Below are positions 1 through 64,000 of a stretch of DNA of 64,000 nucleotides, piece by piece. The notes beneath the pieces are model-generated. The model saw only the letters and a program-made list of their open reading frames with translations. It was not told the DNA's origin and did no database searches. The stretch lies in the NCBI RefSeq assembly GCF_964204645.1, contig NC_134035.1:4216001-4280000 (forward strand), written 5' to 3'. The stretch comes from Tubulanus polymorphus (lineage: Eukaryota > Animalia > Nemertea). The position numbers were made by a program, and so were the translations under genes. The number at the start of each line of letters is the position of its first letter. Within the stretch, counting starts at the first letter, position 1.

Positions 1-1247
1 ATGATTTGATGATGATAATCAAATGAAACGTTCACGAGAAAGGTATGCGCGATCGGAAATGTTCGGCCGATTCCGTATGTACTCGGGAATTCCTTGCGTC
101 AAATTTCTGGGTTGTCTGTTTTATAGGCTAAGTGTTACATCTAAGTATTCTGTCATATTTCACGAATATTGATTCGCGTTCAAAGAAGTAAAGAGCTCGA
201 AGCGTCGGTATAAATCTATAAACGATACTGTCCACACAAATACCTATTAGATTCGGCGTCTACTCAATCTATGCCACAACCGATCGACGCTTACTGTTTT
301 TATTGGTCGAAAGTTTCGAAAAGTGATTCGTAATTTCTTTCTTAGTTTTACGAAGTAAACGGGTACTTATAGACCGTCTAACTTCAACAACATAGAATTA
401 GAACATAGAATTTTAGCTTCCACGTAAACGACACGCGCTTCTGTATATTTTCCGTTTAAAAGTTTCCTATTGACCATAAATATTTTTGATGCTCAAATAG
501 AAAATCGTCCCTCTTTTCTATTTCATTGATTGATTTATATAGTTTATTGGCTTCGATCGGTTGATTTTGATATCGATTTGAGGTGAACTTTATGTCCCTC
601 ATAATATTATAAACCCACCACACCTGCCGGGAACGGAATTGAGGATTTTACAAACTAGCTATTTTTACCTTATTCGGATTCTGCTAGCAAGAGTTCCGCG
701 CAGGCGGAATGGCGCCATCAGCCGTTATTAATTGAATTAGGAGACCATAACCATATAGTGATCAAACAAGGCCATAAAATAAAAGATCATGACCCTAGCG
801 ATCAAACAAGGCCATGAAATTTCGATATTGTTCTCGGTGAAAACGGGCATAATTTCTGGCGCGCGCGAGTGTAATCCGATCGTGGAGTAATGTTCAATAA
901 TATTCAATAGAATACGAGCGCATTATCTATAGCGAGTTTTAAACGCGGGCAAACACCGTTAATCGACATCGAGTTGAAACCGAACGCCCTTTAATGCAAT
1001 CGTAAACAATCGGACCTGATTGGATACACTGCTCGAACGGATACACTTGCATCCCGGTCGGCACGTTTATCGTCGCGGTGAATCGAACACCGCGGCGGTG
1101 GCTGTCTATCGTTTTCGGTTGAAATTGTCGACGAATTCCGGATATAAAATGAAAAACAAAAGCAACAATACTAATCTAATCTACAAACTCGATCTCGATG
1201 ATGGCGAGTCCTTCATCGCGAACTCTGCGAACCCGTGGAGTAAAATT

Positions 1248-1456
1248 AATAATAATAATAATTATCATTATAATTACTATCATAGCAATGATAATTATAA
1301 TAATGATATTACAATGGTATTCTTCGATATTTCTATGGCGTCTGTTTCATTCAAAAAATGTTCGATTAGTGAAAGCAGCATCTGCAGTCCATACGCTTTA
1401 CAGAATAATGATAATAATAACAATAATAATGATAATAATGATAATAGTAATAATAA
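1248..1456. repeat. (AAT)n microsatellites flanking a retroposon tail
   Basis: AAT/GAT runs at 1248-1310 and 1404-1456. The middle reads on the minus strand gtaaagcg...gacgccatagaaat, like L2/SINE tails. Confidence 0.7.
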
Positions 1457-2606
1457 TTCATGATACACAGATCGAATTCTCCACAAACGCCCCTAATACG
1501 CTAATACACGAAGAACTTTATTATTGCAAATATTTTTCCTACTGGTCTTGTTTTCGAATAACATTCGCCTTTCTTCGAACGAAAGATTCTCGATCGATAT
1601 TAAAAATGTCTCTCGTCCCGTTTCTTGGCTATTTTTAGCCCTCGATTCGGAAGCCCGTTTGAACATTTTCTAGGAAACGATTTTCCGCTTTGGAGCTCGT
1701 CTTCTTTTCGATTCTCTTTTTTTGCAATCCAGTCCGATCGAAACTGATCTAATTCGTTCGACGAACGAAATTACTTCTGATTTAACCCGACGACGCGCGA
1801 TATATTGAACTAACCGCGTTTTAGACAGAGTGGGCGATCGCGGCGTTTAAGCCTAACGCGCACGACGCGCCAGGCAAACACGGAAACAAGACACGTGGAC
1901 ATGTTTCCGAGCGTTTCCGAGCGCCGCGTGTGTAGGGCTTTACGAAATCGGCAGTTATTTTGGAGGAAAAAAAAACATTCTTCGCGGTCTCGAACCCTAC
2001 TCAAACCGCCAGTGGAAATAGACGCATCGGAAATGCAAGTCCGCAGTTCGGCGTCTTACGTATCGACGTATAGAAAAAATCAATTGCGCTTTGATGCGAT
2101 CCGCTTAAACAAACGCGTCTTATAGCTGATGATAATTCACGACTGATTACCGTACGCTCGCACGTATGGAATTTTTTTCGACGACGACGAGGAATCCAAG
2201 GAATTGAGGAGGCGGCGGGCGATCTCGCGCCGCCGTCGTCGTTTAGGTCAAAGGAGATGCGCGAAATGCAGATGTGCGTTTCTGCGGGGCATTCGCCGAC
2301 GCCGATCAAAGCCGCGGCCCGTAATTCGACGCTATACACGACAACGCGGTTCTATCGTGGAAACAAACGCCTATTACTCGTGTATATGATAATCTAGACC
2401 GTCTTAATTTCGGCGCCGAGCGGTACGAATTAATTGCTGGCTCGGCTTCCGCGGAATATTGTGAAAGTAAACAATACCGCTGTTTTCCGGCCCCACGATG
2501 ACCGCAACCAGTATTACTTTTGTATGTATGAATGTTGAAATTGTACGGTTTACCCAAATTTCGGAAATTAAGGCAATTTTTACCGTTGATTTATGAGATA
2601 GTTGAG

Positions 2607-2863
2607 CAGGGGTGGCAACCTACCTGGAAATCAGGCACAAGTCGGGGGATGTTCTTTTCTTAGAATAAGTCCGGGAATAAAAAAAAGCCAAAAATCACGG
2701 AAAAGGCGGGGATATTTTTTGTTGAGATAGTTAGTAAAATCGCGCGTAAAATCAAACAGATTCCGTTTATATCTTACGTATTCAAATGTGTCAATTGATT
2801 GGATTCTTAGCAGGTAGACTTTGGAAAAACAGCTTAATGTCAGAGAAAAAAGTGGTCAACCCG
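2607..2863. mobile_element. Decayed hAT-like MITE
   Basis: CAGGGGTGGCAACC...GTGGTCAACCCG ends with internal aagtcggg/aaatcagg subterminal repeats. Confidence 0.4.
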
Positions 2864-4563
2864 TAAAAGAATGAACGTATTTGACCTTTTATGATATGAA
2901 TTTTTATGACCGTTTTTCAATTAGTGTTATGATTTGTAAACATCCATAAACAAACCCTGTCTGTAACTGAGCATAAAACGAGAAGCCATTCGCATACAAT
3001 TCGAGCACGATTAACAATTGCACGGCAACGACAACGCCCGAAAGGTTAAAAGTTTCCGATTGTTTGTTTCTCGAAACTTTCCTCACGATTGTCATTGATA
3101 ATCATCGATTGTAATCGATTCAGGCCGCGCGTTACTATAAAACTTTTTAACGATCGGCTCCGAGTTGAAAATAGACCCCACGGTTTACGCTTGTTTCGTT
3201 GACGAGATCTAAGCGTTAATAAGATTAAAGTTCTGCAGTTGCACGTATGGCGAGTTTGTCAAAAGGTTGAGTCGATGAAATGGTTTGTTTGATCTTTACG
3301 GGAAAACGTAGCCGTCGACGCTGTAGAGGGCCTGATATTTTCTAATAAGGAAGTTAGCACTGTGTAGAAATATAAAATGAATACACCTATATGATAAATA
3401 TGAATATTGTGAATTATAAAGTTATTAGGATATTGAGTCGTCAAAATCAATTACTATTCATTTGTATGTAAATCATCTCTCTGTATCATTATAATGACAT
3501 TTATTACATCATAATGGGATACCGACACTCACCAGATGGCGCAACTAAACACTGAGTCGTTCATATTTGTATAGCATTATTGTACCTAATACAAGGTCAG
3601 AATAAACTTTATTTTACTGAATTTCATGGTGAAAATCAGTAGATTTTCAATGGGAGAATTTCATTTCACAATAAATATAATATTAAGGTGTATAATTACA
3701 ATGTAGTACATTGACCAAATTCAATTTAGTGAGATCACACCCCCAAGTTTAAAGACTGTACCCCAAATGATTGCGGTGGGCGTCAATTGTCAACGTACAT
3801 GAATACTCAATAATAGTACTTCAATGAAATCTGAATTCAATCTTTTGCAAATTTGCAAACAAGTCACCGGATAGAAGATCCACTTTCTCATTCAGTGTAT
3901 GGTACAGATTTCACTGAAAATTGATTTCGCTAATGAGAAAAATCGATTCGAATTTAATTGAAATGTAGAGGGAAATTGAAACGCGATAACCCGGTGCCAC
4001 TAGCGATCCTGGCGGATAATCGCCGAAACCTCGCTTGCCACTGTAGCATTATTACACATTATTATATATGGATGCGGTTTTCGAAAATCGTTGGAAAGGT
4101 GCAACTTTTTCTTGGTTTAACTCGGTTTCAGTTTCGCCGCTTATTGAAATATTGACGTTTGTCCGGGTGAAGTGTGTAATTTGTGAACAATATCGACGTT
4201 AAAACCTTTAGCCGAGTCTGTGTTTTAAAAGCGAACGATCCGTTCTTTTAATATTCCGAACTATGTTATTCGTAATTATTCGGTGCAGTAACCGTGAGCT
4301 TTTTCCAATTTTTCGATTTCTATACCCGAAAACGCCCTGGCAAATCACGACCGATCTATAACGTTTACGATCTTTGTTTTCCCAGAAAGTGATGGCAAAT
4401 GGTCGAGATTTACTTTTATGCTTTAAGGTGCGAAAGATCTTGAAATTCTATAGGTTTTGTTGGTTTTGTTTTTTTTTTTTTTACAAAAAAAGTCGGCTGA
4501 TGAAATCCAAAAGAGATACGAAAACTACAGAATAGTTTTGCAGCCGTCTATCGTTTACCGTGA

Positions 4564-4580
4564 TTTATTTTATTTTATTT
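4564..4580 (-). terminator. Candidate polyadenylation signals (overlapping AATAAA) of the precursor gene
   Basis: Plus-strand tttattttattttattt gives repeated AATAAA on the minus strand, downstream of the 5152 stop. AT-rich background makes this weak. Confidence 0.3.
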
Positions 4581-5151
4581 CTCGAAAAAAAAATTCTGTT
4601 TTCCTGTTTCTACATTTCTCAACTTTCAGGAAAATAAAAGTGAAATAATTCTCAGTCAATTAATTATCAACTTTTCGAATTTGTAACCCAATTTTCAGTA
4701 AAATCTCAATCGTAAACCGATTCACCGGTTCATTGTCTGGTGTTCGGTGACTTGTTAGACAACAGTTTTGGAAGCTTAAGATCCGTGGTGCAGTGTTTAA
4801 TTCAGTGATGGACTTTGCTAGTACACCGCATCGCTGTGTTCCGATGTGTAATGAATAATTAGTTTTTATCTCTAACGAAAAAAAAACAGCACCTGTCAAA
4901 CGCAGTTAGATAGCAATAACTGACCGCAGTTAAGCGGTATAAAAATTACAGAATTTCGGTTTATACATCATAGCGGTATGGCCGTTATTCAACGCACTAG
5001 CCGGTGGAATCTTTAAAAAAATGTTCATATTATCTCCAGCACTTTTAGGGTATTAGTCAGCATTGGAAAGGTGAAGATTTCTAGCCGAAAAGCATACAAT
5101 GCGTCGACGACGCCGCGATACCGATCGATTTTACGCGAATAAGTCGATCTT

Positions 5152-5186
5152 TTACCGGCCATAATCCAGAAGAGGATTATTTACAC
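5152..5186 (-). CDS. Best candidate terminal coding exon of the precursor: (G)VNNPLLDY-GR-stop, an amidation signal
   Basis: Acceptor ctgttgtag|GT is phase-compatible with the 8130 donor. Joined product is 88 aa ending in Gly-Arg-TAA. An AATAAA cluster lies ~580 nt downstream. The polypyrimidine tract is weak and two alternative exons exist (see findings). Confidence 0.5.
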
Positions 5187-5492
5187 CTACAACAGCGCGC
5201 ATAATCCGGCCGCGGATGAACGGAAAATGATCCGGCAGCCTCTAATCATCCTCCCCGTGAACGACGTATCGAACTCGTCATTCGTCGCGATAATCAAACA
5301 TAACATTATAATTACTTCCTATATATAGAACTATCCGCAAAACGCGACACCAACGTCTCAGCGTTCGGGCTTCTTCGGAGAATCTGCTCGGGCTATGCGA
5401 GAGAGGCAATCAAACCCCGGCAAGCGAGGATGTCCTCATTAAAGCCGATCCCACGATGACCAGACCCCGTACATAGAGAAAATACAGTCATC

Positions 5493-5500
5493 TGACGTCA
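5493..5500. promoter_or_regulatory. Full CRE palindrome TGACGTCA within the precursor gene's downstream intron/3' region
   Basis: Exact consensus, with additional TGACG half-sites near 5559, 5591 and 6026-6042. Function is inferred only. Confidence 0.3.
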
Positions 5501-6749
5501 CAGCGCGTCATAATGACAGTCAAGCGGAAGCGGTCGACTTAAGTAAAAAGTCACAATATGACGGCAATTCGACGGCCAATATTACGCGCGTGACGTCCGC
5601 GCATCAGCTAGCAACCTTCCTAACTCTGGTTCAACCGATAAACTCCAATTCGAAATATTCTAAATTCTGTGACTTCGGATAACGTTTCGCCCCCCTCCTC
5701 CCCCGATGGACTATTAACGCCGTCCTATTCGCTGTCCTCTATTACAAACTAAAATGGCTAAAGGTGGGTTAGTTAGGAGTTTTGCAGGATGATGATACAG
5801 ATTATGATACGATCCGGGAATCGATCGCGCGCTAGAAACCTCGTTAATTATTGACGCGAAATCCGCGTTACTTTTTCAATTCGTTTCCCGACCGAACATT
5901 ATTACAACACGACAGAGAGAGAAAGAGATACTAGAGCGAGTAAACAAGCGTCTCGTTTAGCGAGTCACGTTTCCGAAACGCGTACGTGATTCGCCCGATT
6001 TGAAACTTCGACCGTTTATTAAACTACGTCATCAATGACGTATTCGCTCGCAGCGTTCACACTACCGTTATATAGTTAGACCGTTCCGAAATCGGCCCGT
6101 ACCCGGTTCGGACGAATTTACGGAACGGACCGAACCACCAGGCGCTGTTTACAATCGCGTCGTTGAATTCGCGACGGATATAGTTATCGCCGGTACCTCG
6201 AGATATCGCCACACGAGTATTTCATTTGGAAATCTATATCTTCTAATAGAATATTTAAGAGACCATCGCAGTTTCGCATTAATTTGAAATATGATTTGAG
6301 CTGATTTGAACGAAGGCGTTTCGTTGTAGAAGTCTACATCATTCCTTGATTCAATAATTGCTAAAGGTCACAAGTTATTCAATTTCATACATTGAAACTT
6401 TAATCAGAAAATACTATTATGATTATCCCTGGACCAGCATCAATCACCAGGCGCAATTTTCCTGCCTGATTTTCACTAAAATGTCGACTAATCTATCGTC
6501 ATGAGTTGATAGACTCAATTTGCCTAATCGATTTTTTCTAGAATTCCGTTGTAAACTAATATGAAAAGCGCATTAGGTCTAATCGAAAGAGCACAGAGAA
6601 ATGATTAAAAAGGCAACGTCGATGAAATTCGTTTTTAAATTGAAGTTTAATCCATTGAATAAAAAGATGTTATGTATACGGTGTGACTTGCGCGCATCAA
6701 TGAGACCAAATTTCATTCTCAATGGAAAACGTTTATATTCTTACAGTAC

Positions 6750-7015
6750 AACTACAAAAAAACCTTTATATTTCTACAGAGAAAAACATTAATATTTTCA
6801 TAGGAAAAAAACATTAATGTTTTATAGGAGAAAAATAGTTAATACTCTATAGGAAAAAACATCTCTATGTTTTATAGGAAAAACTTCATATTTCATAGGA
6901 AAAAATGTTTACATTTTTGTTGGAAAAAAACGTTAATGTTTAATAGGAAAAAACTTTTATATTCTATAGGAAAAAAATGTGTATGTTTACATGAAAAACG
7001 TTTACATTTTTAAAG
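6750..7015. repeat. Degenerate ~22-30 bp AT-rich tandem repeat
   Basis: Recurrent ataggaaaaaa(a)cattaatgtttt. Confidence 0.75.
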
Positions 7016-8129
7016 TAAAACTTATTCAGTGTTTAGTCATTTGCCCATGATTAACAACCAGAGCTGGGCTTCTGCAACGTTTGCGCGCAAATTCCTATCG
7101 TTTCAAAAGCTTTGAGAATATCAACGTATTTTCAACGAAAAATGCTAGCGAAATGATGAACAATATTTTCTACAATACCCGATTAAATAGATTGAATAAA
7201 TCTATGTGTCTCGATGTCTTACACGAGCCTACTTTAAAATGCCTTACACCTGAACGTGATTCGGTTTATTTCGGATGGATCACATTTTTATCAAACCGAT
7301 TCGAGTCGAAACTACAATCGAATATGATAATATGATATCGGTTATTTTTTCTATATCCATATTCAACCGATCGACCCCCGGTTCATCTTGTATTGAACCG
7401 GATACGTTGAAATCCTATCCGTGTTTACCGACGCCAGTTCGAGTAATAACCAGTTTTGAGTTGAGTGCCGCGATTTCCCTCTTCTTAAAACGTATACCTA
7501 AACGTTTTGCCCCGGGCTGAAGCGCAGATTACTCGGCGGTTATCGGGTTACAATGTGTATGTACATTGCGGCTACGTATAAACGATCTGAATTCCAAAAC
7601 GATCTGGATCTAAAATTGTCCAGTATTCATTCTGATAGCTATGATCTCATTTCAAACCCCGAAGGCAGAATTTATAAGGTGTTTGCAGTGACCAGGCAAA
7701 TAAATCAAACGTATTATTACTATGTACTGTACAGTTTAGAAACCAGTCGTTCGATAGTTTGTTTGATCCAACTCAATTCTATTTATTTGTCTTCTGACCA
7801 GGAAAATCCCTACGTAGATTTCACATGTCACTCGCGAGTTGGAAATTCTCTAAGAGTTGTTAATATGAAAAATAAACGCTCCTGTATCCCGCATATATGA
7901 TTTCAAACTTAAGGTCGAATAACTTAAATTCATTAAGTGTTTTCGATAGGTTCATCAAAACGTATCCAAAGTTCATCGATTTCGCAGAAAAAACAATTTT
8001 GTAGTTATATATTCTAGATAATAATATGAAATAAACTTCGTTGTCGATGAAAAAAGACTTTAACGACCAGTAGAAGAATTACATAAACACATAATTTCAA
8101 GTTCGCGAAAGCATAAGTTCGAAACTCAC

Positions 8130-8361
8130 CTGACAGTAATCTGTAAGCGGCCTCCAGTTGTTGCCTTCGCATTAATCGATTTCGAACGATTTCCAATAGA
8201 TTTTTCAGCGTCGAGCCCGAGATCTGGCCTTCGTCGTTGTTGATATCGTCGGACTCGGTGTCGGCCAGCGAGCGCACCGGCAGAACCAGCCCGCACAGCA
8301 CGACCACCACCGCCACCGGCAGCAAAACCATCGAAACTTTACCAGTCCGCGTGGCCATCAT
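8130..8361 (-). CDS. Coding exon 1 of a secreted neuropeptide/peptide-hormone precursor (signal peptide, acidic spacer, RR site, start of mature peptide)
   Basis: Translation MMATRTGKVSMVLLPVAVVVVLCGLVLPVRSLA (basic n-region, hydrophobic core, SLA cleavage site), then acidic DTESDDINNDEG, then LKNLLEIVRNRLMRR-QQLEAAYRLLS. Ends at strong donor TCAG|GTGAGT (phase 1). TATA box ~200 bp upstream of the ATG. Confidence 0.85.
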
Positions 8362-8524
8362 GACGCTTTCTTTTTCGCTAGTATATTTCAGGAACGTGTT
8401 AACGGTTGTGATGTGTTTGCGCGTGTGGTGCTATTTCGCGAAAGCCTGATAGTTTCTCCGTTCGTTGCTGCTGGTCTATCGAGAACGAGAGAGAAAAGAG
8501 TTTTGTTCGGTGCCGTTTGATGAC

Positions 8525-8592
8525 GAATGTTTCGATGCCAGGCGCGTTGCGAACCTATATAAATACAGACCGTGTACTTTTAAATGACGTTG
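8525..8592 (-). promoter_or_regulatory. Core promoter of the precursor gene: TATA box, Inr-like CATT, CRE half-site
   Basis: Minus strand reads TATTTATATAGG (8565-8554), ACATTC ~33 nt downstream (~8528). TGACG half-site at 8585. No upstream ATG between the Inr and the start codon at 8361. Confidence 0.65.
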
Positions 8593-9324
8593 ATATCCAT
8601 TTATTATTTCCGCGGCTCGCACCCAATAAACTACCAGGCGCCCACTGTATATTTATTAACGTCGGTTTTCGGGCAATATCGCTATGTAATAATGAGCGCG
8701 CGCGCGTGGTCGTCGTCGAACTTCGGTACAACAATATCGTCGATTCGCGTTCGCACCGTTTTAACTTTATGCGATCGAACCTTGTTTCCGTCATTCGGCG
8801 CGCCGCGCGCTGTGCGCCGTCCAATCAACATTCAGCAGACGCCGCCGCGCATTAGGCGTAATGCGAACAGCCCGAATCAAACGCGTAATAACTCTATGGA
8901 CGGTTGTTGATTGTTTTATTGCCGGGGCCCCGAGCGCGCTCGCGCTAAACAATACTTCGAAACTGATTATATATTCTATTCGATTACGTCGATCTGGACG
9001 TTTGGTCCGCGGTCGTAAACGTTAGAAAAGCGTCGATCTAATGATTACGAAGTATTCGTGCGCGTCCATAAATCGAGCACGTACAACCAGCCGACCGCTT
9101 CATCCTTTTATTACTGAGATTATTATTAATATTGTTCATCATTTCGGTAGATTAATCTTTTATCTGACGAAGCTACGGTTTGTACATTAGTGAAACGAAA
9201 GCTCGTATCTTAAAAATAAAACCAGTTAACCTATAAAGTTATGTCTATCTTCGCGTGTTTTACTGGTTCGACACCGGGTTAACGGAACCGAATTTCCCAA
9301 TTTTGTACTTCGATTAAAACATAC

Positions 9325-9445
9325 ATTCTGCCGCCGATCACAATAGCTATATCTGTACTTCGAGATTTCCGATTTCAAAATTAAACCCCCTGTTTCGCTT
9401 CCGGCAGATGGTGGTGGGTTCGTAAGGGACGCCAAATAAAAAGAA
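9325..9445 (-). repeat. Interspersed repeat family (4 copies)
   Basis: Reverse complement of 33385-33490. Fragments at 612-640 and 46820-46870. Confidence 0.7.
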
Positions 9446-12400
9446 GCAAACGAAATCTACAAATTGAATAAATAACAGGGTCAATCACTATTTCAAGGTT
9501 TAAGAAAAACACAACTCCTCCACAACCCTTTTCAAGATTTGGTAAAGCACGATAAAGTGTCGCCGTTATTTAGTCGCCGAATAAAAATGATCTATACGTG
9601 TATACGTGTAGTGACAGTTCGTATTAGGTTCGGGCGTTTTTTCCTCTTATTCGTGACATGCGGTTTGCGGCGGTGCTAATTACTCGTTCGTGGTAACGAG
9701 CTTAATTGTCGGTGTTTTCGGCTTACCGCCCGATTAGCATGCGTTCCGCACGGCACCTTCAGATGTTCGACACCCACGACAGCGCGAAAATCCCCATCCG
9801 CCACTCGACGAACGGCATTTTTCTCCGGCACAAAGCGCGCCGTTCTAGTCCTTTGTGCCTGGAATCCCTATGATTCGCGATCCGCGTTACGATTTGTATT
9901 TGCAATTCGATTCGCGCTAATTCGTTATAGGGGACTAAATTCAAACTTTGAGCGCGCGTCTCCGAATAATTCGATTCGGTAAACTTCAAATGAGAAACGC
10001 AAACGAATAATGAACATCGGCGCGAAACGATGTTTTTTCCTACTTTCCCAACAGAAAAAAAAAAACAAGAAGAATTGCAAGCATCAAAAATCCACCAGAG
10101 GAATGCCCGCATTTTCTCTGAAATACCATTTCAATTAAGTCGACTCCTTATTTGAAAATTTAATCAGTTTTAGAGGCGAATGTTTCAGATCGATCCATCT
10201 CTATCACCCACGGTCTCTCAAAAGTAGCGTCTTCAATTGATGAAATATGGCATTGACGACGATGACGGCTGTCAGTTGTCGTAACTATGTTCGGTAACAC
10301 TTATTAGATAATCTTTAACCACGAGATTAAATTTCTATTCTTAATTTTGAATAACATCGATATCAAGGCTAATGATGAATTAGAAAATTGGATTTCACCG
10401 CCGCGCGAACACACCTATCTATTATAATCCGCGAATTGATTTATCAGTTGACCTCGCGTTTGATAACCCCGGCTCCGAAAAATCTGTTTCTATAAGGTCG
10501 GGTTCGTGCTCCGAAACAAGAAACACTTTATCGAAACTATAGAAACAAGAAAAGTTGTTTCGATTGCTGTGCGCGATGTCTTAGTATAGGAACAACGACC
10601 GACCACTATTCCAATATCTTCTATATCCTTATATAGTAAAAAAAAAAGAAATTCGAGAGTTAGGTTCATATATAAGTGCGTAAATTCAGGGGAAATCCTG
10701 CTTATGGCTCATGGGCCAGCATCTTAGCTACGCATTGAAGTGGTTTTCTCCAAACACAACTTTTGAAATAATCAAACCTTTTAGAAAGGAGGGTTATCCC
10801 AGTACAGGTATACCCGAGCACATCCGAGCCGAAAAATTGAAGGGAATTACCCGAAGTTTTGGAGCCTTACTCCAGACGAAACAATGCAGGGTATCCCTAA
10901 AGAATGCCCTCCAGGGATCCGCTATAATGCGGTTGTTTCTGCTGGTGGCAGTCAGTAGTTTGACGAAGTTCCTGGCTTAAAAGGTGGCACCTACTTCGTC
11001 ACCTTTAAATTTCACTTATCCGACTTGTCCGACTTAACTTATCTATATCACATGTTCTGTTTAGTGAAGATAGTGTTCGTTTGAATTCTCGTTTGAATTC
11101 GGAATTCTATAGTTTGACTTTCACCACGAGTTGGGAATCCTTTTTTCGAAAAAAAACGTCGGCGTAAGTCGAGAGTTTAAAAACTGGGCTGCAAACCCAG
11201 ATCGAGGGTGTCCATCGGCATAGTCACGAGGCGGTCTAATCCACGATGCATCATCGGCTCATTTTAATAATATGATTGGCTTCGGTATTGTTTTTTTTTT
11301 TTCATCATGTAACAACATAAAGATTAAAACACTCTCCGATTCAATCTGTAAAATCGTTCGTTATGACTCGATTATATACTTTAAAACGAAAATTAAATTA
11401 AACCTACATCGTGTTTAAACCCGAACAGCGCATTAGCTTCTGAAACTTCACGTGTACTGCAATGTGCGGCAATAGCAGAAAGAAATTAATTATCTCTTTC
11501 GTATTTTTTTTTTGAACGTGCTGAATAATAATTGAGTGCATAAAAGCAATAAATTTGCGTCGATGCGATGAATTTCCATATTGGAAAAATAAGATATATG
11601 TAAAATTCAGGCATTTTCATTTTAGACATTAACGTTTTAGATACAAACTTATAGCACATCCGTCAGTTGTTCTAGTCAGATATTCGACCTACGATTTCAG
11701 ACATATTTGGCCCTCATAATGTGTAACCAGTACCATCTATTTATGAAATAACTTTATTTACTGCAATTGTTTTTACGTTATGTTATATTCATACAATAGG
11801 ATATAATTCGTACATGTAAATTTGTGTCGTTAAGATAATCTAAATAAGAACATGCCAGCTAGGACGGTACAATGAAAGCTTGGCGCTTTATGTATCACCC
11901 TCGCCATCCATTGCGCTTCATAAAAAGATGTCAATTTGAACCCTTTTTATTTTGGATATCTTCACATTCTTATTTCTTATTGATAAAGGGATGACGATGA
12001 AATTTAAAAAAAGAACGTAATAAAATACACAATGATAATGATGGTAATAATTCATTTCTTTAATCTAGCGTTTATCATTAAAACATGTTTCAGTAATAAT
12101 CAGAATGATAGTAAATGGTAGTTGAAATGCCATTGGAATACAAACCATTGAATCAACTAAACTTAAGAGTATAACCAGTTGATTCGTAACGATGGTGCAT
12201 CACCACAATAAAGACAACATGTATTTGTGTCGGTAATCAGAGTGTTGTTCTATAAGTATGACGACGCGAATAGTTCAGCTGTTAAGATACTGTCGAGTGG
12301 TTTCATACTCGACGCGTCTCGTATATCAGGAATTTTCTCGAATAATACCGATCATCCTCCTCAGTTTCTTTTCGGTCTTGTCGTTTACAAATTAATCCTC

Positions 12401-12480
12401 GACAGGTGAATGGAAAATTTGCTCTGCATTTTTTTTTCCTATTTAAAAACACGAACTTTCTTTGATTCAATTTGCGCCAA

Positions 12481-12950
12481 CAGAGCCAGAGAGACAGGGA
12501 GAGGGAGTCAGGGAGAAGGAGAGCGAGAGGGAGTCAGGGAGAGGGAGACATGGGAGAGCGACAGAGAGGAACCTGGACAGGGATAGTGAGACAGAGATAG
12601 CGATAGGGAGACAGGGGAGTAGGAGACGGGGAGGGGGAGAGGGAGGTGGAGAGAGAAACAAGGGGATAGGGAGACAGAGGGAGAGAGGCAGGGAGAGGGA
12701 GGTGAAGGAGAGGGTTAGGAGAGGGAGAGAGGGGGAAAGGGAGTCAGGTAGTGGGAGACATGGGGGAGGGAGACGGGAGGGGAGGGAGGCAGGGAGAGAC
12801 AGGGAGAGGGAGGTGAAGGGCAGGGTCAAGGAGAGGGTCAGGGACTGGGGCCCAACAAGGGGACAGAGACAGGGAGACAGACACGGGGACACAAGGAAAG
12901 GAAGAGGGAGAGGAGCAGGAGGACCGATACGGGCACAGGGAGAGAAAGAG
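12481..12950. repeat. Polypurine (G/A) low-complexity tract
   Basis: agggagagacag-type degenerate units. Explains the four overlapping ORFs. Confidence 0.9.
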
Positions 12951-14403
12951 TGCATTTAGCATATATAGGTATGATGAATTTATCATAAAGGCCACTTCGA
13001 GTCAATTTCCGATTTTCCGGACTGCGTTTTGAAGGTCGATATCTCGGCCTCCTCTTAAGGAAATGAGCTTTAGAATTCTTTGATATTTTTCTAGGCCTAT
13101 CTTTTAAAAACGAATCTTTGAACGGAAGAGACATTATAATGTCCGTTCAAGTTTATCACCCGTAATACATTATTTCCCCATTCAATTTTTTCATCGTGTT
13201 TTCTCGCTTTACCTTGTAGGGCCGTTTTCATTTCTTTCAAGCTAACTGTCGCTTCTTCACTTCACTATATTATCCCGTTTTTTAATCATATTTTTCGTTG
13301 AAAGAAAGTATTCGAAAATATAATCGGAATCACATTTGCAACACGTGTCAATTTTGACAAACTATAGGGATTAGACAAACCGGTAAGATCGTTTTAAAGG
13401 AGTACGCTTAATTTTGGGATCGTTCGTGCTTCGGGCGAACTTGCTTTACCATTCACAATAAGGTCATTTATACTGATTAAGATACGTTTAAAACTGAGTA
13501 AAATATTCCTAATATTTTAGGCAATATTTTAATCGATTTGTAAATTAACGGTTTGATTTGTAAATTCTATAGCCCTATATGATTGAAAACCGCGAAGTAA
13601 ATTACTATCTTTCTTCGATATATAGTCATTCCCATGTTGCATTATCATTTAAATTTTCGCACAAAGCTTCCCCTTGAATTTATCGAAAACTAACCCGTGT
13701 TATTCTGTTCCCTGATTTCATTTTTGTTTGATTATGCGATACCGTGAAAAACGGGTGACGTTAGTCTCCGAAAATAGCGGCGCGTCACTCACCGATTTTC
13801 GCTCATTAGCTTAAATTGAACCCGCGCGCGGATGACCCGCAGGCTTTCACTGAAAAACCCCTACTTACGCGTAAGGTTTTCTAAATGCTTCGATTTCGTA
13901 TACTATTGCGTTCTCATTGGTTCGATAGATAATGAGCCGTTCGAAATTATTTACCGAAACACGCCTCGCGCTGACTGTTCAATCAATTCAATTCAATATT
14001 CATTGACACTATATTAGAATTAGAAATTGCAGCAATACGTCAACAAAGAGGGGGTATAGTATCGGACAAAAATAGACAAGATATAAAAAGAGTGAGAACA
14101 GATTACGCCGACATTGGATTCGCGCTCAGTCAGTGTCACAGTCGTTTCTATCGAAGCCACCGAGCTAGGCGGCGATATCTGCATTGCCGGTTTCCGAGGA
14201 ATCTGTTTATAGTTCTGATCAGTATGCCAGACGATATCGTTTCTTTAGACATATATATGAACTGCGAGCCTGAATAGCCGTATTTTCAATGGTTCGATAT
14301 CCTTCGCGACATTTTTGCGATTTGAAATTATTTCGTACATTCATTTTCGTCAACGATATTCAAATTCTAACCCGGAACTGCGGAGCAGGCTCCCGTAGAG
14401 CAG

Positions 14404-14511
14404 GATCCGGTTCCACAGTTGTGAGTTAGAGTTAACTCTGAGTTGATATCAGTTCATTTTCGATGTTTTTAGCTCTAGAGTCAAAACTTAACTCCCAAGT
14501 GGAACTGGGTC
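14404..14511. mobile_element. MITE, PIF/Harbinger-like (family A)
   Basis: CAG|GATCCGGTTCCAC...GTGGAACTGGGTC|CAG, a 3-bp TSD. Confidence 0.8.
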
Positions 14512-15035
14512 CAGGTGTATAGATTGCTCTTAATCGCTAGCGTGTTGCAGATCCGTTCTGTAACACACTGGCGATTGAGATTAATCGAATTCGCCAAAAC
14601 GAGAAAAACCATGTAAAATTCTGAATGAACTCGACTCGAACGTACTAATAATACAGCCAGCCAATTCATAAAACAGCCAGGGATTTTTGTCAGTTCCGAT
14701 GGCCTTGAGTGTTACAGATTTTGCGAGGTAAAACGATCGTAGTTACATAAAAAAGCGTGTGATCATCATTATCATCATCACCAGCAGCAGCAGCAGAACC
14801 GGACACGACGTCATCGTCGCGGATACGGCGGTCACTAATTCAGTTTACCCCGCGGCTCGCCCGATCGTCGTGCCTCGATCATCGTGATGCCTTTGATGTA
14901 GGTTTCCGACGCTTAATGACTGCGGCAATGATAGCCGCGGTGGCTGCCGCTGCTGCTGCCGATACGCCTCGCAAATCCCGTCGCGTTTGGGCAAAACCTT
15001 ATTACAATGATCGACGCAGTATTCACACTTTTACC

Positions 15036-15236
15036 AGGGCGAACTTCGGATTTCGTAATCGCGACTAGTGGTCGGAGCTAATGACCGATCGCGCTATAGT
15101 TCGGTTGTGACGTATTGCGCAATGTCGGCCATCTCAGAACTAGGTCCAATTGCGTGGGTGACTTCCGTTTCGACTAACTGACATTCTGTTTCATCTAGTT
15201 TGCAGTCCACTAAATCCGACAACCGAAGTTCGCCTG
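15036..15236. mobile_element. MITE with GGCGAACTTCGG termini
   Basis: cagggcgaacttcgg...ccgaagttcgcctg. The internal part matches 34560-34770 in reverse orientation. Confidence 0.65.
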
Positions 15237-15381
15237 AATGGTCCGGTCTCAGCCGAGGCGGTCAGGCCATTTGACGGAGAGGTTTCGTTGCGCGATCGGG
15301 TCTTCCAAATTTACGAGGTATGGGCTTCAAAGGGATATTGCTAGTAAGTTTGCCCTAAGAAAGAATTAAAGTGCTAATATC

Positions 15382-15460
15382 TATTCGACGTTTCGACTGT
15401 ATCCTTCTTCAGGAATACTAGCGAAGATGACTGCAGGATAAAGTAAAAACGTTGAATGAA
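15382..15460. ncRNA. Two decayed hammerhead motifs in inverted arrangement
   Basis: Minus-strand 15417-15382 reads TATTC-CTGAAGA-aggatacagtc-GAAA-CGTC-GAATA with stem II partly deleted. The adjacent plus-strand copy reads cgaagatgact...agtaaaaacgttgaat. Confidence 0.5.
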
Positions 15461-15686
15461 TTATTAGCTCTAGGAAACGTCTCGGATTTTTACTTCTTAG
15501 AGTCGGATCATCTTAACAATAGGGATATAGCGTTTCATCAATGGTTGAGTTATTGTCCGGAATGCCAGATCTTACATATACCATGGACGTATAAACTAGC
15601 CACGAATTACGTACTCATTCAGAAATTTACTCAATGAACCTCTTCTGCCCTGTATATATACCACTCTTTTTTGTTATAATCTCACG

Positions 15687-15830
15687 TCTGGCGATGATCT
15701 CTAGGGTGAGATCGAAACTTTGTGTCTTTTTGATAATTTTTTGAATAGATTCTCGATTTTTAACTTTTAATCTGTAGATATTGGATTTGTATCTTATTAT
15801 CAGTTCTCAACGTTTGAGTGTGGTTATTCT
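15687..15830 (+). mobile_element. Penelope-like terminal-repeat fragment with mutated hammerhead
   Basis: CTGGCGA-T-GATCTC-tagggt-GAGATC-GAAA-CTTT. Same family as 57767-57890. Near-identical inverted copy at 24150-24293. Confidence 0.7.
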
Positions 15831-17237
15831 AGTTTATACGTCCATGCATATACACACATCGCGTGACTGTAACAATCATTTTATTATTATTAGTTTATTA
15901 CGTCAAAAAAAACTAATTTCTAAGATACAACACAATCACATAATACTGTATGGCGGATACACGAAGATGATTCAAGTATATAAATACATTAAACACGAAC
16001 GGAATTTGAAACCATTTCCACATAGATATATGTATCAATAGTATATTTCGATATATTTTGCAATAAAGAGCGGGTCAACACTATATAATTTCCCAAATGT
16101 TCAAATTCCGTATATACCATATTTCTTTTCAAAGGTGATAACATGTAATGCGATAGCGTTCGGAATGGTTTATAGGTGAACGCAAAACATACCCTTACGG
16201 CTCGGGCCACTGACGCGGACGCTTCGTATTTCGTAACACGAAGAATCGAACACGATACGTCGTGTCCACGACACACACCGGGACAAATAGAACGGTGGCG
16301 ACATTTATGTAACTTGAGGCATATATCTGTAACCCGAATCAGCGTGTCCGACCGGTTGTCAATACGTGACGGGAATTCTCGGACGACACTATCTATCCGG
16401 CGTTGAAACGCGACAAGCCGTAGAGATGACGAAGAGATTCCAAACGATAAAAAACATCATATTCTTAATTACCCGGATATTCAACAGGCTAATACGGACG
16501 AATAATACTCGTATTTTGGAAAAAGCTATAGGAGCTATCCCGGGTCAGCTTTTCAGTCAGAGACTAAACTTAATACTACTTATCTATATACTTAACATAA
16601 TATTGTGCACTCATCATTTTTCTTCGTAAATTTCGCTTGTTATTGTACCACTGATGATTGCCATAACAATATTGCGAGCTTGGGTTTGGGCAATCATGTA
16701 AAGTTAAGTTCAGGTAATCAATGGTCTGATATAATCATCAATTATTATCAATTACAACTTTTTCTATGTGCGTAACGTGTCTCGTAAGCCTCTAGGAGGC
16801 TAGCTTCATAAAAAGGTGACTCTTAAATGAAGAACAAGTATAATGATGTCAAAATCGAGCGCAAAAGATTTGAGAATTATTTGAATTTGAAATGAACGAG
16901 TGTTTATGAAAGATGGAACCCTGAAAATAGAAGCGAATAGAATGGAATTTTATTTTCATTAAACTGTTTGTGGAAATTAATACGTAGATATGACGTTGAG
17001 GTAGAAAGATGTGTTAAACGATACGACGGCTACGCGGGGACATTGGGTTTATGTTTTAGATATTATCCCTCAAAATAGAATAGAATCGAAATCTATTTTA
17101 TTACGGTGTAACATTATTGGGCTTTGTTACGTAGAAATAAGAAGAAAATGTAACACGATAATTTATCTGTCCCGTGAGATCAATAATACGTGACACTTCA
17201 CACTTCGAATTATTGAGTTAGATCAGGTTGACACGTA

Positions 17238-20200
17238 TAACACGTTCCCAAATGTTTTGATACTTTCTCAGTTTGTATCAAAAATATTGCCAATTTCTGG
17301 TCATTGAGTCCTGAAAAATGATAAATTTACAGCGCAAAATCGTACAAACGTGTCAATTATACTTCTAAACACTTTATTTGCGGACCAGTTTATGAATTGA
17401 GCGTGGGCCATAGAGCGCTATATCCGCCTGTGATCTCGACTTTCAATTTATTACGTAAGCTATTCGTGAACAAAATGCGGCCGGCGCACAATAGAAACTT
17501 CGCTCTATGTATTCTTTCATTACCGCCGACAAAGAGGACCGATATTTCGCAAATTGGATTCGGGAGGTTTAAACCTCCCAAGGTCAAATCACTAAAATTG
17601 TGACCTTCGTGGAGATTATCTAAAAAGCCGATGGTAATCAAATTTAGCAGAACTTTTTACCCAAACGTTTAATGGTTTGAAAATCTTTCAATGGCATTCC
17701 TAAGTATTTGATGAAAGTTGAGAAATCATAAGATATTCATATAACCATGGACTCTAAAACCTAAATCGTTTAAGAGTCCCTGGTATAAAAAAAAAACTTT
17801 GCATAACGAAGAAGCAAAAATTCGAATCTGATTCATCTGTTTGGAATTGATTCTTATGAAATGGAAACAAATGCGTGAGCACTACTCATTGATTCGTTCA
17901 TTATTGTACAATATGTTTCATTTGTTGACCGTAAGACGTTGACATTATGTCAATTTCATTCAATTTACTTTGCGGCTTTACAACGGCTATTTCACTGGTT
18001 CTGCGTGATGAGATAATTCTGATTAAAGTTATTGTATTAATTTCTATATGTATATACGTAATGATACTCTTTCTGAATAAAGGATGCACGTTATTCGAAT
18101 CCCCACCATTGTTCTCTACAATGTACGTTAATCAAACTCACGATAAAACCAGAGCCAAAACCATGGACTCAAAAACGAAGAATCCGTGGTCAAACATACA
18201 ATTCTAATTTCCCCGTTAGTTCACTGATGCCGTCAGTTTCTATCGAATGCAAGGATTCTAGCCAATCAGAGAGGCGCATGCAAACATCCATTGGCATGTT
18301 AGTTATAGTACAACTTAGACAATTATCAAGGTGCGAGCCAATGTCAGTAACTAGAATATGTTCTTTCATCAAATATAAATAACTCAGCAGTAGTCAGTTA
18401 GTTGAGTTTGTTTGACTTGTTTTGTACTTCATCAATAAATCTATTTCATTCTATTTTAAAGTACAAACTAAACGCTTGAATTGCTTATAACACGACCAGG
18501 TATGAATTAGAATAGATTGGCTTAATATTTCGAATGCAAATTTGGCGATTAAGCAATCGGAAATTCGAAGTGCTTGAGAAATTTTTCAATACGCCCATTA
18601 CTTCGAATAGCGATAAGTTCATTGACACATGTGACCATTGTTTTGTTACTTTCTATAGCGATTCGAATAAGCTATGCGACAGCTAACGACAGCACAATCG
18701 CAATATCAACAGAAGTTCATTTTATCCTACATGATGAGGCTAAATTCAGTGAAATCGATCGTGTTCTGAAATATATATTTTCCTGGATACATTTTGTTTA
18801 TTGTAGCTATTCTTTGCGGTTTATACATTAACCTGCTATAACATATTGACCGTTTTCAAGAACCCAAAAATTACAATTTTCTGGGAATCTGTTTTTTCCA
18901 AAAACAACCCAAACCCGAAATTGTGTACAGTTAGTACGCAGCGTATATAATGTCGGATTAGAGAATATTGAAAAAACTTAGAAAAAGTTCAGTGAAGGAA
19001 AATAAGCTCAGCAGTGACAAATTGTCATTTCATCTCCTTCACGTGATTAATTGATGTCCAAATATGTTCTACCGTGAAAACTCTGCATTTAGCGTCAAAC
19101 GAATTTTTGTATACGTATCTCAGGATGCATGCTCTTCAAAAAGGTAGCCTATTAGGAAAAAACTTATCCGGTAAAATCCTAATTTGTCCTAAACGATATT
19201 CCAACTATTATTTTGTTAATTATTCAACTATCATCACTAACTGGGTAAGTTAGTTGAACTTACATAAAGATATATCATTAGGGACACTTCAATTTCACAC
19301 CATTCAATATCATAAGGGAACAAAATTCTTTGAAACTTGGTTAATGGTAGTTCTTAAGACTAGGTTTTGTTTCCGGAATTTACTAAATGTACCAATTCTA
19401 ATAATTCACTCATTGAAGCTTCTATACATCAGAAGCGAAAGCTCGTGCGTCGAAATAAATAGTTAACCTTTAAATATAAGTCTTTATTGATTCTTTTTTT
19501 GTTGGAATATGCATAACTTTTTCTGGGCAAATTTCTATATTCTGTCAAGTCATGGACGTTTTAGAGTCCATGGTCAAGGTATTTTGGCTATAACGAATAT
19601 AACTAACTCCCTGGGGCAACGATGTGGCTGATGAAATGATCTCTCCCATTGTAATCCCACCATTTAATTACTCATTGTATAACAACTCTCACAATTAAGC
19701 CTCGGACTCTTCAACGAATTATGAGTGCATGCTTTAGTATAGGCTCTGATATAGAGCATATTGTCTTTATTTAGAACATGTATGCATAAACTCTAGGCTG
19801 CAAAGAAATACGTATTCAGCGGCTCTAATCGAGTTAAATCTTTCGTGATAGATTAACACAGAAAGGCGGCACCCAATCGCTGCTTATTGACATTAGGCAC
19901 AAGTCACTGTTATGTTCATTAGTAAAACTAATATAGAATTACAAGTGAGGAGGGAAAATGTATAAATTGAATTTATAAATGAATTTATAAGAATTTAGCA
20001 TGCATCGGAGTGCACTTAAATTGGATTATTACAAAATAACTCACTTCAAAATTTATGATATTGTTTCATTGATATTTATTACTTTAAAGCGATTCACTTT
20101 AAGAACTTTGGTCAACAATAAGTCTGACCTGCAAATCAAATCATCGGGAGACAAAATACTGTTTCAAAAAATCATATTGCTAATACATTCCTAATCTTAA

Positions 20201-23200
20201 CCTTTCGCCATAAACCTACTGGATTTAGGGCCTGGGGTAAAATCTAGGTAAAATCCTCACTTGGCGATTTTTCAAGAACATTTGAAAGCACGATATTTAT
20301 TCAAACATATTCATCCACAATACAACTGCAATATATTTAACTGTGCATTGATCTCTTTTGATGAAATAAATCTTTAAATAAATTCATAGAATAAATGAAA
20401 TTAATGAACTTTTTATTCATACTATCTTTTCATATTCTTATTCATACTATATTTTAATTCGAACTAAATAACTCTTTTTAACTTGTGGTATAGTATGCTT
20501 ATGATATGGATTCGATTTACGTATCAATATTTTCATGTTGACGGGGGCCTGATGATGGCTAATAGCATTAGCCGAAACATTGCTCGTAGAACATTTGATT
20601 TTTAGCTGAATTCATTGTGGGATTTGTCTCGTTATTCACCATACACGGATATTGTGTATTTTCTTCTCATTTTCATGTTGGTTTTGAACAACTTAAATTT
20701 TGCGATTCTAATCCCTTATTAACTTTAGATGACAGTAATACCTTCAATTTACATGTAAAATATGATCACTGCTGAAAGTGTAATAAGGAATATATATTTA
20801 CTCCAGTGACAATATATTGATTCAAAGATTTAATTCAATCATCTAGTCCGAGTCTGTATGGTAAAACCTCTGGCTAACCAAGAGCTAACCGAATACCGAC
20901 AATAGAAGGTGGTCGCTTAAAAATTAGTTAATTTACGCAACAGGAATCTATCTTGATTTCAAGGGCACTTCAATTAATCGTTTCAATAGTGACCACTGTA
21001 AATTAGCCAGTAGTTTCAACGACCGAATTCAATCAACCGATTCGTATCCTAAGAATGAGAATTGTATCTAACCACAGTAGTAATTCCTCATCAAACGTTC
21101 GTTCATCATATTATACATCTATACATCATTACTATCATCTTCAGTTAATAGAAGTGCAATAAAATCTTGAATCTATGAGTTGAGTTTTTTTGAACATAAT
21201 AAATTGTGTTGATTTTATGTTAGTTAAATCAAATATTGGGAATATTTTACCGGGGGATTTTTACTTTGGGGATAATAAGCTAAATTATTTTATATCATCG
21301 GTTTTCATTAAGAAAAAAAAACAACTATTAATCTTAACTACACTTATATTCCTTTTGGAACATTAAGATTCTTTCATTGAATTTAATATGTTATTTCGTA
21401 CATAGTTCATCACAGTGCGTCATTCACGCTTAAATGTACAAAACTTCTTTACAGAGTTCAAAATATAAACCAACAATCTCATCTCAAGCATGTACTAGCG
21501 CTGACGCTATGGGATAAAACCAAGTCTCGATTCATTGCCTAAAATGTGGGTACATTCATTCAAATCAGGACTAAAATACGCTTATATGAATATCTTGCAT
21601 GATATCATTTTACATTACGGGTGTCTCATAGGCCTGGTTTTACTTGTACATTGTCATCAATTGATTAAACATCCCAAGTAACTTCTTTATTTACTTATGG
21701 CTTAATCACTGGTATTCAATAGCTAGTCGGCTATAGAAAGACTAACCCGATAAAATTCTATTAACCGTTCGTCCAGAGTCGAACACTCGCGCGTTAATTC
21801 GCAACGATTTTAAAGAAAGAAAATGATTGCATGAAATCTACTTTTCGTATCAATCGGCGTCCAATCTCTTAAACCATCCTAAACACAGTAGTGTAGTAGT
21901 TTGTGTCTATTTGCATTTGCTGATGTCATTTAACATAACAATGGAAATGTATTCGTTTATTTGGAAATTATATGAAGATATGGAGTAATCATGTGACAAA
22001 TCAAATTGTTACTGCAAGGCAAAACATAGCGCACTTCAGATATATGATATGGCCTTAAAGACTTTTCATATATTAACAGTCCAGTTTAACGTCTATTGAT
22101 ATGAATGGTCCAGTTTTGATATGACTGTCGCAACAGTTGGAATAAAACCTATGAAATCTAGGGGCATTTATCTCATGAAATTTAGATTTGAGATAATTGT
22201 ATTGTATTGTATGAGGATTAAACATTTCAATGGCTGGTGATTATTTGTGATGAAGTAATCAGTGAGATGGACTGTGATTGAGGCACTCGGGTCAGATAAT
22301 ATTTTTAGATAAAACAGTGCATTTGTTAAAGCAGAACACATGATTTTAAACTATATATAAGTAGCTAAACCGTTAATTTTCATTCCTAACTTTTCATCAC
22401 TCCCGATTATCAAAAATAATTCAACAGTTTGATTAACGGATAGTTGCAGTTAAAAACATTTCTATCTGATAGAGAAGGTATACAGGTATACAGAGGAACA
22501 AGAAAAGAACATCCAACTAGACACTGAAAAATCTTTATTCGGGTTTTTTACCTGGGGCCTTTACCTTGGGGTATATTTAACAAGGGGATTTTTACTGAAA
22601 GGGACCTTTACGGGGCGAGTTTTTACCCGATCACATCGATTATTGAATGACATGTCAAAATCATGACAAAAACTGGTATCACTGGACGTACAATTTGCTA
22701 ATTTTCGCTGTTCGGGTGGTTCTGTAGACTATTGGCTATACCGTTGGTAACTGACTAGCTATTTGTATCACTGATCGGACTGTGAAAATATAGCTTTGAC
22801 AAAACCACAACGAGAAATGAATCAAATGCAATATTTTACTCGAAAACGAGCTTAACCACGGAATCAGTAACGTTTTTTTACAGTGCATGGCTGAAATGAC
22901 GCTATTGAAAAAATCAATGAGAAATACTGCCTCCGATTTTTATGACGAAAATATAGGAATGAATTCTGAACAGAATCAAATCAGGTTGTTCTTATTGGTA
23001 TTGTGTATACATTTCATTTATTAGATATTTCACGTAATTCGTGTAATTAGGAAAAACTCGATCCAATAATTGGTTTTTCTTTCGGTTTTACGTAATTTAC
23101 AACTTACCAAATATGGACTACATGGTTTGACATTAAAACCAGCGAGCATTATGGTATCAAGTTCAATCAAAATTGATAACGATCGGCCTTTCGTAGAATC

Positions 23201-23578
23201 TCCCTGAAGGTCACAATTTTAGTAAATTGACCTTGGGAGGTTTAAACCTCCCGAATCCAATTAGCAAAATATCGGTCCTCTATGTCGGCGACAATAAAAG
23301 TACCCTGCGCGTAACTTTCTATTGTGCGCCTGCCGCGTTTTGGGCACGAGTAGCTTACGTAATCTTAATTGAAAGTTGAGATCACAGGCAGATATTGAGG
23401 TCTATGGCCCACACATAACATCATAAATTGGTCAGGAAATAAAGTGTTTTGAGGTATAGATGACACGTTTGTACGATTTTACACTGTAAATTTATCATTT
23501 TTCAGGACTTAAGGACCAAAAATCGGCAATATTTTTGATACAAACTGAGAAAGTATCAAAACATTTGAGAACGCGTTG
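17238..23578. mobile_element. ~6.3 kb decayed DNA transposon with ~410 bp terminal inverted repeats, flanked by TA
   Basis: 17238-~17645 is the reverse complement of ~23170-23578 with moderate divergence (TA|TAACACGTTCCCAAATGTTTTGATAC versus GTATCAAAACATTTGAGAACGCGTTG|TA). No intact transposase ORF. TA flanks suggest IS630-Tc1-mariner-like, but the superfamily is unproven. Confidence 0.85.
20545..20585 (+). ncRNA. Hammerhead ribozyme motif, slightly decayed, inside the large TIR element
   Basis: GGGC-CTGATGA-T-GGCTAAT-agc-ATTAGCC-GAAA-CATT-GCTC. Stem III CG appears changed to CA. Confidence 0.7.
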
Positions 23579-24149
23579 TATCTGATTTACGTCCATTTCT
23601 GGTTTAAAAATTCTTCGATTCAAGTATACGCCAATTACTTATGTCATCGTATCCTAGTTTTCTCAAAGGCATCGACTTCAATAAGTTCGATGTTGAGAAA
23701 TGGCGTCATCGCTATGCGCGCTACCGCCGTAGCAGCGTGAGAGGAGGAACCGCTTTAACGGCATCGATAAGACTGTTTGTTTAAGTTGACACCGGTTGCT
23801 ATTCGAACGACGCAAATACATTAATAATGAAATCGTTTTTATGTACAATACGCGATAAAAACCGGGAAACCGAAACTCAAACGTATAGCTACGAATATCC
23901 ACATCTCTCGCGCCGGTTGCGTTTAAAACCTGCTTAATAGATATTCAGATTTCCAACGTTATACGCGCTGAGTCACCCAGTTAGTGTGGTTATTACATTA
24001 TAACATCATCTTTATTTGTGAATGATTTGAAATTAAATATTATAGAAATAAACTAACGGAGTGTATTAGTAGAATAGCCTTTACGGCCTTTTTTTCGAAT
24101 GAATTGATATCAAATATTACAGAAATAAACTAACATAGAGTGTATTAGT

Positions 24150-24293
24150 AGAATAACCACACTCAAACGTGGAGAACTGATGATAAGATACAAATCCAAT
24201 ATCTACAGATTAAAGGTTAAAAATCGAGAATCTATTCAAAAAGTTATCAAAAAGACACAAAGTTTCGATCTCGCCCTAGAGATCATCGCCAGA
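24150..24293 (-). mobile_element. Penelope-like terminal-repeat fragment, inverted copy of 15687-15830
   Basis: 5 mismatches over ~144 bp by manual alignment. Adjacent local duplication 24035-24075 versus 24112-24155. Confidence 0.7.
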
Positions 24294-26005
24294 TGCACCA
24301 GTTAGCTGCACCGCACAAAAAAAAACATTATTTGCACAGATCCCAAAGATTATTGTGTACGGTAAAGTCCAACAGTACAAAGGGGAAAACGAATCGGAAA
24401 GGTTTCCTCGAGCTTCAACGTTTTGACTATATACCCTAATCAACACCGGCAGGGGTAACCAGGAATACTGATTATCAAAAATAACTCATCGATATATACA
24501 TGATATTATGTGCATGACTTGTTTTACCAGACATATTCTAAGTTATCAATTTCTAATTCCTTTGTTTTGTTTTATTCTATTTCATTCTTGTCGTTTACAC
24601 GATCATAACAACTAACAGTATCGATCTAAAATGTTATGATCTGATATGATTTATTTTTCATATGAAATCTCTACAGAATTAATGAATAAACATTAAAGAC
24701 GTAATGATATCGGATGAAGGACTGGTTTGATGCTACAGTTATAGCTTGCGTACAAGAACGCAGCCCTTTGGAAAGAAAGAAAATAAAGTAAGCTTAAAAG
24801 GAAAGAACAAACGACATCAATGAATACCTGACGTTTGGAACTTTCGATGAAAATTTCTTTAACTGTCCCTGGAAATGTCAAGCTGTGGAAAGATTCGAAA
24901 TGTCGATGTCGACTTTATTTGGGTGCATTATGCGAGATGGTCTGAACTCAGGATGCAGTTCCACAGTTGTCAGATAGAATTACAACTCTGAACTCAGGAT
25001 CCTGTTCAAAGTTGTGAGTTTGAAAGCTATTTTGCCTTTTTTTGCGCGGAAATTAAATGAAACACAAGATTCCGAAGAAAGTCGTTCGAATGATTTTATG
25101 GACGCATCGTCAATTAATGTTCGCTAATTCGTTCTAAATTAAGTCGGTAATTAAGACGCGCATCGGTGACACGAGAGAGAGAGAGAAAGCGAGCGGGAGA
25201 GAGGACGAACTTGTCACCTGATGAACTCGGCATTGTAATATAACGGGAAATTAAACCCACAGTAATTTGACACACACCAGTCTCGTGACGTGCGCACCAC
25301 GGCTTCAAAAATCTGCGATCAAAACAGTATATTCAATTATTCTATTTTCGTCCAATGTTGTTGACGACCTTTTGAAACCCGGCGACGATATGAAAAAGAT
25401 TTTTAATGAAATTTTGAAGAATTTGATTTCGAATGACTCTCGTATTAGGCAGAAGTCATCGATCTAGAACGTCAACTGGATTTTCTAGTTATGGTTCGAC
25501 AATGCATGTACTGTGGGTTTTTTTAAAAGTATATCATAATATAAATCAAGACCAATAGGGTTCGTTAAAAAAGAATAAGCAGACATTCCTTGAAAAAAAT
25601 CGAAAGAAAGAAACATATCATAATTGAAAATGATGATATTTTTGCAAAAAAATCCGAATTACATCATTGTATTTCTCGATTGTATGTCGTTCCTAAGATG
25701 CCACCACAAACGAGATAATATCATTCCTTCTTGTATTTTAGCTCACTGATCGTCACCGGATATCGACCGACGACCGCTCGCACCGTCAGGAAGGTAGGCC
25801 CGTATTTTTCATATCTTCGGGACAAAAACTACATCAGCATTTACGTGTTCTTGTCTTTCTTCAATGCGGCCGGCCTACAATAGCTTTACATGACATTTGC
25901 CTGAATCGACCATCCAGTCAACTTCTGTGGGTTTATTTCGAATTTTCGATAGTTGTCGGCTATTCGCAGTCAGGGGTATTCTCGACATTCCGTTCAAACA
26001 ACCGA

Positions 26006-26275
26006 TATAGAGTCGAAATATACCATTTTTTGGTCTAGTCTAGAGTTGAAATATACTATCTTTCTTCAGTTGAAATATACCATTATTGGCCTAGCAAAAT
26101 TGAAATATATCATTGTGTCCTAATCTAGAGTTGATATATACCACTTTTGGTAATGAAATATACCATTTTTGGCTTAATCTATAGAGTTGAAATATACTAT
26201 CTCTGGCCGAATATAGAGTTGAACTATACCATTTTAGTAGTCTAGATTTGAAATATACCACTTTTGGTCTTAGAT
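26006..26275. repeat. Degenerate ~34 bp minisatellite
   Basis: Repeated tagagttgaaatataccattttt(g)gtctagtc with deleted variants. Confidence 0.85.
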
Positions 26276-27170
26276 CTTCACTAATCAACTGCGGGCTCGT
26301 CTTCGATTTTCTCTTCTACTTTCTTAATACCGTTTTATAATTGGAAAGACGACGCAGACATGATTGAATCGATATCAGCAAGAAACGTATACGACCTATT
26401 CAAACATTCGGTTCACGCCCGTTTCGTAAATTGAAATGAAATTAAATGTTTCCACTTTTGGAATTATATGGTTTCGGCTTCGCATGCGTGCGAACGTCGC
26501 AATGGAGGGGTGAACCGTATAGAAATAGCTCGGTCGCAATCGGGCCCGGGCTGAGATAGGGATCAGTGAAAATGAGAGTTTGCGCCGAATAGGTTTAAAA
26601 CCCAGAATCTAATAGATTTTAAAAACGTATTTAAATACTAGAAAAATTGTTTAAAAATAGACGCGATGTTTCGGACTCTTTCTAGAAGCCATCGCGAGGT
26701 GTAAATAAAATAACTAAAACTAGGGGTATTATATACACAGAGTAGAATGAGCTAATTGATTAGATTTCTGATAATCTGATTGTGCCAATTATTTTAGCGG
26801 CCAAAAGCATGCGCGAGGCCCAATAACGTTGGGAAAGAAAACTCTCCAAATGATATACTCGATGAAAGGTTAAAAAAGTCACAATTCGATTGCGAAGTTG
26901 TTTATCAAAATTGCCTAAACCAGTGCCGATCATCGTCGAGTCGTTAGAGACCGATTCTAATGCACCAATCATAATTAACGACATCGCCATAATTCGTTGT
27001 CATCAGGCTGTCGACATCGCTGCCGTGGCGAATCCATCAAGCCGGCATCCGCCCCCGTCACAGCCAGAACCGCCGCCGCGAATATCAACGCGCTTTTAAC
27101 TGTGACGACACACACGCGCGTTACATACTCACACTCACTCACACAGTCACAACGACGTTACGAACATAGA

Positions 27171-27444
27171 TATAAAACCACCGCGCATCCTAAAGTCAAC
27201 CCAGTAATTCGTCACGTGTGTATCAGACACTTTAGAGGTGCGCGCCGCCGCCAGTAAACAAGAACCCGAGAGATAGAGAGAGGACTAATCGCCTTCGCCG
27301 AATCGTCGTCATCGCCATCGCCGAATTAAAGATTTCATCAACGTGCGCGTGACCAGCGAAATCTTAGACTCTGGGAAGAAAAAAAAACGCGTGGATTTCT
27401 GGTCTGCTAAATACGAAAGTTACTCAAGATCGAACACACATCAG
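27171..27444 (+). promoter_or_regulatory. TATA promoter plus non-coding first exon of a plus-strand gene
   Basis: TATAAAA at 27171-27177, Inr-like CCAGT ~31 nt downstream (27201-27205), ATG-free ~240 nt leader, donor CAG|GTAGGG at 27444/27445 followed by T-rich intron-like sequence. Sits in a CpG/GC-rich island. Confidence 0.6.
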
Positions 27445-28415
27445 GTAGGGAAAAACTTTTTGATTTCTTTTTCGCTTATTCGAATGTAGTATCTTTGAAA
27501 TGTGTTCCTTTTTTGTGGAAGGAAAAGTAATTCATTGAGGATTTTATAATTTATTGAGACTTTGAAGTTGAAAAATGAAAAATGTTGAAATGTTGAAATG
27601 AACTTCGAATGTTGTATAAGTTGACGTTATAGGCCTCGTTGATTTACACTCTCGAGTTCGTCAAAATTGCAGTGCGCACAATATTTAAGTCCACACAGCG
27701 AAATAGATGTAATCATGGTTTTGACTTTTTAGAAATTGTTCGCGGCATCCCTGATTCGGTACGGGCCCTAATCCGCTTGCTGGAACCAGTTGAAAGTTCC
27801 ACGTACAAATAAATCCCTAATCTGATTATCAGAATTTTATGAAAGTTTTTTAAGAACAGCGTATGCGATATTTTGACATCGATGCATAATGCAGGTAACT
27901 GACCCTTATATCGCACAGCGCTGTCTAATTAGTTGAACAAAAAGCATAAAAATCCACTTAAAGTAAATTTAAAAAAAAATCTAATAAAGTTTAGAATACG
28001 ACGTTTCTGACTCTCAGGGTCTTGACCAGAGTCCAAATCGTCGTGCGTTTGAGATTTAGATTTTCTATTCTTGATGAGTGAATTTCATGTTCAATCATTA
28101 AACTAAATACGTAGTGGGTTTTAATCTTTCAATCCATTATCCGCATTAGTGTAGGTGGTGGCTTTTTAATCGCCTCAGTGTGTGAAGGCTAGTAATATAC
28201 GTACAATACAACGACTCTTGTCTAAAACTAGCCGAAAGCATCGTCTTAATGATTACTTCAAATATTAATGATAGCAATATTGAATCATTCGGCGAATACT
28301 GTTAATATTGAACGGACACTTTTGTGTCAAAATTGCTTTGACCTATGGCGATGTGACGTCTCAGTCTATATAAAACTGGACTTAGGGCAATTTAGAATTT
28401 GAAGAAATTGTGATT

Positions 28416-28640
28416 CAGGATCCGGTTCCACATTTCTGAGTTAGAGTTAAGAGTTTGAACTCGGGATCCCAGTTCCACGTTAGAGTTATCCAGACCTCAG
28501 GACCCAGTTCCATAGTTGTGAGAGTTAGAACCAGTCATGAATTTAGAGTCAACTCGGAACTCAGGATCCAGCTCCACGCAGTGTTTCGCGTCGTGCGTCT
28601 GAACTCGGGGTCCAGTTTCAAAGGTGTGATTTAGAGTCTT
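28416..28640 (+). repeat. Tandem array of truncated family-A MITE ends
   Basis: Five copies of tcaggatccagttccac-like ends. A similar doublet lies at 24947-25020. Confidence 0.7.
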
Positions 28641-29499
28641 TTCGATAAAACCTACGTACAAAATTTAGAGAAAATAAACAACTTAATACGTAATGAGCAA
28701 AGAAATTGGTTTCAGCTTTAAAAGGTAATTTCTTAAAGCGCATTTCATTACCGCGCAAAATGATATTGATAATAGTAATTTATTGCGCTTTACATGAACA
28801 AAATCTCAAAGCTCTTTTCACAAAAGGTTGAAAATAATCTTATGAAAATTACAAGTTCTACGAACATCGGGCATGAATTCGATGTCGAAGCAAAACGGGT
28901 GAAACTATACGAAATGACCGTTATCTCCTCGCGTTGCGCGGGGGATATGAATTATTCTGACGGTGTCGTTTTTGAGATCGTTACGTCGGCATCTGGACTT
29001 AATCCAGACGCGCAATCGAGCGGATTATCGAACCGGTCAAAAACGCGCGCGATACACCTAATGAAACATTAAAGGATCGCCGATAACGCGACAGGCTATC
29101 AACGCCTGAAATCCAGCCGGATTTCATTTGCGTATACTCGCGGGACGACGGACTGCCGGTTGGACCGTTCGGAGGACTTAGTCAGCGGACACGGCGCTGA
29201 TATTACGATGTATAAATTAACGACCGCTTCTGCTCGGCAACCATTGCCATTCATTTCGTATTACGCAATAGTTTCCCCTGAAACGGTAGATAAGCCGCGA
29301 TCATACGAGCGTTTTTGGCTCGAGCGTTTTTGGTTTTTGGATCCGTCCCAATTTGGCCCGGGCCAAATCGTCTCCGTGTGATCGCGGCTATAGTAGTAAT
29401 ACGCCCCGGAACCTGGGCTATTGTTTAAAATGCTACCAAAATGTTATCGGAAATGAATCTTTGTATTTGCATTTCTGGTTACCACGCTTAGACCTAGCT

Positions 29500-29735
29500 A
29501 GTCATCTTGAGCTAAAAAAAACCGGTTCTTAGCGCTAAATGGGTACCTGGCCTGATGACTCCTGAGCGCCTCCAGCAGCTGCTCGGATGTTACTACTCCC
29601 CAGGGAGAGATGACTGATAAATGGAATAGAGTTATAGGCTGGGGATAATAATACAAAATTTGGAGCGCACTTTTTGAACTTACTAGGACACATGCGCTAT
29701 ATAAATGACAATATCTATTATCATCATTAGTATTA
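29500..29735 (+). mobile_element. Core-type SINE body (Nin/Deu-like) with L2-type tail
   Basis: CTAAATGGGTACCTGG and CTCCCCAGGGAG core motifs, tail gagcgc...gcgctatataaatg followed by an (ATT/ATC)n run. The same tail occurs at 56452-56490. Confidence 0.55.
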
Positions 29736-31121
29736 TCAAAACCTATCTTCTTCTTCAAACAATAACTTCGCCCAGTCCTGTAGTGTGGCTGTCTCCACAG
29801 TGATCTTCGTCGCTCTATCCGATCCGAGTACACCTGTGGTGCATCAGAAGAATCACTAAGGTTCTTGGTGGAACAATAACCTGGTCAAACCTTGTGCTAA
29901 TCTCGGTAAGCGGCTATTAAACCTGAGTAATCTATCCCCCTAAATCACTAAATTTGGCCATATTGATATAATGAATTGCCACCATATTTTGTATAACACG
30001 TAACATGAAAGTTGCAAGATCGATGTCTATAGTTCGAAAGGTATTGCAGAAATCTTAATAGAGGACGCGTGACATTTTAGAACCCGTGGTAAATATTCAG
30101 GAAGGTGAACGCATGATGCCGGATGTTGGCTATATTGTTTTATCAGTAAAAAACGAACCCGAATTCCGTATTCCGCGCGTTTGTCGCATCGAGTACAAAG
30201 ACACACAGCGGCTTCTCTAATGTATTCGCTTCCTTCTTAACGCTCCGAATAGCTCGACATCAACGAGGTTTAAACTCGACATTTTCAATTTGAAATAGAT
30301 ATTTCATTCGCATAATACTCTCGCGGGCGCGAGGAATCGGGGAAATGGGAGAGGCGCGCGCGTCGCGGAGAAATTCTTAATACTTGAGACGGAAAGAATA
30401 CGATATAGTTTCGCGGATTGAGAAACCGTGGAACTGACGTCGTCGGAACGTTTCGAATTATTCCTCGAGGGAAAGTTAGCGGCGCAATCGTTAAATTAGC
30501 GATTAGCGAAGCGTGATGGAAAATCCGAAGGCGTGAATGAGCGAGGAATTAAAAAAGAAGATGTTTATTACAGAAAGATGCGTTGTTCAGTTCGAGTTGG
30601 GCCGCGTAACTACAGTCGAATAACGATCACGCATATTCCCGGGTCAGATTGAATTTCGAGATTATATTATTCGCGAATTCGAGCGGTCGGGTGTGATTTA
30701 AATATTGATAACCGCGGTGACGTGAGGAAGAGCCCCCAGTTTGTCGCGATTCCTGCTGAATATTTGATAGGTTTCCGAACGGTCTATCGTTCATACTATG
30801 GTCAGGTAGGCGTAGGGTCAATAGGAAGCGTGTGGAGAAATTATGAATTATGAAAATCGCCCGACTTCGGCACTTCCTTACGTCAAATCGTGATAATCAT
30901 AACGATGATTGTAGTAATCAAAATAATTCATTATTATAGCCTTAAGCGCCTCTCGACTTGTATATAGATAATATGAAAAATACTTCGTTGAAACTGTTTA
31001 AAACGAAATGTTTGTTGATGAATTTTTGGTTTGATTGTTATTGGTAACTTTGAGTTTTCAACGAGGAAGACTATTCGCACATAACCGTTTATGGGTTAAA
31101 CTTGTTCGCGTTATAAACTAC

Positions 31122-31254
31122 AGGGGCTGCAGTTGCTCCAAGGTAATTAAAGATAACTGGCAAATAAATACCATAGTATCAATGAACCTTTCATTGTCAA
31201 TATACGTCAACTATCCACTGGTTAAGTCTAACCAACTTTTCAGCAACTGGCCCC
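31122..31254. mobile_element. MITE family C
   Basis: ggggctgcagttgct...agcaactggcccc. Second copy at 42903-43021. Confidence 0.7.
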
Positions 31255-34200
31255 ATTTATTCAACATATTGTTATATTCAACTTATTCATATTTGACTGT
31301 TTGGTGTAACATGGCTGCGTCATATTATACTGTTGCAGTGTTCGCTGCACGGTTCCGAAATCCTTGAGCTATAAATATTCGGTTTTATCGAAACTTTAAG
31401 TACAGTTAATGCATCTGGCACATTTTGATGTACGGTTATATTCGAATTGAAATACTCGGAAGACACGCATTATTTTGATCAAAACATTTTATCAAGTCGC
31501 GTGTCGAATCATTTCGTCGATCGTGCAGGTGACTGTGATTCGACGTCGAATATTTACGGGTCGTTGTATACGACTCGTAGTTAGTTACCTGGCGCATAAT
31601 GCGCACTACGCGCCACTCAAGGGCGACGTTTCCTTCAAACGCGATTATCTACAATTTAAAGTGGAATATACTAGCGATGCGTTAGTACCGGATAATCCGG
31701 ATGTCGCGCACGCGATACGGTTATATTCAGTTCGGCCTTTCATCGTTAATCAACTTATTAATCTGTCACCGAGTCTTGTGATGAGCATCACCGCAGCCAC
31801 GGCGCTGCGTCGACAGAATCCGAGAGGCGCTCGCTCACCTCCGCGCTCTCTCATCAAACGACTCGACGCGGCGTGGACATGCGCGCGGATGTAAAGTACC
31901 CGAACGCCGGTCCTTACTACGCAACGAACAGAAAACGATGTTAATAACGCAACCCTGGTGGATTAGTTCTCTCTCGAAGATGAGGCCAATCAGCAACGCG
32001 AATGAGACGTGAATCATTTGGGCGAAGGTTATTACGCAATTTCTTTTGCGGGATACGAAGGGACTCGGCGACCGACTTGAAACTGTCACTGGCACCTCGA
32101 CCGTCCTCTGGCTGTCGACCCATCTAGCGAGCCGACACTGTAACCGACCTCTAAATGTCGACCTGTCTGGCAAACCGACACGACTACTGACATCGACACC
32201 GAGATCATCCAGTGACTGTCGACTTGTCTTGCAAACCAACACAACACCACGACTGGCCTACGATTGGTGCCGACACAACGGCTGTCCTGTGACTGTCGAC
32301 CTGTCTTGCAAACCGTCGCCGTGATCGACCATCGTTACCTCCATCGGCCACTTAGCGTCCCTTGCCTCAATTCTTTGACCAATTTATCTCCGTTAGTTGG
32401 GGTATTCATCCGTCACCCGTTATTACCCACTAGCGCCATAAACATACCTATATACACACTGAGAATAGGTTTACGCCTCATGAGGCAAAGTTATCAGCCA
32501 GATTCTGTGAAGTAACGTATGTTGATAATTCACATACGACCTTGCACAAAGTAGATAGAATTAGGTTTACTAGGAATATGTTCATCATCCTGATCATAAT
32601 AACGGAGTATATAATATGCTGTATGCTACATTGCTTTTATTGCGAAGAAAATTTCCGTATGATAATTCTGGAACTAGATGTTAGCTTCCTTATTTCGGCG
32701 AGATCATTCTGTTAGAAATAACGTATCTAGGCGAATTTGTGCGATGAAATAAGATTGCAAAAAACGAATGTCCACACGATTGCTTCGGAGAGAAATGTAT
32801 TTAAAAATACTTATTCAGCCAATGAAATGGCAGTATGTATATAGATTTACGATTGATTGTGAATGGATTGTGAATTGATCGTGGATTGTTGTACGGACGG
32901 ATAAAGGGCGTGTGAGTTACGCTGATTATTAACGTGTTCTAATATCTGATATGTTTAGATCGATACGTCAAGACGTATACGGGCTATTGTTGTCCTCCGT
33001 GGTTATAACTACAACCCCCCCCCCCCCGCCTACCCCGATAAGTGATCTTCCTTTTATATATCAGTCGTTAATATCAACGTATAAGGTTGTCGACTATGAC
33101 ACCGATGTACAATGCGTGAGGGAAATCAAGAAATGAAATATCGGCGAGGGCTATAGGTTTGATGGCACCGAATGTAAAAGCGCCGACAGCGGCTACAGAC
33201 CATTCTCGTGAGGGGCTAATTTGATGCTGATCATAGGACTACTTTCGAGAGTCTTGTAACACATTCAAGACCATTTCCGATCGGTAAAAAGGAATATTTT
33301 GGAGATGTTTTCCTTAAATCTTAAAATTGGGATTCACCCTGTTACGTATTTGATCGGTATAGATTTCGTTTGATTTGTTTTTTGATTCGTTTCCCCTTTA
33401 CAACCCACCAACCACACCTGCCGGGAGCGAACAGGGGGTTTGATTTTGAAATCGGAAATCGAAGTACTGATATAGTTGTTTGATCGACGATCGATTTCAC
33501 AGAATTCAGGCGTCGCGTTTGAAAATTCGCGGACGTGTAAGATGTACTTTACAGCATTTTCGAGCAAAGAAAAAACGTGGCCTTAACCTATCGATAGAGA
33601 AGTTTATGAGATTCCTTATAACGAGGCAGTAGAAACTTAAGAGTTCATTCGGAAAAAGGTTACTCAAAACAACATTCGAGACCTCCTGGATCTGCGCCTG
33701 GTACTAGAACCTTTATGTATACAAAGTCGTATATTTTAGCCTCGCGAACGAACACTGATTTCGTTCTTAATTTCTAGTCGGCATGATGGTCTGCATATTC
33801 GCTCGGGTTACGTGCGGAAAACAGAATCCGCATACACGGATGATTTGTCTTTTCGCAATAATTATGACGATTGTGAATCCACTCTCCCACGTTTTAAATC
33901 ACGATTTTGATTAATCGACCAGCGCAACTCGCTACGTCACAATCAGTTCGAGCGTCGAGGTTTCACGGTATACGTTGTCCGTTTTGCGGCTGCGGCTAAA
34001 ACCGTCATTAACACCGGCAGCCATTGTGCTAACTATTTCCAGCGCAAACAAAGCGACAGAGAGTAGATGAGAGGGAAGAGCTCTCGATCCGCTGTCACGA
34101 AACAAAACGACACCGGTTATCAATCATATCAATTTGGCCCCGGCCGCATCTTCCCGCTAAACAATGCCGCATTATATCTACCGGTTGATCGAACTCGGCA

Positions 34201-34789
34201 GCGGCAGCAGCGGCGGCGGAAAAAAAAAACGAAACCCGGCCACCGTATCATTCGCTCACAACGCGCAGATAAAGACCCGCGCGTTCCATTATAAACTAAA
34301 CATTAATAGTCATTTATTTAAATTTTAACAATAACGTTAAATCCGACGCCGAACGAAGCGAAGTAAATGAGGCGCAAATACAGAAACGACGCCGGCGTTC
34401 GGCGAAACGAAGCTCGTTTAGAGTCGTTTGTGTAAATAAACCATTCTCTATATTTATAACGCGGTATTTATCGAATCAATGCATTATGGCGCTGGGTATT
34501 GTATTTTAATGAAATCGAAATCATCATCGACACTCTTACGAGGGTATGACGGACGCCTGTTGCAAACTTCGGTCTCATCGCTGCGATGTATTCGACTGTT
34601 TGCGACGCGTGTGAAATCGTGCGTCGGTTAGTCGGAACTGAAGTCCGGAAATAATCGGATTGAGCGCGGTCGTTGTAGTTCGGACTTACAGTTTTAAGTT
34701 GGCCGACAATGTGAAATGCGTTACGACCGAACTATGTAGCGCGTTCACGGTTATCAGCTCCGACCATTAAAAATATGAAATATAAGAAT

Positions 34790-34970
34790 TATGAAATATT
34801 TTTAATTACAAAATAAACGCTAAAATTTACGATCGTAGTTGTTATTTCGAAGCGCCATTATCGATGACGTAGTTCACATCGACTTACGCGGAACCCCTTG
34901 AATAACGAATAGGTATATTGTATCGATGTAAACATTATTGTTTTTACGGTTTTTACGGCGTCAGAAAACC
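34790..34970. repeat. Interspersed repeat with an inverted copy at 50995-51160
   Basis: Shared ttacggtttttacggcgtca, catcgactta and attacaaaataaacgc blocks in reverse-complement order. Confidence 0.65.
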
Positions 34971-35619
34971 AAAAAGGCTGTAGAGGGGTAACCAGAAGTA
35001 TAAGGTATCAATTCTGTATTTTCCTACCGTTCGGTGCGTTCGTCGCGCACGTAACGCGTGTTGACGTGGCGAATCGGGCTTCGTAATTTCATCAAAGAAA
35101 CCCATCTCGCCACCGGAGCACAATATGAAACAACTTCATTTCATGGTGCAGCGCGTCGCCGCCAATCGGTGCGCTCCCGCGGTGAAAGGAAAACAAAATC
35201 ACAACTCTCGCCGAGACGTATAGTGTGTGTGCGTTTAACCTAACTCAATGAAAGGGATGAAAGGTAAATGTAGTTATTTATCGCGATAGCTTTACCGAAT
35301 CGCCCCCGAATTGAATCATTTTCGCGCGGAAGTTAATAACGCCCGCTTTCCGCGAAATACGCGTCACCGCGGATCTCTCGATCCCGACGCCGCCGTTGGC
35401 CATAGACCTCGTTAGACGTCGTTTGACGTTATGTTCTTTGATTTGAAAAAACAACACACACACGGAATTAATCGTTGCGTTTCCGAAAATGTCCGCCCCG
35501 AAATAATAGAAACTTTTCTGTTCTTGAAAAAATGAAAATGTCGCTTGGAAGTTCGAGCGATTAAAGGTCACAATGATAAAAACCCAACATTCAACAGTTC
35601 AGAATAGTTAATTCATCAT

Positions 35620-35871
35620 AGTAATGATAATGATAATAATAATAATGATGATAATAATAATCCTAATCTATTATCTTAGAAAACTAATTGAATTCATTCA
35701 CGGCGCTCTACGAAGTATCGAAACATGAGAATCATGATATTCATAAGATACGATAATACAATCATTGAGAAATTAGTTGGGTATAAAAAGAGAATCACGC
35801 CTCAAAATGTTCTTGTAAAGAGGTCGGTTTTAAAATAACGCTCAAAAGCATCAATGGACGGGCTTTCCCTC
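35620..35871 (-). mobile_element. L2-type LINE 3' end
   Basis: Minus-strand RESPSIDAFERYFKTDLFTRTF* resembles the L2 ORF2 C-terminus (S...FK..LKT.LF...F), followed by a 3' UTR and an (ATT)n tail. Confidence 0.65.
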
Positions 35872-36028
35872 TGACAGTTTCATTTTGATTGAATTATTCG
35901 GTAAATGTATAGCAATGGTTTAGTATTTGTAAACGAGGTGGTACTGGTGAGTACAGACACCATTGTTCGGCGATCATTCCACGTATTCTATTACGTATTA
36001 TAAAAATCTCACATATCAGAATCATATC

Positions 36029-36135
36029 TTAACATTTGTGATGAAATGCCTCATTAAAAAGGAAGCATTTTAATTGCTTCTTAAGTTGGTCGACGGAGGC
36101 GATGGCCCGAAGGCTAGCGGGAAGTACGGGGTATT
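36029..36135 (-). mobile_element. L2-type LINE ORF2 C-terminal fragment
   Basis: LPASLRAIASVDQLKKQLKCFLFNEAF. Confidence 0.65.
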
Positions 36136-36679
36136 CTGGACAACGCTTTAAGTCGTTTCTAGTGTTTGCAGATGGTAACAATAATGCACCGTATACTTTC
36201 GTAATTCTCAGATAAGCGCCGTTCGTTAATATAAGAATATTGTCAGTCGCTCCATTGCCACATCGTTCACCAATGACAGTATATACTAAACAATGTAGCA
36301 GCAATATCGTCGTTTACACAATACAATAACACCTTTCTAACTGTTACTAGTTACCGGGGCAGATATTATCAGTTTTATTGTCTCTACGCGTTCCCGCTAA
36401 TATCGCAATAAGCGCTCTCGACCGTACACGCGACGGTTCGCCGCCGAGTCGAGAGCGAAATCTCGTTTATTTTCGCGATGGTCGAACAAAAATACGAAGC
36501 TCACAGTTCCGCAATTGTGAGTTGATATTTGACTCGGGTTTTCTCATTAGAAATGAATTCATCTTTACACCGAGTTAAATAATTACTCATTCTTATTACG
36601 TATTACTTTCTGGATTATTTCTTGATCTTTTGGTATCTGTAAATGCTTTTGTTCGAAGGACAAATGTTAGCAATACATT

Positions 36680-36770
36680 TGACAATAACGATAATAGTAA
36701 TGATGATAATAATAGTAACATTAACAGTAACAGTAACAATAGTTACAGTAACAATTACAGTTATGATAAT
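36680..36770. repeat. Degenerate (AATAAC/AGTAAC)n microsatellite
   Basis: Direct reading. Confidence 0.7.
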
Positions 36771-39700
36771 CTATTTCGTCGGTAAATTACAATATGTCGT
36801 TAAGAGATATCCAAGCCCCTTAATTCATAAGATGTCGACAGTATTAAGTTATTCTATAGAATATTACTTAACATTGTATATCAACGCGCGCATTATGATA
36901 TACGCTTGATTTTCAAGAGGTCAATATAAACTTTCAAAATGGTCAGTCATCGCGTTCGAAACTTTCGCCCACTCGTGCGACAAGCGAAACTTTCTCAAAA
37001 AATCGTCTGTACATATATACACGCCATCCTCTAGAACACGATGGGAAACGATATCGGACGATTATTTGACGGGTTCCCGCGTATCGTATGACGCGTCGAC
37101 ATTCGCGACATTAGTTTTGCTTGAACGCGGAATTCAGCCGTTGCGCGGCGAGAACGGAAATAAAACTCTAAGTCTTACCTGGCGTATCGTATGACGGATA
37201 TAGAGATGTCATTTTTGCGTAAATTTGCATTTTAAACGCGGCCGGGTCTGTTACTCGAATTACTTGGTTCTTATCGCGAATCTCGCATTCGGATATAATG
37301 ATATATTCCAAGCAAGTGCGGTAAAATTATAAGGGTATAAATTAGGCAGTTTTTTGATAAGTTAGATTACGGATCCGCCGACGAGCATTTCCGATCTCTA
37401 AGTTTAGAAAAAATTATTCATATAGGGTGACCCCTCAATTTCAAAGCATAATTATGGAGATGAAAATAAACATTTATGATTTTTTCTACTGCCACACGTC
37501 ATCTTTAGATATCACACACAAAACCAAATCGCAGAGCGACAGTGTTGTTCTATTGGATCAAATCCGTAATCCGAAAATGAAAAATGGCATTGTTTGATTT
37601 TGACTTCCAACAAAAAGTTACCAAGGAACATTAAAAAAACTTGAAATTCAGAGTGTCCTGGTGCAACCTGGGGCTTGTTTACCTAGTATCGTGGCCTTCA
37701 GGGATTAAGGAGGCGGCCAGATCCGTTATCCTTTATTTTTCCTAATGTTCCCGATGATAACCGATGATAGCCGAACGAGTTTAAGGCAGCGCGGCGCGTT
37801 ATTACTCGTGACATGCAACAGATTATGAACGCGTCACGTAGCGCAGTTCGAGCCGTCATCTTTAACCGCACTATATACTATCCCCATTGACGACGCCGTA
37901 TTTCACGAGGCGGACTAGTCCAGACGTCAGCGGACGACGCGACGCGCTCGTGAATAACGACTCGAACGGGTTTTAATCCTCGGGTGGTGATTAATTCAAA
38001 CGACGGGACGAATTGATATGCTTTTAATTCCTAAAATTCATCTTAATCAGATCGATCCCCGAGAAACGCGGCCGACTCTATACGCGAAGAACTCGCTTCG
38101 TCAATCAACAACCGTAAAGCTACAGCAGCCTCGCTAATCCGACTTTACAAACTTCAGAAAAAAACGCTTTGATGCGATAACGAATGAATAAAAATCTTAA
38201 CTCTTTCGTTTTGAAATATTTAGACCGTACGAAATAAATGTTGAAAGTGAATGGGCGTGACGACTACCAGTTTGTACTACATGTCAAACTAATTTGTCAA
38301 CAATACTAGGCGTACATCGAACAGTATTTATTGCACCCTAAAAACTCTTAGCCTGTGGTATCTATCAATCGCAAAAATTGTTTTATTTCTATTATGAAAT
38401 CATGCGTCGCGGTTCATTCCCCATTCCCATGATTTCCCAGCGTCGAACGTTATTGGTATCTACGTCGACCTGACATCTCGCAGTATTTCCTACTCGCGAC
38501 GAAGCTCCGCAGTGGAATAAGAGAAAAAAAAACTCGCGGAAGCGATTCCCGACAAGTGTTTCTCTCTACCGTCCAACCGGGGTTAAAAAAAAACCTGCGA
38601 GCGGCGTTATCTTACCGCCCGGCCCGATATCGTTCGGGGGGGAACTTTTTACGTCGACGAAGCCGACGACGTCGATGACATATCGACTCGTCGTCGTCGA
38701 CAAGTTAGAGCCGATATCTCGGGATTATACCAACACTGATCTATCGCTGTTCGCTATATACGCAGCAATTAATCTGCAGGAAAACGTGCGCGAACGCGGT
38801 GATCTTGCCGCCCCGCTCTCTCGGCTTCCTCTACATCGACCTGACACCGGATTTTTTTTAGCGCGGCGATGCGACGGCGTCGAACGACGGAGTTTATCGT
38901 TGATCGAAGGGGACCGCTATAATATGACGTATATAGGAAGTCAATAAGACACAAGACTTCGTCGTCGTATAGAAGATATAATCATTGCCCGGGTGTTAGT
39001 TTGATATAGATATCGGGTAATCGTGTTTGAACCTGCCGGTAATCATACATATATCAAATGAGGCTTGTTCGATATCTAGTGTGAATCTAGGATTCTCGCC
39101 CCCCCCCCTTTCGCCCCACATCCCTCCCCTATCCCTACATCTGGCTATTTCACAACCAGTAACCACAGAACTTTAGTACTATTGAACTGCAATGTGAAAA
39201 AACAGGGTTATTCGAAAAAATTTTCGAAAATGAAGTTTTCACCGTTACTCATCGCCGAAGATCTTTTCTGTGTGAGGGATGATTACCTCACTTTGAGTGC
39301 AGCCTCGTTAGGTTGGAGCCTCGGAGAAGTTTACACCAGAAGAACATGAGCTCACTAAGTGTCTGCTCAGCTTCTTAGACATTGAAATTGATGTATTCCG
39401 AAGTTTTGAGATGATGCCCACCTACCGATATGCTGAGGTACTGGTTAGGTGCGAACTTATATACCGTAATCATGTATAGGTGAATTTGTTTTTACCTAGC
39501 GAGCGAGTTACCTACCCGTCCAGTTGCTATGCTTCTGTACAGATTGCCTAAATCTACTGTAAGAGTCACTGATTTCATCGTTGATGTCGTGAAATAAAGA
39601 TTTTAGCAAAATGCTCGTCGCTTGCGTCGCGGTCGTGACTTCTGTTAATGGGAATTAAAAATGCGTTTCGTCGATTTCCACGACCACGGCTGTAGATACT

Positions 39701-40175
39701 GATATTTCACCGTAAGGCTTCTCCATAATTCTGTCAGAGGAAATGTCTGCGTGAAATTGTTCGGAATTATCGCGAATACTTTGGTTGAAAACTATCGGGC
39801 AAATAGGATTTTATATAGAAATGAAATAATTCTTAAGAATATTCGTTCATCATTTTTTAATGTTCTTAGAATTTTGATTAAATCGGCGATCTTATTTCTC
39901 AGAATAACCCGATATTCAAGTTGTTGAATTCGATAGAAAAATCTTTCACAAAACCTACATTAGCCTTAAAACGGATTAGCGTTCGTGTGGGCGTTCGAAT
40001 CAATGTATGATGCCAATTGATTAAAAGAAAAAAAATGTAGGAATTTTGTAGGAGCTTTTTGTAGGAAGGAAAATGTGGAGATGTAGGAAAAGTGTGGAAA
40101 TATATAGAGAATCTCAAACTGATGATATAACGAGAAAGATGGGTCCGAAAAGTGTCCTCGAAGCTGATGATTAAT

Positions 40176-40214
40176 GATTCGACGTTTCGACTATGGCCTA
40201 AAAGTCATCTTCAG
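40176..40214 (-). ncRNA. Hammerhead ribozyme motif (Penelope-like fragment)
   Basis: Minus strand CTGAAGA-T-GACT-tttaggccat-AGTC-GAAA-CGTC-GAATC. Stem I is disrupted on the 5' side. Confidence 0.6.
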
Positions 40215-40994
40215 TTAACAAAAATATGAGAAAATCATATATGCCAAGAACGAAGAGACAAATTTAGTAACCAAGAGTGAAGAAAACTAGGGGTATTACA
40301 ACCTAGAACTGCGAACTAAGCAAATTAAATTACAGTGCATTGGAGTTTAACTAAGATTGCAGAGAAATGATATAAGTTGGTTGTGAGGGGAAAAATATAA
40401 ACCATTAGAAAAATGTGTTTAAATTTCTAATAAGAAATTAAAGGGTGCAGTCCGGACATTGTGTGTGCATTGAAACGTTATTATCACTGGTGCGGCTTGA
40501 TTATCATTGTTAATGAATTAAGGGATACGATGTCACGAATACGGGAAGACCACTCGCCAGCGCTTATACGCAATCGCCCATCCGACTGTCTAACCGTCTA
40601 ATGGAATAAAGTAATTAAACGAATATCAAATGTCAACGAAATCCGCAGTAGGCCCGATAGATTAATTCGGAATTAATTCTCATTGTTCGTTATCTTAAGG
40701 ATATATTTTTTTTCGATAAAGCCCTATAGGTTCGGTTTCGCGAAACAGTATTCAAACTTAAAATATGTGAAATTGTCCTCCTCGTTGAAAACGTGAAGTG
40801 GCCGAAAGCTGGTAATCGAATATTTGAGTTCGAAATAGAAGACCTGATAATATTCTTCGATTTTCCATAATTTCTCAAAACAACCTCCGACATTTTTTAT
40901 GATCTATATTTTCAAAAAACCTGTGGCCCGTTCATTAGTCAAGAATAAGTAACGAAACGAGTAGTACTATATAGGTTAACTATTTCATTTTACG

Positions 40995-41035
40995 CACGAG
41001 CTTTCGCTACTAATGTATAGTAGCTTCATCGGGTG
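40995..41035 (-). ncRNA. Hammerhead ribozyme variant with CCGAUGA core and AGCU palindromic stem III
   Basis: Minus strand CAC-CCGATGA-A-GCTACTA-tacat-TAGTAGC-GAAA-GCTC-GTG. Related copies at 9164-9207, 19415-19450, 41041-41080, 44155-44195 and 45492-45532. Confidence 0.65.
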
Positions 41036-42707
41036 AATGAGAGATGAATCTACTATACACTAGTAGCGAAAGCTCGTGCGTCTAATAAACTAGTTAACTT
41101 ATTAAGTACTACTCGTCTCGTTGTATTCTTTCTACACCCGGTTAACACGGCTTCTCTACGAATCTTCATTAGTCAAGGTAACAACACAAACGAACCCTCG
41201 GAGAGTACCTCTAGGGTATGACATACCCTTTAAAATGACTGCCCAGTATCCCCGGAGGAGTATATCATACCATAAAGTACCCCCGGTTTCTCAAAGGGTT
41301 TATATCACATGAACATCCAAAATGAGGAACCCTAATTTCACCTCAAAAGGTACTCCGGTATATTGAGGTATATATTTGCACCGCGGTATTCATTGGGTTA
41401 AACGTCTTGTGAAACTTGCTAATCTTCTACTAGATAGCTCTTTTCGCCTTGGCCTTTCATATTTTCGCTATCGATAACCAGGTATACGGACGGCACTATT
41501 TCAAGTAGGCGAAGATTTAGCGTGACACTCCGCGTGTACCTGGCGAGCGTCGTGTCACTCGCCGAGTCCTGCGCGAATTAATTGCGACTTTCAATTTCAA
41601 TTATCGAAACGACGCTTTCGTTTCGTCGTACGCGGAGCACAGAAACACCTGTGTGATGCATTTCCAGCCTTAATTTACTTTCGCGCGATTCGGAAAAAAG
41701 TGACGTTGTCATCGCGTTCTTACGTTAAATAAATGGATATTCGGTATTTCGCTGTTCACTTAATGTATATATAGCCTTATAGATCCAATAAAAGCGGTGC
41801 TCGATACCGGGCATTGCTATCCATCTGCTAAATTCGAATCGTTTGATTTTGCTATGATACCTAATGATTGTCTTAAGATAGTTATTGTAATTCCAATCAG
41901 ATCAATTTATCCATTTGAGAAATAGATAACAATTTGCACAAACGACAACAAGCTCGAGATTCTGAAAACGTACGACTTTTTGTTCACTGAAACCCTTGAA
42001 AGGAATGTGAGATATAAAAAGGTTTGATTCTCGATGAAAATTTAAGGCATACTTTAACAGTTCTAATCCGCCATTGGCTAAGGGTTTAGAACTGAATATC
42101 GATAGTTGCGGGTCGTCTATTGCAATTCAATTACTTTAACTGTGTAAAAAAAATCTAGGCTATTTCGTATAAAATGTGTAAAAAATTGCACAATTGCTGT
42201 TTGCGTGACCGGACAACAACGACCTCCGTGCGCGGGGAAAATAGCCGTAAAGCACGTTTGATCGGCGCGGAGACCTTTCTGATTTATGCACCGATCGTGA
42301 CTCGTCTCTCGCGAGTCTTCAAACCGCTATAAAAACACATCTATTACGCACGTATTCGTAAACGCCGGGGACTCGGTCGAGACTGCAGCGCTTCTGGTGT
42401 TGGCCCGTATAATAACGGGTTCTGTTTGATTCGTGACTCGTTGCCGATGTCTTGCGAAAAAAATTCCGCCACCGCCGCCGGCTTTTCCGCTGATAGTGTC
42501 GCCGCGACAAATATCTGCGCGTATCTTTTAGGCGAATGTTTAATGGTTCGAATCGCCATCAACGCCGTCGAGTTCGGCGCGATGTTTCGCAATTTCCTTT
42601 TATTGATGGTTCGGGGTTTTTGCCCGATGATACTGGTGTGCGTAGATCTTTTTATAGTTCAACTTCGTTCAACTTCAGTGACGATCTTCGACATAAGACC
42701 CAATACA

Positions 42708-42785
42708 ATGGGTATTCCTGAAGATGGCTACAGTGTGACCCTCGCCAAACTCGGGACAAACTCTAACCGGCAAAATCAGTCCGAG
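42708..42785 (+). CDS. Candidate first coding exon (exon 42658-42785), MGIPEDGYSVTLAKLGTNSNRQNQSE; product unknown
   Basis: Acceptor tctttttatag| at 42657, acaATGG start context at 42708, strong donor GAG|GTAAGC at 42785 (phase 0). No convincing next exon was found. Confidence 0.45.
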
Positions 42786-45639
42786 GTAAGCAGCGAAGTC
42801 CGAGTTGAGGATAGGAAATAACGTAAGGAAGCCTGAAAAATGATTTCGTTTTTGTGCGACTTTGTCGAAAGTCCGAGTTTTGGCCGTGTCCGAGTAAAGC
42901 AAGGGACCAGTTGCTCAAAGGTTGGTTAAAGATAATCAACGGATACATACCATAGTAACAATAAACTTATCATTGTCACTATCCACTGGTTAACTCTAAC
43001 CAATCTTTAAGCAACTGGCCTCAGGTTTACTATATTAGGAATAGTCGAAACGTAGCTCCAGGAAACATTTCTGATTCTTTTTTTTTCTTTCTTCGTGTTT
43101 TATGCCAGCTTTACAAAACGGACTCGGAGCGTTTCATCGATGGTCTTTCGACAAAGTATATAGTAATCTTGAGATGAATATAAAGATATAGTCGAAATGT
43201 CCATACGAGATCGAGACAACATTTCGGATTCTTTTTTATGCCTTGGGCGTGGGTTTTATTTATAACACAAAATAGGAAATTGTGCTTTTCATGCCAAAAT
43301 TATAGCTATTCATTTTACAATTGTTCGTATAAGTAAATGGTTCGTAACTGCGGGCAGCAATATTCATAAAAGTTCCCTAGCTGTGTTGGTTACTAGCTGT
43401 GTTACCTAAACTATAGGTAGTGAGGAACTTACGGCTGCTCTCGATCTTAAGCTTATAATTAGGCTTCTGTAGTTGTATATTTCGAATCGAATGCTGAACT
43501 TTGAATGCCGAGTAACGGCACTCCGGGGTGATATTATAATACTGACAGCCTTGATATTATCGATATGACGTGCATCCATCCATCCCCCATCGCGGCACCG
43601 AGTACGGGTTGCGAGTTTTATTTAATATATTATATATCTATAATACCCGTCGGAATAGAAACTGATTAGATAAGAACAGCGAACTGAAAAAAACGGCTTG
43701 TTCGCAATTCAACAAGTAAATACAAAGCGCGACTGACGACGGAGGCGTCGTTTCTATACTCGCGAGCGCGAGGCGCCTGAATGATTTTCATAAAACGAAT
43801 TAGAAACGAACGGATTAAAAATCGCTATAGAATGAAATATCGCCGTTTGAATTAAACCGCTACCGCTGCCGCTGCCGCTGCTGAATTTAATCCGCGTCTT
43901 TTCATCGTCATTTATGACTCGTAATAGAATCGACATTTACGCGCGTTTGTTTACCGCCGGCTGTAACGAATACTCTTGTGATAAACACCTACATGTGGGA
44001 GTGTTTGAGGAGGAGCCGTGTCAACCTGGTGCGCAAGATCGGTATCAAGCTGAAGAGAACAATAGTACCTTTAAAAGGTGAACTCGATTTTTAAACTTCA
44101 TCTATTCAAATGAGATATTCGTCGTTTACCCGATGAAGCCATTTTACGATTTACCTGATGAAGCTACTCTGCATACACTAGTAACGAAAGCGCATTCTTC
44201 AGATAAATCGAGCCTTCAAATATTTATCCGTCTCAACAAAGGTTTAGTAATTATATTTATACGGGTAACGTGGTCGTTTTGCCGCTTGTTCGGTCGATCA
44301 ACTTTATTATTTAACTGAGACTTTACTTGAGTTAAGCGATTGTAAATTAGTAAAATTGGACTTTACTTTAACTTGATGAAGTGGTTACAATTTTTACCAA
44401 GTAAAAACATGCATACTTGAAAAGTGTATGAAATTAATCAGGGTGACGAGAAATTCGTTTAATTCTGTCCGTTTAAAGAGGCCATATTCAAGCCCCCGCG
44501 CTTCTTAAAAAGGTCATTATTCTGAGAAGAATAGGGAAGTTTGCAGTTTCCAGGCGCCATTTTGAGGCGGTCCTACAGGTCCCGCATTGTTGGAAAGATT
44601 TTCTGCTATTGTTAAAAAGTAAATGCCGACTGTATGAACGGTCGTGTATGCTTGATCGCAGTGCGTTGAGGTTGAGAGATTTAGAAAAAAAGCCAAGTAA
44701 ATCTGACCGATAAAAACTAAACATCTCGTACCGAAACATCTCGTACCGCGTTTCTGAACTCTTCGCCTTTTACGTGTTTATGTTTCGTGTTCGTTTGTTC
44801 CCGGTACAGCGGCATTATCATCGAACAGAGTCGTGTTTATTTCCGCCCCGTCCGCGGTCAAAGGCAAAAAAAAGCTTTTTATCATTTTAACGGCTCGCTG
44901 CCCCTCTCGTTATTCGACATGATATATCGCCTTTGTCTCAACGAATTTTCTCTGATACGCTCTCCTCGCCTACCTCTAACCCTCGTGTCTGGTATATCTG
45001 CGCCGCGTCTGTTGTGTTCGGCTGTAGAATATATACACATCATATACAGTTCAGGCAGAAATGCCGACGTTTTGAAGACGATTGTTCATCATCAAGTTTG
45101 ACTGATGATTCCCTTGTCAGACGCTTTCTGTTTTCGGTACGCGGCGTTTGTTCGAAGGCGACATCGCGATAATCAGTATTTTATCACGATACTGTCAATG
45201 CCTCTATATGATCTTTTTAATTGCTATTATTAGATAGGCCTAATCCTGATCCTACAATGATTATTTGATAATGATTTTAATTAGGCCTTATACGTAATCT
45301 TCATCTTCTTTTTTTCAATTGCTCGCTGTTAATACTGTTGATACCATCACTTTTATCATCATCACCGGTTTTCTTTAAATCTGTTGTAAATTATTGTTTT
45401 GTGGCAGTGGGACTCCACTCGAGCACAGCCTCTCGGTTTGTCCTTTGTCCAGCCCCTTCGTTCGTACGAACTTCTATTAGACCTCATTTTACCCGATTAA
45501 GCTAATGTACATTAGTAGCGAAAGCTCGCGCAGATTAGATAAAGCTAGTTAACCTATTAAGTACTATCCGTCTCTATGTTTTATGCGATTCACGAAAAGG
45601 AGAAAATCCCGGAATCGGTTGAGACCAATCTGGCTTGGT

Positions 45640-45780
45640 TGATTGATTGATTGATTTCATTTTCATAGAACATGATTATATGATAATTGCTCTCACAAAA
45701 TATTGCAATGAACTCTGAAGGCCACTCGTCCAGAGCCTGAAGGCTGTAACTCTATACAGAGTCGTTGAGGAGCCCTGATG
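45640..45780 (-). mobile_element. Retroposon 3' tail with (AATC)n end; second copy at 63865-63955
   Basis: Shared caaaatattgcaatgaac...gaaggccactcgtc.agagcctgaaggctgtaact...ggagccctgat. Confidence 0.6.
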
Positions 45781-45789
45781 AAATGGATA

Positions 45790-46450
45790 CGACATGATTT
45801 GATATGATTTATTTTCATATGAAAGTTTTACAGAATTAATGAATAAATAAATATATTAAAGATGTAATAATACTTGACGAAGGGCTGCTTTGAATTGTTA
45901 GCTTGTACAAGAAAGCAGCCCAGAAAAGAGGACAAAAATAGAATGAAGTAAAAAGAAGAAAAATGACACAATACGGATCACTATAGAATACAACATAACC
46001 TTGCACTTACGTGCACATATTTGTGTATAGAAATTATGAATATCGTACAGCAAGAGAGTACAGCAATGTTTGAGCCTCTTTGTTTAAACGAATACACTTT
46101 TTGAATTTTTCATATCTATACTCGATTCATTCCCATCTATTCCTGGTGATGATACAAATTGAAATATTAATATCATATGACTTATCTATGGTGTTTCAAT
46201 GCAACATGAAATAGTAATGCTATAATAGCTGTTATTTCATAAACATACTATGATTTGAATATTTCAGGGCGAAGGGATGAATATTTGATATCTATTGATG
46301 AGCTGTTTTTTGTTGAGCCAGGTGAATTGATGGAGACTTTTTAATCTGCGATCGAATTTGCCAAATGGCTGGAACTTTGTTAAGAAAAAATTTATTGAAT
46401 ATGTGTGGTGGTGGGCTGATTGCGGATAGTTTCTAGATATTGTTATGCCT
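45790..46450 (-). mobile_element. CR1/L2-type LINE 3' end with stem-loop
   Basis: Decayed FFLNKVPAIW...QIKKSPSI translation, 3' hairpin GGGCTGCTTT...AAAGCAGCCC (45882-45921), (ATCAT)-like tail. A second UTR copy lies at 24640-24790. Confidence 0.6.
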
Positions 46451-47560
46451 GCGGTTTTTACTTGGTATTTACTTCGATTGTCGGTGTTGTGGGCACACGA
46501 TCAATACACGTTTACTCAGGGACATTTATCAGTGTTATTCTGGATTGTTCCCTCGCATCGAGACCGACGTGAAAAACATCAACAACGTCGTCGGAGAGCT
46601 GAACATAAATGTGAACCTGACCGAACGAGTTCTTTTCTAACGCTTACAGCCGAATTAATACCGAGTGTCTAAATATGCCTGATTTCATTTGTGAGCGTTC
46701 GTCCGTTCGTTCATTCGTTTTTCCTAGCAATGTACGTAACGTTATAAGTAGAATTTCGCCGAAATGCCTTGTTATTTAGTCGCAGGCTCGTACACATTGC
46801 CTTCTTTCCGTGCATGTCTGCAGTACTTCGATTTCCGATATCAAAAAAATCAAACCCCCCGTTTCGTTTTCGCAAATCAATCCAGTAAATAAGAGGGACA
46901 ATCCCTATATTTCAAGAATTGAAAAGAATTGTTCGAAATCGTACTCTCTGTTGATACCACCCCAAAAAAAAAAAAAATTAGAAAAATCATCAGCTTTCGA
47001 AAGTTTAATACTGTTCATATAAATACGTGGGAAACTATTGGAAAAGGAAATCAATGTATCGTTTCGATGATTAGAATTTAAGTTCATTATCGACGATTTA
47101 AAAAGAAAATACGAAGATAATCCCCCCCCCCCGGGGCGGGTTCGTACATTCCACTTTTTAATTGAATATCGAATATGCAATTCGCCCTCGAGGCGTGGAT
47201 CGTATCAAATCACTGCAAGACGTATTCGATATTCAAACCCACCGGCTGTTCGTATGCTAAGTATAGGATCGCTAATTGCCATCAAGGTGATTTTCTGTGA
47301 AGGCGTATAAAGCTTTTTTGTATAAAGTTCGCGAGTAACCCCAGACAGTTATAACGTCCATTAGAATCTGACCTTTAGTCGAACGAAGACCAAATCCCCG
47401 TATATGCATATACATATCCTCGGAATATGATGGCATTCCTAGCGACCGATTACAGATTAGCATCAGATTAGTGTCAACGTTTCGTGTAGCCTGAAATAGC
47501 TAAGCTGCGCATGACATCGAAAAGTCTTAAAGTAGTCTCGAATCTTAGACGGTATGTCTC

Positions 47561-47702
47561 GGGGCCCAGTTGCACAGTCGTGACTTAAGTCCAATAAATG
47601 CTCTTGAATATTAAGACTGGTATTAAGTGTTGGAATGCCTACAGGACTAAGTTGGTCCCAGGCTGGTCTTAAAGCTAAGCTATGAACTGCGCAACTGGCC
47701 CC
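47561..47702. mobile_element. MITE family B (TIR GGGGCCCAGTTGCACAGT)
   Basis: Matching inverted ends. Related copies at 55725-55856, 56340-56660 and 58995-59632. Confidence 0.75.
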
Positions 47703-48990
47703 AAAGGTTGTCAAAATGAACTTCGGGAAACCGAAAAAGCGAATGTGTTTGCTATCCGCGAACTTCTATGTGTGAATCAAACGGGACTGGATTCGACAAA
47801 CCTCGCCGCAAGACGTGTTTTGTCATCTTGCGCGGGTCCGAAAGCGCGAACTGGTTCGTCGCAGAACGAATAGCCTTGCAATTGGAAACAGGAAACAAAT
47901 GAATACGAAACTATAACCGAGCTAGTGCGCGTTTAGATTTCCCCGTGTCGGTAATTAGATTAGATCCCATTTTCTTGTTTAAGCCCGATTAGATTCGTCT
48001 GGCGGTTTCGGCGTCGCGTCTGCGATGAAATTGAAAACGCGCGCGTGAAGTAGAAGCCTTGTCAATGCGTATATATTCATCGCTATATATTCATAACTGT
48101 ACTTTATTTATCTGACGAATAAAACCCGCAATCGAAGAAAGACTGAGGGACTTGTCTCAATGCCACGAGCCATTTTAAAATCATCTTACAGTTTTCTCCT
48201 ACAGTTATCTACGAAAAACCAACTCAATTCATATCAAGTGCCGGCGCCAATGCCAATTGAGAATGCAAAAACATCATTCAGATTTTGGTTCCAGAGACTA
48301 AACCTATATTGGATTGCTCATTTTAACCTCGCGACGGGACCGCAACCTGTGAAATGTTGCCCGCGCACGCTGTAAGCAGCCAGCGGGACTCGAACCCACT
48401 TGTCACCCGGGAGCTCTGATACTGAATGCAACATCATCATCATTACCTTTTAACCCGCCGTGACCGCGATCGATTTAGAATGTTTCGGACGAAAAGAAAA
48501 CTTTCGTGAAGAAGTATGAAACACAACATCTCGGTATCCGATGTCTATTTGTATATTCAGAAATTCGAGTGTCATTTCGTGGTTTTCCGGACCGGTTTCG
48601 TGAATTCATTATCTGTCGTCGTTGCTGAATTGCGAGTCTGCTCGAGTGATCGGGGATCGATGTCTCCGCGGTTCATGACGTGTCGGATGTTTCTCGGGGG
48701 CTCGAGACGCGCGTCTCGATTACAATATTATATTAGTTCAATTAATCGCGAGAGAGTTTTTCGAATTCGGCTGCTGCTGCTCGCACACGTGACTGGGCAT
48801 CGGCGGCTTGATCACGCGCTCGTATCCCGAGGAGGAGCGGTATCGTCGTCATCGTCGTCTCGTCTTCAATTCGAGATCCGATCCGCCGTTTCGAGAATCA
48901 GAATTCATTTCTGAATCGATTTCACTCGCGGTTTTCTCGTCAGAATTAATTGTGTTGTTTCTCTGTGCGTCTGTCGGTGATCGTCTGTTC

Positions 48991-49163
<173 letters not shown>

Positions 49164-52100
49164 GATACATTTTACCGGCACGCGCGCCGTCGCCGCCGCC
49201 GCCGTCGTTTTAGGAATCGACCACGAATCGTCGAAACTTCCCGTCGACGATCTCGATTTCAAGGACTTCGCACGGAAATCGAGATCGCGTTCATTTGTTT
49301 ATTTTTTGAATAAGTAACAGGATATTTCAAGCAAATCGTTTCAAGACGAGAACTGCTGAACGGCGACGACGCACGGGTACGAATCGGTTGATCGCTATTA
49401 AGATGTGTTTCCTTTGAAAAAAGACCATGGAGACTTTTCGACTGAAGTCTATTTTTCTCAGTTTTAAAGATGGCTCATAGAACTGAGTCGAAACGCATCA
49501 AAACTTTCTTAGTTTTATAACGGGTGTTTCTTCGATTGAACTAGACAGTCACTCGTCTATGGAAGCCAAAATGTTTTTCCTAATCTAGTAGATGCCGCCT
49601 TGTTGGGCCGGGGTCGAGCGGTCTCACCGTGAGCAGTGCCGGATTCGAACTCGCTCGTGTGAACTCGCGGTCAACGTCGCCAGTACAAGAAACCCTGATT
49701 TCATATCACATCTATTCGCCAGATTTCTCGTCAGTCAATCAATCGAAAAAGCGGAAACCATTTCTCCGCGAAGTTTAAGTCGCGGCGTATGAAGCGACTT
49801 TGACGAGGCGAAATAGTTTTCGCAGTAAATTATAGGTTTCACGCGTACAGCTTTTCGCGGCTTGAATTGCGCTCATTTTGGATATATTTCCTCGAGTAGG
49901 GGGTTGTTAACTCGGCGTACAGACGCGATTACCAATACCTCGCACGCCTGATATACATTTTCTATTTCAATTCAGCAGTAATAAGTCTCGGGTACCCGAG
50001 CAAAAATTGCTTATGACCGCGTATCGGAGTTGTTTGCAGAGGTAGAACTTCGATGTGTATGTCGCAAACAAAGACTAAACCCATAATGAAAAATCGAAAG
50101 ATTTATCAGCTTTTCCAGTTTAAAACCCACTATATACACAAAAAATTAAAAACGAATTTTCATTATCAAATGTTAAAAACAAGACATGACGTTACTGACT
50201 TTCTAGAAAGAGTCCAAAACGTCGTTTGTTCTGTTTTTCATTTTTGATGAATAAAATTCGGTTTTAATCTTTTTAAACTTTGTATGTAATAGGTTTTAAA
50301 CTCTACGCCAGAGTTTGTACGGGCTAATCTTCCATATACCAGCTTATCAACTCATTCGCTATAACATCGAAATATTTGTTAAACCCCTAAATTTTTTTTC
50401 GACTTCAAAGAGTTTAATGATGACGAGTTTTTGAAATAGTAACACACATTTTCCGATGTTCTTAATATGAGTTTCGACGCCATTTCGAGCCGCGCGAAAA
50501 GAAAACTCGATGAAATCCGATGAACGAAAGTGCCATCGAAATAACCGCTTATATATCGACGCTTGTAAAAACAAGTCGTTAGAGTTTAGAGATTTTAGAA
50601 ATGCGCCTCGCAGCGACTCGCGCCCGTAATAAGACTTCCATCCAATTATACGCGTATTCTAGTCCAATTCGAGTACATCAAAACAGCGCGCTAAACCAGC
50701 CGTGAGGTGGCTGGAGATTGGCTTTAAAAACTTATCATCGAAATGAGATTATCGGGGCGACGAACAACGAACGCCGGAGCGTCTAATACATTCAGACAAA
50801 AGACACTCGACTGAAATCCGAGTCGATGCACAACGGCTTCCGTTAAACGTCGAGCGATTCGAGCAAATCTCTTTCAAATGTCACCAGCAGCGTTGTGATT
50901 ATTAGATTTAGCGACGGCGCTGTCGTCATCCGCTCAAATACAACGTTAAAGCTACGCGAACGAGTTCGTATAGTGTGACGTCAATGTCCGATAGATTTTT
51001 TGACGCCGTAAAAACCGTAACAATAATATTCATATACGTTACAGTGTTAAGAGGGTTCTCTGTGAGTCGATGTGCACACACCATCGATATTGGCGTTTCG
51101 AAATATCAGTTACATTATTGTGAAAATCGGCGTTTATTTTGTAATTGAATATATTTCATTCTTCTCTTCAACTTTTATTTTATTTTCTTATGAATTTTGA
51201 TAATCTTTTTGAGAGGATGGATGTGCACTACGTCATCAATATATCGGGGCTAGACTGGTTGCCTGGTTCAATACAATTATCGATGTATCTAAATCCAAAA
51301 TAACTTAATTGATCCTTAATGTTACATAATTTAAATTACATTATCAATTGTCAGCAATTTATCAAGCAATATATGTGCTGTTTTTCAAACTTCAATAAAC
51401 TTTCAAAGTTAGTTTTCCTGTTTCGACGTGTGAGGGAGGTGAATTAGTCTTTACCCCCGATGGTAAATGGCTGGGGTATCGGCGAATGTCTTGCCAGCGT
51501 CATTCACTTTTCATTTTCGGCAATAATCTAATTTTTCCGAATACAGAACTCCCGGGCGTTTTTTCTTCGCAAAAGTTCGTAGAGGAAAAACAGAACGCTC
51601 GAGAACAGAGATGACGCTTAACGATGTATTGGTCGGATTTGAGGTAGAAACTATCGGCCACCAGCAGCAGCAGTGAGAGTTTCTTATATAAGTCAGTATG
51701 CCAGTATGTGAATGCGTCAGCAGGGTTCGTATCGCCGGACCCGATGATGGTGGTTACGTGACACCTTTTATAAGACAAATCCGCTCTCGGATTCTCCACC
51801 GACATGTCCTACGATCCAGTTTAAATCGATACTTCCAGTGTAGTGGCCATGTGCGCCGGACGAGTTTCATACAAAAAAATATCTCGCACGAATGATTAAA
51901 AATGTTCCCAATGTCGCGAAAGAAGGCAGGATCCGGTTGCGACAGTTTTGTGAGTTAAAAGTTTGACTCGGCGTTAACTTATTGACAACGAACTAGGAGT
52001 CATTATCTTTGACTCACTATAGGGCAACAGGATCATCGATCGGCGTACTGTTGGAAAGTGAACTAGCGAAATTCTAGTCGAAGGATCTAGTGAACTTGCG

Positions 52101-53569
52101 ATATTTTGTGTAATAATGATAAATATTGATTCTTTTTCGTAAACCATAATAATTTATATACAATCACATGAACAGTTATTACTTTTCAATTTATTACATA
52201 ATACGGTTACGAGGGATCCAGCGCAAGCAAACAGGCTGTACTTAAAATTAAGGCGCTGGAACCTTGTGTATAGTGCAGGAGCATGGTGCAGAGATATTAA
52301 TATAAACAATTCTATTCGTAATGATAATACTAACAAAGATTATTAAATGTAATGATTATAGTGATGACGTCGGGTATATTTAGTATATTCGGAATTATTA
52401 AACTCAATAGTCACATCTCAATTGCAACTGCGGAGCTGAGTCCGAGACGTATATGACAACGCGTACAAGGCACTTTCCTATTAGAACGGAGGAGTCGGTT
52501 TCTCTTCATGGGAAAAATGTGATTACGTGCGCAACCTTAATAGTGAGGGCTTTACGTTGCCTTTATTAAACGTCAGCGCGCCTTTCTAGCGAATATATCC
52601 CGTTATTAAAGCGTATATAATTTGATCCACGTTTCGTAATCTCTTCGCACATTTTTCGTTAATACGCGGGGTTAACGCCGGCCTGTGCTATACGTGAAGT
52701 GTGTTATTTCGACATAAGGCAGCGAATTCATTGAATTAAGCGATAAGCGCCATCGTGGAATACGGACAATTTTTTTTTAGAATGCGCGTATTTGAAGGTG
52801 GATCTGTTATACGCGATATTATATCCATCATTTTCAAATGCTAATTTGTCATACAAACTGGCGACGACAGAGCGTCGTCATACTTCTTATCATTTACAAA
52901 AGGTTGTTCGCGCGCGCGCTCGTTGAAGACTATTATATATATATTTTTTATATATACATGCGCGCTAAATATCATTCGTTTGAAGATTCGCTTTTGAAGA
53001 CATCGATTATGTATTATCTAGCCGATTGACGGGTCTCTTACTAATGAACTTCATTACAATATCTTTGATAATAGGGAAAATTTAGACTGTAGCTTAACAA
53101 AGACCGATAAAAAATCGATGTGTTAAGTTAGCTATATGTCGATCATATGGTTCGCGATACGGCACCGATATAAAACCGAATTCAAGATCGCTTCTACGCC
53201 GTCATTTCTGATCAATCGAATTTTGATGTCTGTTTATATTTCGTCCTCTGTTTTTCATCGATTGCATTTTTTGTTTTCTCACAACATCAAAGAGTCGAAA
53301 GAATGTTCAATCGAGGAATCCATAAACATCAAATCACGCCAACCCTCAATATATTCTAAATGCTAGACAGTCTCGCCTATCGATCTGTGTACATCTTGTA
53401 ATATACTTTAAATAGTTGTTTATTTCAGTGGGCTTTAATGCGAAATCGATCGTGTTTGATCGCGTTATTTTATCGTTGTGATTTTGTTGTGGTTTTATCG
53501 TTCATTCGACCCTCGACCAAAAGTCACGAGTCGGCAAGCCGTCAGGAGCAAGCGGACTATCTATTTATT

Positions 53570-53636
53570 TGGTCCACTGGTTAGCAGGCTTCTATATCTA
53601 TAATGTGCAAGACCCGGGTTCGATCCCGGCAGCTAG
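53570..53636 (+). mobile_element. tRNA-derived SINE head / tRNA pseudogene
   Basis: A-box-like TGGTCCACTGGTTAG and B box GGTTCGATCCC in a CCGGG/CCCGG T-arm. No acceptor or anticodon stem. Other B-box remnants on the minus strand near 48385, 49640 and 60205. Confidence 0.55.
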
Positions 53637-54519
53637 TGCGCATTATCACACTAAATCGTTACAAGACGACGATATATTTTAGAATGAAACGCTTATTTCT
53701 TTTTTTTCCGGAAATGTTAAATCCGTAAATTTCTACACGCATCTCGAAGATGGATCTAAATAGAAAGATCTAGACTTCGAGATCACGTTGTTGTCTCAAT
53801 TCCTTTTTCGTTGTAACGCGTGCGTTCAATCCTCCTCCTCAATCTCCTTAGACTAGTTTCCTTCGCTAGGAACTTAAGTAACTTATGTAAAGCTACTATT
53901 CTTTGCGCGAGTTGACGTACGGCGCGCGGAACTGAATCGATACGCGACGAATTTGCGATATTCATCGACGCTACGATTAGCGATTCGTCGACGAACGCGG
54001 AAAGTCGTCGCCGGAAAAAGAAACTGTCGACAAATTGAAGACGAGATGGACGCATCAGTGTCATTACTATCTCGACCCGGGTGCCGGTCAATTTACCGTC
54101 GATTCGTTATCGCGGTCGTTCGCGTTAATGTTAATAGTTACGTCGTATACGGCGCGATAGTTAACACTGATAGGCGACATTTCGACGAATTATTGATAAC
54201 ATGATCCGACGATATCTCGGATATAATGTGAAATTAGTATCCGGCCTAATATCTGATCGAAGGCCTGTACTCGCTTGAAGACACGGACATTCTGAGAAAA
54301 AATGAAAAGATGTCATCTTTAAGGCGTCGTCTGAACCTATATAATCGCATTATCGGGGATCAAATAAAAACTTGTTATTTGTAAAATGTAATTACAGTCG
54401 AGTTTTTAGTGGACACTGAGAATTAGGTCACAAAATGGCATTAACATCGATGGCATTTGAGTAATTGATAGTAATCGAGGCTTATCAGAATTCGGTCAAA
54501 GATTTTCTTTGAGATTATA

Positions 54520-54995
54520 AAAGGCATAAGGCGTCCTCTTCTTTACCAAAGGTATAGAGTGATCAGATATTAAATCAAGGCTCATTAGGATTCGGTCAAA
54601 AAATTACGTTAAGATTAGATAGTGAATTAAGAATAGTTAGAAAACGATGTTAGGATTAAGACATAAGGCCTCTTCCTCTTTACCTATGGGGAGTTATTAG
54701 ATAGTAAATTAAGGATGGTAAAAGAATGTTTAGATTAAGGCAAAGGTGTCTTCTTATTATGGTAATTACCTAAACGTTGGAATTATTAGATAGTGAATCA
54801 AGGATGGTAAAAACGATGTTAAGATTAAGGCATAAGGCTTCTACCTCTTAATCTATGATAGAGTTATTTGATAGTAAATTAAGGATGGTAGAAATGATGT
54901 TTAGATTAACTCATAAGGCCACTACCTTTTCATCTATGGTATAGTTATTAGATAGTAAATTAAAGAAGGTAAAAATGATGTAAAAATTGATAAGG
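54520..54995. repeat. Degenerate ~80-90 bp tandem repeat
   Basis: Recurrent ttagatagtaaattaaggatggta...ttagattaaggcataaggc. Confidence 0.8.
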
Positions 54996-57766
54996 CGTTT
55001 CTTGTACGAAGGCGTTCTGTTTTTTTTAAACCTCGTTCCCTGTGGGCGTTTTTCCATCGCGATAAAGCAATCAAGGCTAAAATCTAACGACAGCGATGAA
55101 AAACTCGGTATAAAATTTGTCGAAATTTATTCAATTTACTCCGACGATAATCAAAAAAGATACGTTTAATCACCGAACGCGAAATTACACCGAATTAAAT
55201 CATCGGATTCGCGCGCGGTTGATTATATTTTCTCAGTCTCTGGTGTGTAGGTCTTCACGGTGCACGTTCCTCAATTCATCTCGTTACGCAGCCGGCTTTG
55301 ATGTTTGGCTTCGTAGCGTGAAAATGTTACGTAGATGCGATCAAGATTTCATTAAGTAAAAAAAAAAAATGATGAAATCGTCGAAAAGTCTATAATATCG
55401 CATCGTCTCACCTCCCTAACAACCCCGGTTAGCGTTCACGATAAAACGCGTCGCGTGTGAAATTGTAAAATATAGTCATCGGACGCGCCTCGGTAGATCG
55501 GTGAGATTGCGGGCTTCACTGTCAGCGCCGAGCAACTTCGAGTCCTGCTTACAGTGTCCGCCCGGCAATACTTCGAAGGCTGCGTGGTCCAGTCATGAGG
55601 TTAAATAAACAATCCAATAGCCTTGGGCAACCAAGATCCGAGGGAAGTAAAGTTATGATAAGTCTAATGGATTCCCACTTGGTCCAGTGAATAGATTCGA
55701 TAGTGATGCTTCACTCGGATCATCTCTGCACAGTCGTGACTTAAGTCCAAAAGTGGTCTTAAATCTTAAGACCGGTCTCAAGTTGTTAGATTGGCTATAG
55801 AACTAAGTTGGTCTTAGACTGGTCTTATGTCTAAGCCATGACGTGCAACCGTCCCCTGGGCATATTCGAAAAAATAAAGCGGCATTCTTCTTCTTCTGTG
55901 TGATATAAACATACCACGGCGGCACTAAAAACTATTATACCTTGAAAAAAAAACCTAGAACTCGTTCCAACTCCGATTGCTGTTGCATCAGGTGAATAAA
56001 TCTTCCGCGATACGAGTGAAAGAAAAAGTCGACATTAGTGAAATAAATTCGCTCGGCGTTAACAGAAGAGAGGACGTCAGTCACGCGTTCGAACGGAAGA
56101 GTTTCTGCTGTAACTATTCCTGTTCGGTGTGTTTTCATTGTGACACGTATCACTGTCACTGCTCGTATAAATCCGTATCCAGCAGTAATTACCGATACAT
56201 CGTGTCGGAGGAGCATAGACAGACTAACGCCGCCCTGTCCCGTCATCGCTTCGATTCCTAGAGCCTTGTCGTTTCGGCGATCGCAATAGGTTCGATAGAT
56301 GAAACTTAAATGAAATATAAAGTCTTCCACGACCCGGGATACGGATACGGTTCCATAGTTGGGACTTGAGTCTAAAAGTGATTTTATATCTAGTAACTGA
56401 TCGTTTGATGCTATAAAAATGAAATTATGTCTCAGATTGAATCTTAAGCCTTGCGCTATATAAATGACAATTTATTATTATTATTATTAAGTTGTTGAAT
56501 TGGTTATAGAACCGAATGAGCTTAGACTGGGGTCTTATGTCGTTAGATTGGTCAGAACCAAAATAACTTTTACTGGTCTTTAGTTGTTAAATTGGCAGTA
56601 GAACTACCGTGGTATTTGACTAAATCTTAAGTCTAAGCCATGACTAGGCCAACCGGCCCAAATTTCACATTTTTTGTTGAAAATCCTCTGAAATATTTCA
56701 TGTGATACAATTCAATGGGGATGAACTCATTCTAAACTTTAAAACCTTTTTTTCATGATACCACTATTGAACGGGCAAAATAAAACATCTTCCTTAACGC
56801 ATCGTTTCGGGCGCTATACGTTTCGTGATGGGTCCTTTCCCTACGATACGGCCGTCAAAAAATGTGCATATTCATGACGTCACCGCGATGGGTTTGATTC
56901 ATTCACAAGCGACGAAAACCGAAACATCCGGTATTAAACGGCTTATCGAACGAGGCCGTCAACGAACCCGCGCGCGCCACGCCAACACGATAAGCGGTAT
57001 AACACTGCGGTAAGAAGCTAAGCAATCAAACGTCCACTTACTCGGCATCCGTCATTTCCTTTCGCAAACCGTCGACGTACCGAAGAACGCTATTTAACGC
57101 ATTTACGTTGAAACAAAACGGCAAATATTTGTTTTAAATATGCGGCCCCCGCGCGCCGGCGCAAATAACCCGTCGCCAGAAAGATACTCGGTTTACTCGC
57201 CGGCTGCTCCGCGGTTTGACGGTGTTAAGCGTCCATTAATTACTTTTATATGACGCTTTTTGCGCTTGTAAATCGGGGCGGTTAGCGCACCGGGCTAATA
57301 TAACATATCCGTATAATAGAGTGGCCGGCTTTAGTAAGAGAGAGGAAAAAGAAGAATTTTTTTTTAATACTGCGGCCGAGATTGGTCACCGACATGAATC
57401 ATCGAATTACTAAGCGAATATTCAGCCGCGCGCGGTTGTCGTGGATAAGAATTCCGTCATTCCGTAATGAATTTTGTAGTAATTTTGTAAGGAACTATAG
57501 AAGAAATGGAAATCGCATACGTCAGGTTAGGTTAACAATACGTAGTCGTATTGCTTCATAGAATTGTGGATTCTAAAACGGGAGTCCATGTTAGAATAGA
57601 TAATGAGCACAGATATCATTACAGAATACAGTTTCTATACGGAATCAATATGGTTTATTTGAGGGTGTAGATTTACCACGAAATATCGGAACTAATTTCA
57701 CACTCATTGATACAACGAACTATCAGTTATAAAGAACAGTATTTCTGGTCTCCTGATGTTCGTTTT

Positions 57767-57808
57767 ACACCTGACGATGATCTCTAGGGTGAGATCGAAA
57801 CGTCGTGT
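57767..57808 (+). ncRNA. Minimal type I hammerhead ribozyme (Penelope-like element type), intact core
   Basis: ACAC-CTGACGA-T-GATCTC-tagggt-GAGATC-GAAA-CG-TC-GTGT: stem I ACAC/GTGT, CUGANGA box, 6-bp stem II, GAAA box, palindromic ACGU stem III, GUC cleavage triplet ending at 57804. Confidence 0.85.
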
Positions 57809-57970
57809 CTTATATATATTTTAGATTGAATAAATAAATTCTTGTTTCTAAATTCTTTTTATCTGTAAATAGTGGGTTTTTATCTTATAAAGAACAGATT
57901 TTCTGATCTCCGGAAGTTCCTCATAACGAGGTCCCGCTGTACAATAATACGCTACACACCGAAGAAGTTA

Positions 57971-58190
57971 GGCTAAACAAAAATGATACCTTGTTTCTCC
58001 GCAGCGGCCGGGTCATTTTTGAAAAATTATGATAAAATTTATAAACAGTTCATTTCTATAGCGGCCGGGTCTGTTATGGTAAAATTGATCACGATTTTAA
58101 AAAAAGTAATGTATAGGGTAGATAGGCGGCCGGCCGGGTCAACATTCAAGCTCAGCAGAGCGGAGAAACAAGGTATCAATTTTTTTAGCC
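57971..58190. mobile_element. 220-bp MITE with ~32 bp TIRs and TTA TSD
   Basis: TTA|GGCTAAACAAAAATGATACCTTGTTTCTCCGC...GCGGAGAAACAAGGTATCAATTTTTTTAGCC|TTA, with three internal cggccgggtc motifs. Confidence 0.85.
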
Positions 58191-58531
58191 TTATATCATA
58201 ATGGTGAATGCCTGTTTAACCTGAATGGCGAAAAAAATATAGACTAGTCTTTATCATTTTTCAACGCGGGTAATAATATAAGAATTATTTTGTCTTTTAT
58301 CTATACTGATCTCTAGACTTGTTGATCTGTCTCGCCCCGCGGATAGCGACGCACGCGGCCTCCACAGCGCACGTGGAGTCCATCCGTATTCGTCGGAGAA
58401 CATTTTAACACCAGGACTATACACGAGTCCCCGGCGACTCGTTTACACCGGCGGAATCATAATCAAATACACGACATCCGGTCGAGATTAGAGTAAAGCC
58501 ACACGTAACGCCGCGTCGTTCTCGAGCGCCG

Positions 58532-58688
58532 TATAATATATACACGCCTGCTACAACATCAGCCTCGACTCGCGCCGGGACCGACGACGTCTGCGAGAAA
58601 ACACGTCGAATAAATCTTCACTAAAACCGCGACTCTTACGTCCGCGGACATCGGGGTGTCGTTTACGCAGTCATTACGCTTACGTTTC
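58532..58688 (+). promoter_or_regulatory. Possible TATA plus non-coding first exon feeding the 59966 exon
   Basis: TATAATATATA at ~58532, TCAG ~28 nt downstream, donor-like |GTATGT at 58689, inside a CpG-rich island. Confidence 0.3.
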
Positions 58689-59034
58689 GTATGTATTAAC
58701 GACAAAATATCGGCTTCGCGTTTGCGTGGAATATACCCCCGAGGAGAGACGGTCTCTTACTTTCTCTGCGTGATTCTTATTTCATCACGAATTAGACGAT
58801 TTGTTTTCCGTTTGTTTTCGTCGCGCGAAATCGTTTTTTTAATGCGACACGAAACACACCGCATGTCGAAGTCAACAATCATTTTAGAAATCGTTTATTT
58901 CTATGCCGAAAATCTCATTGTTGTAGATGACAATTTGATAATCAAGAACGTTGTTCCAATGAGTTGTAGCTTATACCGATACTTTACAATTTTGGCTTGG
59001 ATTTGAGACCAGTGTAAGACGAACCTAATTCTAT

Positions 59035-59576
59035 AGCCAATCTAACAACTTAAGACCAGTCTAAAGACCATCTTACAGTTCTATGATAGCCAATCTAACA
59101 ACTTAAAACCAGTCTAAAGACCATCTTACAGTTCTATGACAGCCAATCTAACAACTTAAAACCAGTCTAAAGACCATCTTACAGTTCTATAGCCAATCTG
59201 ACAACTTAAAACCAGTCTAAAGACCATCTTACAGTTCTATGATAGCCAATCTAACAACTTAAGACCAGTCTAAAGACCATCTTACAGTTCTATGACAGCC
59301 AATCTAACAACTTAAAACCAGTCTAAAGACCATCTTACAGTTCTATAGCCAATCTGACAACTTAAAACCAGTCTAAAGACCATCTTACAGTTCTATGATA
59401 GCCAATCTAACAACTTAAAACCAGTTTAAAGACCATCTTACAGTTCTATAGCCAATCTGACAACTTAAAACCAGTCTAAAGACCATCTTACAGTTCTATG
59501 ACAGCCAATCTAACAACTTAAAACCAGTCTAAAGACCATCTTACAGTTCTATAGCCAATCTGACAACTTAAGACCA
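59035..59576. repeat. Minisatellite, ~10.5 units of 50/53 bp, inside a family-B MITE
   Basis: Unit AGCCAATCTAACAACTTAAAACCAGTCTAAAGACCATCTTACAGTTCTAT with or without GAT/GAC. Confidence 0.95.
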
Positions 59577-59969
59577 TTGTTTCAAGATTTACGGCCACTT
59601 TTGGACTTAGGCCTCGACCGTGCACCGCCCCGCTAGAAACATATCAAAACGAATCATAATATCGATCTCTTGGGGGCTTATTTTCTTTTCTTTTTTTTCG
59701 CTGATACTTCCTTATTCGTTCATTCCTCGCATACCGCGAAGAAAATCATTTCTCCTCGCTTTATTGATCTAATCGACGATGCCGCCGCGATTCTCTGGAT
59801 ATTCTTTTTTATCCACTTCATTCATATATCGGGGACCCGACGTTTCTTCGGCGTCGCCTCGCTCGACTAAATAACGCGAATATACGTATTCGGAACAGCT
59901 TTGTTGACCGATGTGTTGTGTGGTGGAGTTGACTGAAGCAATGTTTCTCTTGTTTATATTTGCAGGGTC

Positions 59970-60064
59970 ATGTACAGAATTCAAGTAGTTATATTTGCAT
60001 GCGCGTTCGCCGTTATTTTTGTCACCGCTAGTTCGGCTGCGAGTAGCGCGCAAAGTAGACAGAG
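59970..60064 (+). CDS. Signal-peptide-encoding exon of a secreted or membrane protein (MYRIQVVIFACAFAVIFVTASSAASSAQSRQ...)
   Basis: Strong acceptor tttctcttgtttatatttgcag| at 59965, ATG 4 nt into the exon, basic residue plus hydrophobic core plus small-residue cleavage region, strong donor GAG|GTAAGC at 60064 (phase 2). Too short for the ORF track. Confidence 0.75.
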
Positions 60065-60399
60065 GTAAGCAAACATTAAACAGCTCGCCCGTATAAGTAA
60101 CCGCCAATATTCTATTCTATAGGAAGGAGAATTTTCCACCAAAAAAGATGCGGCTTATACTGGCGAAATATTTGATAAAGACCCCAACCGCAGGTCTTAC
60201 CGTAGTCTCGAACCAGGGACCTCGATATTATATACATTTATATATATTTTTTTTTTTTAATTTACAATTTAAGTAGTAGCATAATTAAATACAAAATATT
60301 GTGATAAACGACGCGAATTTACGAATGTAAAATGGTTTATCCCCCCCCCTGAGTTGTACAGCGACTGACAAAGCTTAGAAGTTTGATTTCTGAAAGTCT

Positions 60400-60510
60400 T
60401 AACCACCGCGCTTAACATTCTAAAACTACATTATAATAGTAGAAGTTGAAAATCAATTGCCATATAGGTGCTTTTAAAGAGGAAAGTTTTCGATCTGGAT
60501 TCGAAGGCAT
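60400..60510 (-). mobile_element. L2-type LINE 3' fragment
   Basis: Minus-strand AFESRSKTFLFKSTY. Confidence 0.4.
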
Positions 60511-62084
60511 ACGATATTTTGATTTATTTATTTTCTATTTATTCCTTATTTACGAATTAATTAATATCATCGTCAGTAGCTGTATTTACGAACAATAAAG
60601 GAATAATTTTTAGGTTCAATCTCTGATTACAACATTACGACCAAGCCTTACGATTACTATAGATTCCAATATATTTTAAGGTTTTTTAACTATATCGGAC
60701 TTGCACTTTTGGGTGAACGTCACAAATGACGTTGTCCTATTATCCTCCCGGGAATGCAGATAAGCTGCAAGTCCCAATCCTTAAATTGCACTAACAAAAA
60801 AAAAATACGCAAGGCTCTCAAAAATACGACTACTTCGAAATTGGAATTAAACTTTTCGGTATCTGCCGCGCGTGAATGAGGATCTATAGTCTCGGCTCGG
60901 TGATTGCGGTAAGCCCTCGCTCGCACCTGAGCACACCATGTTGTTTAATTTCACCGCGGCCTGCAGGGACTCCGCGGCGATAAGCGCACGTCGTTGAAAA
61001 GGCGCGCGTATGAATAAGTTACGAAGTTTCTCCGGCGCAGTGTCAACATCCCGTAACGCGTTCGAGTTGTTGGAAACGAACGACGTCATCGCTACATTTC
61101 GCGGTTATATTCAATTTTCTGTAATTTATCACCGGCGAAATTGATCGGTTTAATCGCTTCGGCGTGTAGGGCGTTTATTGGTGAGCGTTTTATTGCAGAG
61201 GCAAAACCGAGCCTTTGTTTGTTAGATAAGAAAAGAAGGGTCGCGATGATAGGACTTCAGTCTCGAGCCCGCCTATAATCACGAGCTCTCGCGCAAGTTC
61301 GACCACTTGCGATAACGGTTCAATGAATAATGCATCTGTAGTGTTTTCAGCACGCGGTAATAACTTCGTTATTAAAGCAGGGATGGTTCATTAGGCCACG
61401 TGAAAATGGTCGCGTATTTTCTCGTCTCAATCTTTTGAAATGCGTGTTCGCTTTAGCCGTGTATAATCATTTCGTACTATGTCCATAGAAAACATTCGGG
61501 ACCCAATTTCACAAAAAAAAATCATCTGAAATGTTTGGAAAGTTGTGAAGGAGCCTGGCGTCGAAGCAGTGGGTCGAAGTACGAGCTTTTGCTATTAGTA
61601 TATAGAGATAGATTAAGTCAAATATTCGGTTAGTTGCATTCGTTTACTTCACGTTTGCAATGTCGACAACAATTCAGACTCAACCGTTTTGAGCGTAAAC
61701 TTGTTCCTGCACCGATCGAATCGAAAAAAAAGATCAGCTATCAGTCATCTCTATTTAGATTCGTTCTAAAAATTCAATTTAGCCGATATGAAAAAAAGAC
61801 AAACTGGTCCGACGAAAGATCAGCTGTAGCCAATTCTATTCTATTGCGTACCAAAAATTCGCTGTTGATATTCCGAACGGTTAGAGTATAAGTCGATGTC
61901 GTATATACACGGCTTCTCGTTACTTAGCGGATAAGTAATCGGAGCCGTCCTACTCCCTTACCAATCCAATCAACGTTCAATTTGTGTCCGTTCTTGACCT
62001 AGCCATCAGCGCGTATAACCTGCACCGATCAAAATATACTGTCGACAAATTGACAGATTTATAGGGTATAAACATAAAAACCCA

Positions 62085-62197
62085 GGGCCCGGTTTTATAG
62101 ACTGGTATCACCTTTAACCCGGGGGCTAACTCAATTGATAATGAATTGAGTTAGCCCCCGTGTTAAAGGTAATACCACAGTCTATAAAACCGGCCCC
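62085..62197. mobile_element. Near-perfect fold-back MITE
   Basis: GGGCCCGGTTTTATAGACTG...GGGGGCTAACTCAATT-gataatg-AATTGAGTTAGCCCCC...CAGTCTATAAAACCGGCCCC. Confidence 0.8.
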
Positions 62198-62294
62198 ATC
62201 ACTCAAGCGTTTTGAAAATGGCTAATATCGAGTTGAGACGTTTAAATCCTCTTACACACTTAATCTTTGGTAATAGGTTTAATTCTTCAACCAG

Positions 62295-62400
62295 GACCCA
62301 GTTCCATTTTGAGTTCAGATTTGACTCCGAGTTGACTCATAGAAAATGGACTGATTTCAACTCGGAGTCAACTCTTAACTCACCACTGTGGAACTGGATT
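62295..62400. mobile_element. MITE, PIF/Harbinger-like (family A)
   Basis: CAG|GACCCAGTTCCA...TGGAACTGGATT|CAG. Confidence 0.8.
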
Positions 62401-62587
62401 CAGTGGCTCGTTTACCCTCAAATTTTATCACTATGAGTTAACGATAGTATTTAGTATTTATCCGCTATGGTTAGCTTTAACAAACTTCTAACTCGATAGC
62501 ATTGTCGAGGACCTTATCTCATGTTCTGCTTTCGAAGTTAGTTTAGATCGGTTGATTAGTTTAGCCATCAGAGTCATTGATCACATG

Positions 62588-62695
62588 GGCCCAGTTCCAC
62601 AGTTGTGAATTAAGATTTGACTTTGGAGTTAACACATTGAAAATGAACTAATTTTAACTCAGAGTTAACTCTAACTCATGACGTGGAACTGGAGC
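62588..62695. mobile_element. MITE, PIF/Harbinger-like (family A)
   Basis: ATG|GGCCCAGTTCCAC...GTGGAACTGGAGC|ATG. Confidence 0.8.
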
Positions 62696-63216
62696 ATGGT
62701 GTTTTGAAGAATGCGGATTTCGCGGCGTGTTGAAGGTGCTGCACCATCTCCTAGTGGTTCTTAAATGTTATTGCTTTACAAATATACACCCTCATCATGG
62801 GTACAAATTTTGATTCTCCTTCAATTTCTAATCGAAATAGCGCGACAGCGTGGTACATCGCCGAAAGATGAACGCGGCAAACGGAACTCCTAAAGATTTC
62901 CAGTAAAATTCCGATAGAATCGAAAAGTCGTACGTCCCTCTTCAAACTTGCGAATGAATCTTCTGTTCATTTCGTAAACCGCGATTAGTTCTCGTTGAGC
63001 TACGAATATTCGCGGGCGCGTCACTTTTCGCAAAAAACGAAATAACTTATTCATAAAATGCCGACGTCACAAAGCGACTGGTGCGCCGCCTACTCGAGTC
63101 TTCGAAGGCAAACAATAACGTATAATGTTCTGATTTTACTATTGTTTAAGATGTCTGTTTTGCCCCTAGTGTAAGATTTGCGTGGAACGTTAACGACCTG
63201 TTACATTTCTGTAAAG

Positions 63217-63285
63217 CACAGATTACTCGCCGTGTCGACGATCCCCGGGGATCGAGAAACCGCCGAATCAAGGCCTGATGCGCAG
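63217..63285 (+). CDS. Possible next exon of the 59970 gene
   Basis: Donor CAG|GTGGGT at 63285. Two acceptors (63216 and 63221) both give open phase-2 frames: TDYSPCRRSPGIEKPPNQGLMR or LLAVSTIPGDRETAESRPDAQ. No family recognised. Confidence 0.2.
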
Positions 63286-64000
63286 GTGGGTTTCGTGCCA
63301 ATATGCATTAGATGATAATTATCGTCGTCAAGTGTCGGGGGTTAATTAGTCTCTCGATGAAGCCGTCGGGGCTAAATTTGTCGAATCAACGAATTTTCGT
63401 TTCGTTATTTACGACTCGACGCGGTGTTACAGATCCGGCGAAATGTCGACAAAAGAAATCGCGCCGCGCAATTCCGCAATTCTCTGGCAGAGGTCCCGCG
63501 AGAATCGGCGCGTTTTAGCGCGTTTTTCCGATCCGCCCGCGGCGTCTGTATCGCGCGGGATGCCCTGAATTCCACCTGTGACATTACTGCTTAGTACTGA
63601 ATAAACCATATCACATTGCAAATAACCGCCATTTTGTTAGGGCACTTTCGTCCTGTATTGTCGGGTCATTCTTTCCCGTTTCTGAAAACCATTTGCGATG
63701 AGTTCATGTCACCGGTACTTAGACGATGGATTTTGACAATTTCGGGATAAAATTCTAACCTCTAGTTTTCAGTCGTGTATACGAATCTAAAATGTGCAAC
63801 AATGCGACATGAGAGTGATATTAATTGATTTGTTCAACTTTCAAAGAAATTAATTACATAATTTCTCTAACAAAATATTGCAATGAACTATGAAGGCCAC
63901 TCGTCAAGAGCCTGAAGGCTGTAACTATGTAAAGAGTGGATGGGGAGCCCTGATTACCACTAAATCAACGATGACTATGATACAAAAAATATTAATATTA

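Follow-up and report, generated by a model that had tools for sequence, protein, structure and literature searches.

Tubulanus polymorphus, a nemertean, carries on contig NC_134035.1 a minus-strand reading frame that had been annotated, from the letters alone, as the first exon of an orphan neuropeptide precursor. This initial annotation was made on a stretch of 64,000 nucleotides of assembly GCF_964204645.1 (positions 4,216,001 to 4,280,000 of the forward strand), which we call the window and whose numbering is used throughout. It joined the exon to a short exon some 3 kb downstream and predicted from the pair an amidated peptide of 20 residues with the character of a class-B GPCR ligand. The locus raises two questions, namely whether a gene is expressed from these sequences and, if so, whether the predicted peptide is its product. 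Here, we present evidence that the upstream exon opens the coding sequence of a real, spliced gene present in single copy and that a small secreted prepropeptide is its most likely product, a reading to which we assign a probability of about 60%. Furthermore, we show that the downstream exon conflicts with the available RNA, and we consider where the remainder of the coding sequence may lie.

The reading frame of exon 1 opens on the minus strand with an ATG at 8361-8359, in the context ATGATGG with a purine at -3, and continues for 77 codons and one base of a split codon, the G at 8130. A search of the 268-Mb genome found this exon in a single copy. The predicted N-terminus passes a rule-of-thumb check for the signal peptide of a generic secreted prepropeptide, with basic residues at positions 5 and 8, a hydrophobic core of 19 residues spanning residues 11-29, and the sequence VRS/LA thereafter. 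The segments that follow are, in order, an acidic spacer, STLKNLLEIVRNRLM, an Arg-Arg pair, and QQLEAAYRLLS, these last 11 residues being all of the post-Arg-Arg sequence that the exon holds. The signal peptide, the acidic spacer, the Arg-Arg site and the phase-1 donor had each been named in the initial annotation and are present as described (Table 1). The same annotation had noted that the open reading frame track is extended wrongly into the intron, and the mechanical frame (8014-8361, 115 amino acids, minus strand) does read on past the donor. A protein with this layout would be secreted and cleaved at Arg-Arg, and it may act as a peptide hormone. The proposed class-B ligand character, which implies an amphipathic helix, is not evident: the helical hydrophobic moment of the post-signal segment is 0.11, against a mean of 0.23 for shuffled sequences, and the segment is therefore no more amphipathic than its shuffles.

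Table 1. Positions of the features discussed, in window coordinates except where a locus is named
Feature	Position	Strand	Remarks
Second transcribed island, 11 bases upstream	8572..8742	.	X2 contig of 172 letters, depth 10
TATA-like letters named in the initial annotation	8556..8567	minus	overlap the start of the transcribed stretch (contig begins at 8560)
5' untranslated stretch, genome-contiguous	8362..8560	minus	X2 contig spanning 8130-8560
Coding part of exon 1	8130..8361	minus	X2 contig with 0 mismatches; single copy in the genome
Signal-peptide-like N-terminus	8269..8361	minus	about residues 1-31; rule-of-thumb feature check
Acidic spacer	8224..8262	minus	6 of 13 residues Asp or Glu
Arg-Arg, possible prohormone-convertase site	8164..8169	minus	residues 65-66; cleavage predicted
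Splice donor CAG/GTGAGT, phase 1	8124..8132	minus	last exon base 8130 (G); X2 contig match stops there
Degenerate 24/48-base tandem array in intron 1	6756..7020	.	
Alternative candidate exon, ...NRGQRI-GRR-stop	5714..5757	minus	good branch points and acceptor; not supported by X2
Proposed exon 2, G-VNNPLLDY-GR-stop	5153..5186	minus	not supported: zero X2 depth
Nearest strong non-G acceptor, candidate exon reading V-TDRVCLWMFTNHNTN-stop	2966	minus	34 bases outside the read-mapped stretch
This genome's DH44/ELH gene	L007:1105-1542		

Expression of exon 1 was assessed by mapping three public sequencing runs, designated X1, X2 and X3, onto positions 3000-8900. X1 is a DNA run, with a flat depth of about 36 and one contig across 5403-8900. 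X2 derives from the same study as X1, and its run type is not on record. Reads of X2 cover only 12 of 30 bins, comprising high-copy repeats and the intervals 8130-8560 and 8572-8742, and their depth is zero over 5758-8121, where X1 remains flat at 36. This patchy, exon-only coverage leads us to take X2 as RNA rather than as low-coverage DNA. One X2 contig of 596 letters matches the genome over its letters 1-431, from 8560 to 8130, with 0 differences, and the match breaks off precisely at the predicted donor; the depth over exon 1 is 4.5-4.7. The remaining 165 letters have no match among the listed pieces. Because a match would end on one predicted base by chance only rarely, we take exon 1 and its donor as confirmed on this one contig from one run. 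X3, a 2015 run under the same species label, holds nothing of at least 90% likeness to 3000-8900. The orientation of the contig assumes the coordinate convention for minus-strand contigs in which the 165 additional letters follow 8130; under the alternative convention, which would place them upstream of 8560, there is no AG acceptor, the two preceding bases being TT. Thus, exon 1 is transcribed and is spliced at the predicted phase-1 donor, with the contig ending at the donor and the intron uncovered, as for the spliced mRNA of a generic secreted prepropeptide. Spliced RNA leaving the 8130 donor had been named in the initial annotation as the check on its model, and transcription and splicing of exon 1 are what X2 reveals.

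The 5' end of the transcript differs from that first proposed. A TATA promoter had been assigned to letters that lie inside, or at the start of, the transcribed stretch rather than about 30 bases upstream of an observed start. Since one contig runs from 8560 and a second occupies 8572-8742, transcription starts at or upstream of these TATA-like letters. The two contigs are separated by a gap of 11 bases in a T/A-rich stretch and differ in depth (10 for the upstream island, 4.7 for 8130-8560), and the island may be either the leader of the same transcript or a separate small transcript. The leader would accordingly measure 200-380 bases; it contains an upstream ATG and, at about 8601-8606, an AATAAA. 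Such a leader, with its upstream ATG, would be unusually long for a gene encoding a small peptide and counts against a peptide-gene reading. It could instead be accommodated if the transcript were non-coding or spurious, perhaps generated incidentally at a promoter region, and the reading frame had arisen by chance; the AATAAA, the failure of exon 1 to find relatives (see below) and the absence of evidence for selection agree with such an origin. The reading frame is, indeed, predicted from features of the sequence and not from selection traced through orthologues. Against a chance frame stands the improbability of finding jointly, on a spliced transcript, a good start, a hydrophobic core, a spacer, a dibasic site and an in-frame donor, and we consider a non-coding or spurious transcript quite improbable.

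The second exon of the initial model fared differently from the first. Joining exon 1 to 5186-5153 would yield an 88-residue precursor and the amidated 20-mer pQQLEAAYRLLSGVNNPLLDY-NH2, a relative of PDF and other class-B ligands. The letters of this exon are present as described, with an AG acceptor in a compatible phase followed by ...DY-Gly-Arg-stop; its use in the transcript is what the RNA speaks against. X2 depth is 0 in the bin 5167-5363, compared with 4.5-4.7 over exon 1, and among the ten longest of the 16 X2 pieces none of more than 72 letters within 3000-8129 comes from the tail of the 596-letter contig. In addition, the exon begins with GTG, as does the intron, so that a contig spliced from 8130 to 5186 would match the genome as far as 8127; the observed match stops at 8130, which contradicts this splice. 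The acceptor itself (...ctgttgtag) has a weak pyrimidine tract, with 11 pyrimidines in 20 bases, and the exon 1 sequence to which it would be joined has no match to the Pigment_DH profile. These observations make the 88-residue precursor extremely unlikely, and the 20-mer is contradicted in its exon 2 portion by both the RNA coverage and the end of the contig match.

The Gly-Arg-stop ending that had drawn attention to the 5186 exon is not in itself distinctive. Among 340 phase-1 AG sites downstream in the window, seven open reading frames end in G-[KR]-stop, and these seven represent three independent stop contexts within these 8 kb. Because endings of this chance type occur three times independently among 340 sites, the ending gives the 5186 exon no special standing. 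In AT-rich introns, chance alone produces several phase-compatible exons ending in Gly-Arg-stop per 8 kb, and a peptide stitched together from such an exon and a real signal-peptide exon requires RNA evidence of the splice before it is synthesized or assayed.

A second candidate within intron 1 begins at an acceptor at 5757. Of all acceptors in intron 1 it ranks best, having two CTAAC branch points and 15 pyrimidines in 20 bases, and its first exon base is C, in agreement with a match that stops at 8130. Exon 1 joined to it would read ...RLLS-AILVCNRGQRI-Gly-Arg-Arg-stop, an amidation-type ending that would give an Ile-amide peptide reminiscent of DH44. The X2 depth in the bin 5561-5757 is 2.29, whereas at least 3.94 would be expected if the bin held the 165-letter tail, and the depth that is present can be attributed to dispersed repeats at 5489-5604. 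No X2 piece longer than 72 letters is listed for this exon, and no polyadenylation signal follows it. The 5757 acceptor is thus not supported by the bin depth as the start of exon 2, and we regard an Ile-amide peptide of this kind as highly unlikely. Besides the tandem array listed in Table 1, intron 1 also holds several dispersed repeats.

The RNA nevertheless constrains the exon that is used. With the next exon lying outside 3000-8129, intron 1 would span more than about 5.1 kb, and the downstream exon is probably more than 5 kb away from exon 1. Position 8129 is a G and the contig match stops short of it, so that the first base of the next exon is probably not G. In that case the split codon would specify Ala, Val, Asp or Glu after ...RLLS, and probably not the Gly that serves in amidation. 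A scan of the 48 kb downstream for such an exon, in which acceptors were rated by their strength, phase and first base and the exons by an amidation motif and a poly(A) signal, returned dozens of candidates, none of them compelling; the nearest strong acceptor preceding a base other than G is given in Table 1.

Relatives of the gene were sought exon by exon, with single exons as queries. Exon 1 has no Pfam family even at E<=10, no match in a word-index search of 5.8 billion proteins, and no relative in a HMMER search of 1.84 billion representative proteins. The sole HMMER match (E 9e-4), to a thrombospondin-repeat protein, covers only the acidic ETESDD stretch and was rejected as a relative. 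Seventeen strings of 5-8 residues, drawn from exon 1 and from both candidate exons, are absent from the roughly 1,300 proneuropeptides of PMC8557429 (Thiel et al. 2021), and nothing similar occurs among the mass-spectrometry precursors of that study; both negatives have limited power, given that the pro-regions of its 'T. polymorphus' differ markedly from those of this genome. The DH44/ELH gene and DH31 exons of this genome differ strongly from their counterparts in that study outside the active peptides, which suggests that the animal sequenced here and the 'T. polymorphus' of PMC8557429 belong to divergent lineages. By language-model comparison, the nearest neighbours of exon 1 are exclusively small prohormone precursors (NPY/PP, PDH, DH31, UTS2B, GnRH and spexin), with scores of 0.77-0.82, which shuffled sequences also attain frequently; a resemblance to a prohormone N-terminus is on this measure a weak lead. 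Exon 1 thus has no detectable relatives in the public collections searched. What is new here is an orphan gene, probably of the secreted-peptide type, the first exon of which is found in no protein of those collections.

The distance to the next exon permits a different view of the product. Exon 1 might supply the signal peptide of a longer protein, secreted or membrane-bound, with its further exons placed several to tens of kilobases downstream, and no peptide hormone would be made. An intron of more than 5 kb would suit such a protein, as would the roughly 27 kb free of recognised genes that follow on the minus strand before a plus-strand homeobox gene, and the 165-letter tail of the contig sets only a lower bound on the length of the transcript. 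Against it, the minus strand of the 48 kb downstream has no long conserved open reading frame or Pfam domain, exon 1 occurs in none of the 1.84 billion representative proteins, and its language-model neighbours, weak as they are as evidence, are small prohormones. We regard a longer protein as rather unlikely. In the reading that we prefer, the 8361-8130 exon would encode the signal peptide, the acidic spacer, Arg-Arg and the first 11 residues beyond it; the rest of the coding sequence would reside in one or more exons outside 3000-8129, with the 5186 exon not used; and the product would be a secreted peptide restricted to this lineage, such as a neuropeptide or hormone. More specifically, the gene may encode a nemertean neuropeptide or hormone that is lineage-restricted, undescribed and missing from the 2021 catalogue, the candidate peptide starting with (pyro)Gln-Gln-Leu-Glu-Ala-Ala-Tyr-Arg-Leu-Leu-Ser and continuing in a distant exon, a proposal that we advance tentatively and hold at somewhat less than even odds. 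If the full precursor were recovered and proved to be neural, one orphan peptide would be added to the nemertean signalling repertoire, together with a candidate ligand for a spiralian receptor that has no partner.

The minus strand of the 48 kb downstream of exon 1 holds no recognised gene. On the plus strand, a paired-type homeobox gene with a homeodomain and an OAR motif lies about 27-30 kb downstream of exon 1, a Pex16-like exon is present within the same 48 kb, and an intronless reading frame for an Srw-type receptor lies about 47 kb away.

Three known peptide families had been invoked for the predicted product or proposed for comparison with it. With PDF and cerebrin, the exon 1 gene shares no more than the general plan of its precursor. 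The alignment to PDF depends wholly on residues of the 5186 exon, which are unexpressed in the available data; exon 1 does not match the Pigment_DH profile (PF06324) at E<=10; and the NSELIN-type signature is absent, as had already been stated in the initial annotation. A Gly-basic end of the PDF/cerebrin type has been proposed for this gene only at 5153-5186, where X2 depth is zero.

A resemblance to CRH and DH44 had been drawn from the segment upstream of Arg-Arg. Exon 1 shares with CRH/DH44/ELH peptides the short strings RLMR and L-x-N-x-L and a helix-prone segment rich in Arg and Gln. A peptide of this family would be expected to run to about 40 residues, with a dibasic site upstream and Gly-Lys/Arg-Arg downstream. 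In exon 1 no basic site, and hence no dibasic one, separates the signal peptide from the CRH-like segment; the downstream end would lie in another exon, and the residue after ...RLLS, probably not Gly, argues against amidation directly at that point. The CRF profile (PF00473) does not recognise exon 1 at E<=10; a search of the whole genome with Pfam CRF found nothing, a result without power in that the genuine DH44/ELH gene was missed as well. Compared directly with the DH44/ELH precursor of this genome, exon 1 gave 24% identity by BLASTP with a 16-residue gap (E 0.021 for the single pair), and a shuffle test returned p ~0.06. The post-signal part was also aligned locally with six-frame segments of the DH44/ELH locus and, on the chromosome that carries exon 1, of the DH31 locus and two calcitonin-type loci. 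Random six-frame segments of the DH44/ELH locus scored 38 and 36, compared with 35 for the DH44/ELH precursor itself, and the likeness of exon 1 to that precursor is at the level of chance.

For the calcitonin/DH31 family, the best local scores were 28-33 against L006, L008 and L009, in the range that random six-frame segments also gave. Taken across the PDF, DH44 and calcitonin profiles and loci, to which the initial annotation had looked for kinship, exon 1 has no match above the noise level. The precursors of PDF, DH31 and corazonin, with no sequence match to exon 1, share its organization, in that a short first exon carries the signal peptide, the acidic spacer and Arg-Arg. The DH31 gene of this genome (L006) resembles the exon 1 gene in a further respect, having a phase-1 intron within the peptide and the donor G/GTGAGT.

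The DH44/ELH and DH31 precursors encoded by this genome agree with the published transcripts assigned to Tubulanus polymorphus (Thiel et al. 2021, PMC8557429) in the active peptides or their vicinity, and are strongly unlike them in the signal and pro-regions; in DH31, the C-terminal third is also dissimilar. When X3, a 2015 run labelled as the same species, was examined, no match was placed at at least 90% likeness. The animals behind the genome and the 2021 transcriptome look like divergent lineages sharing one name. Within the DH31 gene (L006 about 6300-6700), a phase-1 intron with the donor G/GTGAGT interrupts the peptide between NKLM and ALQAA, and a second intron lies immediately ahead of the AKR cleavage site.

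The orphan prohormone-like gene is housed in the gene-poor flank of a paired-type homeobox gene, which lies about 18-22 kb ahead of the window start and was recognized by its homeodomain exon (E 1e-14) and OAR-motif exon (E 4e-9). Further out is an intronless ORF of 451 residues that was assigned by similarity (E 1e-16) to the 7TM receptors of Srw type and may encode a peptide-receptor-like GPCR.

Features in and around the window and at the two precursor loci (L, locus stretches; G000, genome contigs)
Feature	Coordinates	Strand	Position
DH44/ELH precursor	L007:1105-1542 = G000:C8:5981000-5981437
DH31 precursor	L006 about 6100-6700 = G000:C11:2810100-2810700
Homeodomain and OAR-motif exons	L005:7764-8189 and L002:1004-1357	+
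Srw-type ORF	L003:527-1879	+	about 47 kb ahead of window start
High-copy dispersed repeats	window 3394-4181, 4773-5024, 5397-5436, 5489-5604
Degenerate tandem array	window 6756-7020		intron 1 of orphan gene
Transcribed island	window 8572-8742
AATAAA	window 8601-8606	-
Low-complexity stretch	window 12462-12959

The tandem array has a period of 24/48, which gives about 9 or 4.6 copies, and its matches amount to about 71%. The dispersed repeats, two of which flank the exon 2 proposed in the initial annotation (5153-5186), reach a DNA-run depth of about 11,800 and are plentiful in the RNA-like run too. The canonical AATAAA is positioned about 30 bases upstream of 8572, the end of a separate 172-letter RNA contig. 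Instead of being the orphan gene's leader, this island (8572-8742) could represent the 3' terminus of a different small transcript. The low-complexity stretch, which is purine/pyrimidine-skewed, is probably non-coding; it contains 160-residue ORFs on both strands, rich in Arg/Gly/Glu on one and in Ser/Leu/Pro on the other.
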